DNA of 64,000 bases from Candidatus Zixiibacteriota bacterium (lineage in GTDB: Bacteria > Zixibacteria > MSB-5A5 > GN15 > FEB-12). The translations under genes and the position numbers were made by a program. The stretch spans positions 358,004 through 422,003 of the forward strand of contig DAOSXA010000001.1 of the NCBI GenBank assembly GCA_035380245.1, in the 5' to 3' direction. Under the pieces are notes generated by a model, which had not been told where the DNA came from, did no database searches, and saw nothing but the letters and a program-made list of their open reading frames with translations. Below are positions 1-64,000 of the stretch, one piece after another. The stretch's first letter is position 1. Each line of letters begins with the position of its first letter.

Positions 1-146
1 TTCTTGCGGTAGTCCGAAAAATCCGAATAGCCCGCGCCAATCCAGACTTGAGCAGTAGTTGTCGTCTCTTCTTCCGACTGCGCACCGACCAGCGGCGACA
101 GGCATAACAGAAGAGCGATGGTAATCAATATCAATGATTTTCTCAT
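1..146 (-). CDS. 5' part of a secreted protein gene running off the left edge; possible outer-membrane partner of the upstream decahaem cytochrome
   Basis: ATG at 146-144 with GGAG (156-153) 6 nt upstream. Translation is MRKSLILITIALLLCLSPLVGAQSEEETTTTAQVWIGAGYSDFSDYRK, a signal peptide plus mature start. Starts 10 nt after the cytochrome stop. Too short for the ORF track because it is truncated. Confidence 0.55.
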   Translation of the reverse strand, partial: MRKSLILITIALLLCLSPLVGAQSEEETTTTAQVWIGAGYSDFSDYRK

Positions 147-156
147 ACTCTTCTCC

Positions 157-1110
157 TTACCTGGTCAAAGTGTTGCCGCCGGTTGAGATGGCTTGCGACG
201 GAAGATCGCTGCCGTGGATCTCAGTGTGACATTGAGTGCATTTGGTGGTCATGCCGCGTTTGAAACTGTCGCGGTCGGACACACCCGCTCGTTCCGGAGC
301 CTGCGGTGTACTGAAAGCACCATCGGCGCTCTCCACGGTGGCATGGAAATGCATCGGATGGCAACTTATACACAGAGCCGGCTCGTTTTGTTTGAGCAGG
401 TTGTTGGCCACGGAACCGTGCGGCGTATGGCAGATCATACAATCTTCCATTACCGGAGCATGCTCGTACACGAACGGTCCTTCCTTGTCGGCATGACAAG
501 TGAAACACAATTCGCGCCTGGAGCCGTCCATGGTAAGCGCTACTTCCTCGCCGTGGACACCGTGGCAGTCCTTACAGGACAGCAGACCCGCACCGATCGG
601 GTGTTTCGAAGGCATGTGAGCTGCCGCCCGCACATTGCTGTGACAGGTATAGCATTTCTCCTCGGTCGGAAGTGCCGATTCCGCTGCCGGTTGGTGTACC
701 GTATGACAACCGGCACAGGTAATCCCGGCGTTTTTGTGCGCTGAGAAGGACCAGTCGTCAAAACGATGACCGCGATGACAGCTCAGACAGGTCTGACTGC
801 TTGACAGTTCGTCGCTCCGAGCCGGATTCATGATCAAATCCGGTTCTCCCCCGGACTCGACATGTTCCGTTCCGGAGCCATGACATGACTCGCATGTCCC
901 GCGCCAGGACTCCGCCTGACCCGAGAAATAGTGCCCGTGCGCAGTTGACGAAAACGCCTCAGCCACATCATCATGGCATTCGGCGCAGACATCGTCCGGC
1001 ACCGCCCAGGTCGCCGGTGCAACAAAAGCCGCAAAAGCGACCAGGGCGCAGACAATTAGGAGTAGTTTAAGCGGTGTTCCTCGTTGTCTGGCTGGTTCGA
1101 AACGATTCAT
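157..1110 (-). CDS. Periplasmic decahaem c-type cytochrome, MtrA/DmsE/PioA/MtoA-like
   Basis: 317 aa with a signal peptide. Ten CxxCH motifs counted: CAECH, CESCH, CLSCH, CAGCH, CYTCH, CKDCH, CFTCH, CMICH, CISCH, CTQCH. Size, haem count and the C-terminal CTQCHTEIHGS resemble the MtrA/DmsE family. GGAGG lies 4 nt upstream of the ATG. Confidence 0.88.
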   Translation of the reverse strand: MNRFEPARQRGTPLKLLLIVCALVAFAAFVAPATWAVPDDVCAECHDDVAEAFSSTAHGHYFSGQAESWRGTCESCHGSGTEHVESGGEPDLIMNPARSDELSSSQTCLSCHRGHRFDDWSFSAHKNAGITCAGCHTVHQPAAESALPTEEKCYTCHSNVRAAAHMPSKHPIGAGLLSCKDCHGVHGEEVALTMDGSRRELCFTCHADKEGPFVYEHAPVMEDCMICHTPHGSVANNLLKQNEPALCISCHPMHFHATVESADGAFSTPQAPERAGVSDRDSFKRGMTTKCTQCHTEIHGSDLPSQAISTGGNTLTR

Positions 1111-1124
1111 AATACCTCCAGATT

Positions 1125-1140
1125 GTTAGTAAACACTAAC
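1125..1140. promoter_or_regulatory. Perfect palindrome GTTAGT-N4-ACTAAC; candidate TetR operator in front of the cytochrome gene
   Basis: gttagtaaacactaac, with 6-bp arms. It sits 5 nt upstream of the cytochrome Shine-Dalgarno. The same arms recur at 1839-1854. Extra TTAGTA/ACTAAC half-site-like copies at 1186-1200 and 1219-1224. Confidence 0.5.
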
Positions 1141-1227
1141 TCACCGATTGCGCGTTCAATCGGCGTTGCTTGAACTCATCTCAATTAGTAATGATTAGTA
1201 GCCCCACTTCTTATCTTAACTAACCCG

Positions 1228-1818
1228 TTATGCTTTCAATCCCCTCACATAAATGGGGACGTTATTAGCGATAGCATCCGTGGGTTTGAGCTCTCGCCCC
1301 TGGTATCCCTTCCAGACCGTGCATCCCAACGCACAGTCAAAAACTCCCCCGATGAAACAACGCGCTGTGATCTCGTTGTCCTTCTTTATGATTAATCCCT
1401 CACTCAGTAACAAATCAAGTTGATTTTTCAGGAACTGCACGTAGGGACCGCGAATCATATTGAACACTTTCTTCGCCTCAGCGTGACCGGTCAGCGTGCA
1501 AAACAGCAACAGGCGACAAAGATCTTCATTCTCGCGAAAAACCGCGAGAATGTGTTCGGCTATAGTGGTCAGGAGTTTCTCGAGGTCTCTTTCATTCTTC
1601 AGGCATTCAAAAAGCTGATCCGTGTTCAAGCGATGTTGAATGGATTCCAGGACCGCTTCATACAACGATCCCTTGCTCTTGAAATGGCGGTACACAGCCG
1701 GTTCAGTAATACCACAGGAAGTAGCCAACTGCTTGACGGTTACCTTATCGTAACCATAGCGGCTAAACAGTTCAGTCGCTTTTTCGACTATTTGCGCCTT
1801 GCGTTCGGAAGCTTTCAG
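1228..1818 (-). CDS. TetR/AcrR-family transcriptional regulator
   Basis: The ORF track starts at an internal TTG (1728). The frame stays open up to a TGA at 1830-1828 and encodes a full TetR HTH (KAQIVEKATELFSRYGYDKVTVKQLATSCGITEPAVYRHFKSKGSLYEAV). No ATG/GTG/TTG lies upstream, so CTG 1818-1816 with GAGG 7 nt upstream is the most plausible start. Confidence 0.8.
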   Translation of the reverse strand: MKASERKAQIVEKATELFSRYGYDKVTVKQLATSCGITEPAVYRHFKSKGSLYEAVLESIQHRLNTDQLFECLKNERDLEKLLTTIAEHILAVFRENEDLCRLLLFCTLTGHAEAKKVFNMIRGPYVQFLKNQLDLLLSEGLIIKKDNEITARCFIGGVFDCALGCTVWKGYQGRELKPTDAIANNVPIYVRGLKA

Positions 1819-1838
1819 ATGTAAACCTCAATGCTTTA

Positions 1839-1854
1839 GTTAGTGCTTACTAAC
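1839..1854. promoter_or_regulatory. Second GTTAGT-N4-ACTAAC palindrome; candidate autoregulatory TetR operator
   Basis: gttagtgcttactaac. Arms are identical to the 1125-1140 site. It lies 9 nt upstream of the GAGG that precedes the proposed TetR start. Confidence 0.5.
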
Positions 1855-1931
1855 ATACCAATTTCACGAACTAAGTCAAGGCTATTTGGCCCGTTGCACC
1901 AACCGATTGGTTATTTGTACCTGGCTGTTAA

Positions 1932-1969
1932 GAAAAAAAGAGACTGCCAAACTATGCTCGGCAGCCTCT
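1932..1969 (-). terminator. Rho-independent terminator of gene 1999-4593
   Basis: On the minus strand, stem agaggctgcc / ggcagtctct (one mismatch) is followed by TTTTTTT (A-run 1932-1938 on plus). Confidence 0.7.
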
Positions 1970-1998
1970 TTGAAAGCTATATAATATAGATGCAACGT

Positions 1999-4593
1999 CT
2001 ACATTATTACAACCAGTTTACCAATCTGGGTGTCGCGTCCGGGGGCATCCACCGTCCAGTAATAAATCCCCGAAACTACCATCTGTGTGTTCCGCGTGAT
2101 CATATTCCAGCTTTCATGGGTATCAGCCCCACTGCCGGCAACTTCATCATGCTCGATTTCGCGGACCATGTCGCCGTCGAGTGTAAAAATCCTGATGGTG
2201 CACTTCGGCGGCAGATTGGCAAAATGTATTTCCCTGGTACGATCCGGCGGACGGTCGGTGTCGACGCGGCCTTCATAACCGCGATCGCGATAACCGGCAT
2301 CAATACGATAGGGATTCGGATAGACATACACTTCCAGATTCTGGTTCTGAACATTATCCCAGCTTGCGATCGGATAAACCAACTGAGCATTGTTGGATAC
2401 TGATGTTTCGAGTGATCCAAGGCCGGTTGCCGGAGAACCATAGTCGAAGGCGGTCACGTTGACATAATACTGAACCGTTGGCAACAGATCGTCGAGAACA
2501 TACTCATATTCATAGTATTTATAATAACCGTCGTCGGTAGTATCCGCAGCGTTAATTGAATCGAGGTTGGGTTCATCCTGGAAAGGATAGATTTTGTGAA
2601 TACCGGTGTTCACACCAAGAATTGACGCATTATAATCCTGGGGTTCGAATATGAACACTGACTCCGGATAATCCGGGTGTACGTACGGATGACTGCGAGT
2701 ATAATCGAGGGGATCGAACTCGGTGTCATTACAGGAACTGCCATAGAGACAACGCAATTGTTCAATAGTGAACGGAGTCTCCTTGAGTTCAAATCCCGGA
2801 TCCGATCCGGCTGCCACATAAACGAGTTTATTATAGTCCTCATGATCGTACGATTGCATCATGGAGAAGCTGGCGGCACGTTCATCCCGCGCCAGATAAA
2901 CGCGATAACCCTCGAAATCCATCTCCCGACTGAAGACGTCTCGCGTAGTCTCCGAATAGAAGCCATTCCAACGAATCCTTAGAGATCCTACATCGTCACG
3001 TTCAACCCAGAATTCCGGCGCCGGCGGCGGAGATGCCCCTCGGAAATCCGGAATACCGTCTCCTTCATACCAGAAAGTATCACAGACAGTCTCTTCCTGC
3101 CCGTTGATCGTTACGGTATTACAGCATTCATGCCACTTGCCGGAGAATGAGTCGCCGTCCGTGTCAACTCCGGGATTATCGTAGACCCAACTGGCCCAGC
3201 GTGAGTTGAGGGCAAGATCGCTGAAATCCAGATTCGCATAAAAGGCATCGGGATTGTACGGCAAGTTGTTAAGGGCATTGTTCTCGTCCTGATGAAGATC
3301 TTCACCTCCGACGTATGCAAACGAAAGCGGGAGAGTCTGCCCCGGATTGATATCGAACGGACCGAATGAAATAAGATAACGAGTGTCATATCCGTCGGCA
3401 AAATCATCCGCCAGATCCTGGTTGGGGTAAAGCCAGAGAGTATCATTTACCTGAATCGAGGCGGTGTAGACCTGGTCGTAGTCAAACTCGCGATTGCGCA
3501 TGACATAGTATTTTTCTTCATCACCGACCGGAGTACCGAGATTACCGTGACGGAAAGTTCGAAACGGCTCGGCCAGTCGACCGACATTGGCTTTCTCGCG
3601 AGGGCCGAAATCCAGTGCGGCCGAAGTATTACCGATCCACCAGTTGAAACTGACATCCAACGACTCAGCCGGGGTACGTACGATTCGTGTCGCTGTCACA
3701 TTAGGACAGGGCTGCTTCGTGTCGCTCCCTGCCGGCAGGTAGCTGAAGTCACCATCGTTGTCGGCAATGAAAGCGGCGAAAACCGTATCGAGAAAAGTGC
3801 AATTGCCGTATTCGGCCGGATACGTCTCCATGAAACCACATATATCGTCCTGTGCGCCGTCAGAGGTTCTCCCTTCAAAAGCGACATCGGCATCAACGTA
3901 AATACCCATGTACACATCCTGAAGGTTCGAGGTGCCGATATTGGTAATCTTATAATCGAACAGGACGAAATCTTCGGCATAAGCGTAAGACCAGGCGTAG
4001 GTCGCCTGAGTTATCTCGATATCGAGCGGCTGATGCGGCTTGCCGGCAACATCAGTAATCAATCCAACTAACAATGTATCGGAGTAGGTCGCAATATAGT
4101 CCTGTTCCGAGATAGCGCCATCATATTCAGGGGCATTGGGATCACGAATAGACCGATATATAATATCCCCAAAGGGAGATTCATCCGGGGCAAATTCAGA
4201 CTCGACTGAATTCCAGCCGTCGGCTCCTAGCGAAACGAGGGTATCGCGATCAACCACCGCCCCGATCCAGAACGCAGCACCGTAAAGATACGAGATTCTT
4301 GAACCTATAGGATACTCACACGACGCTACTTCTTCACCGGTAAAGCAGTCAACTGCCTGTCCTTCCGCGTACTTAATCCCGAACGTCCCGTTGTTGTTCA
4401 CTCCCAACTCGATTTTGCCGACATTGTGACCGACCAGGCAATAAGCCGGTAATGCGGCTAATCCTCCCGGTTCTTTGCTTTGCTCGGAAACACCCGGAGC
4501 AGTTCGGGGAAACGCAACTGTCGCCAACCCTACGACAATGGCCAAACTCCCTGCGCACTCTCTAAAATATCGACTCATTCTCATAAACCACAC
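1999..4593 (-). CDS. Large secreted protein of unknown function with T9SS-like (FlgD-Ig-like) C-terminal sorting domain; paralog 1
   Basis: 864 aa with a signal-like N-terminus. No catalytic motif recognised. Asp-rich NPGVDTDGD stretch. The C-terminal ~110 aa carry YPNPY...CTIRIFTLDGDMV...VSGIYYWTV...GKLVVIM. Colinear with 4746-7340. Confidence 0.85.
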   Translation of the reverse strand: MWFMRMSRYFRECAGSLAIVVGLATVAFPRTAPGVSEQSKEPGGLAALPAYCLVGHNVGKIELGVNNNGTFGIKYAEGQAVDCFTGEEVASCEYPIGSRISYLYGAAFWIGAVVDRDTLVSLGADGWNSVESEFAPDESPFGDIIYRSIRDPNAPEYDGAISEQDYIATYSDTLLVGLITDVAGKPHQPLDIEITQATYAWSYAYAEDFVLFDYKITNIGTSNLQDVYMGIYVDADVAFEGRTSDGAQDDICGFMETYPAEYGNCTFLDTVFAAFIADNDGDFSYLPAGSDTKQPCPNVTATRIVRTPAESLDVSFNWWIGNTSAALDFGPREKANVGRLAEPFRTFRHGNLGTPVGDEEKYYVMRNREFDYDQVYTASIQVNDTLWLYPNQDLADDFADGYDTRYLISFGPFDINPGQTLPLSFAYVGGEDLHQDENNALNNLPYNPDAFYANLDFSDLALNSRWASWVYDNPGVDTDGDSFSGKWHECCNTVTINGQEETVCDTFWYEGDGIPDFRGASPPPAPEFWVERDDVGSLRIRWNGFYSETTRDVFSREMDFEGYRVYLARDERAASFSMMQSYDHEDYNKLVYVAAGSDPGFELKETPFTIEQLRCLYGSSCNDTEFDPLDYTRSHPYVHPDYPESVFIFEPQDYNASILGVNTGIHKIYPFQDEPNLDSINAADTTDDGYYKYYEYEYVLDDLLPTVQYYVNVTAFDYGSPATGLGSLETSVSNNAQLVYPIASWDNVQNQNLEVYVYPNPYRIDAGYRDRGYEGRVDTDRPPDRTREIHFANLPPKCTIRIFTLDGDMVREIEHDEVAGSGADTHESWNMITRNTQMVVSGIYYWTVDAPGRDTQIGKLVVIM

Positions 4594-4694
4594 AACCTCG
4601 CTCTAACTTGGCATTTCATTGAAGACGTATAGTCGGCTCGATGTATGCAATATAGATGGGAAAAAACTCTTGTACACAGAGTGTCTCGAAGCTT

Positions 4695-4727
4695 AAAAAA
4701 GGCCGCTTCTTAAATGAGAAGCGGCCT
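4695..4727 (-). terminator. Rho-independent terminator of gene 4746-7340
   Basis: Stem aggccgcttct / agaagcggcct with a 6-nt loop, followed by TTTTTT on the minus strand (A-run 4695-4700). Confidence 0.8.
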
Positions 4728-4745
4728 ATTATAACCATATTCAGA

Positions 4746-7340
4746 TTACATAATCACAACCAGCTTGCCGATTTGAGTCTCACCGGTCGAAGACTCAACG
4801 GTCCAGTAGTAAATACCGGAAACGACCATCTGGGTGTTACGGGTAATCATGTTCCATGACTCATGTGTATCGGTACCGCTACCGGTATCTTCATTATGTT
4901 CCAATTCACGCACCAAGTCGCCGTCAAGTGTATAAATACGGATAGTGCACTTGGGCGGCAGATTCGCAAAATGGATTTCCCGGGTACGATCCGGCGGGCG
5001 GTCGGTATCGACACGTCCTTCGAAACCACGGTCACGATACCCGGCATCGAGTCGATATGGATTCGGGTATACGTAGACCTCGAGATCATGATTCTGCACA
5101 TCTTCCCAAGACGGCAACGGAAACACTTCCACCGTCCCGCTGGTGACCGATGTCTCCAGCGACGCCAGCCCTGATTCCGGTGAACCGTAATCGAAAGCTG
5201 TGACGTTCACATAATATGGCACGGTCGGGAGCAGATTTTCAATCGTATACTCATACTCGTAGTATTTGAAGTAGCCGTCATCAGTCAGGTAAACAGTATC
5301 ATTCTCAGGAATCTGATCGTTGAGAATCGAGTCAGGAGTCATACCTTCATCCGGCTTGGGAGCCTTCGGATATAACTTGCAAATATCGGTAGTGACCCCC
5401 AGCTCGGAAGCATTGTAGTCCTGCGGTTCAAAGATGAGCATAGAGTCACCCTTCGCATAAGGATGCGAAGTCGTGTAATCTAGAGGATTGAAGTTCTCAT
5501 CATCACAGCTCTCTCCATACCAACAACGCAGGCTGTCAATAATAAACGGTGCTTCATGAAGTTTGTATTCGCCATCTGATCTGTCATAGACCAGCTTGTT
5601 ATAGTTTTCCTGGTCGTAGGACTGCATCATACTATAACTTGCGGCTCTTTCATCACGGGACATATAAACGCGATACCCCTCAAAGTCCGCAATGCGGGAG
5701 AATACATCTTTCGTAGTCTCCGACAGCAAACCGTTCCAGCGAATGTGAATCGTGCTGATTTCCGGACGGGTCACCCAGAACTCCGGAGCCGGCGGCGGAG
5801 AAGCACCCCGGAAATCCGGTACGTTGTCGCCACGAATCCAAATCGTATCGATGACCGCTCCCGTCGAGTCGTATTTCAACAAAGAATCACCGAAATCACC
5901 ATCACCGTCAGTATCCACTCCCGGATTATCGTAAACCCAACTGGCCCAGCGCGCGTTTAGAGCCAGATCCGAGAAGTCCAGATTGGCATAAAATTGATCA
6001 GGATGATCAGGTAAATTCTGTGTAGCGTTACCCTCAACGGTGTGCAATCCTTCACCCGCCACATAGGCAAATGAAATTGGGAGCGTCTGTCCGGCACTAA
6101 TCTCAAATGGTCCAAATGACAGCAAATAACGGGTGTCGTAACCATCGGCGAAATCTGCCGCCAGATCCTGATTAGGATATTGCCAAAGAGTATCGTTGAT
6201 CTGGATAGAAGCCGTATAAATCTGATCGTAGTCAAATTCGCGATTCCGCAACTGGTAATACTTATTGGCATCGCCTTCAGGAGTACCTAAGCCACCAGTC
6301 CGGAAATCACGCCACTCCTCAGCCCAACGACCTTTTCCCGGTCGTTCACGTGGACCGAAATCCAGTGAGGGGTTTCCGTTGCCGATCCACCAGTTGAAAC
6401 TGACATCCAACGAGTCTGACGGCGTACGCACGATACGAGTAGCCGTCACATCAGGACAAGGCATCTTTTGACCGGCATCGTTGGTGTAATCGAAATCACC
6501 ATCGTTGTCGGCAATAAACGCAATAAACACTGTATCCAGATACTCAAGTCCTTCTTGCTCGGTTGGATAAGTCTCAAGGAAACCGCAGATATCATCTTGA
6601 GAACCTACAGCGTCACGTCCGTCGAAAGATACATCGGCATCGACATAAATACCCATGTACACATCGGACAGAAGATCAGTCCCGATATTCGAAATTTTGT
6701 AATCGAACAGTACAAAATCCTCAGCGTACGAATACGACCAGGCATAAGAGGCCTCGGTCACTTCGATATTCAACGGCATATGGGGCCGACCGAAGAAATC
6801 GTTGTCAACACCTTGTGTTAACGTATCCGTATAGACTGAGATGTAATCCTCTTCGGAGATAGCGTCTTCATAAGCATCCGATTCGGGATCAGTAATCGAT
6901 CGGTAGACCATATAGCCGAACGGCGGTTCATCCGGGTACATTTCGTTGGCGGTTTGCCAACCGTCTGCGCCAACCGACACCAACGTATCCCTACCGACTA
7001 CAGCACCAATCCAGAATGCGGCACCGAACAGATATGAAATCTGAGAGTTCTTGGGATACTCACATGAGGGGACTTCTTCTCCGGTGAAACAGTCGACCGC
7101 CTGACCGACCGTATACTGATTACCGAACGTCCCATTGTTGTTCACGCCCAGTTCGATCTTTCCAACACGGTGCCCTGCCAGACAGTGGGCAGGCGACAGA
7201 GACATGTAACCCAGATCGTTCCTGCGTTGATCCGCCTCGAGGCTCATTCGGCCGAACGCATCCGCGGCCAGAACCACTAACATCACTAAAGTGATCAGGA
7301 TCAGAGTTGTTTTACGATAAAGCATAATCCTCGCGCGCAT
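4746..7340 (-). CDS. Large secreted protein of unknown function with T9SS-like C-terminal sorting domain; paralog 2
   Basis: 864 aa with a signal peptide (LILITLVMLVVLAADAFG). Aligns end to end with 1999-4593. The C-terminal domain is nearly identical (YPNPYRLDAGYRDRGFEGRVDTDRPPDRTREIHFANLPPKCTIRIYTLDGD...GKLVVIM). Confidence 0.85.
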   Translation of the reverse strand: MRARIMLYRKTTLILITLVMLVVLAADAFGRMSLEADQRRNDLGYMSLSPAHCLAGHRVGKIELGVNNNGTFGNQYTVGQAVDCFTGEEVPSCEYPKNSQISYLFGAAFWIGAVVGRDTLVSVGADGWQTANEMYPDEPPFGYMVYRSITDPESDAYEDAISEEDYISVYTDTLTQGVDNDFFGRPHMPLNIEVTEASYAWSYSYAEDFVLFDYKISNIGTDLLSDVYMGIYVDADVSFDGRDAVGSQDDICGFLETYPTEQEGLEYLDTVFIAFIADNDGDFDYTNDAGQKMPCPDVTATRIVRTPSDSLDVSFNWWIGNGNPSLDFGPRERPGKGRWAEEWRDFRTGGLGTPEGDANKYYQLRNREFDYDQIYTASIQINDTLWQYPNQDLAADFADGYDTRYLLSFGPFEISAGQTLPISFAYVAGEGLHTVEGNATQNLPDHPDQFYANLDFSDLALNARWASWVYDNPGVDTDGDGDFGDSLLKYDSTGAVIDTIWIRGDNVPDFRGASPPPAPEFWVTRPEISTIHIRWNGLLSETTKDVFSRIADFEGYRVYMSRDERAASYSMMQSYDQENYNKLVYDRSDGEYKLHEAPFIIDSLRCWYGESCDDENFNPLDYTTSHPYAKGDSMLIFEPQDYNASELGVTTDICKLYPKAPKPDEGMTPDSILNDQIPENDTVYLTDDGYFKYYEYEYTIENLLPTVPYYVNVTAFDYGSPESGLASLETSVTSGTVEVFPLPSWEDVQNHDLEVYVYPNPYRLDAGYRDRGFEGRVDTDRPPDRTREIHFANLPPKCTIRIYTLDGDLVRELEHNEDTGSGTDTHESWNMITRNTQMVVSGIYYWTVESSTGETQIGKLVVIM

Positions 7341-7723
7341 TTATTAAATGTTCACTATTAGCAAGCCAGACGTGCCATCACGCCACACACCTCTTTAAGC
7401 AACCCAATATAAATATACAATTTCCACCCAAAATCAAGTCCCATTTGGGCAAAATGATGCGAACCACGGCCTCTCTGTATCGACATCCGCAGTTTCTCTT
7501 TTTTCCGAAAAATCCAACAGCTTCACACCTTAGACGAATCATTTTCAATACCTGTTCAAAGCAGGGTTGGCAAACTTAAAGATTCTTGTGGCCGCCCAAC
7601 TATCTTACTATATAACAACAACATAGAGGTAGGCAATTTCTTCCGCACCGTATTTCATCGGTGGTCATTGCGCCGGCTGAAGCTAATCCGGTAAGTGTCC
7701 GAGAGAGCAATCAGGATATCAGT

Positions 7724-7757
7724 ATCAAGCCCGAGAGACTTAACTCTCGGGCTTGAT
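7724..7757 (-). terminator. Terminator-like hairpin downstream of the deiminase-dockerin gene
   Basis: Perfect 14-bp stem atcaagcccgagag / ctctcgggcttgat with a 6-nt loop. No clear U-tract on either strand. Confidence 0.5.
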
Positions 7758-7807
7758 ATTATAGGAATTTCTGGATAGCGTGGTGAATCACACTCAAAAC
7801 AGCACCG

Positions 7808-19550: not shown

Positions 19551-19578
19551 GTAGGCCGGGATCCCTGTGATCCCGGCC
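19551..19578 (+). repeat. REP-like element: GTAG head plus perfect 10-bp-stem hairpin
   Basis: GTAG-GCCGGGATC-cctgt-GATCCCGGCC. An inverted copy with a GCAG head lies at 19848-19876. Partial copies at 20192-20205 and about 18873-18886. Confidence 0.65.
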
Positions 19579-19603
19579 GTTTTGTCGGGAACGGCAAACC
19601 ATA

Positions 19604-19635
19604 GGGCAGGTCCGTCATCGAACCTGCCCTTTTTT
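19604..19635 (+). terminator. Rho-independent terminator after 19018-19527
   Basis: gggcaggt / acctgccc stem with a 10-nt loop, then TTTTTT. Confidence 0.8.
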
Positions 19636-19847
19636 CATAGTTGTTGTCAAAATCTCACTTCGCGATACGCTTTCGGCGGACGGGGGATTTTGACTTACAG
19701 CGTTGCTTCTTGTATTTATACAAACCGCAAATCGCAGAGCTTGCCGGCCTGATCCAATATGCATTTCACCTGTCCCTAATTCCCCCTTGCCCAAATCGCG
19801 ATTCTGTGCTAAATAGAAGTCCGTTGTGATGATGTCGATCTCGGTTC

Positions 19848-20205
19848 GCCGGGATCACAGGGATCCCGGCCTGCGGATTGACTACAAAGCAAGTCACGTA
19901 GGTCGGGTTGCTTGCATGCTTGCAACCTGACACTGCAGAGCAGGTCTCGGAGAGACATACTCTACAAGGATGACTTGTTGAATCGAAAGTCCCACCCGAG
20001 GGGTGGGGCACCGAATCTTGAGTAGGTCAAAAATCGTGTCCGCTGAAGGCGGATCGAAAAGCGAAGTTTTGACAGCAAACGAAGCCTCGGTATGGGGGCA
20101 GACGAGGACGTCTGCCGCCCACACAGGTCTCGGAGAGACATGCGCTACTTCGGGGCAGACGACGTCTGCCGCCCACGAGAACGAATAGATTATCCCGGCC
20201 TGCGG
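19848..20205. repeat. Dense array of about nine short hairpin units (REP-like, several sequence classes)
   Basis: Units are listed by coordinates.
- 19848-19876: gccgggatc/gatcccggc.
- 19898-19931: GTAG + gtcgggttgc...gcaacctgac.
- 19941-19965: gtctc-gga-gagac...CTAC.
- 19991-20008: cccaccc/gggtggg.
- 20039-20053: tccgc/gcgga.
- 20094-20122: ggcagacg/cgtctgcc + CCAC.
- 20124-20148: gtctc-gga-gagac...CTAC.
- 20152-20176: a second ggcagacg-type unit.
- 20192-20205: a half copy. Confidence 0.7.
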
Positions 20206-20234
20206 GAATGACTGCACAGCGAGGAGTAAACACG

Positions 20235-21272
20235 GTGACGAACGAAGACCTCAAAGACCTCGAACAAGCCATAGCCGAACAGGCGAAACTATCGGGATTT
20301 TCCGGCTGCATACTTATTTCCGAAAAAGGCCGACAACTTTACACCGGCGCCTTCGGCTTTGCCAATATCCCCGACGAAATCCCGAACGAGATCGGAACCC
20401 GTTTTGCCGTCGCTTCCGGCAGTAAGGCTTTCACCGCCGTCGCCGTTTTACAGCTAATCGATCAGGGACGGATCAGCCTCGAAACACCGATCAAAGCGGT
20501 GGTTGACGCCGAGTTCCCCAACTTCTCCCTCGACCTCAAGGTTCGCCATCTGTTGACCCACAGCTCCGGCATTAAGGATTATTTCGATGAGGCCGGCGGC
20601 GAGGATTATGAGAATATCTGGAAAGATCGCCCGGTTTACAACTATCGCACGCCGCGCGATTTCCTGCCGCTTTTTCGAGAAAACGGACAGCACTTCGCTC
20701 CGGGTGAAAAATTCAGTTACAACAACGCGGCCTTTATCATTCTGGCGATCATGATCGAGGACCTGGCTCATATGCCATTCCTCGACTATATCCAGTCGTA
20801 TATTTTCGAACCGGCCGACATGACCCGCTCCGGGTATTTCTGCACCGAGCTGCTCCCCGAAAAAACCGCCCGTGGTTATATTGTCGATACCGACGGCCGT
20901 ATGCGCAGCAACATTTTCGCTCTCCCGGTCGTGGGCAGCGGCGACGGCGGCGCATACACCACGGCCGAAGACATGGACAAGTTCTGGAGCGCTTTGCTCG
21001 GACAACGCCTCCTTTCACCGACCCTGACTGAACTGATCGTTACACCGCAAATCGAAGCCAGGGAAGAAGGGGATAATCTTTGGTACGGCCTCGGCGTATG
21101 GCTGCGTCGCGAGCAGGAGAAAACGCTTTCTTACTACGTAACCGGCTGGGACCCCGGGGTGGCCATGATCTCGGAGTATTTGGTCGATTCCGGTCATCAC
21201 GTCTGTCTTCTCAGCAACCAGAACGACGGCGTCTTCCAGCTTTACCGGTCAATCCTCTCACGTCTCAGGTAG
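20235..21272 (+). CDS. Serine hydrolase of the beta-lactamase / penicillin-binding-protein family
   Basis: SxxK (ASGSKAF) and YxN (SYNNAAF) motifs. Start moved to GTG 20235 (GAGGAG 20221-20226, 8-nt spacer). The ORF-track start at 20208 lies inside the repeat array. Confidence 0.85.
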   Translation: MTNEDLKDLEQAIAEQAKLSGFSGCILISEKGRQLYTGAFGFANIPDEIPNEIGTRFAVASGSKAFTAVAVLQLIDQGRISLETPIKAVVDAEFPNFSLDLKVRHLLTHSSGIKDYFDEAGGEDYENIWKDRPVYNYRTPRDFLPLFRENGQHFAPGEKFSYNNAAFIILAIMIEDLAHMPFLDYIQSYIFEPADMTRSGYFCTELLPEKTARGYIVDTDGRMRSNIFALPVVGSGDGGAYTTAEDMDKFWSALLGQRLLSPTLTELIVTPQIEAREEGDNLWYGLGVWLRREQEKTLSYYVTGWDPGVAMISEYLVDSGHHVCLLSNQNDGVFQLYRSILSRLR

Positions 21273-21294
21273 ATCAGGTTCCTCGGAACCTGAT
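21273..21294 (+). terminator. Palindrome immediately after the hydrolase stop (terminator-like, no U-tract)
   Basis: atcaggttcc-tc-ggaacctgat. Confidence 0.4.
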
Positions 21295-21335
21295 ACAAGA
21301 AAGGACGCGGAGCAACGGAACGAGGAAGAAGAATC

Positions 21336-21357
21336 GTAGCGCGGGATCCCCGCCTAC
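21336..21357. repeat. REP-like unit with GTAG...CTAC ends
   Basis: GTAGcgcgggatccccgcCTAC. Further GTAG-containing imperfect hairpins follow up to about 21500 (cgctacgca...tgcgtagc at about 21430-21470). Confidence 0.5.
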
Positions 21358-21657
21358 GAGAGCGTTGAAAAAGACGCACGCGCGGATGTTCAGCAAGACA
21401 CATCTGTAATGCGAGCGACACAAGGCCGCCCGCTACGCAAGGTTAAGGCATTCTAATGCGTAGCAGCGGGGCTTGTCTCCGCCGCGTTGGAGGTTTGTCA
21501 ACAATCCCCTACGAGAATACGTCTGGGCTGCTCTCACATCAAGGCTCCGGCCGTACCGATCCTGAACGCTCGGTGAGTCTTTTTGCTCGACAAAACCTCT
21601 GCCGTCGACTATTCTGAAGTCGGACACATTCTGAATAGAATCCGAGGAGAAGAAACG

Positions 21658-22221
21658 ATGAAGGACAGCCTCAGGGTCGTATCCCTGTCGATGGTACTGA
21701 TTGCCCTGGCGTTGCTTGCCGCCTGTCAAGGTGAACGGGAGAGTCTCACCAATGTCGAGAAGCTGCGGGCCTGGCAGAAGGGTGTCTGGATCAGCGGCTC
21801 CGGGACCTACACCGTCTATACCGACGATCATTATTTCGTAATCTCCAGCGAGGGAGACAGCGCGAATGCCAACCTCTACTTCGCCGCTTCCCAATTGGGT
21901 TTCTACGAACAAGGGATGACCCGTTATCAAACCGTTCGCTTACGCAAAATCCCCCAGGGGAACCCGATATATTGGAAAAAAGAAGGTTTTATCACCAACA
22001 ACATCGAGGTGCGTCAACCGGTCGACACTTCCCTATTCGACAATAGAAGCTGTGTGGTTCAGGATGGGGTAATTTACGACGCGATCATCGAATCGACCGA
22101 CACCTACATCCTCATGGCTACTTGTGGAGGGGACAAGATAAGACTCATGTGCGACGGCCGCTCGGCTTATTTGCCCGCATCGGGCGGTGAATTCTGGTCA
22201 TATCGGGTAGAGACGTTATAG
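21658..22221 (+). CDS. Lipoprotein, unknown function
   Basis: Start moved to ATG 21658 (GGAGAAG RBS). MKDSLRVVSLSMVLIALALLAAC gives a lipobox. The competing antisense ORF 21433-21930 was rejected. Confidence 0.7.
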   Translation: MKDSLRVVSLSMVLIALALLAACQGERESLTNVEKLRAWQKGVWISGSGTYTVYTDDHYFVISSEGDSANANLYFAASQLGFYEQGMTRYQTVRLRKIPQGNPIYWKKEGFITNNIEVRQPVDTSLFDNRSCVVQDGVIYDAIIESTDTYILMATCGGDKIRLMCDGRSAYLPASGGEFWSYRVETL

Positions 22222-22235
22222 ACCGGGAGGGGGAG

Positions 22236-23306
22236 CTATTCCGGTTTCTTGCGGAAAACCGCTTCTATCAGGTGGTGCCGTTCGCGCTCCTCGGAACCGT
22301 ATTGATGTTCCGGGCCAAGTTCTTCGCGATGATAATCCACTTCCCAGCCCTTGAACAGCTCGAGGATTTCATCCGCTTCCAGATAAGTCCGCACCTGGCC
22401 GGTGTCGGTCAGGAAGGAGTTCTTTCCTGACTGCGGCATCCGTTTGTACTTCTCGAAACCGGGGTCTTCGACGCTGAACGTCGTAACGAATACCATGCCG
22501 TCGGGAATCAGCCAGTCACGGCAACGAGTGATGAGATCCTCGATTTCATCGCGCTTGAGAATTTGAAAAAGCCCGTAGAGAAGAATCGCCGAGAACCGGT
22601 CCTCTTCATCAACGACCGTATAGCGGCCGAGGTGAGGCTGAATGTCGAGCTTCTCCGATTCACGAACATCGTTAATCAGGTCGATCGCCACCTGCGACGG
22701 ATCGACAGCCACGACTTCATAGCCACGGCGAGCCAGAAACAGGGCGTTGCGTCCCTGCCCTACCCCGACGTCCAGCACCGGATGTCTTTTATCGATATAA
22801 CGGGCGAAGTCCCGAAGGGTGGGTTCTTCATCGCGACCGAACATATAGGGATTTTTTGTATACGCTTCATCGTAAATCAGGCCGATCTCGTCCGGCGGAT
22901 CGAACCTGGGTGCAAACAGACCGAAATAGCGCTGGTACCATTTCCAGCTCTTGCGCTCGCGTTTGAGCCATTTCTTGAACCGTTGTTCGCGACGTTTGGC
23001 AATCGCGTCGAATTTCTCGATTTTACGCAGGAGAATTTCAAGCGTTTCACGCCGCTCCAGCGCTCGCCGAAACGTATCGTAGTCGGCAATGTTGAAAATA
23101 GTCTGGATAATCGGTTCGAAAAACACCAGCGCCTGCGACCCGATGAAATTCACCGGCTTTGATGATTCAATGACCATTATGGCCGGCGCGGTCATTTTCC
23201 ACGCCACTACCTTGCGTGCGAGTTTGTCCAACACCCGATTCTCATCCTCAGGAATTGGCGGATTGTCCGGATCCAGCAGGGGTATGTTATCGCGGAAAAA
23301 ACTCAC
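22236..23306 (-). CDS. Fusion protein: unknown N-terminal domain plus class-I SAM-dependent methyltransferase
   Basis: 356 aa. The C-terminal half has motif I (VLDVGVGQGRNALFLARRGYEVVAVD; TehB-like). The N-terminal ~130 aa are unrecognised, followed by a Lys/Arg-rich helix (KRREQRFKKWLKRERKSWKW). GTG start overlaps the upstream stop (GTGA). Confidence 0.8.
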   Translation of the reverse strand: MSFFRDNIPLLDPDNPPIPEDENRVLDKLARKVVAWKMTAPAIMVIESSKPVNFIGSQALVFFEPIIQTIFNIADYDTFRRALERRETLEILLRKIEKFDAIAKRREQRFKKWLKRERKSWKWYQRYFGLFAPRFDPPDEIGLIYDEAYTKNPYMFGRDEEPTLRDFARYIDKRHPVLDVGVGQGRNALFLARRGYEVVAVDPSQVAIDLINDVRESEKLDIQPHLGRYTVVDEEDRFSAILLYGLFQILKRDEIEDLITRCRDWLIPDGMVFVTTFSVEDPGFEKYKRMPQSGKNSFLTDTGQVRTYLEADEILELFKGWEVDYHREELGPEHQYGSEERERHHLIEAVFRKKPE

Positions 23307-23806
23307 ACGACATCCCTTACATCATCGAGTTCATCGTCGTCCGGTCCGGCAATGTGCATCTGTACTTCAGCCATGACCTCATCGCGATTGTCGTTGAACA
23401 TAAGATAGATACCACGGAAATTTTCCATCCGCGAGGGGCGAGTGAACGGCGAAAGCAACACCCCGTTTTTATCGGGCCAGCAAGTGCGATACTGTGACCA
23501 GTCCCGCGCGATACGCTGAGTGGTGGTCTTGATAATCACCTGCTTTTCAGTGAAGCGATAGGTCGTGGGAAAATAAAACTTGGCCAGTGACAGCAGCAAG
23601 ATCACCAGCGCAAGAACGGCGAAAGTGCGCGAATAGGTAGTGTAGAACACCGCCGCCGTCACCACGAACACGAACAGCGTCACGATCACGGTCGCTACGG
23701 GACGCTTGCGCATCGGATGACACGTCCATTCGAGAATGACGCGATCCTCGGTATCCTTTTGATCGGCGGGGAGATTGTTGTCGGTCGGACCGGGCTCGTT
23801 AGCCAT
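23303..23806 (-). CDS. Two-TM membrane protein, unknown function (PH-like C-terminal half suspected)
   Basis: Start moved to ATG 23806 (MANEPGP...), 1 nt after the upstream stop. Two adjacent hydrophobic helices (VATVIVTLFVFVVTAAVFY, FAVLALVILLLSLAKFYF). Confidence 0.7.
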   Translation of the reverse strand: MANEPGPTDNNLPADQKDTEDRVILEWTCHPMRKRPVATVIVTLFVFVVTAAVFYTTYSRTFAVLALVILLLSLAKFYFPTTYRFTEKQVIIKTTTQRIARDWSQYRTCWPDKNGVLLSPFTRPSRMENFRGIYLMFNDNRDEVMAEVQMHIAGPDDDELDDVRDVV

Positions 23807-23807
23807 A

Positions 23808-24014
23808 TCAGGACTGGTCAGGTTGGCGATAACGCTCTTTCTTGACCTTCTCCATATATTCCATGAGATCCTTGGCAACGATCAACTTCTTGTCGATCAA
23901 CAGACGCACCAGCGCCTCCTGGGCCAGGTTGTTGGAAAGAACGAGGTCCTCGAAGGTAATATCGCGTTCCTCGCCGTTTATAATCATTTTAAGGGCAACT
24001 TTTCTGTCTTCCAT
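23808..24014 (-). CDS. Small (68 aa) hypothetical protein
   Basis: ATG 24014 is preceded by AAGGGAG 8 nt upstream. Sequence MEDRKVALKMIINGEERDITFEDLVLSNNLAQEALVRLLIDKKLIVAKDLMEYMEKVKKERYRQPDQS. No family recognised. Confidence 0.6.
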   Translation of the reverse strand: MEDRKVALKMIINGEERDITFEDLVLSNNLAQEALVRLLIDKKLIVAKDLMEYMEKVKKERYRQPDQS

Positions 24015-24077
24015 CGTAGAACTCCCTTCCAACGACACCGATCGGGCTTTCTCAGCACGACCTGCGCCGGAGAATGA

Positions 24078-25892
24078 CTACGGTTCTGCGGTCGTCGTTC
24101 CACTCGTTTCACCGGTATTTTCCGGGGTCATCTCATCGAGATCGAGCGGATATGGGTGATCCGAACGGATCTGGTAAAGCGGCATATAAGTGTTTTCGCG
24201 GATTTCACCGAACGTGACAATACCGGCAGCTCCCTCGTAATCCTTGATTGAGGTCAGGCCGTTAGTGAGTTGTTCCGGTTTCCGTCCGTTCTCCGCTGCT
24301 TTTGCGATCAAATTCACGGCATCGTAACCGAGTGCGGCCAGACGTGATGGACGTCCGCCGTAGCGAGTATCGTAGGCTGCGGCAAAATCAAGAAACGCCC
24401 GACTGCGTTCGGCTCCGATGAACGGAGAGGTGAACACCGCATTGCGCGTGACATCATCACCGAGCCGAAGGACCGCATCGTCTCCCCAGCCATCGCTGCC
24501 AAGATAAGCAGCCATCAGTTTGTAGAAACGGATCTGCGGCAAGAGCAGCTTTAGCTGCTGTGAACTGCCCGGCATATAGAGGCAGTCGATAAAAGCCGAA
24601 ACACCGTCCTGGGCAAGTGTATCGCCGTCCGGCGTGACGAAGAAGGTCGAATCGGGATTCGCTCCTAACAGCATCGCCTTGAGGTCGCGCACGTAGGGAC
24701 CGAAGTCGTTATCGCGCGAGCGATAGTATTCCACCGCGAGCACCGTCCCGCCGAGCTTTTCAAAGCGCTGTTGGAACGCCCGGGCCATACGCAGGTGATC
24801 GACCGACGTCGATGTTATAATCGCGGCCGTATCGGCGCCGACGCTGTCCACGGCATATTCCGCCATGCGAATCCCCTGAAGCTCGATGTTGGGCGACATC
24901 TGAAACGCAGTTGAGGACATTTGCGTCAACCCCGCCTGAGTCGCGGCCGGGAACAACAATGGCAATCTGGTGCAAGCCAGTGAAGCTCCCGCCACCGCAG
25001 CGGCTTCGGATGTCAACGGCCCCACCACCGCATCAGGCGGATCATCCTCCGCCAGCGATGCAATCACCCGGGCCGCTTCAACCGGATCTCCCTCGCTGTC
25101 GTGCGTTCCGAGATCGATCACCGTACCTGATTCGCGGAGTTCCTCGGCCGCAATCACCGCCCCGTTGTAGATGTCATCGGCCCAGGTCTGCAGTTCGCCG
25201 CTGAACGGCAGGACAAATGAAATCCGGAGGCCTTGACGTTCCGCTCGATGCGTCTCCTGGCTGAGCAGGTCAGGATCGAGTTGACCGCCGCAGGATTCGA
25301 TCAACCTTCGCGCCGCCGGCAACGAGCCCTTACGTGCTATCGTTTCGGCAACAGCGGTAATCAGACGACATCGCCGGGGTTCGTCGAGACCATCGAACAG
25401 TTTCTCGGAGATGTGAATCTGTGAAGCATTTTCCAGAGCCGCCTTGATCGACGCTTCGGCCAGTTTATCAAGTCGTTGATCGCGCGACTGCTGCAGCGCA
25501 CTCACATACTCCCCAAGTGCTCGCTCGGATTTGCCGGTGCGATAGAGAGCGTTGGCCAGAAAGAAATGGGCGTAGGCTGCCTCGGGACGATCCAAAAACT
25601 GACCGAGATAGAACTCCAGTCCGGCTATTGCCTTATTCAAATCACCGAGATAGTAATCCGCCTTGGCCCGGTTGAACACGAACAGGTCCTGGTTGGGAGA
25701 ATCGGGATACTGACCCGACAGTTGCTCGAACACACGGGCCGCACCGAAGAAATCTCCCTGGCGAAGATAGCGGCGCCCCTGCTCGTAGAGCCTGGTCACC
25801 TCATCGCTGTCTTTGATCTCAGCCAGAACGTTCCCGACAAGCAAAAACGTCATCAATACCAGGAGCGTTGTCTTAATCGGTCGGCTAAACAT
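24078..25892 (-). CDS. Secreted TPR plus type-1 periplasmic-binding-fold protein (LpoA/LppC- or LivK-like architecture)
   Basis: 604 aa with a signal peptide. TPR-like repeats fill the first ~200 aa and a PBP1-like region the rest. The ATG overlaps the upstream stop by 1 nt (TGATG). Confidence 0.75.
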   Translation of the reverse strand: MFSRPIKTTLLVLMTFLLVGNVLAEIKDSDEVTRLYEQGRRYLRQGDFFGAARVFEQLSGQYPDSPNQDLFVFNRAKADYYLGDLNKAIAGLEFYLGQFLDRPEAAYAHFFLANALYRTGKSERALGEYVSALQQSRDQRLDKLAEASIKAALENASQIHISEKLFDGLDEPRRCRLITAVAETIARKGSLPAARRLIESCGGQLDPDLLSQETHRAERQGLRISFVLPFSGELQTWADDIYNGAVIAAEELRESGTVIDLGTHDSEGDPVEAARVIASLAEDDPPDAVVGPLTSEAAAVAGASLACTRLPLLFPAATQAGLTQMSSTAFQMSPNIELQGIRMAEYAVDSVGADTAAIITSTSVDHLRMARAFQQRFEKLGGTVLAVEYYRSRDNDFGPYVRDLKAMLLGANPDSTFFVTPDGDTLAQDGVSAFIDCLYMPGSSQQLKLLLPQIRFYKLMAAYLGSDGWGDDAVLRLGDDVTRNAVFTSPFIGAERSRAFLDFAAAYDTRYGGRPSRLAALGYDAVNLIAKAAENGRKPEQLTNGLTSIKDYEGAAGIVTFGEIRENTYMPLYQIRSDHPYPLDLDEMTPENTGETSGTTTAEP

Positions 25893-26398
25893 CAGAGTGA
25901 GTATTTCCCAAAGTCTTCGGGGTTAATCCGTCTCAGCCGTTCGCGCAAAGATTCGGGATCGGTCGGCATCGGCGGTTCCTCACTCGGGGATTCCTCGCTG
26001 TCGCCGGCCCGATCGGCAAAAAGCTGATCGTTGACGAAGATTTTCGCGTTCATCTTCAGCGCCAGAGCAATCGAATCCGAAGGACGAGCATCGATCACGA
26101 TCTCCCTGCCGTTGCAGGACAGATAGATCTTGGCATAAAACGTCTGCTCCCGCAACTCGGTGACCTCTATTTTAACCATGCGGGCATCAAGTTCGTTGAT
26201 CACCGTCTTAAGCAGGTCATAAGTGAGCGGGCGTTTCGACGTCACACCGGAAAGCTGCATTGCTATCCCCCAGGCCTCGGCATGACCGATCCATATCGGC
26301 AGGACTTTTTCGATCCCGATGGGTGAAAGAATCACTACCGGTGAATTGGTGGTCATGTCGAGGGCCAAACCCTCGACTTTGGCTTCAAGCATCTGCAT
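25892..26398 (-). CDS. Bifunctional nuclease (BFN/DUF151) domain protein
   Basis: 168 aa with PVVILSPIGIEKVLPIWIGHAEAWGIA...RPLTYDLL...IDARPSDSIALAL, typical of PF02577. Confidence 0.8.
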   Translation of the reverse strand: MQMLEAKVEGLALDMTTNSPVVILSPIGIEKVLPIWIGHAEAWGIAMQLSGVTSKRPLTYDLLKTVINELDARMVKIEVTELREQTFYAKIYLSCNGREIVIDARPSDSIALALKMNAKIFVNDQLFADRAGDSEESPSEEPPMPTDPESLRERLRRINPEDFGKYSL

Positions 26399-26400
26399 CG

Positions 26401-26847
26401 TCAGGACTTTTTAACCACCCACAGCTTCAAGTTGGCTGATACCGACTTCTCGATCTTGATCGGTATAGTGTAAACGCCAAGCGCTTTGAGCGGCGCCTCC
26501 AGTTCGATCTGGTTCTTGGGGATCTGCACACCCTCTTTAGCCAGGAGTTCCATGATATCGTGAACTCCGACCGAACCAAATACTTTGTCCTCGTCGCCGA
26601 CCAGGACCTCGGCCGACAGCTCGAGCTGCTCGATACGATCCCGAATCACCTCGGCCTGCTTACGCGCCTTGCGGTCACGAGCGACTTTCTGGCGGGTGAC
26701 TTCGTCAATCGCCCGCAGATTGGCTTTGGTCGCGGGAATCGCCAGGTTGCGCGGCATAAGGTAATTGCGACCGTAGCCGTTTTTTACCTCAACCGTGTCG
26801 CCGGCCTTACCCAGGTCAGCGATATCTTCTTTCAAAATCACTTTCAT
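26401..26847 (-). CDS. rplI: 50S ribosomal protein L9
   Basis: MKVILKEDIADLGKAGDTVEVKNGYGRNYLMPRNLA. Confidence 0.97.
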   Translation of the reverse strand: MKVILKEDIADLGKAGDTVEVKNGYGRNYLMPRNLAIPATKANLRAIDEVTRQKVARDRKARKQAEVIRDRIEQLELSAEVLVGDEDKVFGSVGVHDIMELLAKEGVQIPKNQIELEAPLKALGVYTIPIKIEKSVSANLKLWVVKKS

Positions 26848-26887
26848 GGTATAACCTCAAACATTTGTTGGCAACTAGATTAACTTC

Positions 26888-27853
26888 CTATGCTTCTTCG
26901 GCGTCGGCAGCCTCGGCTCGGCTGCGCCAGTCGGCGAAACTATCGATAAATCCCAATATGGCGGCCGTTACGAAACCGGCCAGTTGCGTGAAGAATAACA
27001 GCACATAGAAAATAACCTTGAGCAGGCGCGAGATATGCAGCCGACCAAGATAGTACTCTACCAATGCCAGACCTCCAACGCAGTAATAAACCGAAAGTCC
27101 CACCAGTACGTTGTCGGCCACCAATTGCAGCGATTCCCCGCCCAGCAAACGAGCGGCGGCAGCCGCAATCACTACCGGCGTGAAACCGAACGGTACGTGC
27201 CAGGTCGTGAACGGTGATCGACAAGCCAGCGCCGGATTGGCGCGATCTGCCTGGTGAACGAACCAGAGATAGCCGACGGTGAACGGCGCCAGCGAACCCA
27301 ACAGGGTTGAAGCCGGCATCAAACGGATTACCAGATCGACCATCCGGCTCATTTGACCGGACAGCTTTATCGCCGTCTCTTCGTTGTAGCCGAATGTTTG
27401 TAAAAGCGACGGCATTTCCGCCAATTTAGGTTTCCAGACCTCGGTCGCCGCGGCCATAGCTTCGGGCCAGATCGACCAGTACTGACCGACGGCGAACAGT
27501 GCCACGGCCAGTGTACCGAGGATGAATACCCTCGATTGAGCATAACCCAATCCGGTCATAATTCCGACAATAACGCCTCCGCACAGCACCATACCCATGC
27601 CGGTCAGAACACTCCAGAATCCTGTGGTTCCTGCCAGCAGGAAGCCCACCATCACCGCCAGCGCAGAACTGATCCATAACAGAACCGTTTGTCCGGCCAG
27701 AGCGAGACGGGCAACAAAGAAATAGACGCAAATCGAAACGAAGTAGGTCAAAGCTGCCAGAGCCGTAGCCGTTGGCATGGACAAACTACCCACTCCGCTT
27801 CCAAAAAGCAGAATGGCGTAAACCGGAATCGCAGCCGCCATGACAAACATCAT
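26888..27853 (-). CDS. DUF2232 (YybS-like) polytopic membrane protein
   Basis: Multi-TM protein in the conserved rpsR-yybS-rplI position. The ORF-track start (27958) overlaps rpsR by 50 nt, so ATG 27853 (MMFVMAAAIPVY) or GTG 27880 is more likely. The start is uncertain. Confidence 0.65.
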   Translation of the reverse strand: MMFVMAAAIPVYAILLFGSGVGSLSMPTATALAALTYFVSICVYFFVARLALAGQTVLLWISSALAVMVGFLLAGTTGFWSVLTGMGMVLCGGVIVGIMTGLGYAQSRVFILGTLAVALFAVGQYWSIWPEAMAAATEVWKPKLAEMPSLLQTFGYNEETAIKLSGQMSRMVDLVIRLMPASTLLGSLAPFTVGYLWFVHQADRANPALACRSPFTTWHVPFGFTPVVIAAAAARLLGGESLQLVADNVLVGLSVYYCVGGLALVEYYLGRLHISRLLKVIFYVLLFFTQLAGFVTAAILGFIDSFADWRSRAEAADAEEA

Positions 27854-27908
27854 CCACGAGCTGTGGTCGCGACGGGACACGCTTTCGGTGACGCCGGATG
27901 GTGCTTGA

Positions 27909-28136
27909 TCAGCGATAGGATTCACTTTCAAATGCCATAACAGCCAGCACGCGGGCACGCTTGATGGCCTGGGTTAACATGCGCTGATGCTTGGCACAAG
28001 TGCCGGAGACACGACGCGGGATAATCTTACCGCGTTCGTTGACGAAACGACGCATGGTCCGCTCGTCTTTGTAATTGACGTAATTGATCTTGTTTTCGCA
28101 AAAGCGACAGATCTTACGTTTTCTATGAACTGCCAT
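27909..28136 (-). CDS. rpsR: 30S ribosomal protein S18
   Basis: RKICRFCENKINYVNYKDERTMRRFVNERGKIIPRRVSGTCAKHQRMLTQAIKRARVLA. Confidence 0.97.
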   Translation of the reverse strand: MAVHRKRKICRFCENKINYVNYKDERTMRRFVNERGKIIPRRVSGTCAKHQRMLTQAIKRARVLAVMAFESESYR

Positions 28137-28185
28137 TTCTTAAATCCTTTGTCTGTTTTTACGATGAACGAGGGAACTCCGCCAA

Positions 28186-28740
28186 TCAGAGTTCTTCGTC
28201 CTCGTCATAGCTTTCCGATGCAGCCGGAGCAGCGCCGGTTTCTTTGGTCTCTTCGCCCTGCTTGTCCTCTTCAGGAGCGTTAACAGCAGGTTCCTCGGCC
28301 TCTTCGGTTGATTCTTCAGCCTGGTCGGCAACCTCAACCGGTTTATCCTCACGACGGCCATGCGGACCATCGCCGGACGGCGCAGGACGTTCCTGAATCC
28401 TGGGAGCTGCATCGTCGTTCGAGGATTCTTCTTCTACGGTATCATCCTGAAGACTTCCCTCGAAGATGACAGTTAAAAAGCGAAGGTAGGCTTCATTCAA
28501 ACGGAAATGGCGCTCTATCTCGCTGATAACGGTCGGCGGTGCTTCAAAAACCAGGTTGGCATAATAACCCTGCGACAAGCCCTGAATGAGATAGGCCAGC
28601 CGACGGGTTCCCATCCGGTTTTCTTTGATTATTTTGCCGCCACCGTTGGTGATGACGCTAACCACATCCTGAACCTGGCGGTCAATTGTGGCGTCGTCAG
28701 TTTGGGGGTTGATGATAAAGGTCGTCTCGTAAAGGCGCAT
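28186..28740 (-). CDS. rpsF: 30S ribosomal protein S6 with a long acidic C-terminal extension
   Basis: MRLYETTFIINPQ...RRLAYLIQG. A low-complexity Glu/Asp/Pro/Ala tail of about 85 aa ends in DEDEEL. Confidence 0.95.
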   Translation of the reverse strand: MRLYETTFIINPQTDDATIDRQVQDVVSVITNGGGKIIKENRMGTRRLAYLIQGLSQGYYANLVFEAPPTVISEIERHFRLNEAYLRFLTVIFEGSLQDDTVEEESSNDDAAPRIQERPAPSGDGPHGRREDKPVEVADQAEESTEEAEEPAVNAPEEDKQGEETKETGAAPAASESYDEDEEL

Positions 28741-28802
28741 TCAATATCCTCCCTACGGACGTTGGTTTAAGGTTCAAACGGCCCAGCCGCGGACATCTTA
28801 TT

Positions 28803-29381
28803 TTACAGCTGAGCAGGGTTTCTATTATATTCGCTCATCGCCTGGTCGAGGCGATGGTTGCTTGCGAAGATGACTGCCTCAGCGGCAGTATTTGTCAGGT
28901 CGGATGCTTTCTTAAGCTCCTCCTTGTCAAACTTGCCAAGTACGAAATCGATCGTACTTGAGTATTCAGGCGCCGGACCGATCCCCAGTCGCAGCCGGGG
29001 GAAATCCTCGGTTTCGAGGATTTCGATGATCGAGGCAAGGCCGTTATGCCCGCCGTCCGATCCGTTTTGCCGAAAACGAAGCGCCCCAAGCGGAAGGTTG
29101 AAGTCATCAACCACAACCAACATTTCGCTCGGTTCACGCTCGACTCTCTCAAGGAGAGCCACCGCCGCCAGACCGGAACGGTTCATATACGTTCGCGGCC
29201 AGGCCAGAACCAGCGGTTCCGGTGAGCGCTCGATCAGCGACCAGGTATATTCTCTTGTCGGTTTCTGCGGCACAGCCTTTTGCAGCTTAGCCACCCGGTC
29301 GAGCACTTCGAACCCGAGGTTGTGACGTGTGGCCTCATACTCGGCCCCGATATTGCCCAAACCCAAGACAATCGAAATCAT
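28803..29381 (-). CDS. pth: Peptidyl-tRNA hydrolase
   Basis: GLGNIGAEYEATRHNLGF...GGHNGL. Confidence 0.95.
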   Translation of the reverse strand: MISIVLGLGNIGAEYEATRHNLGFEVLDRVAKLQKAVPQKPTREYTWSLIERSPEPLVLAWPRTYMNRSGLAAVALLERVEREPSEMLVVVDDFNLPLGALRFRQNGSDGGHNGLASIIEILETEDFPRLRLGIGPAPEYSSTIDFVLGKFDKEELKKASDLTNTAAEAVIFASNHRLDQAMSEYNRNPAQL

Positions 29382-29462
29382 ACCAAAGCCACCTTTCGGC
29401 AGCTTGGAAGTATAAGTTCGACGCCACCGAAAGTCAAGGCCAATTGACTGCCTCTGTTGAGC

Positions 29463-30158
29463 TTAATTACTCCGTTTGAAGCGATATCCGACACCCCGGA
29501 TAGTCTCGAAAAACCTCGGATTGGCCGGGTCATCCTCGAATATCTTGCGCAGTTTCATGATGAAATTATCGATTGTCCGGCTGGTCGGATAAACATGATA
29601 GCCCCAAACGGCATCGAGCAGTTGATCCCGGCTGACCACCTCCCCCTCCCGTTCGGCCAGATATTTCATGACCATGCATTCCTTGCGAGTCAATTCGAAT
29701 TTTCCACCGGGGCCTTCCGCTTTATAAGTTTTAAAATCAATTCGGCGGCCCTGAAAACTGAACTCGCGATCCATTGGCCGGTCGCTCTGAAGCCAGGCTT
29801 GTCGCCGGAATATCCCCTGAATTCGGGCCACTAACTCGGCAGTACTGAACGGCTTAGTGATATAATCATCCCCCCCGGCCACCAGCCCCTCAATTTTTTG
29901 GTCAACGGCATCCCTGGCGGTGATAAACAGAATCGGTACGGTCGATCCGGTCTTGCGGATATTCCGGGTTAAAGTGAGGCCATCGATTCCGGGCAACATG
30001 ATATCCATCAAAATCAGGTCGAACTTCCCCCGATTGAACTCCTCCATTACCCGAGCACCGTGATCGACATGGAGTAACTCGAAACCTTCGGCTTCCAGAT
30101 TCAACAGGAGACCGTCAGCCAGGTTGGGATCGTCTTCGACCAGGAGGATTTTCTTCAT
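29463..30158 (-). CDS. OmpR/PhoB-family response regulator
   Basis: Start moved to ATG 30158 (MKKILLVEDD). Receiver domain (DLILMDIMLPG, ARD...K) plus a winged-helix C-terminus (TIRGVGYRF). Confidence 0.9.
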   Translation of the reverse strand: MKKILLVEDDPNLADGLLLNLEAEGFELLHVDHGARVMEEFNRGKFDLILMDIMLPGIDGLTLTRNIRKTGSTVPILFITARDAVDQKIEGLVAGGDDYITKPFSTAELVARIQGIFRRQAWLQSDRPMDREFSFQGRRIDFKTYKAEGPGGKFELTRKECMVMKYLAEREGEVVSRDQLLDAVWGYHVYPTSRTIDNFIMKLRKIFEDDPANPRFFETIRGVGYRFKRSN

Positions 30159-30162
30159 CGTA

Positions 30163-31146
30163 TCAGCCTGCTTTGAGTTCGACGGTAAATTTGGCCCCTT
30201 TTCCCGGACCATCCGAGCAAGCCCTGACAGTGCCCCCGTGCGCTCGAACTATTTCCCGAGCCAGATATAATCCCAAACCACTGCCGGAACCGCTCCGGGT
30301 AAGCTCTTCCCCGGCCTGATAAAATCGATCAAAGATTTTTTCCAGATCACGAGCAGCAATGCCGATACCGTTGTCGGACACTTCCAGAATACAACACTTA
30401 TCGGCCATACGCAGAGAGACGGCAATTTGGGGGGTATCTTTGTCGTTATATTTAACGGCATTTTCAAGGATGGCATTGACCGCTCGCTGGAGTGCGGCCG
30501 CATCCCCCTGGATCGTAATACCGGGGGTAATCTCGTCAATCACCTCGGTTTTTCTCTGTGAGGGTATCGCTCGCAACTTGTCGACCGCTTTTGTCACCAT
30601 TTCGGAAAACGGCACCGATTTCAACTCCACCACGTATCCGGAACGTTCGAATCGACCCGCTTCGAGTACGTTTTGGACCATGGCTTCGAGCCGGGCAATA
30701 TCTTGACGCATACGGGGCAGCACCTGATGTTTCTTTTCGAGCGAGATTCGGTCAGATTCCAGCGAATCGAGGTAAAGCTGCATTGAGGCCAACGGTGTTT
30801 TGAGTTCGTGAGTTACCGCCATGAGGAAATTTTGCTGGTGGAATTTTAATTCCTCCGATCGCACCTGGGCTCGATATATCAACCAGGCGCCGATTAAAAT
30901 CGCCAGCAGGAAAAATACCCCTTCAAGCCCCACCATTATCTGCCGTTCGATTTCCTGACTATGAAGCTGCTCCACGTAGGTTGTATCGGCCCCCAGTTCC
31001 TGAGCTATGTCGACTTTCTCATCCACCAGCCGAGCCATGAAAACCGTCCACCACACCGCCTGGGCAAAAACCGTCAGCGCCAGAATGATGAAGAGAACCA
31101 AAGCAGTGCGATGAGTCAGACGATTTTTCTTCATGTTCTCGGTCAA
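30163..31146 (-). CDS. Sensor histidine kinase (two TM, HisKA, HATPase_c)
   Basis: H-box AVTHELKTPL, N-box NAVKYN and G-boxes DNGIGI / GSGLGL. Confidence 0.9.
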   Translation of the reverse strand: MTENMKKNRLTHRTALVLFIILALTVFAQAVWWTVFMARLVDEKVDIAQELGADTTYVEQLHSQEIERQIMVGLEGVFFLLAILIGAWLIYRAQVRSEELKFHQQNFLMAVTHELKTPLASMQLYLDSLESDRISLEKKHQVLPRMRQDIARLEAMVQNVLEAGRFERSGYVVELKSVPFSEMVTKAVDKLRAIPSQRKTEVIDEITPGITIQGDAAALQRAVNAILENAVKYNDKDTPQIAVSLRMADKCCILEVSDNGIGIAARDLEKIFDRFYQAGEELTRSGSGSGLGLYLAREIVRAHGGTVRACSDGPGKGAKFTVELKAG

Positions 31147-31169
31147 TCCATCCTGGTTCGGTCATTCCC

Positions 31170-33380
31170 CTAAACCAGATCGAGGCGATTAAGGCGAAGT
31201 GAGTTGGTTACTACGAACACCGATGAAAAAGCCATTGCCGTGGCCGCCACCCAGGGTGCGAGAGTTAATCCGGTAAGAGGATAAAGAGCCCCGGCAGCTA
31301 TGGGTATGGCCACGATGTTATAAAAGAAAGCCCAGAACAGATTCTGGCGAATTATTTTCATGGTTACTTTAGCTGTTTCGAACAATCGAAGAATAGAAGA
31401 AAGCTCGGAGCGTACCAACACCACATCAGCCGATTCGATGGCAATATCCGTTCCACTGCCAATGGCGATCCCCACGTTGGCCGCAGCCAGAGCCGGGGCA
31501 TCGTTGATACCGTCGCCGACCATCGCAACGGTGAAACCGATTTTCCGGTATGACTCCACCACCAGCTTTTTATGAGCCGGTTTTATCTCCGCTTCAAACT
31601 CGTCCAGGTTCAACGACCGGGCAACACCGGCTGCCGTTCTATAGGCATCACCGGAGAGCATAGTCACACGTGCGAACTGATTCTTAAGAGCCACCACGAC
31701 GTCCTTGGCATCATTGCGGATACGGTCGGCGAGAGCGATAAGCCCGACTACCTTGTCGTCAAGAGCTACGAAAATAGTGGTGCGGCCCTCGGACATCTGG
31801 GCTCCGGCTTCTTCTCGAGCCGGATCGATATTGACCTCGTTATTTTCCATCAACTCCTGATTGCCGAGCAAAAGCTTTTTACCGGCATAGATCCCTTTGA
31901 GACCGAATCCGGGCAATGCTTCCACTTCGGTCACGGTAACGATCGGAATCTGGTGCTGGCGCATCCGTCGCACGATGGCATCGGCGACCGGGTGTTCCGA
32001 CTGACTCTCGGCCGAACCGGCGATCTGGAGCATGGTTTTAAGAGGCAAATCATTGTAAGCCTTCTCGTCGATCAGTTCGAGTTGGCCGTGGGTCAGGGTG
32101 CCGGTTTTATCGAATACGATAGTATCTATTCTTGTCAGCTCTTCCAGAATATCGCCGCCTCGAATAATGATCCCCTCGCGGGCAGCGCGACCCGACCCCG
32201 TTAGAATCGCCGTTGGCGTCGCCAATCCCAGCGCACAGGGGCAGGCTATAATCAACACCGACACGACACACTTGATCAGCATCGGTGAAGCCGGATCAAA
32301 ATAGTACCAAACCAAACCGGTCAATACCGCCAGACCGATAACGGTTGGAACGAATATCCCGGATACGCGATCAGCTAATTTTTGTACCGGAGCCTTACGG
32401 CTTTGAGCCTCGGAGACCATGCGGACGATATTGGCCAATACCGAATCAGCCGCGGCCGTGCCAACCTCGAGTCGGAAACTCATATTACCGTTGAGGGTGC
32501 CGCCATAAACCTCATCGCCGGAATCTTTTTCCACCGGGAGAGACTCCCCGGTCAGGAGAGATTCATCCAGGACCGCACGACCTTCGATAATGATGCCGTC
32601 GGCCGGCACGCGTTCACCCGGACGAACGATTAGAATCATCCCGGGTTGCACGGCGGCAGCATCGATAACGACCTCATGATCGTCGACAATAGCCGTCGCC
32701 TTATTCGGTTGCAATTCCAGCAACGACTTAATCGCCTCTCCGGCACGCCCCCGCGACCGGGCTTCAAGATAACGTCCGACCAGGATAAGACTGATAATCA
32801 TTCCAACCGACTCGAAATATAATGATCCGGGCGGTGGCGCTCCGGCGGAATCGATAATGACCCAGATGCTCCAGCCAAAAGCAGCCAGAGTTCCCATCGC
32901 GATCAGGGAGTTCATGTTGGCGCTGAAATGCCCCAATTGCTTGAGGGCATCGAACAAAATTGCCCGGCCCCCCCAAAGGAGCACAGCCGCTGCGAAGCCG
33001 GCCTGAATCACGGCGTCGAAAAGGACACCAATCATCGGACCGCCGGTGATCATGCTCCACATTGCCACCACCAACAACGGCGCCGTCATAATTAACGCTT
33101 GCCGAAGTTGCGACAGGGCGCGGGCAGTTTCCTTTTGCGAGGCTTTTAGTACGTCCACCCGCCCCTCACTGGCCTTGAAACCGAGCTGATCGATTTCATG
33201 CATGATCGCAGCGGCATCAACGATTTCGGGATCAAGGCGCACCGATGCCGAGCGGGTAGCCAGATTTACTCGGCACTCCTGCACGCCATCGAGCTTGCCT
33301 ACCGCGGTTTCGATTGACCGCACACAAGCGGCACAGTGCATACCTTCGATATTGAAGTTCAGATCAGTCAATTGGGTCAT
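31170..33380 (-). CDS. copA: Copper-translocating P1B-type ATPase
   Basis: One HMA domain (GMHCAACV), TM CPC motif (IIACPCALGLATP), DKTGTLT, and GDGINDAP. Confidence 0.93.
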   Translation of the reverse strand: MTQLTDLNFNIEGMHCAACVRSIETAVGKLDGVQECRVNLATRSASVRLDPEIVDAAAIMHEIDQLGFKASEGRVDVLKASQKETARALSQLRQALIMTAPLLVVAMWSMITGGPMIGVLFDAVIQAGFAAAVLLWGGRAILFDALKQLGHFSANMNSLIAMGTLAAFGWSIWVIIDSAGAPPPGSLYFESVGMIISLILVGRYLEARSRGRAGEAIKSLLELQPNKATAIVDDHEVVIDAAAVQPGMILIVRPGERVPADGIIIEGRAVLDESLLTGESLPVEKDSGDEVYGGTLNGNMSFRLEVGTAAADSVLANIVRMVSEAQSRKAPVQKLADRVSGIFVPTVIGLAVLTGLVWYYFDPASPMLIKCVVSVLIIACPCALGLATPTAILTGSGRAAREGIIIRGGDILEELTRIDTIVFDKTGTLTHGQLELIDEKAYNDLPLKTMLQIAGSAESQSEHPVADAIVRRMRQHQIPIVTVTEVEALPGFGLKGIYAGKKLLLGNQELMENNEVNIDPAREEAGAQMSEGRTTIFVALDDKVVGLIALADRIRNDAKDVVVALKNQFARVTMLSGDAYRTAAGVARSLNLDEFEAEIKPAHKKLVVESYRKIGFTVAMVGDGINDAPALAAANVGIAIGSGTDIAIESADVVLVRSELSSILRLFETAKVTMKIIRQNLFWAFFYNIVAIPIAAGALYPLTGLTLAPWVAATAMAFSSVFVVTNSLRLNRLDLV

Positions 33381-33428
33381 GGTAGAACAATATAGTCCGG
33401 ACGGGATCGCCTGGAAAGTTTGTGATGA

Positions 33429-34061
33429 TTATTTTATTCCGAGCATCAGCAGTAGTTGCGGACATTTACGTTGAAGCTCCTTACGAATTTTCCCGCGGGC
33501 ACGATGAAGATACCAGCGCACGGTCGCTTCGGGAATGTCCATAACCTCAGCCACACGGTCAAGCTTGCAACCCTCGATATCTCGGAGCATAAAAGCAGAA
33601 CGCTGTTTCTCGTTGAGCTTACGCGTAGCCTGATGAATGTAATCCCTGATCCGCTCTCTATGATAACGATCTTCAGGAGTAGAATCGTCCGATTGAAGAA
33701 GCTCGTGGTAATTGTCCAGCGGTTCGTGTTGGTGCCGACGATGCTTGCGGATGTAATCGATGCAGGCGTTTACCGTGATACGATAAAGCCAGGTATAGAA
33801 TTTTTTCTTCTCGTCATAGCGCCAGATATTGTGGTTAACCTTTACGAAAACGATCTGAGTGATATCAGCCGCTTCATCGTAATCACCCACCATGCGATAG
33901 GCAAGCGCCGCTACCTGGCTTCGATATCGTTTCATCAATTCAGCGAAGGCACGCTGGTCGCCGCGCTTGATCCGACTGACGAGAGCTTTGGTATTAACCT
34001 CATCCCGGTCGTCTTCAGCCGGTTGCATCCGTTCGATATCCGGTTTCTTGTCCATCGCCAC
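33429..34061 (-). CDS. ECF-type sigma-70 family RNA polymerase sigma factor
   Basis: Region 2 (AADITQIVFVKVNHNIWRY...FYTWLYRITVNACIDYIRK) and region 4 (AFMLRDIEGCKLDRVAEVMDIPEATVRWYLHRARGKIR). Confidence 0.9.
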   Translation of the reverse strand: MAMDKKPDIERMQPAEDDRDEVNTKALVSRIKRGDQRAFAELMKRYRSQVAALAYRMVGDYDEAADITQIVFVKVNHNIWRYDEKKKFYTWLYRITVNACIDYIRKHRRHQHEPLDNYHELLQSDDSTPEDRYHRERIRDYIHQATRKLNEKQRSAFMLRDIEGCKLDRVAEVMDIPEATVRWYLHRARGKIRKELQRKCPQLLLMLGIK

Positions 34062-34398
34062 AATCCAAACTAAATTTATCTTATATTGTCATTTATACCA
34101 TTAACCACCGTTTGCAGGTAAAGTTCCGAGATATCGGGTTACAGCTTGTTGCTAAATGACAGCTAAATGGGTGAGAAGGATTCTTAATACCCCGATCCTG
34201 CCGGCTTCTCGGAACCCGTGAATCTTCCGGAAAGCGGTCCTAATTTTTTAACAACGCAGCCCTCTAATCAGTTCCAAACGAGTTTGTTGAAAAATCCCCC
34301 CTTCCTGCAGCGCCCCACTACACCACGGAACCGAACCTCGCCCGCAGAGATCAATAGAACTTGAAATCCCCGGGGGTAACTGAAGTTGTAGTTGTGCT

Positions 34399-35520
34399 AT
34401 GGAAGTTGACGTTGCTTGTTTAGGTTCTATGTTTAATCAGAATCGATCCATTCGACTCCGGCTCACCGCTCTGCTTACAGCGGCAGCCATTATGATGGCC
34501 ACATCCGTCGCAGCTCAATCAACCGACAGTCTCCAGCCGACTACAGTAACGTTTGCGGCTGTCGGTGATATCATGATGGGGACCACCTTTCCCGAGGATT
34601 CCAACTATCTGCCCGAGGATGACGGCCGCCACATGCTGTTTGAAGTCGCCCCTGAACTGCGCTCAGCCGATATCACGTTTGGCAATCTCGAAGGTTGTTA
34701 CATAGACGGAGGTACTCCGGCCAAGAAATGCCAGGATCCCAAGTCCTGTTATGTCTTCCGTAGCCCCGAGCATTATCTGAGTTACCTCGATGAAGCCGGG
34801 TTCGATGTTTTCAACCTGGCCAACAACCATGCCCGGGATTTTGGACCGGAAGGACTCAACCGCACGCGGGCATTGCTCGACAGTCTCGGCAAGGTGTACA
34901 CCGGACCGATTGGCGATGTGGCTTCACTCGAAGTCAACGGCCTGCGGGTAGTGGTGCTCGGATTCGCTCCCTACCAGAAGTTATATGATTTATTGGACAT
35001 CGGAACAGCCGCGGTGATGGTAGCCGGATTCAGCACTATCTACGATCTGGTCATCGTATCCTTCCACGGCGGCGGTGAAGGACCGGCATTCCTGCATGTC
35101 CCGGATTCAATGGAAATAGCCTACGGTGAAGAACGGGGTCATTTACGCGCGTTCGCTCATGCCGTAGTTGACGCGGGCGCCGACCTGGTGATCGGCCATG
35201 GACCTCATATCCCAAGAGCCGTTGAATACTACCACGGCAGGTTGATTGCCTACTCACTAGGGAATTTCGCCACTTACGAAATGTTCAACATGGAGGGAGT
35301 ACGCGAGTTGACATTTATCCTGAAAGCCGAGTTGGCGGCCGACGGCTCCCTCGTTTCGGGCAGAATCGTTTCCTGTTATCAGCAATACCCCGGAATACCT
35401 CGACTTGACCCGAAAGGTCGGATTATTCCACTCCTGCAAAAGATATCACGCGATGATTTTGGTCCGACCGCCGCTCCGATTGCCGACGATGGAACCATTA
35501 TCGTCCCGGACAAGAACTGA
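34399..35520 (+). CDS. CapA/PgsA-family (PGA_cap) metallophosphatase-like protein, secreted
   Basis: FAAVGDIMMG, ADITFGNLE, NLANNHARDFG, VSFHGGGEG, GADLVIGHGPH and YSLGNF. An alternative start at ATG 34429 is possible. Confidence 0.85.
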   Translation: MEVDVACLGSMFNQNRSIRLRLTALLTAAAIMMATSVAAQSTDSLQPTTVTFAAVGDIMMGTTFPEDSNYLPEDDGRHMLFEVAPELRSADITFGNLEGCYIDGGTPAKKCQDPKSCYVFRSPEHYLSYLDEAGFDVFNLANNHARDFGPEGLNRTRALLDSLGKVYTGPIGDVASLEVNGLRVVVLGFAPYQKLYDLLDIGTAAVMVAGFSTIYDLVIVSFHGGGEGPAFLHVPDSMEIAYGEERGHLRAFAHAVVDAGADLVIGHGPHIPRAVEYYHGRLIAYSLGNFATYEMFNMEGVRELTFILKAELAADGSLVSGRIVSCYQQYPGIPRLDPKGRIIPLLQKISRDDFGPTAAPIADDGTIIVPDKN

Positions 35521-35532
35521 ATCACACCAACG

Positions 35533-35557
35533 AAAAAAGGCCGCGATTATGCGGCCT
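35533..35557 (-). terminator. Rho-independent terminator of the M23 peptidase gene (hairpin shared with convergent capA-like gene)
   Basis: aggccgc / gcggcct stem with a 6-nt loop, followed by TTTTTT on the minus strand. Confidence 0.75.
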
Positions 35558-35581
35558 CGTTATCTTCAATCAATTCGAACC

Positions 35582-36490
35582 TCAATCCATTTCGTTGAGA
35601 ATATAATCGGCTGGATTGAGCTTCTTGCCGTTTCTGATCACCTCGTAATGGAGATGCGGACCGGTGGAATGACCGGTATTACCCATGAGGGCGATCTGTT
35701 CACCCCGGCTGACTCGCTGCCCCTTCTTAACCGTCGCTTGTTTTAGATGAGCGTAACGAGTCTTGAAACCGTAACCATGGTCAATCACCACCATATTACC
35801 CAGGCCGCCCTGGCGTCCGACTTCCACCACTTTGCCGTCGGCTGTGGCATAAATCGGAGTGCCGGTACGGTTGGAAATATCGATCGCCGCATGCATCCGC
35901 CGATAGCCGGTAAAGGGATCATCGCGCATTTGAAAACCGGTCGTGACCCAACCCTTGGTAGGCCAAATCGACGGGGTATGCCGGAGGCGATCCTTCATAC
36001 CATCGAGCTTCTGTTCGACTTCCGAGTATTTATCCAACTCGAATTCCGACAGGCGTAAAAGGCGATCCACTTGACGCTCGGTGACATAAGCAGACTTCTG
36101 AGCCGGAGTCATACTCTCCACCGCTTTCGGAATCGGACCACCAATACCGAGCTGACGCTCCTGGGGATCGATTTCCGGCAGGTCAAAGGCAGTCCGAATA
36201 ACTACCTCTTTTTGGACCATGTCCTGATAGCGGTTTTCGAATTCGGTCAGAGTCCAGCGGATCTGTTCGAATTTGTTCTTGAGTTCGAGATTTTCCGCCT
36301 TTAGTTTTTCGATCTCAGCACGGGAAACTCTATCGGATACGTACTGAGTTGACAGCGCTACACTGATCCCCAGTAGCATCAAAACCAGCACTACCGCTCC
36401 ATAAACCAGCGGGGCCGGAACGTTGACCTGCTTGAGTATCCCCTTTGAGCCGGGGATAAGCATCAATGTGAATTTTTTCTTAAACATCAC
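35582..36490 (-). CDS. M23 (LytM-domain) peptidase with N-terminal TM and coiled coil
   Basis: HAAIDIS...GNMVVIDHGYGFKTRYAHL...GNTGHSTGPHLHYEV. Confidence 0.92.
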   Translation of the reverse strand: MMFKKKFTLMLIPGSKGILKQVNVPAPLVYGAVVLVLMLLGISVALSTQYVSDRVSRAEIEKLKAENLELKNKFEQIRWTLTEFENRYQDMVQKEVVIRTAFDLPEIDPQERQLGIGGPIPKAVESMTPAQKSAYVTERQVDRLLRLSEFELDKYSEVEQKLDGMKDRLRHTPSIWPTKGWVTTGFQMRDDPFTGYRRMHAAIDISNRTGTPIYATADGKVVEVGRQGGLGNMVVIDHGYGFKTRYAHLKQATVKKGQRVSRGEQIALMGNTGHSTGPHLHYEVIRNGKKLNPADYILNEMD

Positions 36491-36645
36491 TTCAAGAATA
36501 AATCGTGGCCGGTCAGGCCTATCCTTCTCCTGTTATGTATCGGTCGTAAACCGGCGCACGCCAGCTTTATCACCTAAAAACTGGCGTGGAAAATAGGCCC
36601 CATCATTTTGCAAGTCAAGATAAAATGGGCAAAAACTGCCTGATA

Positions 36646-36792
36646 CTACTTAATCAGAACATATTCTCGTCTGAGAACTTTGTTCACAATTCGAGCAAGC
36701 TTTGCCGATTCAAGGGTTTGAAGGCTGTAAAGATGCCAGTAAGTCTTCTTGGGCAAGCCAATGAAAGGTCGCTTCTTGAGTGCTTTCGCCAT
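36646..36792 (-). CDS. Small (48 aa) basic hypothetical protein
   Basis: ATG 36792 with a perfect GGAGG (36803-36799) 6 nt upstream. Sequence MAKALKKRPFIGLPKKTYWHLYSLQTLESAKLARIVNKVLRREYVLIK. This is the only well-signalled ORF in the ORF-poor stretch. No family recognised. Confidence 0.4.
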   Translation of the reverse strand: MAKALKKRPFIGLPKKTYWHLYSLQTLESAKLARIVNKVLRREYVLIK

Positions 36793-37434
36793 TTGTCGCC
36801 TCCGCTGGTTACCAGTCACAAACCGGAAAATCCTAATCTCTTTGCCCCATAAATCCCGGCTTACAAAATTCGCCACATTGTTCCGCCCCCTTACAATGCA
36901 TAAACCATGCCCCTCCGGCGACAAAATGGAGAGCGACAACCACCATAGAGCATCCCATTTAACAATAAGCACTTAACACTATTATACCGGCTTCGGGAAT
37001 CTCCCCTAATGGGCAAATCAAGGATTAAAAGGTGAGGCGCCTGTCCTATCCTTGACTACTTCGCCCAACAGGTGAACAGCTATCAATAAGATACAAGTGA
37101 GAATCTAGGATGAGCTTTGATCCGGGAGTACATTCGGCTATTAGTGGAAAATCAAATCGTTCTGAGGAAGACGACAGGTTGCTCTCATCGCAGTTATTTT
37201 TTAGAGAATGTCTGAGCATTCACCTCCCATAGCAAACTCAATACTATATTAATGAGAACATTACAAAGATCATGTGAAGGCAGACATACAAGAATAGCCA
37301 CCATGACGTATTTTAACAGATTATTTCGTACCCTCAACGATTAAGACAGCATCATCTTTAGCCTTTGTATTGACGACAACCGATCGACGGATTAGCTTGG
37401 ACTAAACAGCTAACTGCATCCAGGAGATAAGGAC

Positions 37435-38193
37435 ATGAAGTCTTTGAATAATAAGGTCGTGCTGATAACGGGAGCTTCCTCCGGAATAGGCCGCGCCTGT
37501 GCCGAGAAATTTGCTGAAGAGGGAGCCCGGCTGATTTTGGCGGCACGGAGAAAAGAACGGTTGATCGAACTGGCGAGAAAACTGAACACGCCGGTTCATA
37601 TAATCGAACTCGATGTGACCAACCGGCAAGCTGTAGAAACAGCCCTTAAAAACCTTCCTGCCGATTTTGCTGCGATCGATGTACTCATCAACAACGCCGG
37701 TCTCGGGCGAGGTCTGGATAAATTGCAAGAAGGAAACCCGGACGGTTGGAATGAAATGATCGACACCAACATCAAGGGTCTTTTATACGTCAGCCGAGCG
37801 GTATTACCGGGTATGGTCAATCGAGGCAGCGGTCAGGTTATCAATATCGGTTCGATAGCCGGCCATGAGGTTTATCCGGGAGGGAACGTCTATTGCGCCA
37901 CAAAACATGCCGTAGGAGCAATCACCCGGGGTATGCGGATCGACCTGGTTGACAGCCCGATACGTGTTGCCACAATTGATCCCGGTCTGGTAGAAACGGA
38001 ATTTTCCGAGGTCAGATTCGACGGCGATAAAGATCGCGCCGGTTCGGTTTATAAGGGCTACCAGCCGTTATCCGGAGCTGATATCGCTGAAACGGCCGTA
38101 TGGATTGCCTCGCGGCCACCCCATGTTCAGATTGCCGAGGTCATAATTTTCCCCACAGCCCAGCGATCCGCCATGATTGTTCATAAGGAATAG
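37435..38193 (+). CDS. Short-chain dehydrogenase/reductase (YdfG-like, NADP-dependent)
   Basis: TGASSGIG, NNAG and YCATKHA. AGGAG RBS. Confidence 0.92.
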   Translation: MKSLNNKVVLITGASSGIGRACAEKFAEEGARLILAARRKERLIELARKLNTPVHIIELDVTNRQAVETALKNLPADFAAIDVLINNAGLGRGLDKLQEGNPDGWNEMIDTNIKGLLYVSRAVLPGMVNRGSGQVINIGSIAGHEVYPGGNVYCATKHAVGAITRGMRIDLVDSPIRVATIDPGLVETEFSEVRFDGDKDRAGSVYKGYQPLSGADIAETAVWIASRPPHVQIAEVIIFPTAQRSAMIVHKE

Positions 38194-38242
38194 CCAAAAT
38201 TCCTCCTCCTCGTGAGAGGCTTGAAAGGCTCTAACGGACACG

Positions 38243-38283
38243 TACATCAACGGGGATATAAACACCTTATCCCCGTTGATGTA
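38243..38283. other. Perfect 16-bp-stem hairpin downstream of the SDR gene
   Basis: tacatcaacggggata-taaacacct-tatccccgttgatgta. No U-tract. Confidence 0.6.
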
Positions 38284-38579
38284 GCTCTCATCCAAAGATC
38301 TGTTGATAATTCCACCGGATTATGTAACGAATTCCGACCTCTGACTCCAATTTCATGTAACAGCCAACCTTGTGTTGCCGGCATTGGAGTCGAATTTTCA
38401 ATCCATGTCGGGCATACGACTTTTTAACTGCCCCTTAAGCAACCGCTCCATCCTTCCGAAATAACTCATATAAACGTCGGGCGGGGAAATCCGGCACATA
38501 ATCGATTAAAACGGGGCACAGGATATGGCAGGCATGCACTGCAACGGCAGTCGTGCGGATCAGTCCGTAACAACTTACG

Positions 38580-41500
38580 GTGGATATTTTGGTCAGAGTA
38601 TTACTCGTCGACAGTGATAGTGAGCGGATCAAGAACGTAGACTCTATGCTCTCTGAATCGGAGTATGCCCTGGAAGTCGGCAACAGCCCTGATTGTGAAA
38701 CCTGCCTCACAGCATTACATCAAAGAAAAGTCGATATTGTCTTAATCTCATCTATCTGGACTAAGGAATCATTACTCGCAACTCCTCCCTGGTCCGACTA
38801 CCCGGTAATTGTTCTTTTAGCCGATGATTCGGGACCGATCCCGGACAATATCAAGGCAGGCTTTGAACTAATCAAAGACAGTGAACTGAATTCGCCCCTT
38901 CTGCGCAGGATGATTAACTTCACGATTCAACACCGTGAAGATGAACAGCGCTGGTTAAAACGGATAAACCTGGAAAAAGCTATTGCCGAGTGCTCACGCA
39001 TGCTGGCGACCTGGTCAAATGAGCCTCTCTATCCGATCCTGCAACTACTTGGTGAGGCTCTTGGCGCGGACAACGCAGCCATGTACCGGGTGGATAAAGG
39101 TTATGGTGAAGCCTTCATCGAGGAAGAATGGAATCGTCTGCCGGAGACGAAACTCGCTGACCTGATACCGGTGGTTACCCTGTCGGATTACCCGGATTGG
39201 ATAGAGAAGTTCAGTAAACATGAATGCATTATTGTCGATTTTCCGGATGCTACCGGGTTCAACAATCCCAACGAATCCCAAGACATTCAGGAGTTCGGTC
39301 TCAAGGCAGGAATCTGGATTCCCATCGTCGATCACTCCGACCGATTTCGTGGGTGTATAGTCGTAACCAACAGCAGCTACCATAAATTCTGGATCAGGGA
39401 AGATATCCACACTCTCCGGATATTCGGAGAATTACTCGGGACAACCAGAGAACGCATCGAAACCACCTCCGCCCTTGCAATATCAGAAGAAAACTACCGA
39501 CATTTAGTCGAAAATGCGAATGAAGCCATATTAGTTGCTCGTGAAGGTAAACTTCTCTACTTCAATGATGAACTCTGCAAACTTCTCGGTGTCCCGCGCG
39601 AGTTACTGCCGGAAAGACATTACCTGGAGTATATCCATCCCGATGATCGATCTATGTTGGAAGAATATCACCGTCGTCGTCTTTCGGGAGAGGATATTCC
39701 CAACCGCTACAGCTTTAGAACGTACGACGGCATAAATAAATCGCTTTGGGTTGAAGCAAACTTGGTTTTGATTCAATGGGAGGGTGTTCCGGCCGTTCTC
39801 TGTTTCCTGACCGATATAACTACCCGCAAAGACACTGAGGATAAGTTGCTTGCGAGTCGACAGGAGTTTCGCAGTCTGTACAACAGCACCCTGGTCGGCC
39901 TGTACCGAACATCGATTGAGGATGGTCGCATCCTCGCTCTAAACAAGCGCACCTCGGAAATGTTCGGCTTCGATTCACCCGAAGAAATGGCTGCATCAAC
40001 TCGCATGCAGGACTTCTACGTCGACCCCGGCGCCAGACAGACGATGATAACCACCATACGGGAAAAGGGACATATTGACAATTTCGAGACACCTTTTCGC
40101 AAACGTGACGGTTCCATCTTCTGGGCGCGTTTCTCGGCTCGAGTGTTCCTCGAACACGGTTACCTGGAAAACGTTATAACGGACATATCCGATGAAAAAG
40201 CTACCCGCGAAGCTCTGGATGAAACTCAGACCAAATACTCTGAGCTTTTCAACTCCGTGCAGGAAGGAATCGGCATCGTTAATCAGGAGGAGATAATTGA
40301 GTTCTGCAATCCCGCCTTTGCCCGGATATTCGATGCTGACTCATCGGAGGAACTGGTTGGAAGAAGTCTGCTGGAGTTCGTAGACGAAAACAACCGCAGT
40401 TTAGTCATCCGTCAGACCGATCAACGCAAACTGATGAATGCCTCGCGGTATGAGCTGGAAATCGTCACGGGGAGCGGCATTCATAAAACCATCGCGGTAT
40501 CGGTATCGCCGCGTCTCGATCGCAACGGCAACTTCCTGGGCGCTTTTGGATCGGTTCTGGATATTACCGATCGTAAAATTACCGAAGAAGCCCTCCGGGA
40601 AAGCGAAGAACGGCTGAAGATCATCCTTGAATCCGTGCCCACGGCCATTGTCATTGTCGATCCCGATAGTCAAAAGATAGTCGACGCCAATGCGGCGGCA
40701 GCCAATATCCTTGGGATTGAACGACTCCAACTCCTCGGCCAATCCTGTCAGAAGATTGTATGCCACTCCGACAAGGGACCATGCCGGTTCGCCTCCGCCG
40801 ATAAGTCGATAAACAATATCGAGACAGAACTGCCTCGAGTTGACGGTAAACAGATTAGCGTCCTGAAAAGTATCGCATCCGTACAACTAAACGGTCGTCG
40901 CCATCTGGTAGAATGCTTTACCGATCTTACCGAGTTGAAAAAACAAGAAAAAGATTTATACCAATTGTCAGCGGCGGTAAGTCAATCCCCTATCATGATT
41001 CTTATTACCGATCCGAACGGTATTATCGAATACATCAATCCGCACTTTACCGATGTAACGGGATACAGCCAGAAGGAAATCCTCGGTAAAACCCCGGCCA
41101 TTCTCTATTCAGGCAAGCAAACGGACAACTTCTACGAGAGTATGTGGGAAACTATCAAAAGCGGCGGCACCTGGGTCGGGAACTTGCAAAACCGCCGCAA
41201 GAGCGGTGAGATATTCTGGGAGCGAGAATCCATCTCGCCTATTTTTAACATTGATGGAGAGATTATCAACTTCCTTGCCATTGGAAACGATATCACTCAT
41301 GAAATTATTTCCCAGCAGAAACTGGCCGAATCGGACAAATTATCCGCAATTGGTATGCTGGCAGCCGGCGTAGCGCATGAATTCAAGAATTATCTGGGCG
41401 GCATAATAGGCAATGCTTCCTTTGCGATCGATCACATCGATGAGTCGGACGGCTGCAGCACCGCTCGCGAAACTCTGGAACAAATAGTTGAGATGGGTGA

Positions 41501-42419
41501 CAAAGCCAATGAAGTAGCCATGTCGTTGCTCAGCTATTCCAAGGCCAAGCCGGAGGACCGGACTCATGAAAGTCTCGCCCATCTGATCGAGAAATCAATC
41601 AGCCTGGTTGAAAAAGAGATGCGCAATCGCACTATTGAAATCGCCAGGTATATCGAGGATGTCCCGACCTTCGAAATGTCCGCCTCGAAAATCCAACAGC
41701 TCTTCCTGAACCTTTTGATAAACGCTCAGCACGCCATTAAAACCAATGGGGTGATAACCGTTGCCCTGATGAATGCCGGTGACCGTGCCGTTATCAAAGT
41801 CGGCGATTCCGGTACCGGCATTCCCGAGGATAAACTCGAACGCATCTTCGATCCGTTCTACTCGACCAAAGGAGTCTGGGGACGAGACGAACTGGTCGGA
41901 ACCGGCATGGGGCTGTCGATCAGTCGTAACATTGCGCGGGAGCACGGAGGTGATATCACAGTTGAATCGATTGAGGGAATCGGGAGCACGTTCATTATCA
42001 CTCTGCCGTACAATACAACGGCTAAGGACAACAACCTGGTCGGAATCGACTATACCGGTCACAAGATTCTTTTCTTCACTCTGGACAAGTCGATCATCAG
42101 TCGATATCACCAGCGAGCCTGTGAAACCAACACCCGCCTGCTTGTTGCGGGGAGTATCGACGATGCGCCTATCGGTTTTGAACGAGAAATCGACCTGGTC
42201 GTTTGCGACGCACACTTTACCGGAAAAGTGGAATTGCTGCAAATGGCTCAAATGTGCATGACCCACAGCATCCGCTACGTCATGGTAAATTGTAACGTTA
42301 TGGAATACCAGTTGGCGGAGTTATTCGACGGCGCAGCGACTAATTTCCGTGATTTCCCCGATCTGGATCGTTTATTAGCCGTGATAAAATCCGACAAGAG
42401 CCCGGCCACCGGGGCGTGA
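38580..42419 (+). CDS. Multi-PAS/GAF sensor histidine kinase with degenerate N-terminal receiver-like and C-terminal receiver-like domains
   Basis: 1279 aa with a GTG start. The N-terminal REC-like segment has Ser where the phospho-Asp is expected (VDIVLISS). It has several PAS blocks, H-box GVAHEFKNYLG, N-box NLLINAQHA and G-boxes DSGTGI / GTGMGLS. The C-terminal ~200 aa are REC-like (IDLVVCDAHF). Confidence 0.88.
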   Translation: MDILVRVLLVDSDSERIKNVDSMLSESEYALEVGNSPDCETCLTALHQRKVDIVLISSIWTKESLLATPPWSDYPVIVLLADDSGPIPDNIKAGFELIKDSELNSPLLRRMINFTIQHREDEQRWLKRINLEKAIAECSRMLATWSNEPLYPILQLLGEALGADNAAMYRVDKGYGEAFIEEEWNRLPETKLADLIPVVTLSDYPDWIEKFSKHECIIVDFPDATGFNNPNESQDIQEFGLKAGIWIPIVDHSDRFRGCIVVTNSSYHKFWIREDIHTLRIFGELLGTTRERIETTSALAISEENYRHLVENANEAILVAREGKLLYFNDELCKLLGVPRELLPERHYLEYIHPDDRSMLEEYHRRRLSGEDIPNRYSFRTYDGINKSLWVEANLVLIQWEGVPAVLCFLTDITTRKDTEDKLLASRQEFRSLYNSTLVGLYRTSIEDGRILALNKRTSEMFGFDSPEEMAASTRMQDFYVDPGARQTMITTIREKGHIDNFETPFRKRDGSIFWARFSARVFLEHGYLENVITDISDEKATREALDETQTKYSELFNSVQEGIGIVNQEEIIEFCNPAFARIFDADSSEELVGRSLLEFVDENNRSLVIRQTDQRKLMNASRYELEIVTGSGIHKTIAVSVSPRLDRNGNFLGAFGSVLDITDRKITEEALRESEERLKIILESVPTAIVIVDPDSQKIVDANAAAANILGIERLQLLGQSCQKIVCHSDKGPCRFASADKSINNIETELPRVDGKQISVLKSIASVQLNGRRHLVECFTDLTELKKQEKDLYQLSAAVSQSPIMILITDPNGIIEYINPHFTDVTGYSQKEILGKTPAILYSGKQTDNFYESMWETIKSGGTWVGNLQNRRKSGEIFWERESISPIFNIDGEIINFLAIGNDITHEIISQQKLAESDKLSAIGMLAAGVAHEFKNYLGGIIGNASFAIDHIDESDGCSTARETLEQIVEMGDKANEVAMSLLSYSKAKPEDRTHESLAHLIEKSISLVEKEMRNRTIEIARYIEDVPTFEMSASKIQQLFLNLLINAQHAIKTNGVITVALMNAGDRAVIKVGDSGTGIPEDKLERIFDPFYSTKGVWGRDELVGTGMGLSISRNIAREHGGDITVESIEGIGSTFIITLPYNTTAKDNNLVGIDYTGHKILFFTLDKSIISRYHQRACETNTRLLVAGSIDDAPIGFEREIDLVVCDAHFTGKVELLQMAQMCMTHSIRYVMVNCNVMEYQLAELFDGAATNFRDFPDLDRLLAVIKSDKSPATGA

Positions 42420-42443
42420 AGGCGAGAATCTAGTCTAATATAC

Positions 42444-42470
42444 CAGCGGCGCCCGAAACGGACGCCGCTG
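42444..42470. terminator. Hairpin between the convergent kinase and recA genes
   Basis: cagcggcg / cgccgctg stem with an 11-nt loop. No U-tract. Confidence 0.45.
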
Positions 42471-42496
42471 TCAGATACTTATCGAAACGGACAAGC

Positions 42497-43555
42497 CTAT
42501 TCGGTCTCGATCGCCTCTTCCTCCTCGAGAACCGGCTCGCCGTGTTCGGCGAGCTTCATGCCCAGCGCCTCTTTGACCTTCACGAGAATCTCGTTGGTCA
42601 CTTCGGGATGGTCCTTCAAGAACGCCCGAGCGTTTTCGCGGCCCTGGCCGAGACGTTCATCGCCATAGCTGAACCAACTGCCGGATTTCTGCACGATGTT
42701 GGCATCGACCGCTTTGTCGATCAACTCGCCGGTGTAAGAAATACCGGTGCCGTAGATGATGTCGAACTCCGCCTCGCGGAACGGCGGCGCCACTTTGTTC
42801 TTCACGACCCGGACGCGAGTGCGGGAACCGATTACCTCCTGGCCGTCCTTGATCGTGGCAATGCGGCGAATGTCCAGGCGGACGGTCGAATAGAACTTGA
42901 GGGCGTTGCCGCCGGTGGTAGTCTCCGGATTGCCGAACATAACGCCGATTTTCATGCGGATCTGATTGATGAAAATCACCGCCGTCTTGGATTTGGAGAT
43001 GATCCCGGTCAACTTGCGCAATGCCTGCGACATGAGCCGCGCCTGCAGCCCCATGTGGCTGTCCCCCATCTCCCCCTCGATTTCGGAGCGGGGAGTCAGA
43101 GCGGCGACGGAATCAACGACAATGATATCGACACCGCCGGAGCGTACCAGCGTTTCGGTGATATCGAGCGCCTGTTCACCGGTATCCGGTTGAGAAACAA
43201 GAAGATTGTCGGTATCGACGCCCAGCGCTCGGGCATAGTTGGCATCGAGAGCATGTTCGGCATCGATAAATGCCGCGACGCCGCCCACTTTCTGAGCCTC
43301 GGCGATAATGTGCAGCGCCAGAGTGGTTTTACCGGAGGATTCCGGACCGAACACCTCAGTCACCCGCCCTCTCGGTACGCCCCAAACCCCAAGGGCATGG
43401 TCGAGGCCGAGTGATCCGGTCGGGATTACCTCTACCTCGAGCACCGTGCTGCCGCCAAGGCGCATGATCGAGCCCTTGCCGTGTGATCGCTCGATCTGCG
43501 ACAGGGCCGCCTCCAGCGCTTTTTTGCGGTCTACCGCCGTGTGCGATGTTGCCAT
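42497..43555 (-). CDS. recA: Recombinase RecA
   Basis: [25 protein letters not shown] and [28 protein letters not shown]. Start is either ATG 43555 (MATSHTAV...) or ATG 43597. The shorter form matches typical RecA N-termini. Confidence 0.96.
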
Positions 43556-43937
43556 GCTAGAGCTACCTTTCGTTATTTTAATCTTACTTTTTGGCATAAC
43601 CTGAAGAAAACAGCATTCAGGTCGTTAATATATCACATTTCGCTCGACAATAAAATGAAATAGTCCGCTGACAGGGGATGTCAGTATTTTCGGGGGATGA
43701 ACGTATTTCTACAACAGGTCTTCATAACCGCGGGAACCAACCAATTCAGGGATCAGTTTAACGAATAAACTCAGGTGATAATTGGATTTCACCTAACGTA
43801 GATCTTTAATACAAAGCCGGATTTATAGGAAATACATCGATTTGTGACAAAAAAACTATTTGACTTAATACCGGTTTCAAGATCAAGTTATAGATGAAGC
43901 TAATGGATTGGCCGACAACTCCCGGATGGAGGTTCTT

Positions 43938-44240
43938 ATGAAGAGATTGATTCCATTATTGTGCGCCCTGGCCGTCATGTTTTTGATGGTTGATTTCGCA
44001 CAAGCTGTTGGTTATCCCAACAGCGGTTACACCGTCAACAACAACACCGGAACACATCGCACGGCAAACTCTCAGACCGATATTGACACCCATCCCGATA
44101 GAATCCCGGCCGATGACGCCAGCGCCGTACAACAGCAAACAGCACCGGAAGGTGAGGTAACCCCCATCCCGGAACCCATTGCTCTCCTGCTCGTAGGAGT
44201 TGGTCTATTAGCTATTGCAGTGATGCGTAAAAGCGCCTGA
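43938..44240 (+). CDS. Small secreted protein with PEP-CTERM-type sorting tail
   Basis: ATG 43938 with GGAGG 5 nt upstream. Signal peptide MKRLIPLLCALAVMFLMVDFAQA. The C-terminus VTPIPEPIALLLVGVGLLAIAVMRKSA has a PEP motif, a TM helix and a basic end. Confidence 0.75.
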   Translation: MKRLIPLLCALAVMFLMVDFAQAVGYPNSGYTVNNNTGTHRTANSQTDIDTHPDRIPADDASAVQQQTAPEGEVTPIPEPIALLLVGVGLLAIAVMRKSA

Positions 44241-44262
44241 TCCGCTGAACAAAGTGATTGGA

Positions 44263-44288
44263 AAAGCGGCCTGTCGGCCGCTTTTTTC
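44263..44288 (+). terminator. Rho-independent terminator
   Basis: aaaagcggcc-tgtc-ggccgctttt followed by TT. Confidence 0.85.
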
Positions 44289-44412
44289 ATGTATGTAGGA
44301 ACCACCGGTGGAGAATTCTGTTGAAGGACCGGCCCGTTTTGCTTAAAATGTCGAGCAGGGAATAAGGAGCCTGCAAACAAAGCCGATCCGCCTTCCAGAC
44401 TACGATCGAATT

Positions 44413-47400
44413 ATGAAATACGCCAATTTTGTACATCTGCACACCCACACCCAGTATTCATTGTTGGATGGGGCCTGTCGCATCGATGATGCCATCGCTC
44501 TTGCCAAAGAGTTGAAAATGCCCGCCCTGGCCATGACCGACCACGGCAACATGTTTGGTGCTATTGAGTTCTACCAGAAGGCGATCAAGGCCGGAATTAA
44601 ACCGATCATCGGCATGGAAGCCTACGTGGCAGGCGGCAGTCGCCATGAAAAAAGCCCCTCGCAGAAATATCCCGACGGTGGCTTCCATCTCGTTCTGCTG
44701 GCCAGGAACCTCGAGGGATATCATAATCTTATGAAGCTCTCGTCGTATGGATTCCTCGAAGGCTTCTATCATCGCCCCCGGGTAGACAAAGAGTTACTCC
44801 GGAAATATGCCGGTAATCTGATTGCCAGTTCCGCCTGTCTCAAGGGAGAGGTAAACTGGCACTTGCTCCGCGGCGACACCGAGGCAGCCGTTGCGGCAGC
44901 GCGAGAGCTTCAGGACATTTTCGGACCGGGCAACTTCTACCTTGAGCTGCAGAATCACGGCATTGACAAGGAACTGCAGATCATCCCCAAAATTGAGGCT
45001 ATTGCCCGCGAAACAGGCATACCGCTGCTGGCGACCAACGACTGCCACTATCTCCGTCGCGAGGACGCCGAAGCTCATGACGCCCTCCTTTGCATTCAGA
45101 CCGGGAAACAGGTGTCCGATACCGACCGGATGCGCTACAACACCGACCAGATTTACTTCAAATCGGCCGAGGAGATGGAAGAGGCTTTAGGAGATTTCAA
45201 GCTGGCCCTGGAAAACACGATTAAGGTGGCCGAGGCCTGCAATCTCGAGTTGGAAATGGGTAAAATGCTCCTTCCGGTTTACCCGCTCCCAAAGGAATTC
45301 ACTACCCCTGAAGTATACCTGGAACACATTTGTCGCGAGGCGCTGCCGGTCCGTTACAAGGAAGTAACACCAGAGATCGAAGAGCGGCTCGAATACGAGA
45401 TGGGCGTTATTAAGCAGATGGGCTATGGCGGCTATTTCCTGATCGTACGCGACTTTTGTGAGTATTCCCGCTCTCATGGGATCCGGGTTGGCCCCGGGCG
45501 CGGCAGCGCTGCCGGATCGCTGGTCTCCTATCTCTGCGGCATTACCAACGTCGATCCGATTCGCTTCGAGCTGCTGTTCGAGCGGTTCCTGAATCCGGAA
45601 CGAATCTCCATGCCGGATATCGATATTGATTTCGCCGATCGCGGACGCGACAAAATAATACAGTATGTTATCGAAAAGTACGGCAAAGACAATGTTTGTC
45701 AGATCATAACTTTTGGCACCATGGCTGCCCGCGGGGTGGTGCGCGATGTCGGCCGCGTGCTTGCCATGCCTTACGGTGAGGTGGATAAAATCGCCAAGGC
45801 GATCCCGCTGGCGATTGATATGACGCTCGAAAAGGCGCTTACCGCCAAAGATTCCGAACTGGCCAAAATGGTCAAACAGGACAAGCGGGTGGAGCACCTG
45901 ATCGACATCTGCAAGACGCTTGAGGGATTGGCGCGACATTGCTCCACTCATGCCGCCGGCGTGGTGATTGCCCCAGCTCCCTTGATAGACTATGTACCGC
46001 TCTACAAGGGAGCCAAGGACGAAGTAACTACCCAGTTCGATATGAAGCGGGTGGAGCAGATCGGCCTGCTCAAGATGGACTTCCTCGGGCTGCGCACCTT
46101 GACGGTGATCGACGACGCCCTCAAAATGATCAAACAGAATCATCCCGAAACCGATATCGAGATCGACGAAATCCCGCTGGATGATCCCGTTGTCTACGAT
46201 ATTTTCGCGCGCGGCGACACGATTGGCATCTTCCAGTTTGAATCCAGCGGCATGCGCGAGTATCTGCGGCGTCTCGCTCCGGAGAATTTTACCGACATTA
46301 CCGCCATGAACGCGCTCTATCGTCCCGGGCCGCTCGACTCGGGGATGATCGACGAATATATCAAGCGCAAAAAAAATCAGTTGAAGATTGAATACGATCA
46401 TCCGAAACTGAAAGAAATCCTCAGCAACACCTACGGGATTATCGTTTTCCAGGAACACGTCCTGAAAATCGCCAATCAGCTTGCCGGATATTCGCTCGGC
46501 AAGGCGGATATTCTCCGTAAGGCGATGGGCAAAAAAGACGCCAATCTCATGGCTCAGCAACGGCGTGAGTTCATGAAGGGAGCCGAAGAACAGAAGGTCG
46601 ACGCCAAAGTCGCCGAGGAGATTTTCGACCAGATCGAGACTTTTGCCCGCTACGGCTTTAACAAGGCTCATTCCACCTGCTACGCCTTCGTCGCTTATCA
46701 AACCGCCTGGCTCAAACACTACTATCCGCAGGAGTTTATGGCGGCCCTGATGTCCTCGGAAATCTCCGATGCCGACCGCATTCGTATCCTCATGGAGGAA
46801 TGCCGCCGGATGGGGATCAAAGTTCTGCCGCCCGACGTCAACGAGTCCGAGGTGGATTTCTCGGTGGTGGACGGCAATATCCGCTTCGGCCTGCTGGCGA
46901 TCAAAAACGTCGGCAGTAATCCGGCCACGGCGATCGTTGAGGAACGCCGGGAGAATGGTCCCTTCATCGATATCGCGGACCTGGCAGAACGGGTAGCGCC
47001 GAAGTCGATTAACCGGCGAGTGCTGGAATCGATCATCGCCGCCGGTGCCTGCGACTCACTGCCGGGACATCGGTCACAGCAACATGCTGCCGTCGAGGCG
47101 ATGTTGGAGTTCGGGCATAAAGCAGCGGTGCAATCGGCCAGTCACGACCTTTTCGCCGGAAGCGGCGGCAAAGTCGAACGAGTCGCCCCAAGTCTTCCGG
47201 ACATACCGGAATGGTCCAACTCTGATCGCCTCAATCGGGAAAAAGGAGTGCTCGGATTTTACGTATCGGGACATCCGCTGGAACGTTACCGTGAGTCACT
47301 CCGGTTCTTTTCATCCACCGACTCGGCGGCATTGAAATCAGTTCCGGACGACCGCGAAGTTACCATCGGCGGGATCATCACACAGGTCAAAACGATGATC

Positions 47401-47871
47401 GATAAGAAGGGCAACAACATGGCCTTCGTGACTCAGGAAGACTTCACGGGATCGGTCGAGTTAATCATGTTTTCAGATTGCTATGAGAAACACCGACAGT
47501 ATATTGAATCGGATCGGATTGTCCTGACTACCGGCCGGGTTTCTACCCGAGAGGGTGAGGATCCGAAAATCCTTGCCCAGGAAGTAGTTCCTTTGGAAGA
47601 ACTGACGGAACGCTACGATTGTCAGTTGGTTATAAGGATCAATACCGACTGCTCCGATGAAACAATTGACCGCGCCCTTAAATCCCTTGAGGAACACAGC
47701 GGGAAATCACCGGTGCTTCTGGCGGCGCAACACAATGGATCTGAAGTATATATCAGATCAAAGAGGTACGCCGTTAAACCGGATTTCGAGTTGTTAAACG
47801 ACCTAAAAGACTTGCTGGGGGAAACCAGCGCCTACTTTAGACCGTTATCTAAGAACGATGTATCAGCTTAG
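44413..47871 (+). CDS. dnaE: DNA polymerase III alpha subunit
   Basis: 1152 aa. PHP domain start (FVHLHTHTQYSLLDG), LPDIDIDF-type motif (MPDIDIDFADRGR) and FNKAHSTCYA. Confidence 0.98.
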   Translation: MKYANFVHLHTHTQYSLLDGACRIDDAIALAKELKMPALAMTDHGNMFGAIEFYQKAIKAGIKPIIGMEAYVAGGSRHEKSPSQKYPDGGFHLVLLARNLEGYHNLMKLSSYGFLEGFYHRPRVDKELLRKYAGNLIASSACLKGEVNWHLLRGDTEAAVAAARELQDIFGPGNFYLELQNHGIDKELQIIPKIEAIARETGIPLLATNDCHYLRREDAEAHDALLCIQTGKQVSDTDRMRYNTDQIYFKSAEEMEEALGDFKLALENTIKVAEACNLELEMGKMLLPVYPLPKEFTTPEVYLEHICREALPVRYKEVTPEIEERLEYEMGVIKQMGYGGYFLIVRDFCEYSRSHGIRVGPGRGSAAGSLVSYLCGITNVDPIRFELLFERFLNPERISMPDIDIDFADRGRDKIIQYVIEKYGKDNVCQIITFGTMAARGVVRDVGRVLAMPYGEVDKIAKAIPLAIDMTLEKALTAKDSELAKMVKQDKRVEHLIDICKTLEGLARHCSTHAAGVVIAPAPLIDYVPLYKGAKDEVTTQFDMKRVEQIGLLKMDFLGLRTLTVIDDALKMIKQNHPETDIEIDEIPLDDPVVYDIFARGDTIGIFQFESSGMREYLRRLAPENFTDITAMNALYRPGPLDSGMIDEYIKRKKNQLKIEYDHPKLKEILSNTYGIIVFQEHVLKIANQLAGYSLGKADILRKAMGKKDANLMAQQRREFMKGAEEQKVDAKVAEEIFDQIETFARYGFNKAHSTCYAFVAYQTAWLKHYYPQEFMAALMSSEISDADRIRILMEECRRMGIKVLPPDVNESEVDFSVVDGNIRFGLLAIKNVGSNPATAIVEERRENGPFIDIADLAERVAPKSINRRVLESIIAAGACDSLPGHRSQQHAAVEAMLEFGHKAAVQSASHDLFAGSGGKVERVAPSLPDIPEWSNSDRLNREKGVLGFYVSGHPLERYRESLRFFSSTDSAALKSVPDDREVTIGGIITQVKTMIDKKGNNMAFVTQEDFTGSVELIMFSDCYEKHRQYIESDRIVLTTGRVSTREGEDPKILAQEVVPLEELTERYDCQLVIRINTDCSDETIDRALKSLEEHSGKSPVLLAAQHNGSEVYIRSKRYAVKPDFELLNDLKDLLGETSAYFRPLSKNDVSA

Positions 47872-47884
47872 CGAATGGAGCCGT

Positions 47885-48415
47885 ATGAGATTTTTGATCA
47901 CCTCAGCCCTGCTTCTGCTCCTCACCGTTTCAACGGCCGGAGCAGACGAACAGAAAAACGACCAAAAGGGCGCTGAACCTTCCGCTACAGAAATCAACTG
48001 GATGAAATACGACGAAGGACTGGCCGCCGCCAAGGAAAACGGCAAGCATATCTTAGCCAATTTCACGACCGGCTGGTGCGGCTTTTGCAAAAAAATGAAC
48101 AAAACGACCTTTGTCGATCCGGCTATCGTAGCCGCCATAAATAAGGATTTCGTCGCCGTTAAGATCGATGGTGACTCTCGTGACACCCTCGACATCGACG
48201 GCTACAAGATCACCGAACGGGATCTCGCCAAAGCCGTCTATCGCGTCGGAGGTTATCCCACCTATTGGTTCCTCGAATCCGACGGGACTAAACTTGGCGC
48301 TTTACGTGGCTATCAGAGTTCAGCCCAATTGGCTCAAGCCTTGAAGATCGTCTCGGAAAGACAATACGAGAAACCACCAACTGAAGACCAAAAAGCCGAT
48401 AGCTCGGGGCAATAA
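47885..48415 (+). CDS. Secreted thioredoxin-fold protein (DUF255/Thioredoxin_7-like)
   Basis: Start moved to ATG 47885 (GGAG 4 nt upstream; signal peptide MRFLITSALLLLLTVSTAGA). CxxC motif in TTGWCGFCKKM. Confidence 0.8.
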   Translation: MRFLITSALLLLLTVSTAGADEQKNDQKGAEPSATEINWMKYDEGLAAAKENGKHILANFTTGWCGFCKKMNKTTFVDPAIVAAINKDFVAVKIDGDSRDTLDIDGYKITERDLAKAVYRVGGYPTYWFLESDGTKLGALRGYQSSAQLAQALKIVSERQYEKPPTEDQKADSSGQ

Positions 48416-48463
48416 ACAGCCGACAGACTGACCTGTGATCAAACTGAAAGGAAACGACCATTG

Positions 48464-49018
48464 ATGAAGAAGATCTTGATGATAGGCCCTTCCCTGATAG
48501 CGTTGTTGGTGTTCGGCTGCGGTAGTTCCGACACCACCCAGGAACACAACTCCGGGACACAGGCAGCGGCACAAAGCACGACTACACAGAGTAAAGTACC
48601 CGCCTCCACCGGGACAACCGTTTCGTTTGCGGCGTATGATGTCGATGGTTTTTTACACCAGTCCGATGAGTGGATCGGTAAACAGCCGGTGGTGATTAAT
48701 TTCTGGGGCACCTGGTGTCCCCCCTGTCGTGCCGAAATACCCGATCTCGTACGTATTTACAACGATTACCGCGACAAGGGAATTGAGTTAGTCGGCATTG
48801 CCGTCAGGGACCAACCGAACAACGTCAAGCAGTTCGCCGGAAAAAACGGCATGGACTGGCCCATGCTCATGGTTGATGAGAATGTTATAGCCGGTTTCCC
48901 GGATATACGGAATGTGCCGACCACGATCTTCTTCGACCGCAACGGCAACGAAGTACAAAGGTTTGTCGGTGGTCGCGATTACGAAACTTTCAAGCAGGCT
49001 TTCGAACAAATTCTCTAG
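48464..49018 (+). CDS. TlpA/ResA-like thiol-disulfide oxidoreductase lipoprotein
   Basis: Lipobox LLVFGC. WGTWCPPCRAEIP active site. Confidence 0.88.
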   Translation: MKKILMIGPSLIALLVFGCGSSDTTQEHNSGTQAAAQSTTTQSKVPASTGTTVSFAAYDVDGFLHQSDEWIGKQPVVINFWGTWCPPCRAEIPDLVRIYNDYRDKGIELVGIAVRDQPNNVKQFAGKNGMDWPMLMVDENVIAGFPDIRNVPTTIFFDRNGNEVQRFVGGRDYETFKQAFEQIL

Positions 49019-49042
49019 CTCGAAAACGAATCTGATATAACA

Positions 49043-49078
49043 AACGGGCGCAACCTGATAAGGCTGCACCCGTTTTTA
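49043..49078 (+). terminator. Terminator between convergent genes
   Basis: aacgggcgca / tgcacccgtt stem (one mismatch), then TTTTATTTAT. Confidence 0.6.
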
Positions 49079-49096
49079 TTTATGCCATATAACGGA

Positions 49097-50116
49097 CTAA
49101 GCCGGTTGTTGGCTGTCACTGAAGAACAACTTCAGCATGTACCAGATTAATCCCAAAGCCAGTACGAAACAAAGCACGAAAACGATCAAGACCGACCATT
49201 GCGACCGGATCGGGATATTAGCCGGGTCCCAGAATTTCTGAAGATGAACAAGCCGCAGAACATGACGGGCCGAAACCATGGCCAGCATGGAAACGAAAAC
49301 CATCAGCCCGGATATCGCGAACTTCCTCTTGAAAAAGAAATGCAGTGAACCGAGCGACAGAATAAAGCCAACCGTCACGAGCCAGATTCCGGAACTTTGC
49401 ATAAACGGAACGAGATAATCACCCAGCGTGAATAAATAAATCAGCCCCATAACCATTGCCGCCAACATCCCGCAGAGAAAGAACTTCTTGCCGATTTGAT
49501 ACATGGCCTGACTTTTCCGGCCGATCCAGCCGACAAAGAACGCCCCGACGGTAATAGCTCCCAGGATCATGTGAAACCAGCGCACCAGATAGGAACCGAC
49601 CTCGGGATTCAACACGAAACCGGACTGGTTACCGGAGTACAATTGTTGCGTCAGTAAAGGATTCTCGGAGAGGCTGAACGATGAACTGTAAACGAACGAG
49701 ACATATGCCATCCCGAGCATTGCCAGACCCAGATAGATCCCGACCCGCTCCCTGGATTTAGTGAACGATGCTCCGTAAAGGAAATAGTACGAAAACATCA
49801 CAGCGGCTAAAATCACCAGCCAGGGCCAGGCCGTTACGATGGTCGAGGCGTAAACCTGCTTATGGAAAGTTAACTGTACGAACAGAAGCGGCGCCACCCC
49901 TATCGTAATCGTTGCGGCCATCAGCGTCGGAAACAGCTTAACGAAACGCTGGATCGATTCATCCTGCCATTTATTGTTGAACTTAGCCAGCAATAATACC
50001 AGACCGCCGCCCAGGACGAAATTCATAGCTGCTAAATGCAGCGTCAGCGTCAGGATATGCAAAACCGTGATCAACCAGAGCGGGGCCGACAGAAAGTTGT
50101 AGTCGGGAAGGTTCAT
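49097..50116 (-). CDS. Polytopic membrane protein; N-terminus paralogous to the upstream CydA-like protein
   Basis: 339 aa with about 9 hydrophobic helices. The N-terminal WLITVLHILTLTLHLAAMNFVLGGGL mirrors IAVIHVFVSHFAIGGGL of 50113-51633. 4-nt ATGA overlap with that gene. Confidence 0.75.
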   Translation of the reverse strand: MNLPDYNFLSAPLWLITVLHILTLTLHLAAMNFVLGGGLVLLLAKFNNKWQDESIQRFVKLFPTLMAATITIGVAPLLFVQLTFHKQVYASTIVTAWPWLVILAAVMFSYYFLYGASFTKSRERVGIYLGLAMLGMAYVSFVYSSSFSLSENPLLTQQLYSGNQSGFVLNPEVGSYLVRWFHMILGAITVGAFFVGWIGRKSQAMYQIGKKFFLCGMLAAMVMGLIYLFTLGDYLVPFMQSSGIWLVTVGFILSLGSLHFFFKRKFAISGLMVFVSMLAMVSARHVLRLVHLQKFWDPANIPIRSQWSVLIVFVLCFVLALGLIWYMLKLFFSDSQQPA

Positions 50117-51633
50117 AGTGCACCTCCTTCCGCAGCTTTAGTCTTAAACATGAGAAATTCCACGAAAGCTGCCGCCTCAGTGCTGTCGCCCGTAAACGGC
50201 GGCATCTCCTCGGCCAGATCACCGGCCATTTCGAGCAGGTCATAGATGTCCTGTTCACTGAGCCCCAGAATCGACGATGATTTATCATTATACCCGCCAA
50301 AAACATGGCATTTGCCGCAGCGCAGGTCATACACCTTTCGTCCCAGATCAACTCTCGAAAGACCGTAAATCTCAGCCACTGACCTATGATCCGTGTGCTT
50401 GTAAATATGGGCAGCGAGTAATCCGGCTTCATCTTCATTTCCGAGGAAGGGCGGCATGTTGCCGCGCATGACATGCAAACCGACCATCGTATTGGCAATG
50501 AGCTCTTCATCCATACCGTCATAAGCCGGCTTGAGCGCCTTGTAACCGTCGACCGTATGACAGGAGCGACAGGCATGACGAAACAAATCCGCACCGTCGT
50601 CGCCAGTACGGTATTTCATATTCAGCAAGAGTCCCTCCTGGAGATACTGATCGGCCCTGGCTACCTCCATACCGTTACCGTACATGTAATCGGAGACGAC
50701 ATACGGCTTGCGAACCGATTCGCGGAAGAATTCAAAAGCTCCAAACCACACCAATCCCAGCGCCATCATCACCAGCGCTACCGGCAGGGAAACCGCTTTA
50801 CGCAGCAACAGGCCAAACAGCAGCACCAGGACCGCCACGGCAATCAGCAGCTTGAAAGTCAGCCCCCAGGAAATAATCGGAGTCGGCATCATATTGAGCG
50901 CCGTCTGGGTGATATTGGCCGGGATGGATGCCCAGTACCAAAAGAGACTCGGGACCATGATTACCAAACCGACTATCGCCCACCAGGCATTGTAAGTCAC
51001 CGTGCGTCTTTTGAAATCGTCCGATTTACGCACACTGACTACTAAAAGGGCAAACAGACCGGCCAGCATGACACAAATACCCGTCCTCAGGATAAGCGAA
51101 GAGAAGAAAGTCGGATTGAAGAAACCGTCCCAGAAACTTCCGGTAACGATCCAGTCTCCCGGCGAGAGCATAAAACTGAGGATGCCGTTAATAATAAACA
51201 GCGACATCCAGGCCGCTCCGAAATAAATCCAGCCAACGGTCATATGGTTCCTCGCCGACATCGACTTCCAACCATACAGGTAGATTATGGCCGCCATGAT
51301 TTCGATGAGGAAAAAACACCATTCGGTGGCCCAGCCCCAGACGAAATTGTGGATTAATAATTCCGTGGCCGCCGGATTAAGCAGACCGATAATGAACCAG
51401 ATCCCAACACCGGTCAGGGCGCCGAACACCAGGGTGGTCAGTACGAAAAATTTGCTCAGACCCTGAAGAAACCCCAAGGCATCGGCATCGTTTTTCCTCC
51501 GGGCTCGAGTTTCCGCCACGGCCAGATAAAGGCCCCCTCCGATGGCGAAATGCGAGACGAAGACATGGATCACTGCGATACCGGCCATCAACCAGCCGTA
51601 TGACAGACCGGTGTCCCAAAAAGGATAGTCCAT
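50113..51633 (-). CDS. Cytochrome-bd-subunit-I-like membrane domain fused to two class-I c-type cytochrome domains
   Basis: 506 aa with about 8 TM helices. The N-terminal MDYPFWDTGLSYGWLMAGIAVIHVFVSHFAIGGGLYL is CydA-like by eye. The C-terminal ~165 aa (nt 50116-50616) carry CRSCH...GNMPPF and CGKCH...EEMPPF. Confidence 0.7.
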   Translation of the reverse strand: MDYPFWDTGLSYGWLMAGIAVIHVFVSHFAIGGGLYLAVAETRARRKNDADALGFLQGLSKFFVLTTLVFGALTGVGIWFIIGLLNPAATELLIHNFVWGWATEWCFFLIEIMAAIIYLYGWKSMSARNHMTVGWIYFGAAWMSLFIINGILSFMLSPGDWIVTGSFWDGFFNPTFFSSLILRTGICVMLAGLFALLVVSVRKSDDFKRRTVTYNAWWAIVGLVIMVPSLFWYWASIPANITQTALNMMPTPIISWGLTFKLLIAVAVLVLLFGLLLRKAVSLPVALVMMALGLVWFGAFEFFRESVRKPYVVSDYMYGNGMEVARADQYLQEGLLLNMKYRTGDDGADLFRHACRSCHTVDGYKALKPAYDGMDEELIANTMVGLHVMRGNMPPFLGNEDEAGLLAAHIYKHTDHRSVAEIYGLSRVDLGRKVYDLRCGKCHVFGGYNDKSSSILGLSEQDIYDLLEMAGDLAEEMPPFTGDSTEAAAFVEFLMFKTKAAEGGAL

Positions 51634-51827
51634 GAATCACTCTCCGTGTATGGTAAGCTCAACCTAGCTTTGTTTTATCTTAGTAAGTGCCCCCAAAGGC
51701 GTCAAGTTTTGTTAAATTGTCGCCTTCGTAAATCTATATATAGTCCACACTTAAGGTCAAGTGAGACATCATCTTTAACTATAACTGTAAGATAGTTAAA
51801 ATCTTCTTTACTGAGGAGAAAGCAAAA

Positions 51828-52262
51828 TCAAACATTGCTGGAGTCGCGCTTGGAGAAATATAGGATATCCTCATGGTAGCTGTAACCCATTTTCCCAAAC
51901 AACGCCATTGAAGGTAAATTCTGTCCTTCGATCAGACAGGCAATAACTTGCGCTCCGAGCCCCCGAAGAAACCTCTCCCCGGCTTCGACAATTTCCACCG
52001 CCAGACCACGACCGCGGCAGTCCGGATCTACCGCGACCCGGTTGATCCATCCCTTGCGACCGTCGTAAGTCATCACTCCAACCGCCACCATGCGGTCGTC
52101 TTCGAACAATCCGTAGAAAGCCGTATCGGAACGTTCCATTTCGCTGTTGATATGTTCGCGACTGTCCCGTCCGTCGGGACGATACGGCAATCCGGCATCG
52201 GCCCAAACCCGGATAATGTCGTCGTAATCATCGGGAGTCAGTTGTCTTATGCGGTTTTCCAT
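51828..52262 (-). CDS. GNAT-family N-acetyltransferase
   Basis: 144 aa. WINRVAVDPDCRGRGLAVEIVEAGERFLRGLGA is the acetyl-CoA-binding motif A. Confidence 0.88.
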   Translation of the reverse strand: MENRIRQLTPDDYDDIIRVWADAGLPYRPDGRDSREHINSEMERSDTAFYGLFEDDRMVAVGVMTYDGRKGWINRVAVDPDCRGRGLAVEIVEAGERFLRGLGAQVIACLIEGQNLPSMALFGKMGYSYHEDILYFSKRDSSNV

Positions 52263-52914
52263 ATTTCTCCGTGAGAATTTCTTCGAGCCAGGTCATACTG
52301 AATTCAGACGCACAAGGTTGGTTCTGCCAGTGTTCACAGCCGCTGAAGTTTAACAGAACACCTCGAGCCGGAACTTCGACCTCAGCCGCCGAGCGCATAC
52401 CGGCAGCCAGCATATTGATACAAGCTACCCCGATTACTCCGTAATCCCCCAACTCATCTCGATAGTGTTTCAACTGCTGCTCCAAATTCCGTTTGGAGAA
52501 TACTGCCGGGATATTATAACGATCGGCCAAAGCGACCATCTGATTGGCCTGACAGGAGGGAGTACATTGCCGGCAAATATCACCGAACGGTCCATCTTCC
52601 TTAAGGCAGTCCGGATTATGTAAAGAAAGGCAATCCGGTATAACCAGAAGGGTCTTGGGAGCAGTATTAAAAGCCTCGCGATTGAGATCATCGAGAATTT
52701 GAAAGGAAACCATTTCCAACAGGTATTTAACCTTTGGAGTCCGCCGCAGTCGTTCTCCGCAGTCATCTTTTAAGGCTTGTTCAATATACCGATCCAGACC
52801 GTTAAATTCGCGGGAGAAACGATCATACCCTGAAGATATAAACTCATCGGTAAATTCGCGCAGACGACGTCGGAACGTTGAATCGAGGCAGTAAGTCGGA
52901 GCGGGATTATTCAT
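52228..52914 (-). CDS. DUF116-like Cys-rich protein
   Basis: 228 aa with CLSLHNPDC...CRQCTPSC...VIGVACINML...FSGCEHW. Family assignment is from memory of DUF116 features. Confidence 0.6.
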   Translation of the reverse strand: MNNPAPTYCLDSTFRRRLREFTDEFISSGYDRFSREFNGLDRYIEQALKDDCGERLRRTPKVKYLLEMVSFQILDDLNREAFNTAPKTLLVIPDCLSLHNPDCLKEDGPFGDICRQCTPSCQANQMVALADRYNIPAVFSKRNLEQQLKHYRDELGDYGVIGVACINMLAAGMRSAAEVEVPARGVLLNFSGCEHWQNQPCASEFSMTWLEEILTEKYGKPHKTTDSR

Positions 52915-52956
52915 GACAGAGAATATAGGCAGCCCGGTCTCGGGACAGAAGTTTTT

Positions 52957-53472
52957 TCAGCGACTGTCGGCCGGATCGAGGTTTTCCAGCCGGGCTAATC
53001 CGTCCCGGGCAGAATCCGATTCCGGCCAAATCTGCAAGGCGGTCATAAAGCTGATCCGAGCCTTGCCGATCGCGCCGGTTGATTCCGAAACTTCGCCAAT
53101 AGCCACATATATCCGGCTTCTGGCGCGGGGATCATCGGGGGCGAGACGAAGGCCGTGATGGAGAGCCGCCAGGGCCTGATCCGGCATATCCCTAAGGCGT
53201 AAAGTCAATCCCAGATAATAATGCGCTTTCCAGTTGCGGTAATTTTCCTCCAGCGATTTTTCGAACAATGTCTGAGCCCGTTCGTAATTACCGGTACGGA
53301 ACAACGCCAGTCCTTCCTTGAGCGAGGCATCCGAATCCGCCTCCCTGTCGGACAGACTGTCGACCGCAAGAGTTGCTAATTGAGAAGGCTGGTGATTGGT
53401 CCTGATTACATCCGGGTGATTTCCACAGGAAAGGATTATCCCGGTCAGGATCAGAAAAATCGCAATTCTCAA
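52957..53472 (-). CDS. TPR-repeat lipoprotein
   Basis: Lipobox LTGIILSC. TPR-like repeats (GNYERAQTLFEKSLEENYRNWKAHYYLGL...). Confidence 0.8.
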   Translation of the reverse strand: MRIAIFLILTGIILSCGNHPDVIRTNHQPSQLATLAVDSLSDREADSDASLKEGLALFRTGNYERAQTLFEKSLEENYRNWKAHYYLGLTLRLRDMPDQALAALHHGLRLAPDDPRARSRIYVAIGEVSESTGAIGKARISFMTALQIWPESDSARDGLARLENLDPADSR

Positions 53473-53627
53473 AACATCTCCACGCTTCAGGGATTACATA
53501 AGTCTTCCTTGATCCTGATATCGGGCAATCAGAAGGATATCTGCACGGAAAATCAGTTGAATAAACAAACAGAGTTGCGATACTTATATACGGATTAGTA
53601 AATTGACCTAGCAGTCAAGGAGACATA

Positions 53628-53912
53628 ATGAACTATCAACCACCGCCCCTGATCCTTAAAAATCCCGGCCTGGCCGCAGTTTTATCGTTTTTCTATATGG
53701 GGCTGGGGCAAATATACAACGGGCAGATTGCCAAAGGCGTAGCCTTTATAGTCGGATTTACTATCTCCCTCATCCTGATGTTGATCCTGATCGGCTTTAT
53801 TACAACTCCGATTCTCTGGATATGGGGTATATGGGACGCTTACAAATCAGCTGAAAAGATCAACCGCGAAATGACCTACGGACCGGGACCTACTCATCAA
53901 CCGATGATGTAG
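53628..53912 (+). CDS. Small two-TM membrane protein (GLGQIYNG motif)
   Basis: 94 aa. AGGAG-like RBS (aaggagacataATG). Two hydrophobic helices. Confidence 0.7.
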   Translation: MNYQPPPLILKNPGLAAVLSFFYMGLGQIYNGQIAKGVAFIVGFTISLILMLILIGFITTPILWIWGIWDAYKSAEKINREMTYGPGPTHQPMM

Positions 53913-53944
53913 GATAGAAATATGCTACCGAAAGGACACTCCTC

Positions 53945-54715
53945 TTGCTACTAGCCGTCGATATCGGCAATACGAACATCGTTCTGGGATTGTTCTCCGG
54001 AGATCAACTCCAGGCGACAGCACGGTTGTCAACACGTGAACGGATGACCTCCGATGAAGCCGGCTTTTTGATCGACGGATTTCTCAGGCGTTCCGGGATT
54101 GACAGCACCGTTGTAACTCACAGCGTTGTCGGATCAGTAGTGCCGCGTCTGACCGGTGCTCTTACGCGGGCGCTGGAATCCCGTCTTCCCGGTCACCCGG
54201 TCGTAGTTACATCCTCATGCAAGCTGCCCATGTCCATTGAGATAGATCGACCGGCACAATTGGGCGCTGATCGTATCGCCAATGGTGTGGCCGGCCTGGC
54301 ATTTTACGGCAAACCGCTGATCGTTGTCGATTTCGGCACCGCCACCACCTTTGACGTCGTTGACGCCAATAATCGATATCTTGGCGGAGTCATTATTCCC
54401 GGCCCGGAAACCTCAATGAAGGAGCTGGCGCGCAAGGCTGCACAGTTACACGAGATAAGTCTGGTACATCCCTCCGCTGTCGTGGGTAAATCGACTGAAC
54501 TGGCTCTGCAATCAGGACTGTTTTACGGCACGCTCGGGCAGGTTGATCGAATTGTCGACGAGATTCTTCGTGAAACCGGTTTCTCAAAATGTCATATAGT
54601 TGCCACCGGCGGGCTGGCTTATGGAATAGAAGAATTCTCAAGGCACGTCGAACTGGTGGAACCGACCCTGACGCTTCATGGTTTACGCATCATCGGCGAA
54701 ATGAACCGGGAATAA
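53945..54715 (+). CDS. coaX: Type III pantothenate kinase
   Basis: TTG start. LLAVDIGNTN, GADRIAN and VVDFGTATTFD. Confidence 0.93.
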   Translation: MLLAVDIGNTNIVLGLFSGDQLQATARLSTRERMTSDEAGFLIDGFLRRSGIDSTVVTHSVVGSVVPRLTGALTRALESRLPGHPVVVTSSCKLPMSIEIDRPAQLGADRIANGVAGLAFYGKPLIVVDFGTATTFDVVDANNRYLGGVIIPGPETSMKELARKAAQLHEISLVHPSAVVGKSTELALQSGLFYGTLGQVDRIVDEILRETGFSKCHIVATGGLAYGIEEFSRHVELVEPTLTLHGLRIIGEMNRE

Positions 54716-54819
54716 GCGATTTCCGGATAGCCGGATGTCGACATGGTTGCACTAATGCCAACAGGTTGTTATATTTCATCTTGCTCCTGTAAAAGACCAC
54801 ACCCTATGGAGGTTAAGAA

Positions 54820-55251
54820 ATGGGTAAACTGGTTTTCTCATTCCTGGCAGTTTTGTTAATCCTGGTTGCCGCGGGAGCCGCTCAAACCGGAGATGAAGCA
54901 ACGCCGGATAAAACCACCGGCATAACCATCGAAGCAGTTCTGTGCTCCGACGTGGTGGATCGTCTGCCGACAGGTGAAGCAGACAGCTTCGGCGATGATA
55001 TCGGTAAAGTCTGCCTCTGGACCAGAGTTAAAGGCGCCGTCGACACAACCTTCATCAAACACAATTGGTATTTCGAGGGGAAGGAGATGGCTAGTGTTGA
55101 GCTGTCTGTCAAGAGCGCTAACTGGCGGACATACAGTTCCAAGAACATCCTTCCCGAATGGGACGGGAACTGGGAAGTGAAAGTGGTTGATGCTTCCGGA
55201 CAGACACTGGTTTCGAAGAAATTCACTGTAACTCGAACCGAAAAGCAGTAA
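54820..55251 (+). CDS. Secreted DUF2914-like protein
   Basis: 143 aa with a signal peptide. VVDRLPTGEADSF...VCLWTRV...HNWYFEG is the pattern recalled for DUF2914. Confidence 0.7.
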   Translation: MGKLVFSFLAVLLILVAAGAAQTGDEATPDKTTGITIEAVLCSDVVDRLPTGEADSFGDDIGKVCLWTRVKGAVDTTFIKHNWYFEGKEMASVELSVKSANWRTYSSKNILPEWDGNWEVKVVDASGQTLVSKKFTVTRTEKQ

Positions 55252-55260
55252 ATATCTTGA

Positions 55261-55293
55261 CCGGGGCGGAGATTATGACCGCCCCGGCTTTTT
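55261..55293 (+). terminator. Rho-independent terminator
   Basis: ccggggcgg / ccgccccgg stem with a 9-nt loop, then cTTTTT. Confidence 0.85.
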
Positions 55294-55578
55294 GAAAAGT
55301 CGGTATTCGTTAGTAAGTTAATTCCAACCGACTCCTCAATCCCCATTTACTCCTCTACAAATACCCCTATATCAACCGGTTCAACGGGTTAAGCGATCCC
55401 AATCCCGGGCCGATATTCACCAATACAGGCACGAAAAAGGGTGGCAAATCCCGCCTGATCCGAATAAACGAAATAAAGCGGCGTTCAGTCTTGGTCCAGA
55501 TAGCTGCGTGCGGCGCAGTTGCGTACGATCAGATCCGATGTTACGCCAGAACCTGATTTCGTTAAGTGGAGTATGTGT

Positions 55579-57858
55579 ATGAGATGGAGTATCCGCAATC
55601 AGATCATGTTACCAGGTATCGTTAGTCTGATTGTCTTGATAGGCACCGTAACCTATTTCTATTTCAGCTCCAAAACAGAGTTTTTACACAACAGCGAAGT
55701 ATTGATCAGCAACGCCACGAAACAATACGCTGAAAAGTTGGAATTTCCCCTTATGGGTCAGGAGATGATGTTTTTCAATCTGACTCGGGAAGACATTTTT
55801 GGATATGTCATTGAATTCAACGCCACCATTGACTTTCACGATGAGATAACCCGGAAAATTAACTCAATGCCGGGGGTACTGGCCTGGGCGCTGGTGACAT
55901 TGGACGGTACAGTTGTTGACCTGGAAAAAAGTAATCAACTCGAAGGTTATGCGAATGACCTGATCGGTCAAAAGTTACCGGAATTCGAATATTACAACCG
56001 TCACGACACTACCATTATCCACTACGGCTGGAGCCCCATGCTCAGCCGCTGGGGAGCGCAATATCCGACTACGACCGTCTTTTGTTATCCGACAAAATCC
56101 ACCTCAGGAGAAAAGAACGGTTATTTCATGGCTTTCATGGACTTTGCACCGATCCACCAGCTTGTTAAGGACTGCTCGAAAACACTGGCGGATTATAAAT
56201 ACGATCAAGCCTGCGTGTATTTACTGTTCGCTCAATCAAACGAAGTCGCGGCTTCCGTCGAAGCCGGTGATAATGTCCTTACCGACGCTGATTTGACTCT
56301 CCTGGCTAATTACGGCATGACTCATCGGCAGAAACAGACAACCATCATCAATGAACTTAATCTCAGCCGCGGCGGAGCCTTTGTTTGCACATCGGCCATT
56401 GGGACTGAAGATCCAAACAGCCCCGGTATGTTCGATCACTGGCGACCTTCTCTTGTTACCGTTATCCCCGACGAACAAGTTCTGGCGGGTCTTAAACGAA
56501 ACCTGTTCATCGACCTGGGCATAGGCGCCGGTTTGTTTATCCTGCTGTTGGGTTTGAATCGCTATACCGCACGGCGTATTTCCCGTCGTATCAACAGAAT
56601 ATCATCAACTGCGCGCGCTATGTCGATCGGCGAAGTGGACCACAATCTGGCTGCAACCTCAAATGACGAACTGGGAGATCTGGCCGTATCGTTCGCAGCC
56701 CTCCGAGATTATCTGTGGCGATTGGCGCACTCCGCCGAAGCCATCGCCGATAACAATCTGGCCATTGAAATCCCAACGATGTCGGAGTCCGATGTCCTGG
56801 GACAAGCCTTCGCCAAAATGCTTCACAACTTCCGGACTATGGTGCAACAGATAAAATCCGATGCCGCAGCTCTGTTGAAGATTTCACAAAGGATCGGGAC
56901 GGCCAGTGAACAACTTTCAGAGGGCGCGACTCTGGTCTACGGCTCTATCAATACCTCAGCTTCCGCTTCGGAAGAGATCAGCACCAACATGAACGTAGTG
57001 GCATCAGCGGTAAAGGAGAATTCTCTCCATATCGAGGAACTATCAACGGCAGCCGCCAATATGTCCAGTTCCGTAAAAGGGGTATCATCCGCGGTTCATG
57101 AGATAAGCAGCGCTATGGACGAGGTTACTCGGAATTCAGATGCTACCGCCAGCATTGCCGGTGACGCGGACCGCACGGCTCGGTCGGCCAAGGAAAAAAT
57201 GGATTCACTCGCTGCCAACGCCCGGGCAATCGACAAGATTGTCGGATCGATTACCGACATTGCCGACCAGACCAACCTGCTGGCTCTTAACGCCGCCATC
57301 GAGGCCGCTTCAGCCGGAGAGGCCGGTCGAGGCTTCGCCGTGGTCGCCAATGAAGTCAAGGAACTGGCCAAACAAACGGCAATGGCCACCGCTGAGATTA
57401 CCTCACAGGTGCGGTCGATGCAATCCGATACTGATGAAGCAGTTGAAGCTATCGCAAAAATCCTCGAAGTTACGGAACAGATCAACAGCCTTTCGGCTGA
57501 AGTCGCTCATGCCATCGAGAACCAAAGCACTGCCATCAACAATATCTCCGGTTCGATTTCGGGCAGTGCGTCCGGAGCCGAATCGGTTTCCAACAACGCC
57601 CGTGAACTGGCCCACGGTACTATCGAGATTTCTCGTTCTGTCGATGAGACTTCCAGCGGCGCTACCGGTATCGCTCGGAACGTAGCCAGAACGGCCAATG
57701 TCACTGAGAATATGAATGTCTCTATTCGTGATCTCTCAGATATTGCTCTGACTCTTAACGGCCAGGCCGAGGGATTAACCGGTCTGGTGGCACAGTTCGA
57801 CCTCGGCAGCCACTGTCAACATTCAGAAGAAAAAACAGAAGAGCCGATTCTCATATAA
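55579..57858 (+). CDS. Methyl-accepting chemotaxis protein (periplasmic sensor, HAMP, MCP signalling domain)
   Basis: Start moved to ATG 55579 (GGAG 7 nt upstream). Two TM helices flank a ~290-aa sensor region. The conserved hairpin tip is [37 protein letters not shown]. Confidence 0.92.
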
Positions 57859-57900
57859 GAACCGGCTCTTTATCGAACTATAATTTATAGTTACGAGTTA

Positions 57901-58458
57901 TTATCCACCCAACTCAGCGGCATACCAGCTACCACCGTAACGAAAAAGCCGTAACTTATAGGTAGTGTCGCCCCGGACAATCACCACTTCCCCAAAATCG
58001 GAATGAAGACCGCTGCGGGTTTGAGTTTCGATTTCGGTTATCTCTTCGTCTCCGAATTCATCCATGCCGATATCGACAAGATTCAGTTGGTCCGGAGTAG
58101 TGGACTTGAAACGCGCCATGAATCGTCGGACTTGTTCTTCGTAGTGTTTCCGATGCTTCTCTTCGAGTTGCAATCTGAGCTGGTCGGTCGGTTTAGAAAA
58201 TCCTTTCGAGGAACGTAATTTCATCACGTACTCGAACGGTGTTACAGCCTTCATCAAACCTTCCTCGTTACCCGCCCGAGCCTGCTCCAGCAACCAGGCA
58301 GCGAACTCGACACGGTTGTCAAACGAAGCCGTTACGGACGGCATTGGTGATTCGGCTGTTTTCCCTTGTTTATTCGCATCCGGTGAAGCCTCTTTCTGAC
58401 CACAGGCAACGGCCATGACCAGAGACAGCGCCAATAATGTTCTGACAATACGCAACAT
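57901..58458 (-). CDS. Lipoprotein, unknown function
   Basis: ATG 58458 (MLRIVRTLLALSLVMAVAC lipobox). The ORF-track TTG start is 6 nt upstream. Confidence 0.7.
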   Translation of the reverse strand: MLRIVRTLLALSLVMAVACGQKEASPDANKQGKTAESPMPSVTASFDNRVEFAAWLLEQARAGNEEGLMKAVTPFEYVMKLRSSKGFSKPTDQLRLQLEEKHRKHYEEQVRRFMARFKSTTPDQLNLVDIGMDEFGDEEITEIETQTRSGLHSDFGEVVIVRGDTTYKLRLFRYGGSWYAAELGG

Positions 58459-58659
58459 GTTCAATCAATCTCCTCGAATCGACCCTTGAAGAAACGAAGC
58501 ATTTCCGGTTCACAGACTAACTTGAGTCCTTTGGCCTTATCGACGTTCTCGGTAACATCAATATATGAAACAGACATATTCATATTGTTAATAAATCCGG
58601 TTCCCCGGGTCAGGCCACAAGGATAAGTAATGCGATCTTAATTGTCAACGAAGGGTCAA

Positions 58660-59634
58660 TCAACGACTTGACCAGTGATAGACGGTACCGCTCTCACCGA
58701 CTACGTAGGCAGTATGGTCCTTACTCATCCAGACTCCCCGAAAGTTGATTTCCAGATCATCCTCGGAAACGCTGGACCAGGTGCTGCCGTTGTAGAAAAC
58801 AGCCGCGCCGTTATCACCAACTGCCAGGGCTACAGTTCGATAGCGACCTGAAACTGCGCGTAAATCATGAATGGTCGGCGAGGTTTGACGGGACAGGGTG
58901 CGCCCATTGAAGTGAACGATCAGACCGTCAGTACCGACCGCGAACAGGTCGTTCCAGCAGTCTCCCCAAATGCTCTGGATATACCCGCCCGAAGCAACGC
59001 CGAGGAAGTCCCATTCGTCTCCGTCGTAATGCGCCAGACCGTGACCGCGTGCCACTGTCAGGAAGGTCTGCTTGAGGTCAAGACCGGGATGCACTAGCAC
59101 TTGCCCACCCCAGCCGGCAGCGAGGGTTGAAGAGTTGCTGCTCGGTATGAGTTGCCAGGCGCCATCGGTGTATTCCATGACGGTTCCCATATCTCCGGCC
59201 AGCATGAGGTGTCCTTCGTCGTCGCTCCAAATGGAACGAAGGGTGACAAAGCTGCTGACGCTCGTGTCGCTCCAGGAAACGCCATCGTAGTGCAGGATCG
59301 TGCCATTGGCGCCCACGGCAAAAATGTTGTTCGCCGAACCGACCCAGACGTCGTATAGATCCGTTTCGACCGGGACATCGACGATGTGCCACGCACCGTC
59401 GGAGTTGGTCAACACCGTCCCTTCCGCCCCCACTGCGTATATCAAGTCGTTCGAAGCACCATCGATGGCGTTAAGGTCGGCGCTGGTCAAAGAATCCATA
59501 AGCACCCAGCCTTCGGCATGGGAGCTTTCAGTGATTTGACATGAGGTAATAACTATCGAAGCACAAAGTATCGTTACTCCCAATACGATTAGTCGCAATG
59601 TGGACACACTGCTGATCCATCGGGTACTCGGCAA
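58660..59634 (-). CDS. Beta-propeller-repeat lipoprotein (Ycf48/BNR-like repeats)
   Basis: Lipobox VITSC. About seven repeats of the pattern AVGxxGT(I/V)xxYDGxxW. Confidence 0.75.
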   Translation of the reverse strand: MPSTRWISSVSTLRLIVLGVTILCASIVITSCQITESSHAEGWVLMDSLTSADLNAIDGASNDLIYAVGAEGTVLTNSDGAWHIVDVPVETDLYDVWVGSANNIFAVGANGTILHYDGVSWSDTSVSSFVTLRSIWSDDEGHLMLAGDMGTVMEYTDGAWQLIPSSNSSTLAAGWGGQVLVHPGLDLKQTFLTVARGHGLAHYDGDEWDFLGVASGGYIQSIWGDCWNDLFAVGTDGLIVHFNGRTLSRQTSPTIHDLRAVSGRYRTVALAVGDNGAAVFYNGSTWSSVSEDDLEINFRGVWMSKDHTAYVVGESGTVYHWSSR

Positions 59635-59734
59635 AGATTATTCTCCTGATTCCGGTAATCGATCCAACCAGAGCGTTCAGCTTATCCAATAAGTTATGCC
59701 TTGATAGTAGACGGCGCAATCTATATCATGCGGC

Positions 59735-60460
59735 ATGATACTCCGGCCAACGTTTGTGGGAATTGTATTATTACTTCTTGCACTGGCGCCTGCCACCGGT
59801 GCGATTGGACCACTCGGATTCAAGCTCGGGACCTCGCTGTCAAATTATCACGGTGACGGAACCGGCGACAATCCAGGTCTGCTGGCCGGTTTCGAGATCG
59901 GCGTCTCCGAGGAAAAGAAGTTGGCGGAAGGGGCATTTGGACAATTGGAGTTGCTCTTCGTCTCACACGGTGGAACCCGAGAGTACGACTATCTCGCACC
60001 CGAGGGTGCGATTCATTTCAAGGAATCGCTCAGGTTGTTCTCTCTGCAACTATCGGCCTCTCTTCGGCTCGGCTTTCCATCAGAACGTTTGGAGAAATAC
60101 AGCGCGCTTGTGGGGGCAGGTTTCTCAATCACTCCCTATGGTTATGCCGATGTTGACTGGTCCTGGCCTGAGAGTCCCTCAGATAAAACCGGCCAGACAT
60201 CGGGTCCGATAGATAATCTTGGCTGCTCCAGCCTCTTTGTCACCGGCGGACTTCAGCGTGATCTGCGCCTGTTCAACCGGGGTGCTTTCATTGAGTTGAG
60301 ATACACAGTTAACTTCGCGAGCGACTTCAACAACGACAACATCTCCCCTGGTCCAGGTACGTCGTACAACGGCTCCTGGTATGTACTCGACAGTCACAAT
60401 AACGATGCGGCCGATCTTACCGGCGGCCAGCTTACTCTATCAATCGGTTTCCGTCCGTAG
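59735..60460 (+). CDS. Putative outer-membrane beta-barrel protein
   Basis: Signal peptide, then alternating amphipathic strands with Gly/aromatic-rich turns. No family recognised. Confidence 0.6.
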   Translation: MILRPTFVGIVLLLLALAPATGAIGPLGFKLGTSLSNYHGDGTGDNPGLLAGFEIGVSEEKKLAEGAFGQLELLFVSHGGTREYDYLAPEGAIHFKESLRLFSLQLSASLRLGFPSERLEKYSALVGAGFSITPYGYADVDWSWPESPSDKTGQTSGPIDNLGCSSLFVTGGLQRDLRLFNRGAFIELRYTVNFASDFNNDNISPGPGTSYNGSWYVLDSHNNDAADLTGGQLTLSIGFRP

Positions 60461-60469
60461 GGTGTGATC

Positions 60470-61138
60470 ATGACTGGGAAAATAACTATTGCCGGTTCGA
60501 TCGCTTTATTGCTTGGGATTATCCTGATCGCGGGTTGCTCGGTCAAACGCGTGACGATTAGACCGGATCAAATCCCCGAGCACGCCGACAAGAAATTCGT
60601 CAGTCTGGTGCGCATGGCTGATCTCGTCGGCGCCGTGGTCGAAACCGACACAACCGGTGGGGCGCAGACCGCCTCGGAGGAAGAGTCGAACCTGGTGCTG
60701 GTAAAGTTCGATCAGGGCTCAGGCAAAATCGACCCGAACGACTGGTCGGTCGCCGGCCGGACCGGAGACTCCTCGTTCAGCCGACTAATGGAAAATATCC
60801 AATACCTTCAATTCCGTCAGATTAATCACGGCACTCGTTACATGTGGCCCGACTCACTCAAGATGTGTATGGTCGACACTACCTGTGACGAGGAAATGAT
60901 CGACCCCGGCGTCAATCCCTGCTGGGAGCGAGTGAAGTTCGGTCGTGGAGGTGGTCGTTATGACGCCTCGCGGGATTTACTGACAGGCGTATCGGATAAG
61001 GATAATCCGATAGAGATAGCTCCCTCGGATATCCGTATAGCGGAATACAGCTACTTCGATAAAATGGATGCTGCCCGTAAAGCTACCTTACTGGGAGCCC
61101 TGGGCATGTTGCTCCTCGGCTTCTCGCAGACGTTCTAA
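60470..61138 (+). CDS. Lipoprotein, unknown function
   Basis: MTGKITIAGSIALLLGIILIAGC lipobox. A GTG at 60464 is also possible. The C-terminal hydrophobic segment (TLLGALGMLLLGF) could be a second anchor. Confidence 0.65.
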   Translation: MTGKITIAGSIALLLGIILIAGCSVKRVTIRPDQIPEHADKKFVSLVRMADLVGAVVETDTTGGAQTASEEESNLVLVKFDQGSGKIDPNDWSVAGRTGDSSFSRLMENIQYLQFRQINHGTRYMWPDSLKMCMVDTTCDEEMIDPGVNPCWERVKFGRGGGRYDASRDLLTGVSDKDNPIEIAPSDIRIAEYSYFDKMDAARKATLLGALGMLLLGFSQTF

Positions 61139-61216
61139 TCGCGGCGAACGAATCAACCACGCCCCGGTGGCCAACCCGTCCACGGGTTGGATAAGAGATC
61201 ATAGCAACAACACAAT

Positions 61217-61274
61217 GGCATGTCTCGGAGAGACATGCCCTACTGCAGAGGCTGACGGGACGTCTACCGCCCAT
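61217..61274. repeat. Two-hairpin REP-like doublet; same composite as 20124-20176
   Basis: ggcatgtctc-gga-gagacatgcc (perfect 10-bp stem) + CTAC, then a degenerate gacgggacgtctaccgccca. An unrelated hairpin ccaacccg/cgggttgg lies at 61171-61190. Confidence 0.65.
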
Positions 61275-61354
61275 GTATCGTTAATATCACAACAAAACCG
61301 GGCTGCTCTGATCGAGCAACCCGGTCTTCGTATATCGACAATCTAAAATATCGA

Positions 61355-62284
61355 TCAGTTCTTGAAACGGCGCGGGTGACGGGCTTCCCATTCCACGACG
61401 ATCGGGCTGGCCACGAACACCGAGCTGTACGTACCGACGATAATCCCCAGGATTAGCGCCAGAGCAAACGTGCGGAGCACTTCACCGCCAAAGAAAAACA
61501 ACGTCCCGACCACAAGCAATGTAGTCAACGAGGTATTAATTGTCCGTGAAAGCACCTCGTTGATCGAGGCATTCACGGCAGCAGCGAACTGCCCCTTGGT
61601 GCGGAAGTGCTTCAGGTTTTCACGAATCCGGTCATACACAACCACCGTATCGGTGAGTGAATAACCGGCCAGGGTGAGCAAGGCGGTCACCAGCAACAGG
61701 TCGAACTCGACCCCCAACAGATAGGTTAATCCCAGTACCGCCAATACATCGTGGAAAGTTGCGATCGTTGCCGCAACTCCCGAACGGAAATCGAACCGGA
61801 TCCAGATGTAGACAATGATGCCGCACAGCGACAGGAGCACCGCCCACTGGGCATCCTTACGCAAAGTCTCACCGACGGCCGGACCGATAATATGTTCCGA
61901 TTCGACCGTGAACGGGTTGTCGGTAAAGGCGGCTGCGATATCATTGCGCAACTGAGCGGCTCTTTCCTTACCCTGAGCCTCGGACTCCGGCCGCTTGATT
62001 TTAATGATGAAGGCATTCTCTTTTTCGAAGCTCTTCAGTTCGGTAATCTTGGCATCCGGGAAATCCGAACTGAGAGCGGACCGGAGAGCATCAATTTGTA
62101 CCGGTTGATCGAAATAACCGTAGACCAGGTTACCGCCGGCGAAGTCAATCCCCAGGTTCCCTTTGCCGGAAGCGATCATAACAAAGGCGAAAACGCCTAT
62201 GGCAATCAGCGCCAAAGAAATCACAAAGGCGATCTTTCGGGCACCGATAAAGTCGATGTTGGTATCACCAATAATCCTAAACAT
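61355..62284 (-). CDS. secF: Protein translocase subunit SecF
   Basis: 309 aa with six TM helices. DFAGG, FHDVLAVLG and RTINTSLTT. Confidence 0.95.
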   Translation of the reverse strand: MFRIIGDTNIDFIGARKIAFVISLALIAIGVFAFVMIASGKGNLGIDFAGGNLVYGYFDQPVQIDALRSALSSDFPDAKITELKSFEKENAFIIKIKRPESEAQGKERAAQLRNDIAAAFTDNPFTVESEHIIGPAVGETLRKDAQWAVLLSLCGIIVYIWIRFDFRSGVAATIATFHDVLAVLGLTYLLGVEFDLLLVTALLTLAGYSLTDTVVVYDRIRENLKHFRTKGQFAAAVNASINEVLSRTINTSLTTLLVVGTLFFFGGEVLRTFALALILGIIVGTYSSVFVASPIVVEWEARHPRRFKN

Positions 62285-62302
62285 GGTTTTGGCACCCTTT
62301 CG

Positions 62303-64000
62303 TTAAATACTCAGCGTACGATAGCCTTTGCGAATGTCAAACACCTGCTTGGTAATGACAAACGCCGTGTACAGCGAAATAACAATACCCCAGAACAACG
62401 TCACCGCAAAACCCTTGATGGGTCCTGAGCCGAGCAGGAACAGGGCTCCGGCCGTAATCAGGGTAGTGACGTGGGAATCGAAAATCGCCACAAAGGCTCG
62501 ATCATAACCGGCATCGATTGAGGCTCGAACCGTCTTACCGGTTCGCAATTCCTCTCGGATACGCTCGAAAATAAGAATGTTCGAGTCGACCGACATACCG
62601 ATCGTCAAAATGATACCGGCGATACCGGGCATGGTCAACGTCGCTCCCAGGGCATCCAATACGGCCAGCAGGAAGAAGATGTTGAAAAGCAGACCGATAT
62701 CGGCAATAATCCCCGACAGGCGGTAATAAATGGCAATAAACAAAAGCACCAGGACCAGACCGAGCAATGACGAGTAAAATCCCTTCTTGATCGAATCTGC
62801 TCCGAGCGAAGCCCCCACGACGTTTTTCTCGATAATCTCCACCGGGGCCGGAAGAGCACCGGCCTTGAGTACGATCTCCATATTACGAGCGTCCTCAAAA
62901 GAGGCCGAGCTTCCCATGGTGATCTGTCCCCGCTGGCGGATCTTGCTGTTAATAATCGGGGCCGATTCGACGCGGTTGTCCAAAACAATCGCCAACGGCT
63001 TATCGATATTAGCGCCGGTCAACTGCGAGAAGCGAGCGGCTCCCTGTCCGGAGAGCTGGAAATTAACCACATGCGCACCCATGTTGTCGGTCGCAAGTGC
63101 GATATTTTCGAGGAACTTGCCCAGGAACTGAACCTTGCGCTTGAGCATGTACAGCATATAGACCTGCTTGCTGTTGCGCGTCTCGATACGAGTCGACCAG
63201 GCAAATTCAACATCGATCGGAATGAGCGATGCAACCGAAGGATCGTTCAGCCACTGATCGACCTTCTCTTTATCGTTCTTGGAAACGGCAAAGGCCGGCC
63301 AGTTGGTGTTGGTCCGACTCGAATAAAGCGCCCATTCCAGACGGGAGGTCAGCGGGAATTCGGTTTCGGCAGTCGAGGTATTCTCTTCGAAAGCAAACAG
63401 AGCAGCCGTATCGGAAACCGTATCTCCGAGCAGATCAGCCGCCAGATCGACTTCCTCGGTCACGGCTTCTTCACCCGCTTCGAGCCTGGCGCGTTCTTCA
63501 TCGCTCAATTTCGAGATTTCGAGCGCCGAGATGGCTGAATCCAACCGCTGCAGGAGCACTGAAGCATTATCCGGGGTTTCCATCAGCTTGAACTGAAGCA
63601 ACGCCGTCTGACCGATCAACTCCTCAGCGCGTTCGGCGTCAGTGTAGCCGGGTAAATCGACAATGATGCGTTCTCGACCTTGCTTAACGATGGTCGGCTC
63701 TGCCACACCCAAACCGTCAACACGGTTACGAATGATCTGCATGGCCCGGTCAACGGCATCGTCGCGCTGGGCATCATCGATCTCCTCCAGCTTAACACGC
63801 AATACCACGTGAATACCACCCTGGAGATCGAGACCCAGGCGGATAGCTTTTTGCTGCAGCGCAAGCAACTCACCAGGCTCATCGGTGGCCATCTTGGCTT
63901 TTGCGGTGTCGTCCATCGACCACAACCGGAAGGTATCCCACAGGGCAAACAGGGATCCTAAGATCAGGATTATGGTCAGGCCGACACGCCAGTTTTTCAT
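62303..64000 (-). CDS. secD: Protein translocase subunit SecD (complete; start codon is the last three bases of the window)
   Basis: 565 aa ([15 protein letters not shown]...) with [13 protein letters not shown], a periplasmic domain and a C-terminal 5-TM block ([28 protein letters not shown]). The upstream RBS and promoter are outside the window. Confidence 0.95.
   Translation of the reverse strand: [565 protein letters not shown]

Follow-up and report, generated by a model that had tools for sequence, protein, structure and literature searches.

A TetR-family regulator with a phylum-conserved predicted operator heads an OmcK/OmcL-like cytochrome-barrel cluster in Zixibacteria

Results

Organization of the locus

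At the left end of the 64-kb window (the whole stretch of DNA analysed here, 64,000 nucleotides), three genes succeed each other on the minus strand: tetR, a ten-haem cytochrome gene and a gene starting with a signal peptide, which is cut by the window edge (Table 1). This order and the gene coordinates, already given in the initial annotation, were all reproduced when we checked them against the sequence. Three contigs obtained from independent samples (L001-L003) are identical to the window and run past its edge, which allowed us to read the downstream genes. A Zixibacteria cluster with the order tetR - omcK-like - omcL-like - cbcL-like has its first genes at the left end of the window. The intrinsic terminator that ends the gene upstream of tetR shields the tetR promoter from upstream transcription.

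The association between tetR and cytochrome genes extends to other Zixibacteria. Indeed, the omcK-omcL pair is found directly after tetR in 40 of 61 orthologous tetR loci, and in 13 of 19 further loci examined, devoid of this pair, other multihaem cytochrome genes occupy the same place; overall, multihaem cytochrome genes follow tetR in 53 of the 61 orthologues. We found no outer-surface (MtrC-like) cytochrome gene in the cluster, extended contigs included, and no terminal reductase gene in the cluster or nearby.

Table 1. Features at the left end of the window; sequences of sites are given in gene orientation
Feature	Position	Strand	Basis or remark
OmcL/GSU2204-family barrel gene, 5' end (48 codons, signal peptide)	1..146	-	extended on L001-L003
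Periplasmic decahaem c-type cytochrome, OmcK-like (GSU2203), DmsE-MtrA family	157..1110	-	profile and MtrA matches
Shine-Dalgarno GGAGG of the cytochrome gene	1115..1119	-	sequence; kept in L082, L083 and L084
Predicted operator O2, GTTAGT-gttt-ACTAAC	1125..1140		5 nt before the cytochrome Shine-Dalgarno
Hairpin of 9 pairs, with O2 itself as the U-rich stretch after it	1142..1165	-	weak terminator- or attenuator-like
Half-site-like copies: ATTAGTA twice (1184-1200), ACTAAC (1219-1224)	1184..1224		sequence only
TetR-family regulator, 196 aa, CTG start	1228..1818	-	PF00440 and orthologue alignment
Shine-Dalgarno GAGGT of tetR	1825..1829	-	6 nt upstream of the CTG; kept in L084
Predicted operator O1, GTTAGT-aagc-ACTAAC, autoregulatory	1839..1854		matrix score 30.5 bits
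Sigma-70-type tetR promoter: TTGACT (1879-1874), 16 nt, TATGTT (1857-1852)	1852..1879	-	the first three O1 bases lie in the -10
Strong intrinsic terminator (16-pair stem and T-run)	1937..1971	-	ends the upstream gene (864 aa)

The decahaem cytochrome is OmcK-like

The cytochrome is a protein of 317 aa with ten CXXCH motifs and a signal peptide, recognised as an N-terminal hydrophobic segment ending in TWA. It scores 227.3 bits against TIGR03508, the DmsE/MtrA family (cut-off 192.2; profile positions 3-257 of 258), and matches MtrA in the PDB (6r2q_A) over residues 40-306 with an E value of 7e-42. The full-length match to MtrA and the score above the TIGR03508 cut-off bear out the MtrA/DmsE-type identity first proposed for this protein. 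The competing idea of an NrfB-type pentahaem duplication was rejected: the corresponding models give 39-45 bits against cut-offs of 167-184, and NrfB is matched weakly and over the N-terminal half only (residues 37-164, E 1.7e-6), whereas MtrA aligns over its full length. The best-scoring family is NF041028 (GSU2203/OmcK), at 323.4 bits, 1.6 below the curated cut-off of 325, and NCBI names some of the close homologues as members of the GSU2203 family. The GSU2204-family partner gene starts 10 nt past the cytochrome stop codon. On the basis of these profile matches, we assign the cytochrome to the MtrA/DmsE family of decahaem proteins, with Geobacter OmcK (GSU2203) as the closest member.

The partner gene encodes an MtrB-like barrel with a predicted selenocysteine

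The truncated gene starts with an ATG at position 146, with GGAG ahead of it. On their own, its 48 residues within the window match NF041027 only weakly (E 0.006); its full length on L001-L003 is 741 codons, the first 587 aa scoring 524.8 bits against this profile (cut-off 350; profile positions 2-580 of 580). The Pfam MtrB_PioB model PF11854 falls below its threshold of 23 bits, the best stretch, in the C-terminal part only, giving 11.9 bits (E 0.083); a precomputed PF11854 match exists in 2 of 120 homologues. When the barrel profile was searched against PDB sequences, no match was obtained even at E 10, and the comparison was therefore made by fold. The AlphaFold model of residues 1-587 is all-beta, with about 25 long strands (pLDDT 78, pTM 0.71), and the top Foldseek match in the PDB is MtrB (6r2q_B, E 2.3e-11, TM 0.62), the next matches (about 1e-5) lying five orders of magnitude behind. 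The initial annotation had suspected a beta-barrel of 600-800 aa behind the truncated gene; judged from the profile and the model, its product is an outer-membrane barrel that resembles MtrB and belongs to the OmcL (GSU2204) family. Of the MtrAB/PioAB-like conduit proposed at the same time, the MtrA/DmsE-type cytochrome and the MtrB-like barrel stand, but the precise family appears to be OmcK/OmcL and not MtrAB or PioAB proper.

The end of the NF041027 profile coincides exactly with an in-frame TGA, past which the frame runs for 153 more codons up to a C-terminus, GFRFDF, of the outer-membrane protein type. Each of the 35 loci compared carries this in-frame UGA, embedded in ALFDG-U-[AG]GH, and across these loci the frame after it continues for about 150 codons. 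Since the C-terminal signature lies beyond the UGA, read-through is required to obtain a complete barrel. The stem of a SECIS-like hairpin, with GU in its loop, starts 21 nt after the UGA. In the alignment of this hairpin, 88.9% of the cells pair and all 6 pairs show compensatory changes, values that 0 of 500 shuffles reached. The barrel is thus a predicted selenoprotein, in which the UGA would be decoded via the SECIS-like hairpin; its family is a known one, GSU2204 having already been catalogued as a selenoprotein barrel (PMC13188914). The barrel also carries an HCxxCH motif (H203, C204, C207, H208) that is invariant in 48 homologues. No tRNA gene, tRNA-Sec included, is found within the 64-kb window. 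We noticed that automatic gene calls split the barrel at the UGA, yielding two "hypothetical proteins" of 587 aa and 145 aa.

A CbcL-like gene follows beyond the window

The CbcL-like inner-membrane cytochrome, encoded outside the window, is a protein of 855 aa with eight CXXCH motifs, in which a multihaem c domain is fused to an FdnI-type cytochrome b (TIGR01583, E 7e-40, residues 627-821; PF01292, E 3e-16). Its likeness to CbcL (GSU0274), a periplasmic multihaem c domain joined to an FdnI/Ni_hydr_CYTB membrane domain, is one of domain architecture alone, and the eight motifs found here contrast with the nine haems reported for CbcL. A third predicted operator, O3, lies just beyond the window and precedes this gene (seen on L001, at 13355-13374, and in L082). 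The promoter and operator are built there like those of tetR (TTGACA-N17-TACGTT/GTTAGT...).

The TetR regulator

The tetR gene is an intact frame of 196 codons whose product matches PF00440 over residues 10-56 (E 1.3e-15). The CTG at 1818 is the only in-frame start codon upstream of the helix-turn-helix, and an alignment with 30 orthologues (194-205 aa) places the N-terminus at the same position; the closest relative, L084, also starts with CTG, and L082 with TTG. The start chosen by the gene caller, TTG at 1728, contradicts all orthologues and was rejected because helices 1-2 of the DNA-binding domain would be lost. CTG is a weak start codon, and automatic calls shorten the CTG-start tetR genes to 145-166 aa, without the DNA-binding helix. 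Among the 30 orthologues, C154 and C162 are invariant and C35 is nearly so. For the ligand domain, searches of the PDB returned only generic TetR matches and Pfam a weak match to TetR_C_7, without any close characterised relative.

A conserved operator overlaps the tetR promoter

Two identical palindromes, GTTAGT-N4-ACTAAC, had been noticed ahead of tetR (O1) and of the cytochrome gene (O2), at 5-9 nt from the Shine-Dalgarno sequences. Both copies are exact, they are the only matches in 64 kb when one mismatch is allowed, and the distances are 5 nt for the cytochrome gene and 9 nt for tetR. The chance expectation in 64 kb is 0.02, and none of 100 shuffles gave two copies. A position-weight matrix derived from the orthologous sites detects the same two window positions only.

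Furthermore, the site is conserved among Zixibacteria. Of the 61 orthologous tetR genes, 55 have a GTTAGT-N6-TAAC with at most one mismatch in the 90 nt upstream, about 30-40 nt ahead of the start codon; the background rate, taken from the rest of 1.2 Mb of related loci, is about 0.024 per kb and strand. The sites of the phylum give the consensus wwGTTAGTkArynnTAACTA, with a right half-site (nnTAAC) that is degenerate in most genomes. In the window the tetR -10 shares bases with O1, and a match to TTGACA (at least 5 of 6 positions) lies 12-29 nt upstream of the orthologous sites in 37 of 55 cases, the most frequent distances being 16 and 19 nt. An operator conserved across the phylum and overlapping the regulator's own promoter supports its identification as an autoregulatory TetR site. 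The TetR gating of the module predicted in the initial annotation likewise gains support from this phylogenetic footprinting.

Of 40 orthologous loci, about 17 have a site comparable to O2 ahead of the cytochrome gene, and about 23 have no second site. The half-sites of O2 are identical in L083 and L084, where the spacers differ (ACTA and CCTA, respectively). In the window, neither a scan nor inspection by eye revealed a sigma-70-type promoter for the cytochrome gene; the hexamer TTGAAC in the neighbouring hairpin was considered as a -35 and discarded, as it lies merely 10-15 nt from any -10-like hexamer. This hairpin, described earlier as a 7-bp stem at 1144-1163, is real and grows to 9 pairs; L083 and L084, the two closest relatives, retain it and differ in the loop only, and L082 lacks it. 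The additional half-site-like copies between tetR and the hairpin are present as first reported, but they are not conserved in L083, which is 88% identical, and score under 12 bits, below the matrix threshold. They were rejected as operators and are probably chance, non-functional occurrences.

Discussion

A proposed regulated electron path

We think it likely that the cytochrome, the barrel and the CbcL-like protein constitute an electron path which the TetR protein switches through its conserved operator. The decahaem cytochrome would act as a periplasmic wire of the MtrA/DmsE type, and the CbcL-like protein, in analogy to its Geobacter counterpart CbcL, would connect the quinone pool with the periplasm. 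Together, the three parts would provide a route for electrons that begins at the inner membrane and crosses the outer one; we infer the direction of flow, as we do the substrate of the path.

As for the regulation, a TetR dimer is expected to bind the inverted repeat GTTAGT-N4-ACTAAC. Because the tetR -10 lies partly within O1, autoregulation would proceed by occlusion of RNA polymerase. O2 may act on transcripts that read through from tetR, because the cytochrome gene has no recognisable sigma-70-type promoter; the most likely role for this second site would then be that of a roadblock, and it is less likely that it covers a non-canonical promoter. A signal, presumably a ligand of the regulator, would release the putative repressor and turn on all three units together.

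Alternative readings

The cytochrome-barrel pair might be, instead of a mineral or electrode conduit, an outer-membrane redox enzyme acting on soluble or colloidal Se, S or metalloid species, with the haem and the selenocysteine of the barrel as a catalytic or relay site, in a layout like that of DmsEF feeding a surface reductase. The invariant HCxxCH and the strictly conserved UGA (DG-U-[AG]GH) would suit such a function, selenocysteine being typically catalytic, and so would the cytochrome score over the DmsE-family cut-off and the absence of an MtrC-like surface cytochrome from the cluster. We nevertheless regard this enzyme as unlikely, as no terminal reductase gene lies nearby and two-component conduits of the MtoAB/PioAB type, without surface cytochrome, are established (PMC4245776). 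Moreover, Geobacter OmcK and OmcL are induced on the iron oxides haematite and magnetite (PMC4070692) and have been read as a putative porin:cytochrome conduit, also in syntrophic sulfate reducers (PMC10553843).

The link between TetR and the cytochrome genes could also be questioned. If the regulator only controlled its own gene or unrelated ones, O2 being a local duplication or a chance occurrence and the cytochromes mere neighbours, it would be understandable that over half of the orthologous loci miss the second site, that no promoter is seen at O2, and that OrfS of Geobacter reportedly does not regulate the cluster next to it (PMC4589669). However, the loci without a second site have an intergenic gap of only 60-100 nt without terminator, so that the tetR promoter, under operator control, would drive their cytochrome genes as well. 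The half-sites of O2 are kept in three lineages while its spacer mutates, the cbcL-like gene is preceded by a third site complete with promoter, and multihaem cytochrome genes recur behind tetR (53 of 61), which speaks against simple vicinity; we hold this reading to be highly unlikely. Finally, the palindromes could be RNA or DNA structural elements unrelated to TetR, such as hairpins, terminators or a dispersed repeat: the palindrome can fold as a 6-pair mRNA hairpin just before the Shine-Dalgarno, and a terminator-like stem precedes O2. Against such elements stand their rarity, with only two copies in 64 kb and a rate of about 0.024 per kb in the remainder of the 1.2 Mb of related loci, and a position fixed relative to the tetR promoters in 55 genomes. 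The right half-site, degenerate (nnTAAC) in most genomes, would break an RNA hairpin, yet is normal for operators, and we give this last explanation hardly any credence.

Significance

Extending the electron path under TetR control to a much broader proposal, this TetR subfamily might be a phylum-wide master switch of extracellular respiration, sensing redox state or metals via C154 and C162 and coordinating an inner-membrane quinol oxidase with a redox-active barrel conduit. We consider this doubtful and put it forward as speculation; if true, the covalently bound haem and the selenocysteine of the barrel would represent a mechanistically new mode of trans-outer-membrane electron transfer or catalysis. 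A barrel bearing both is catalogued but functionally unexplored.

Zixibacteria are an uncultured phylum widespread in sediments, and to our knowledge very little is known, beyond Shewanella and Geobacter, about how extracellular electron transfer is regulated. The kinds of components found here are already known, and MtrAB-like clusters were reported in Zixibacteria in 2013 (PMC3903129); what becomes newly definable is the regulatory site and the regulon. Our literature search found no TetR operator for multihaem clusters in Zixibacteria. The operator wwGTTAGTkArynnTAACTA, the promoter architecture and the three-unit regulon provide a testable handle on the signal for mineral respiration or electron uptake, and the motif can be used for regulon prediction in any Zixibacteria MAG.

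Comparison with known systems

The regulator has some likeness to SlmA. Its N-terminal domain matches NF007015 (E 4.8e-15) and PDB entry 4gct (E 6e-14), and its half-site, GTTAGT, resembles the GTGAGT of SlmA. It differs from SlmA and from other TetR repressors that bind short inverted repeats by a C-terminal domain without close characterised relative, by the invariant C154/C162 pair and by its genomic role.

The genes downstream of tetR are most similar to Geobacter OmcK/OmcL: both have a decahaem gene and, immediately behind it, a barrel gene that contains one CXXCH and a UGA, and NF041028 and NF041027 are the best NCBIfam matches. The differences lie in the Zixibacteria host, in the linkage to tetR and, in this lineage, in the CbcL-like gene under the same operator. 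OmcK has been called extracellular in published work, whereas the homology to MtrA suggests a periplasmic wire inserted in the barrel. The full-length MtrA alignment, the TIGR03508 match and MtrB as top structural match bring the pair close to MtrAB, MtoAB, PioAB and DmsEF, which share with it the order of cytochrome gene first and barrel gene second; MtoAB and PioAB, as the cluster described here, have no surface cytochrome. In contrast with these four systems, the barrel stays under the Pfam MtrB_PioB threshold and the regulator is a different one, and, unlike MtrB, the barrel has a haem motif and a predicted selenocysteine.

TetR control had initially been called unusual for such modules. 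This was overstated, since the TetR-family genes orfR and orfS flank the omcB and omcC clusters of G. sulfurreducens (PMC4589669, PMC4245776, PMC6148476). In orfR-ombB-omaB-omcB as well as in orfS-ombC-omaC-omcC, as at our locus, the TetR-family gene is immediately upstream and on the same strand. Our literature search found no operator defined for OrfR or OrfS. The porins and cytochromes belong to unrelated families, Pcc in Geobacter and Mtr-like here, and in the Zixibacteria cluster the sequence itself reveals both the operator and its conservation.

Results

The minus-strand order that the initial annotation had read at the left end of the window, tetR followed by a decahaem cytochrome gene (omcK-like) and a truncated third gene (omcL-like), is borne out by our sequence reading and the ORF listing. 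The tetR frame contains no ATG, GTG or TTG upstream of the helix-turn-helix; its sole in-frame start is a CTG at 1818 (codon 1816-1818), preceded at 6 nt by GAGGT. Alignment with 30 orthologues (194-205 aa) places the N-terminus exactly at this codon, which is likewise CTG in the related locus L084 (86% identical) and TTG in L082 (75% identical). Automatic calls on public copies of the contig begin further in and yield 145-166-aa products devoid of the DNA-binding helices.

Positions of the features discussed
Feature	Position	Strand	Remarks
TetR-family gene	1818-1228	minus	reading of 1-2400 and ORF listing
317-aa protein with ten CXXCH motifs	1110-157	minus	reading of 1-2400 and ORF listing
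Third gene	start 146	minus	10 nt past the cytochrome stop, behind GGAG; runs off the window
Candidate operator O1	1839-1854		GTTAGT-N4-ACTAAC, exact; before tetR
Candidate operator O2	1125-1140		GTTAGT-N4-ACTAAC, exact; before the cytochrome gene
Predicted sigma-70-type tetR promoter	1879-1874, 1857-1852		TTGACT, 16 nt, TATGTT
Strong terminator	1971-1937		between the tetR promoter and the upstream gene
In-frame UGA of the barrel gene	L001 12726-12728		just left of window position 1, same contig
SECIS-like covarying hairpin	L001 12747-12763		just left of window position 1, same contig
Third candidate operator, GTTAGTgagcgattACTAAC	L001 13329-13377		outside the window; behind TTGACA-N17-TACGTT, before the cbcL-like 855-aa gene
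1461-aa multi-PAS protein	L001 16609-20954		outside the window, after the cbcL-like gene
Variant GTTAGTG(A/G)(A/G)TATTTAC	L004 11521, L005 11556, L007 11550, L020 11648
Variant GTTAGTG(A/G)(A/G)TATTTAC	L063 11779, L022 8437, L030 8311, L064 8334
Two paralogous 864-aa proteins	1999-4593, 4746-7340	minus	no Pfam family
981-aa PAD_porph protein	7808-10753	minus	peptidylarginine deiminase
1758-aa Peptidase_C25 protein	10938-16214	minus	gingipain-like

The two perfect palindromes that had been noticed are exact and are the sole matches in 64 kb, even with one mismatch allowed (0.02 expected; 0 of 100 shuffles reach two). The extra half-site-like copies at 1184-1224 are indeed present, but an 88%-identical relative has lost them and an operator matrix gives them no score. 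Orthologous loci were retrieved through TetR alignment, with one genome per species, giving 61 Zixibacteria-type loci at 43-61% identity. In 55 of them the 90 nt ahead of the tetR start contain GTTAGT-N6-TAAC, with one mismatch or none and mostly at a distance of 30-40 nt; the background rate in the rest of these loci is 0.024 per kb per strand (28 matches in 1.17 million positions). The consensus, wwGTTAGTkArynnTAACTA, has a nearly invariant left half and a looser right half; both of the window's copies are, as it turns out, perfectly palindromic.

The first three bases of O1 fall within the -10 of the predicted tetR promoter, and in 37 of the 55 orthologous sites a match of at least 5/6 to TTGACA is found 12-29 nt upstream, most often at 16 or 19 nt. 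Judged from its sequence, this putative promoter is arranged, together with O1, as autoregulated TetR promoters classically are. In the protein itself, C154 and C162 are invariant and C35 nearly so among 31 orthologues, and the ligand domain carries the invariant pair within the motif TARCF.GMVFDC. These cysteines may serve in redox or metal sensing; a search for close characterised relatives of the C-terminal domain returned none.

The omcK-like and omcL-like genes directly follow tetR in 40 of the 61 loci, and other multihaem cytochrome genes do so in 13 of 19 further loci examined. A second site precedes the cytochrome gene in about 17 of the 40. The remaining 23 or so have no such site and gaps of just 60-100 nt between tetR and the cytochrome gene, which implies that the cytochrome genes are co-transcribed with tetR from its controlled promoter. 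The half-sites of O2 are identical in the window, L083 and L084, with differing spacers (GTTT, ACTA and CCTA, respectively), and L082 has a 22-nt perfect palindrome at this position instead.

How would O2 act? The hairpin annotated at 1144-1163 is real and grows to nine pairs at 1142-1165; O2 follows it directly, so closely that the U-rich tail of the hairpin is the operator itself. No sigma-70-type promoter was found ahead of the cytochrome gene. Most economically, transcription from the tetR promoter would partly terminate at the hairpin, and TetR bound at O2 would block the transcripts that read through; a non-canonical promoter lying beneath O2 is less likely.

The best NCBIfam model for the cytochrome is the GSU2203 family of decahaem cytochromes, at 323.4 bits (curated cut-off 325), and the score against the broader DmsE family (TIGR03508), 227 bits, exceeds the cut-off of 192. 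Residues 40-306 align in a PDB sequence search with 6r2q chain A, MtrA of the Shewanella baltica Mtr complex (E 7e-42), whereas NrfB matches the N-terminal half only (E 1.7e-6) and the NrfB models give only 39-45 bits (cut-offs 167-184). The NrfB-type pentahaem duplication, which the initial annotation had kept in view, is therefore rejected. Homologues are numerous (53-88% identity), and the named ones are Zixibacteria, GN15 or FCB-group proteins.

The exact cytochrome sequence also occurs on longer public contigs from three independent samples (L001-L003), where the third gene runs for 587 codons to a TGA and then for 153 further codons in the same frame. Its product ends in GFRFDF, a typical outer-membrane-protein C-terminus, and the complete barrel thus needs read-through of the UGA, since this signature sits past it. 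Against NF041027 ("GSU2204 family CXXCH-containing (seleno)protein, part 1") the 587-aa part reaches 524.8 bits (cut-off 350) with positions 2-580 of 580 covered, which puts the end of the profile exactly at the TGA. An HCxxCH at 203-208 is invariant among 48 homologues. The AlphaFold model of the 587-aa part (pLDDT 78, pTM 0.71) shows an all-beta fold of some 25 long strands, and its top Foldseek match in the PDB is MtrB (6r2q_B, E 2.3e-11, TM 0.62), followed by TonB-dependent receptors and LptD at about 1e-5. The barrel sequence falls below the Pfam MtrB_PioB threshold and has no match among PDB sequences. The 600-800-aa beta-barrel anticipated downstream of the cytochrome is thus recovered.

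TGA occupies this codon in 35 of 35 loci with both parts, in the context ALFDG-U-[AG]GH. The hairpin beginning 21 nt past it (-27.6 kcal/mol in local context, z = -3.1) has the look of a bacterial SECIS element: in 33 genomes the six pairs at its apex are paired at 88.9%, with compensatory changes at 6/6, one of them being A-U in 16, G-C in 12 and U-A in 2. None of 500 shuffles matches the observed pairing and covariation, and slid registers collapse. Public gene calls split the gene into hypothetical proteins of 587 and 145 aa. No tRNA genes were found within the window.

Beyond the barrel gene and a terminator lies a gene for an 855-aa protein that joins eight CXXCH motifs to a cytochrome b domain of the FdnI/Ni_hydr_CYTB type (TIGR01583, E 7e-40). 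We take it to share its domain architecture with Geobacter CbcL, a likeness by architecture alone. The third candidate operator before this gene is kept in L082 (14200-14227), and L061 has a comparable site. In L046, L048 and L054, tetR, omcK, omcL and cbcL are contiguous and the tetR operator is the only one; thus the same genes would be controlled either as one operon or via several operators. A variant site, GTTAGTGAATATTTAC, recurs a few kb downstream of tetR orthologues in other genomes, before further multihaem cytochrome genes of an 11-haem type; it may be part of the same regulon or the site of a paralogous TetR.

In L082, here a relative at 66% identity, a divergent pair of CbcL-like genes (936 and 868 aa) lies at 11365-16916, with an operator in the common intergenic region. 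The multi-PAS protein is possibly a cluster-associated sensor. Elsewhere in the window, the C-terminal tails of the 864-aa paralogues have weak similarity to the T9SS type A sorting domain and to PorZ (E 1e-4 to 1e-2), which suggests secretion through a type IX system. The PAD_porph protein adjoins the Peptidase_C25 protein, a pairing that recalls PPAD plus gingipains of Porphyromonas, here on a Zixibacteria contig.

Discussion

Among Mtr-like pairs of decahaem cytochrome and barrel, the module is of the OmcK/OmcL kind. In Geobacter sulfurreducens, OmcK and OmcL (GSU2203, GSU2204) are induced on haematite and magnetite (PMC4070692), and in syntrophic sulfate reducers the pair has been read as a porin:cytochrome conduit (PMC10553843). 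Homologues of MtrA and MtrB, encoded in one cluster, were already reported with the first Zixibacteria genome in 2013 (PMC3903129). The module may reduce external acceptors, or take up electrons as MtoAB and PioAB do. Both the selenocysteine and the haem motif of this barrel have been catalogued before; in a 2026 review of prokaryotic selenoproteins the GSU2204 family figures as a barrel selenoprotein of MtrB/PioB type (PMC13188914).

In the searchable literature we did not find the operator, its promoter overlap, its Zixibacteria-wide conservation or a three-unit regulon with an inner-membrane component. The initial annotation overstated the case in calling the regulatory arrangement unusual, because TetR genes precede Geobacter porin-cytochrome clusters: the TetR-family genes orfR/orfS accompany the omcB/omcC clusters, likewise standing in front, and TetR genes adjoin some extHIJKL homologues (PMC4589669, PMC4245776, PMC6148476). 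Beside these precedents, the operator and its regulon are a useful, testable addition to known kinds of module.

Follow-up and report, generated by a model that had tools for sequence, protein, structure and literature searches.

SusD/RagB proteins are the surface binding partners of SusC/RagA TonB-dependent transporters in PULs and in the RagAB peptide importer. Tannerella forsythia TfsA and TfsB are tandem, T9SS-secreted proteins that co-assemble into a surface coat. Type A T9SS sorting domains, such as those of the P. gingivalis gingipains, are C-terminal beta-sandwiches of about 80 to 110 residues with a PNP motif, a G-x-Y motif, and a K-hydrophobic end. Other sorting domains are tied to barrel proteins: PorQ anchors the sorting domain of PorZ, which is not cleaved (PMC10947112), and the shuttles of type B sorting domains are cognate PorP/SprF proteins (PMC12618676, PMC9143113). 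A literature search returned no papers on T9SS, type IX secretion, or dockerins in connection with Zixibacteria.

We analyzed a 64-kb (64,000-nucleotide) stretch of Zixibacteria DNA, called the window here, that encodes two tandem paralogs, A and B, next to dockerin-tagged enzymes. The reading that we tentatively favor, with slightly less than even confidence in it as a whole, is that A and B are T9SS-displayed, substrate-capturing surface proteins that act in protein foraging.

A tandem pair from an undescribed family

Both genes are on the minus strand, and the terminator scan placed an intrinsic terminator after each.

1999..4593, minus strand: paralog A, an 864-codon ORF from GTG 4593, family member
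1937..1971, minus strand: intrinsic terminator after A, 16 pairs and then a T run
4746..7340, minus strand: paralog B, an 864-codon ORF, member of an undescribed family of ~860-aa Zixibacteria proteins
4700..4727, minus strand: intrinsic terminator after B, 11 pairs (7 G-C) and then a T run

An earlier, sequence-only reading of this DNA described head-to-tail genes of identical length that align end to end with more than half of positions identical, diverge heavily at synonymous sites, and each have a rho-independent terminator. All of this held except part of the statement on length. Both ORFs do have 864 codons, but this equality is partly an artifact of the stop-to-first-start rule by which they were delimited, and JGI gene calls on an identical contig are 848 aa for A, starting at TTG 4545, and 859 aa for B. 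GTG opens the A ORF at 4593, and the ATG at 4584 (MRMSRYF...) yields a better signal peptide and is, judged from the sequence, the likely true start.

The two proteins are 67% identical by BLASTP (861 columns, 25 gaps) and 68.6% identical in a global alignment. Synonymous sites are saturated, with a pS of 0.77 that leaves dS undefined, and set against a pN of 0.215 this saturation points to an old duplication under purifying selection. The pS was 0.68 to 0.87 in every 100-codon block, the C-terminal domain included, which rules out a recent duplication or gene conversion.

A and B had more than 2,106 matches at 55 to 67% identity, all unnamed and without Pfam domains, and the family comprises 5,402 50%-cluster representatives at E ≤ 1e-3; almost all of these sequences are zixibacterial. 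At least 545 relatives are in species-representative genomes, nearly all of them Zixibacteria MAGs, and no Pfam or NCBIfam model covers the family. A and B are members of a large, undescribed, Zixibacteria-centered family of ~860-aa secreted proteins, within which they are two old paralogs. Tandem arrays of two to five copies are common. Mean column identity across the family is 54%, and paralogs are at 60 to 70%. Conservation this high is unusual for surface binding proteins and in keeping with an enzyme or a lattice protein, and it counts against the reading that we favor.

The passenger body and its anchors

In the AlphaFold (AF2) model of B (pLDDT 83.4, pTM 0.78), a signal peptide precedes a beta-supersandwich of 430 aa, from which an Asp-rich linker leads to an FN3-like domain and then to the C-terminal domain.

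7254..7340, minus strand: B Sec-type signal peptide, approximately residues 1 to 29 (...LAADA/FG), from sequence and model helix 2-31, with a predicted cleavage site
5931..7193, minus strand: B beta-supersandwich with helical inserts (passenger module), residues ~50 to 470, AF2 pLDDT mostly 85 to 97
5796..5930, minus strand: B Asp-rich linker (YDNPGVDTDGDG ... GDxVPDFRGASPPPAP), residues 471 to 515, with invariant D471, D505, and D509
5106..5795, minus strand: B FN3-like beta-domain, residues 516 to 745, model m56838a7c3ab8, pLDDT 83.8
4749..5093, minus strand: B C-terminal domain, T9SS type A-derived and family specific, residues 750 to 864
2002..2346, minus strand: A C-terminal domain of the same type, residues 750 to 864
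4977..5054, minus strand: B 26-aa insertion (RLDAGYRDRGFEGRVDTDRPPDRTRE), residues 763 to 788, flanked by the PNPY motif and the following strand (IHFANLP)
2230..2307, minus strand: insertion in the A C-terminal domain

In a Foldseek search, the B supersandwich matched the sandwich domains at the N termini of GH116, GH94, and dextran dextrinase, as well as the periplasmic P1 domain of YidC, with E values of 4e-8 to 1e-3 and probabilities of ~1.0. TM-scores were low (~0.2) because just one domain aligns. The N-terminal half of B is, as modeled, a galactose-mutarotase-like beta-supersandwich. The resemblance is at the level of the fold: the B body is only 6 to 13% identical in sequence to these domains, has extra helical inserts, and has no (alpha/alpha)6 catalytic domain attached. 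The linker that follows, which probably binds Ca, is the first domain break point in relatives (profile position ~515). A variable insert of ~120 aa interrupts the FN3-like domain, which gave weak FN3 structural matches (best E 0.019) and weak Pfam fn3 matches in 3 of 40 relatives.

These properties bear on a rival reading, in which the body is an enzyme not yet described, perhaps a hydrolase or lyase with protein, glycoprotein, or cell wall substrates, that T9SS or a dockerin displays just as the neighboring proteases are displayed. Dockerin-borne modules in other systems, such as cellulosomes, are mostly enzymes, which counts against a noncatalytic role, and the body is borne by a dockerin in 23 relatives. 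The strong full-length conservation, the invariant D118, D172, D370, D471, and D505, and the embedding of family genes among degradative-enzyme loci would also be in keeping with catalysis. However, the sequence-only reading found no catalytic signature in the body, and our results agree: neither A nor B contains HExxH, the body matched nothing in Pfam or NCBIfam, and searching the PDB with a family profile produced 0 matches. All structural matches of the supersandwich are noncatalytic or binding domains (the sandwich domains of GH116, GH94, and GH15-like enzymes and YidC P1), and the model has no (alpha/alpha)6 or other catalytic domain. Among 112 divergent members, the columns conserved at 93% or more hold Asp, Asn, Tyr, and Ser only, and no His, Cys, Glu, or Lys reached that level. 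We therefore consider an enzymatic body somewhat unlikely.

The C-terminal ~110 aa had been read as a T9SS type A-like domain with a conserved insertion after YPNPY, and both observations stood up. Taken alone, the A and B domains are below every curated T9SS threshold in Pfam and NCBIfam, scoring 13.7 to 19.1 bits against Por_Secre_tail (PF18962; cutoff, 27; E 0.0016 to 0.12) and 15.9 bits against TIGR04183 (cutoff, 23), and they match the NCBIfam PorZ C-terminus at E 1e-4. An hhalign comparison of the family domain with the canonical type A domains of same-family relatives gave a probability of 96% (E 4e-9), Foldseek matched the B domain to the PorZ sorting domain (5m11) at E 4e-4, and the order of motifs is canonical (PNP ... 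G-x-Y ... K-hydrophobic end). These profile and motif comparisons show that the family domain is homologous to type A sorting domains. It differs from them in occurring in Zixibacteria rather than Bacteroidota and in its insertion, which is 23 to 39 residues long in 160 of 161 full-length members, most often 25 or 26, compared to ~6 residues at this position in canonical domains. In the B model, the insertion has low pLDDT at residues 777 to 782.

The family domain is atypical in the manner of the uncleaved domains that sit on cognate barrels (PorZ-PorQ, PorU-PorV, and type B-PorP/SprF), and PorZ provides its best NCBIfam and Foldseek matches. The passengers differ, since PorZ is built of beta-propellers and the family of a supersandwich. 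PorV/PorQ-family T9SS proteins (NCBI names) are widespread in Zixibacteria, and the complete genomes CP070777.1 and CP070674.1 hold such proteins and family arrays together; the window itself contains no T9SS core gene.

The same body is found with different C-terminal ends. Among 126 divergent relatives with an intact N terminus, 68 end in the family domain, 23 in a dockerin, and 13 in a canonical type A domain, which occupies the same position as the family domain. Three of the same-body relatives end in a Por_Secre_tail domain that scores above the Pfam cutoff, at 32.9, 37.0, and 39.2 bits, and in other relatives the supersandwich exists by itself as a ~560-aa dockerin-tagged protein. The dockerin and canonical-domain relatives argue that the body behaves as a passenger module with interchangeable anchors, as the proteases do.

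Dockerin-tagged neighbors and a proposed scaffold role

The two genes next to B encode enzymes with C-terminal dockerin-like modules.

7808..10753, minus strand: PPAD-type peptidylarginine deiminase homolog, 981 aa (Pfam PAD_porph, E 1e-28; PDB 4YT9, E 7e-88), with NIDO and Ig-like regions and a type I dockerin-like module at ~7811..8011
10938..16214, minus strand: RgpB-like C25 protease with prodomain, 1758 aa (Pfam; PDB 4IEF and 1CVR, E 1.5e-87), with a dockerin-like module at ~10941..11147

We rejected PorU as the identity of the C25 protein, because its PorU match is no more than marginal and the protein is a gingipain of the RgpB type (E 1.5e-87). As single sequences, the window's own modules matched dockerins at E 0.14 or not at all. 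A profile of 24 modules matched solved type I dockerins in the PDB at E 4e-7, with dockerins or dockerin-bearing proteins making up 24 of the 25 top matches, and members of the module family in locus L039 scored 44.6 and 39.8 bits against Pfam dockerin (PF00404; cutoff, 22.9). By these profile matches, the modules are true type I dockerin relatives, as the dockerin-like repeats noted earlier had suggested.

The sequence-only reading went on to propose that the paralogs are surface-anchored, cohesin-equivalent receptors for the dockerins of the C25 protease and the deiminase. The family does resemble the anchoring scaffoldins of cellulosomes, which carry cohesins (PF00963), in comprising surface-anchored, multicopy proteins encoded beside dockerin-tagged enzyme genes. 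In 17 of 78 loci, family arrays are flanked by dockerin-tagged genes, in several contexts (S8, C25/PAD, a 300-aa protein, and BNR/propeller proteins), and an S8-plus-dockerin gene precedes a family array in many genomes. The neighborhood link drawn in that reading is supported. Its statement that no cohesin is visible in the window also held. One relative, P0152, has a cohesin-like domain, and a jackhmmer search of 1.38 Mb of family loci (86 loci) found no relative of it, which is in line with the proposal.

Several results nevertheless oppose this role. No cohesin was detected at E ≤ 1 in A, B, or 40 relatives with Pfam, the PDB profile search had no matches, and the Foldseek matches of the modeled body and middle domain did not include the nine-stranded jelly-roll fold of cohesins. 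In P0152, the cohesin-like domain, which scores weakly (Pfam E 3e-4), is separate from the body. Unlike scaffoldins, the body itself bears the same kind of dockerin in the 23 relatives mentioned above. Dockerin genes are only ~2-fold enriched beside family arrays (12% versus the ~5% of genes that they make up in the fetched family loci; P = 0.016, uncorrected for shared ancestry), a value inflated by shared synteny, and most arrays follow M16 genes without an adjoining dockerin gene. A and B are probably not a docking scaffold for their neighbors' dockerins, and the proposal as first made is, on this sequence and model evidence, very improbable.

Gene neighborhoods and the proposed role in foraging

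The four-gene block of C25 plus dockerin, PAD plus dockerin, B, and A recurs only in locus L001, where the proteins are identical and come from the same population. Loci L011 and L012 have the PAD-plus-dockerin and C25 pair beside one family gene in the reverse order. Among 67 nonduplicate loci with context, 27 have an M16, S8, C25, PAD, or C1 peptidase within three genes and 29 have MFS or TonB transporters.

This conserved synteny with peptidases and transporters would not be expected if the paralogs formed a structural surface coat, S-layer-like or adhesin, with several old paralogs co-assembling as TfsA and TfsB do. Such a coat would account for the arrays of old paralogs kept across genomes, in which 66% of the arrayed copies have their closest relative in another genome, for the high conservation, and for a T9SS-type anchor on a beta-rich, Ig-like architecture. 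The ~560-aa dockerin-tagged supersandwich is easier to reconcile with a functional module than with a subunit of a lattice, and we find a coat distinctly unlikely.

In 5 of ~80 loci (L063, L070, L071, L079, and L082), a family gene comes immediately after a SusC/RagA-like TonB receptor gene, which is the position of a SusD/RagB gene, and sits amid degradative enzymes and transporters. These receptors score 54 to 85 bits against a SusC model cutoff of 368, a large TonB receptor is absent from most family loci, and no susC-like gene is upstream of A or B in the window. The family also departs from SusD/RagB in having a beta-supersandwich rather than an alpha-helical, TPR-like fold and a T9SS domain or dockerin rather than a lipid as its anchor; the B model is beta-rich, and neither A nor B has a lipobox Cys at the N terminus, where SusD-type proteins have a lipoprotein signal.

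In L063, L070, and L071, a TonB receptor gene is followed in one operon by a family gene, a PorV/Q gene, a second family gene, and a second PorV/Q gene; the genes are 6 to 70 bp apart, and PorV/Q scores 213 bits against a cutoff of 90. This interleaving recalls the cognate-barrel systems, but PorV/Q paralogs adjoin family genes in only 4 of the 67 loci and not in the window. One of the four, a PorQ-like gene near a family gene in L053, was discarded as a link; it is part of a conserved housekeeping block (hutU-hutI-LptE-PorQ) that in other genomes comes without the family gene, and the adjacency looks incidental. A larger idea, which we judge unlikely, is that the family domain, type A derived and with its conserved insertion, is a third class of T9SS cargo signal, left uncleaved and recognized by dedicated PorV/PorQ-family barrels, and that the displayed supersandwich proteins are the substrate-binding partners, at the surface, of SusC/RagA-like TonB-dependent receptors. 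Together they would make up a Zixibacteria-specific, SusCD-like protein utilization machine, active next to gingipain, PPAD, and subtilisin-type enzymes that are tethered by dockerins.

The substrate-capture reading that we favor builds on the fold assignments, the C-terminal domain homology, the modular anchor exchange, and the gene neighborhoods established above. A and B would be exported by Sec through their signal peptides and would then cross the outer membrane by T9SS through the variant type A-derived domain with its ~25-aa insertion. This would display the 430-aa supersandwich, the Asp-rich linker, and the FN3-like domain on the surface, where we infer that the passenger binds rather than cleaves, capturing substrate in a protein and peptide foraging system. 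Its partners would be TonB-dependent and MFS transporters, pairs of M16 peptidases, and the secreted, dockerin-tagged proteases encoded nearby, which are the RgpB-like C25 protease, along with the PPAD-like deiminase, in the window and S8 in other loci. The variant C-terminal domain would probably be retained uncleaved and held by a PorV/PorQ-type barrel, as PorZ is by PorQ.

The family numbers in the thousands, with several copies in each genome, is named in no database, and appears to be among the characteristic surface protein families of a widespread uncultured phylum. Naming the family and its variant sorting domain would help to annotate genomes of Zixibacteria and of other members of the FCB group. 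The exchange of three anchors on one passenger (variant domain, canonical domain, and dockerin), together with operons interleaved with PorV/PorQ genes, makes a concrete, testable case. It could reveal how T9SS targeting diversified in lineages other than Bacteroidota and how a single cell envelope accommodates both T9SS display and tethering by cohesin and dockerin. The loci bring secreted proteases and surface proteins together with M16 peptidases and transporters, and they are candidates for the harvest of detrital protein by these sediment and digester bacteria.

The paralogs and their family

The tandem genes, A and B, lie head to tail, each with a terminator of its own, as the sequence-only reading had it.

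1971..1937, minus strand: strong hairpin and T run 3' of A, terminator
1999..4593, minus strand: A, ORF of 864 codons by the first-start rule
4727..4700, minus strand: strong hairpin and T run 3' of B, terminator
4746..7340, minus strand: B, ORF of 864 codons by the first-start rule

Most positions are indeed identical (67% identity, 79% positives, and 25 gap positions end to end by BLASTP; 68.6% identity in a global alignment), and the heavy synonymous divergence was borne out by Nei-Gojobori counts (pS, 0.77, which is saturated; pN, 0.215). Nothing points to recent gene conversion between A and B, because pS was 0.68 to 0.87 in each 100-codon block. The reported equal length holds by the first-start rule, but the exact match owes something to how the ORFs were called, A starting more plausibly at ATG 4584. 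A comparison locus from JGI sample 3300009772 (L001) carries calls of 848 and 859 aa whose entire called lengths match A and B exactly, in the gene order of the window, and the two sequences therefore represent one population. The window's A and B proteins and both neighboring dockerin modules (region 1..16214) are identical to their counterparts on JGI contig Ga0116162_10000083 of this sample, so the source population is present in public data. The homology search did not return the exact A and B sequences; the highest-ranking match for B, at 67%, was the copy of A.

Residues 1 to 750 of A and B had no Pfam or NCBIfam match, scanning 40 diverse relatives against Pfam at an E value of ≤1 gave nothing beyond occasional weak fn3 matches, and the family profile had zero matches to PDB sequences. 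At an E value of ≤1e-3, matching proteins number more than 2,106, and an exhaustive profile search returned 5,402 50%-cluster representatives at ≤1e-3 and 813 at ≤1e-30. The best 120 matches were all 820 to 940 aa long and 55 to 67% identical, none with a Pfam domain; they were "hypothetical" or unnamed, bar one stray JGI label, and their named source organisms were Zixibacteria, GN15, or the FCB group. One-genome-per-species data held at least 545 confirmed relatives, nearly all of those listed being from Zixibacteria MAGs, with a few labeled Ignavibacteria, Calditrichaeota, or FCB.

Predicted body structure and the variant sorting domain

We modeled B with AlphaFold2 on 42 sequences (pLDDT, 83.4; pTM, 0.78).

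B residues 2-31: N-terminal helix, signal peptide (AlphaFold2 model)
B residues about 50-470: beta-rich domain with helical inserts (AlphaFold2 model and Foldseek)
B residues 471-515: highly conserved Asp-rich linker (YDNPGVDTDGDG ... GDGVPDFRGAxPPPxP)
B residues 516-745: FN3-like region with a variable insert, about 120 aa long (separate model; pLDDT, 83.8)
B residues 750-864: C-terminal domain

Foldseek matched the beta-rich domain of the predicted model to the N-terminal beta-supersandwich of GH116 beta-glucosidases, GH94 phosphorylases, dextran dextrinase, and cyclic-glucan synthase and to the YidC periplasmic P1 domain (E values of 4e-8 to 1e-3; probability of about 1.0; 6 to 13% identity). 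The fold resembles the sandwich domains of GH116, GH94, and dextran dextrinase, but the (alpha/alpha)6 catalytic domain is absent from the B model. Residues 516 to 745 gave weak FN3 matches (best E value, 0.019) and no cohesin among the structural matches. Structure prediction, a check proposed in the sequence-only reading, gave a supersandwich plus an FN3-like region and no known catalytic domain.

We favor binding rather than catalysis for the body, because the supersandwich is a non-catalytic or binding domain in all structural matches and because the only residues conserved at 93% or more across 112 divergent members are Asp, Asn, Tyr, and Ser (D118, D172, N218, N316, Y361, D370, S408, D471, D505, and D509). 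That the body is an undescribed enzyme stays a serious rival, because conservation is high and some relatives bear the body on dockerins; the fold speaks against it, as does the absence of any His, Cys, Glu, or Lys conserved at that level. It is also possible that A and B are a co-assembling surface coat.

The C termini of A and B had sub-threshold Pfam and NCBIfam matches to T9SS sorting domains and the PorZ C terminus. When 12 family C termini were compared with 11 canonical type A sorting domains drawn from divergent members of the same family, hhalign gave a probability of 96% and an E value of 4e-9, over an alignment extending from the strand IHFANLP to the C-terminal end. Further Foldseek matches were PorU and the PorZ sorting domain, the latter at 22% identity over 152 columns (5m11; E value, 4e-4). 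The spacing from PNP[YF] to the IHFANLP strand was 23 to 39 residues, most often 25 to 26, in 160 of 161 full-length ORFs of the fetched loci, whereas canonical type A domains have about 6 residues after PNP[YF]. The insertion is a family signature, not peculiar to A and B. These results show that the sequence-only reading was right to see an atypical T9SS-like domain and, after PNPY, a conserved insertion.

Dockerin neighbors and exchange of anchors

7808..16214, minus strand: RgpB-like gingipain directly upstream of a PPAD-like peptidylarginine deiminase, both with type I dockerin-like modules

The C25 protein matched RgpB at an E value of 1.5e-87 (PDB 4IEF/1CVR) and the RgpB prodomain at 3e-40, and the deiminase matched PPAD (PDB 4YT9) at 7e-88, far better than agmatine deiminases. 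Porphyromonas RgpB and PPAD carry T9SS sorting domains, whereas the window homologs carry dockerin-like modules instead. These are Cys-flanked double repeats (GDxDGxG..D..DL.YLV.Y.F). A profile of 24 modules matched solved type I dockerins at E values from 4e-7 downwards, with dockerins dominating the list, and two members of the module family exceeded the Pfam Dockerin_1 threshold; the repeats noted earlier are real dockerins.

From these repeats and the lack of a visible cohesin, A and B had been proposed as dockerin receptors. The scanned ORFs of the 64-kb window likewise contained no cohesin; none was found in A and B by sequence or fold or in 40 relatives by sequence. We called ORFs in 86 loci (L001 to L085 plus the window; 1.38 Mb) and classed them with purpose-built HMMs. 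There were 54 dockerin-ended ORFs, about 5% of genes away from arrays (e.g., L028:211-2803 and L067:1149-18360). Dockerin genes accounted for 12% of the genes immediately beside arrays (gene distance 1) and for 10% of those at distance 2. This enrichment is modest (odds ratio, 2.2; p, 0.016), and a single inherited syntenic block supplies much of the signal.

An intact N terminus was present in 126 of the 150 best cluster representatives. The C-terminal module of these was the family domain in 68, a dockerin in 23, and a canonical type A sorting domain in 13; the other 22 were truncated or ended differently. The body broke off either near profile position 515, leaving the supersandwich alone, or near position 730, leaving the FN3-like region as well. 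In one relative, P0152, the body is accompanied by a segment that resembles a dockerin by eye, a cohesin-like domain (Pfam E value, 3e-4; only PDB matches cohesins, E value of 0.007), and a canonical sorting domain; jackhmmer found no relatives of this cohesin-like domain in the 86 loci. A cohesin, where present, is therefore an extra module, and the body, hung on dockerins or sorting domains in relatives, is a passenger on par with the proteases. These observations together make it very unlikely that A and B are a scaffold.

Gene neighborhoods and the proposed export and function

Two to five family copies were present in 32 of the 52 arrays that had a boundary on each side, and 66% of arrayed copies had their closest relative in another genome; the paralog lineages are therefore old. 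The commonest order ran from glycogen phosphorylase through two M16 genes, an optional dockerin protein of roughly 300 aa, and an optional S8 protease with dockerin to two to five family genes, continuing on the opposite strand with an MFS gene and, downstream of it, a conserved gene of about 400 aa with no known function. The conserved 300-aa protein, with a C-terminal dockerin and no known function, often lies between the M16 pair and S8, upstream of family arrays.

L002:6344-7249 (also L014, L016, L022, L024, L041, and L048): ~300-aa dockerin protein

The PAD and C25 genes with dockerins occurred together in the window, L001, L011, and L012; the full four-gene block recurred only on L001, of the same population, and in L011 and L012 the pair adjoins one family gene in reverse order. 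A large TonB receptor was immediately upstream of a family gene in 5 loci, and a PepC-like C1 peptidase accompanied MFS in 4. Among 67 non-duplicate loci with context, a peptidase of these kinds lay within three genes of family genes in 27, an MFS or TonB transporter in 29, a dockerin protein in 24, and a PorV/Q gene in 4.

Cytochrome genes were also present. Next after the paralogs come genes for a TetR-like regulator and for a multihaem c-type cytochrome of 317 aa that has paired CXXCH motifs and is NrfB/MtrC-like (window 157..1728, minus strand). On L001 (12851-19573) the block goes on with more cytochrome genes, one of them for a protein of 855 aa that gave cytochrome c7/MtrC-like and Ni_hydr_CYTB matches. 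At window 50113..51633 (minus strand), a 506-aa ORF has an N-terminal cytochrome bd oxidase subunit I-like match, covering only the first ~230 model positions, and a C-terminal cbb3-type cytochrome c domain; a 339-aa ORF without a family match follows.

The window is ordinary chromosome (gyrB, recA, dnaE, secDF, rpsF, two-component systems, and a multihaem cytochrome), with no T9SS core genes among its scanned ORFs. Three loci carry an operon of TonB-dependent receptor, family gene, PorV/PorQ, family gene, PorV/Q, and unknown protein.

L063:2950-15446: TonB operon
L070:2903-15463: TonB operon
L071:2866-15468: TonB operon

Intergenic gaps are 6 to 70 bp, the receptors are 1131 to 1159 aa with a SusC/RagA-like N terminus, the PorV/PorQ proteins score 211 to 213 bits with NF033709 (cut-off, 90), the unknown protein is 620 to 640 aa, and an S8 protease encoded close by has a canonical TIGR04183 domain. 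There seems to be one barrel per surface protein. The first PorV/Q position of L071 is a 320-aa minus-strand ORF by the ORF call used here.

The PorQ-like protein of a Zixibacteria MAG (L053) had 511 relatives at an E value of ≤1e-10, many named "PorV/PorQ family protein [Candidatus Zixiibacteriota]," and the complete genomes CP070777.1 and CP070674.1 contain both PorV/PorQ-family genes and family arrays. T9SS export is strongly suggested for the Zixibacteria lineage and is putative in the window's genome. The nearness of a family gene to the PorQ-like gene in L053 is probably incidental, because the latter adjoins lptE and hutUI as a housekeeping block. This single-copy gene is kept beside lptE and hutU/hutI across Zixibacteria populations (L088 to L093, e.g., L088:7271-9415; L053:6641-8624), followed by a conserved 153-aa gene of no known function.

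Our analysis establishes the family with its folds, neighborhoods, and modular anchors, and the homology of its C-terminal domain to sorting domains. T9SS cargo on the surface beside dockerin enzymes is of a kind already known; what is new is a passenger family that none of the searched libraries models, the conserved variant of the sorting domain that it carries, and a three-way exchange of anchors (family domain, canonical sorting domain, and dockerin). Type B sorting domains rely on cognate PorP/SprF shuttles (PMC12618676, PMC9143113), and we liken this to the proposed pairing of the variant domain with PorV/PorQ barrels; a dedicated pairing that serves SusC-like receptors is a doubtful prospect. 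A/B-type proteins would undergo Sec export and then be carried to the surface by the T9SS, where the variant domain may stay on the protein, with a PorV/PorQ-type barrel holding it. The surface-exposed supersandwich would then bind polymeric substrate for the nearby-encoded secreted proteases and uptake systems.

Follow-up and report, generated by a model that had tools for sequence, protein, structure and literature searches.

Two adjacent genes of Candidatus Zixiibacteriota, here called A and B, appear from their sequences to encode an ordinary new member of the known OR-C1 branch of the cytochrome bd superfamily, with no new principle involved. Gene A specifies a CydA homolog with a fused diheme cytochrome c, and gene B specifies a diverged CydA paralog. 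They lie in a window of 64,000 nucleotides (GCA_035380245.1 DAOSXA010000001.1:358004-422003), and their features are listed in Table 1. OR-C1, made up of OR-C1a and OR-C1b, was defined phylogenomically in 2021 by Murali, Gennis, and Hemp, who suggested that its electrons come from cytochrome c, tallied 532 OR-C sequences across 24,706 GTDB genomes, and had already recorded OR-C1 in Zixibacteria (10.1101/2021.01.16.426971). What the first-pass annotation of the window had read from the sequence held up wherever it could be checked. It had accurately described such heme c fusions as noted in genomic surveys only, and the family is OR-C1a/OR-C1b. In the literature on OR-C after 2021, we found no purification, assay, or other characterization of any member, and the literature on Zixibacteria bd oxidases and acidobacterial oxidase expression held canonical cydAB data only.

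TABLE 1 Features of the A-B locus, with positions counted from the first letter of the window
Feature	Position	Strand	Basis
Gene A, OR-C1a-type CydA homolog with fused diheme cytochrome c, 506 aa	50113..51633	minus	ORF
A membrane core, residues 1-310, 8 TM, equivalent to CydA TM1-TM8	50704..51633	minus	AF2 secondary structure, Pfam
A His23, counterpart of E. coli CydA His19 (an axial active-site heme ligand)	51565..51567	minus	alignments; codon verified
A Glu104 to Glu111, counterparts of the proton-channel pair Glu99/Glu107, 6-residue spacing	51301..51324	minus	alignments
A EFFRESVRKPY, residues 301-311 (E305-x-x-R308-x-P310), periplasmic end of TM8	50701..50733	minus	PF01654 profile 305-375
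A cytochrome c unit 1; CRSCH (residues 355-359) at 50557-50571, Met393 at 50455-50457	50389..50601	minus	PF13442 and PF00034, sequence verified
A cytochrome c unit 2; CGKCH (residues 439-443) at 50305-50319, EEMPPF gives the Met ligand	50125..50361	minus	PF13442, sequence verified
Gene B, OR-C1b-type partner, 339 aa, 9-TM bd fold, paralog of A	49097..50116	minus	ORF
B His27, the His19 equivalent of B	50036..50038	minus	aligned to A His23 and the Geobacillus CydA TM1 His
B R179-W-F-H182, start of TM5, resembling CydA K183-x-x-H186 (heme b558 histidine)	49571..49582	minus	aligned to the Geobacillus and E. coli CydA Lys-x-x-His
B R284-H285-V-L-R288, TM8 end, aligning to A R304/E305/R308 and to E-x-x-R of CydA EVGRQPW	49253..49267	minus	weak second domain; hhalign
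Translational coupling: GGAGG at 50123-50127, then ATGA stop/start overlap at 50113-50116	50113..50127	minus	sequence read
Intrinsic-terminator-like hairpin and U-tract 3' of B, inside a 78-nt convergent intergenic region	49035..49074	minus	RNA fold
Upstream of A: two sigma-70-like sites (51760-51731, 51705-51677); perfect palindrome TTAACTAT-N9-ATAGTTAA (51775-51799)	51677..51799	minus	promoter scan
Two convergent thioredoxin-fold genes: DsbH/DsbD-gamma-like, CGFC (47858-48415); ResA/TlpA/DsbE-like, CPPC (48461-49018)	47858..49018	plus	Pfam, NCBIfam

Gene A is a CydA homolog. The first-pass annotation had placed a gene with about eight transmembrane (TM) helices here and had proposed a comparison with the CydA profile. 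The AlphaFold2 (AF2) model has eight long TM helices followed by two small helical domains, and PF01654 matched significantly, with 49.3 bits (E 3.7e-13) against a gathering cutoff of 26.2. The 10 best Foldseek matches of the model were all CydA chains (E 1e-6 to 6e-4). Residues 14-227 of A correspond to profile positions 4-227 and residues 248-318 to positions 305-375 of 418, with no counterpart in A for positions 228-304 and 376-418. The Q-loop is cut to a TM6-TM7 connection of ~20 residues, and TM9 is absent (AF2, Pfam). The Arg/Lys-rich loop between TM1 and TM2 places the N-terminus outside, and the C-terminus, eight helices on, is thus outside too. Homologs of A formed >3,000 clusters at 90% identity among 8,000 candidates scored. 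The membrane core was 41-46% identical to 8-heme proteins of Desulfobulbaceae, Desulfuromonadaceae, and other MAGs, which share the architecture of the published OR-C1 reference.

The active-site histidine and the proton-channel residues of CydA are conserved in A. Residues 23-35 read HVFVSHFAIGGGL, a stretch that had been likened by eye to the heme-ligand region of CydA helix 1, and the alignments agreed, pairing the conserved histidine of TM1 with His19 of CydA. His23, Glu104, and Glu111 were each kept in 74/74 diverse homologs, the two glutamates matching E105 and E112 listed for the OR-C1a reference (Table S6, 2021 paper). Besides these glutamates, the cytoplasm-facing proton-channel residues of A include S144 (Ser140) and H130 (His126). 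With an offset of one, H23, E104, E111, S144, H130, Y118, Y120, V76, and W79 of A correspond to H24, E105, E112, S145, H131, Y119, Y121, V77, and W80 of that reference. At the start of TM5, no conserved histidine was found among the 74 homologs, with only R183 at the His186 position.

At the periplasmic end of TM8, E301, E305, R308, and P310 were kept in 74/74 homologs. The E305-x-x-R308-x-P310 motif may tentatively be likened to E445-x-x-R448-x-P of CydA; the register in which E305 equals Glu445 is transitive, through B and Geobacillus CydA, and the alignments under it are weak (Pfam fragment E 0.009; second HMMER domain i-Evalue 71). Table S6 gives no Glu445 equivalent for OR-C1a (10.1101/2021.01.16.426971), whereas the E-x-x-R-x-P of A is strictly conserved.

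With the Q-loop, the b558 histidine, and TM9 lost from A, TM8 ends in the periplasm and runs into two His/Met cytochrome c units. Both are class-I units, with CxxCH and a distal Met in a small helical domain, as the first-pass annotation had claimed. CRSCH and CGKCH are each followed by one MPPF Met-Pro, and C355, C358, H359, M393, P394, C439, C442, H443, M477, and P478 were invariant in 39 homologs. PF13442 (Cytochrome_CBB3) matched gene A twice and PF00034 once. The c units also matched 8smr_G (CcoP) with E 0.001; CcoP of the cbb3 oxidase likewise has two tandem class-I His/Met c domains (PF13442) feeding a terminal oxidase. This likeness is confined to the soluble domain; the cbb3 catalytic subunit belongs to the unrelated heme-copper superfamily.

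Gene B is a diverged CydA paralog with the full nine-helix bd fold, standing in the place of subunit II. Its N-terminus reads HILTLTLHLAAMNFVLGGGL. The AF2 model (pLDDT 91, pTM 0.88) has nine long TM helices, and the sequence contains no CxxCH motif, in keeping with the nine or so helices and the lack of a heme c motif described earlier for the gene overlapping A by ATGA. The best 18 Foldseek matches of the model were all CydB and CydA chains. No family in Pfam or NCBIfam matched gene B; for PF01654 and PF02322 there was likewise no match to B, to fragments of B, or to any of 57 B relatives (0/57). Homologs of B formed 1,432 clusters at 50% identity, and B relatives by themselves occurred in at least 582 species genomes.

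The paralogy of A and B, also claimed in the first-pass annotation, held up once diverse profiles were used. BLASTP and hhalign of two narrow profiles (~60% identity) found no likeness between A and B, nulls that alone would wrongly have rejected paralogy; hhalign of diverse profiles overturned them (97.8%, E 1.2e-12). Similarly, the narrow B profile had no sequence match in the PDB, and the diverse B profile had a single significant one, Geobacillus CydA (5doq_A, E 0.0012). When the profiles of A and B were compared by hhalign with individual CydA and CydB sequences of E. coli, the probabilities were 0.1-7%, and these alignments served as register checks only.

A and B form a conserved, translationally coupled unit. 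An A-type gene adjoins B in 78 of 83 loci from >10 phyla, and one natural protein (P0247) is an A-B fusion. The compact two-heme, two-gene form is self-contained, and its A-B order was the commonest layout among the fetched loci (55/83). In a census of neighboring genes across the 83 loci, no family occurred in >7, so no third subunit, chaperone, or regulator is conserved with the pair. A weak match to the A profile upstream in one locus (L017) was rejected as a D-Ala-D-Ala carboxypeptidase.

Conservation within B hints that this subunit may have heme ligands of its own. His27, R179, and H182 were each kept in 78/78 homologs; the Geobacillus CydA histidine matching E. coli His19, to which His27 aligns, is H21 in Table S6 (10.1101/2021.01.16.426971). 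R284 and R288 were kept in 77/78, position 285 was His, Asp, or Glu in 68/78, and a methionine in the TM6-TM7 loop, M239, was present in 59/78. No TM3 glutamate was found among the conserved positions of B, which has Trp and Tyr instead (W97, W99, Y110, Y111, and Y114). The His186-type ligand is thus kept in B and not in A, a point that, like the Glu445-like motif of A, goes beyond the published residue table.

The match of A to PF01654, together with database names such as "cytochrome ubiquinol oxidase subunit I" for some homologs, could suggest an ordinary CydAB quinol oxidase. CydAB (qOR1-3; E. coli 6rko/6rx4, Geobacillus 5doq) does have the same fold as both subunits here, and its subunit I shares the active-site histidine and proton-channel residues with A. 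However, A lacks the Q-loop, the His186/Met393 site, and TM9, the methionine of the Met393 region being semi-conserved (M249 in 46/74 homologs), and it carries covalent heme c motifs that CydAB does not have. B, for its part, is a His-bearing CydA paralog rather than a heme-free CydB, and PF02322 was without a match in its family. The missing defining features refute this reading of the pair, to which we attach practically no probability. An NrfD/ActC identity, raised in the first-pass annotation as something that would count against a bd relationship, was also rejected: there was no Pfam match, and the 6btm chains ActC (E 0.036) and ActF (E 0.17) ranked behind 18-19 bd-oxidase chains in Foldseek.

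The R/K-x-x-H of the heme b558 site in B, along with the usual presence of M239, bears on another reading, in which B provides a b558-like heme and a quinol site and the c hemes connect the quinone pool with periplasmic cytochromes, the complex working as a quinol:cytochrome c oxidoreductase or in the opposite direction. The first-pass annotation had left this option open by calling the module "quinol- or cytochrome-linked." The cytochrome part of that description is supported; the quinol part is unlikely, as both subunits lack a Q-loop and their TM6-TM7 links measure about 13-20 residues. Moreover, such a module would have no need for the proton-channel glutamates and active-site ligands that A keeps, and the c hemes are of the His/Met class-I kind typical of donors to oxidases. 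We therefore consider a quinol-linked function quite improbable.

The conserved ligands of B raise a further idea, which we put forward tentatively and with considerable doubt, namely that the heme complement is split between the subunits. A would be without the low-spin b558 site and would keep both high-spin sites (H23 and E305), and B would be heme-bearing instead of a passive CydB-like scaffold. Candidate ligands in B are the invariant H27 and H182, which could bear hemes outside a simple electron path, the Met393-like M239, and the His/Asp/Glu residue at the Glu445 position. Hemes might then lie in both halves of a pseudo-symmetric dimer, with up to five b- or d-type hemes plus two c hemes and with either an additional redox chain or an additional active site. 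We know of no characterized bd oxidase with hemes in both halves of the dimer. A b558-type histidine in B rather than in A offers a concrete hypothesis for structural work.

Compared with published families, the pair most closely follows OR-C1. As in A, the CydA-like subunit of OR-C1 has 8 TM, a periplasmic heme c extension at its C-terminus, and no quinol site; in OR-C1a, the equivalents of H19, E99, E107, S140, H126, and the Tyr-x-Tyr stand at the published positions, and His186 is replaced. OR-C1b, like B, is an adjacent second CydA-derived subunit that keeps His19 and lacks both glutamates. The differences are that the Desulfovibrio reference has eight CxxCH motifs where A has two, and that the paper states 8 TM for OR-C1b where AF2 predicts nine for B, a minor discrepancy that could stem from how the helices were predicted. 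CydAA' (qOR4a/qOR4b) of Caldivirga maquilingensis is also a heterodimer of CydA paralogs, and its "b" partner has His19 without the channel glutamates, as here. In contrast to the A-B pair, qOR4a is still quinol oxidizing and without heme c, and qOR4b has lost His186 (A190, Table S6), whereas B keeps a ligand of this type. The OR-N "bd-like oxidases" of Nitrospirota and Nitrospinota resemble the pair in lacking a quinol site, in being presumed to be fed by cytochrome c, and in being biochemically uncharacterized; they differ in having 10-14 TM, in keeping His186 in the "a" subunits, and in having c-type cytochromes encoded by separate operon genes.

Purely from homology, we infer that O2 is reduced by A and B, which probably constitute a two-subunit OR-C1 membrane enzyme acting as a cytochrome c:O2 oxidoreductase and conserving energy through the separation of charge. 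A periplasmic c-type cytochrome would reduce the fused c hemes of A, which would stand in for quinol, the Q-loop, and heme b558 as the point of electron entry. Electrons would then pass to a high-spin heme pair at E305 and H23 of A, where O2 would be reduced to water with protons drawn from the cytoplasm via E104/E111. As with canonical bd oxidases, a proton-motive force would build up from charge separation and involve no pumping. The habitat is probably oxygen poor, and the enzyme may serve to scavenge O2 no less than to respire.

The distribution of the family bears on whether O2 serves as a respiratory acceptor. The carriers of the family include Desulfobulbaceae, Bacteroidales, and Pontiella, which are usually regarded as strict anaerobes, as well as aerobes such as Acidobacteriaceae, and also Chthonomonas. 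The same OR-C1 complex could instead rid an anaerobe of O2, NO, or H2O2 or act on a different small oxidant, in line with the presence of the family in MAGs of sulfate reducers, Bacteroidales, and Kiritimatiellota and with the established role of canonical bd oxidases in protecting anaerobes and reacting with NO and H2O2. The whole proton channel and the active-site histidine are nevertheless kept in 74/74 homologs of A, as for a proton-consuming conversion of O2 to water, and aerobic Acidobacteriaceae, as well as Chthonomonas, have the family too; the sequence itself holds nothing that tells the acceptors apart. On balance, we regard a non-respiratory acceptor as unlikely and retain the cytochrome c:O2 oxidoreductase as the probable function.

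To our knowledge, the understanding of cytochrome bd oxidases is limited to quinol oxidation. For two large branches of the superfamily, one of them OR-C, cytochrome c has been proposed to supply the electrons. If O2 is indeed reduced by OR-C enzymes, many lineages now classed as anaerobic, or as having no cytochrome c oxidase, would own an unrecognized copper-free one, and the reading of oxygen tolerance and micro-oxic respiration from genomes and metagenomes would change. Since Pfam and NCBIfam have no model for B, annotation pipelines call this subunit "hypothetical."

On the plus strand, as had been described, the pair faces two convergent genes for CxxC proteins of the thioredoxin fold, one with CGFC and one with CPPC. 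Their position, and a distant B relative fused to CusF-like and SCO1/SenC domains, could suggest a redox module coupled to these two proteins, in which B would be the route through the membrane for maturing cytochrome c or reducing disulfides. We find this very improbable. The two genes are on the opposite strand, with a terminator-like hairpin between them and B (-29.7 kcal/mol, z = -5.4; 0/200 shuffles fold as well). Within 5 kb of the pair, relatives occur in just 7 and 10 of the 83 loci, mostly those sharing the Zixibacteria-type gene order of the window, and are absent, for example, from Latescibacterota and Kiritimatiellales loci. B has only two cysteines, neither among its conserved positions. 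The thioredoxin-fold genes are lineage-specific neighbors, not demonstrated parts of the module. As for the possible connection to a multiheme cytochrome inventory, also suggested in the first-pass annotation, the only multiheme cytochrome in the window lies 49 kb away. Upstream of A, the two sigma-70-like sites are putative promoters identified by consensus matches only, and the palindrome beside them occurs as a single copy in the window, where 0.10 would be expected by chance.

Gene A encodes a CydA homologue with a dihaem cytochrome c attached. The first-pass annotation had placed the gene correctly, and the features that it read there, a TM1 motif (residues 23-35, HVFVSHFAIGGGL) and two haem-c sites, CRSCH (355-359) and CGKCH (439-443), both with MPPF some 35 residues further on, are all present in the ORF. 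An AlphaFold2 model based on a ~40-sequence alignment has the eight long TM helices expected from that annotation plus two small helical domains (pLDDT 81), and the periplasmic His/Met c haems are attached after TM8. When A was compared with the CydA profile, as had been proposed, it scored 49.3 bits against the Pfam model (gathering cut-off 26.2). This match spans only profile positions 4-227 of 418; a fragment comprising residues 230-330 matches positions 305-375 (E 0.009), so that the parts of CydA represented in A are TM1-6 and TM7-8. Profile positions 228-304 (the Q-loop region) and 376-418 (TM9) are missing. In a Foldseek search of the PDB, the first ten matches of A were CydA chains (E 1e-6 to 6e-4), followed by CydB chains. 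Among the matches listed, the closest full-length homologues are ~67% identical, and the named close homologues come mostly from Zixibacteria and other FCB-group MAGs.

Coordinates of features in the window
Feature	Position	Strand	Description
Decahaem c-type cytochrome	157-1110	-	317 aa, 10 CxxCH
TetR-like ORF	1228-1728	-	
Tandem ORF, first	1999-4593	-	864 aa
Tandem ORF, second	4746-7340	-	864 aa
Peptidyl-arginine deiminase	7808-10753	-	Porphyromonas type (PAD_porph)
C25 peptidase	10938-16214	-	gingipain family, 1,758 aa
Gene B	49097-50116	-	339 aa ORF
Gene A	50113-51633	-	506 aa ORF
Palindrome	51775-51799		TTAACTAT-N9-ATAGTTAA
DUF116 and GNAT genes	51828-52914	-	overlapping

Gene B begins with HILTLTLHLAAMNFVLGGGL, 7 nt after GGAGG, and overlaps the stop of A by ATGA. 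Its protein has no CxxCH, and its AlphaFold2 model, also from a ~40-sequence alignment, has nine TM helices (pLDDT 91, pTM 0.88), all in line with the earlier description. Searches of Pfam and NCBIfam gave no match for B or for 56 of its relatives. By Foldseek, the 18 chains that matched B best all belong to CydB or CydA, at query TM-scores of 0.57-0.72; B, like A, has the bd fold, and it goes unseen by sequence libraries. An NrfD-type identity, the main alternative raised by the first-pass annotation, was rejected; ActC/ActF of alternative complex III matched only at E 0.04-0.17. That annotation had also called B a paralogue of A. Neither BLASTP nor two narrow profiles set against each other showed similarity between them, but alignments of diverse homologues (the B family forms 1,432 clusters at 50% identity in an exhaustive profile search) gave an hhalign probability of 97.8% (E 1.2e-12) over 268 columns from TM1 to TM8, and a second, independent run gave 95.7%. 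The sole significant PDB sequence match of the diverse B profile was Geobacillus CydA (E 0.0012). Together, the hhalign result and the Geobacillus match show that B is a diverged CydA paralogue.

A was aligned to CydA of M. smegmatis, E. coli, and Geobacillus. H23 pairs with the haem ligand His19, H130 with His126, and E104/E111 with Glu99/Glu107, with six residues in between as in the qOR2-4 type; A thus keeps the active-site histidine and the proton-channel residues. Among 74 diverse A homologues, H23, E104, E111, Y118, S144, M155, R183, E301, E305, R308, and P310 are invariant. No histidine occupies the His186 position of A, where only R183 is kept. In B, H27 pairs with His19, and R179-x-x-H182 with Lys183-x-x-His186; all three residues are invariant in 78/78 homologues, and Glu99/Glu107 have no equivalents in B. 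The His186-type ligand is thus kept by B and not by A. At the periplasmic end of TM8, E305-S-V-R308-K-P310 of A aligns with H285-V-L-R288 of B, which in turn pairs, as a weak second domain, with E-V-G-R of Geobacillus 'EVGRQPW'; because of these two alignments, A E305 is suggested, with weak support, to be equivalent to Glu445.

These features match a named branch of the bd superfamily, which comprises qOR, OR-C, and OR-N (Murali, Gennis & Hemp 2021). Those authors describe OR-C1a as an 8-TM CydA with no quinol site and a C-terminal periplasmic haem c extension, and OR-C1b as an adjacent paralogue. For the Desulfovibrio senegalensis OR-C1a, their Table S6 lists F183, H24, E105, E112, S145, H131, Y119, Y121, V77, and W80; A has the identical signature offset by one (H23, E104, E111, S144, H130, Y118, Y120, V76, and W79). 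They counted 532 OR-C sequences in 24,706 GTDB genomes and already recorded OR-C in Zixibacteria. The pair is real, had been correctly interpreted, and belongs as an ordinary member to a family that had been named before and was on record for this phylum. Its residual interest lies partly in the OR-C family itself, which is uncharacterised: a literature search for later biochemical or structural work on OR-C found none, and a 2026 bd-I structure paper cites it solely as a phylogenetic class. It lies also in B, which has no profile in the searched libraries, and in the His186-type ligand of B and Glu445-like motif of A, neither of which is recorded in the published residue table, Table S6.

Murali et al. 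(2021) propose that OR-C1 takes its electrons from cytochrome c. In A-B, a periplasmic cytochrome c would reduce the fused c haems, from which electrons would reach a pair of high-spin haems at E305 and H23. O2 would be reduced with cytoplasmic protons arriving via E104/E111, and the charge separation would generate proton-motive force. Alternatively, A-B may pass its electrons to a different small oxidant or may have a protective role. It is less likely that B links the pair to quinol, since both subunits lack a Q-loop.

When one genome per species was scanned, at least 582 genomes contained B relatives, and 80 loci were fetched. In a census of 83 non-redundant loci, an A-type gene adjoined B in 78, indicating tight genetic coupling. 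The layout was A then B in most, with two CxxCH in A (55 loci), one (12), or frameshifts splitting A (2). In others B preceded A, which had eight (7) or two (2) CxxCH, and five loci had B only, at a contig end or beside fragmented ORFs. A and B are directly fused in one protein from the database, P0247 (859 aa), which supports a physical A-B complex and places the N-terminus of B in the periplasm. The window belongs to JGI metagenome contig Ga0116162_10000083. It shares with one complete Zixibacteria genome and with a few further loci the order TPR, DUF116, GNAT, A, B, followed on the opposite strand by the two thioredoxin genes and DnaE; in loci from Latescibacterota and Kiritimatiellales, A-B alone is conserved. 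ResA-like genes lay within 5 kb of the pair in only 10/83 loci and DsbH-like genes in 7/83, and no other neighbor family recurred in more than seven.

The 8-haem form, with B ahead of an A of ~880 aa (L062, L066, L067, L074, L076, L077, and L086), is found in Desulfobulbaceae, Desulfuromonadaceae, Bacteroidales, Kapabacteria, Hyphomicrobiales, and other MAGs. A PsiE-family membrane protein gene lies just upstream in three B-then-A loci (L062, L066, and L081). In L054, from a Fimbriimonadales MAG, B is intact and only short fragmented ORFs occupy the expected A site upstream of 5953-7053; A may have become a pseudogene there, or the assembly may be faulty. Among distant database members of the B family, P0342 is fused at its C-terminus to CusF-like copper-binding and SCO1/SenC domains, and P0340 to a Tll0287-like haem c domain.

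Beyond the end of B is a strong hairpin (-29.7 kcal/mol, z -5.4), and the two plus-strand thioredoxin-fold genes noted previously (CGFC and CPPC) converge on the pair. The DUF116 and GNAT acetyltransferase genes directly upstream of A recur in loci with the gene order of the window and have no evident functional link to the oxidase. A perfect palindrome, unique in the window (0.10 expected by chance), lies between GNAT and A, a short way upstream of a pair of sigma-70-like sites, and may be a regulator-binding site.

The decahaem cytochrome, 49 kb from the pair and adjoining the TetR-like ORF, is the sole window ORF of at least 90 aa besides A with CxxCH; its Pfam matches are NrfB-, c3-, and MtrC-like. 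The two tandem ORFs, of exactly equal length and 67% identical, had no Pfam match; they are the product of a recent tandem duplication. The large protein that they encode is unannotated, and its N-terminus resembles a signal peptide by eye. Peptidyl-arginine deiminase and gingipain act jointly in Porphyromonas gingivalis, and the same pairing is found here, as adjoining genes, in a Zixibacteria-like genome.
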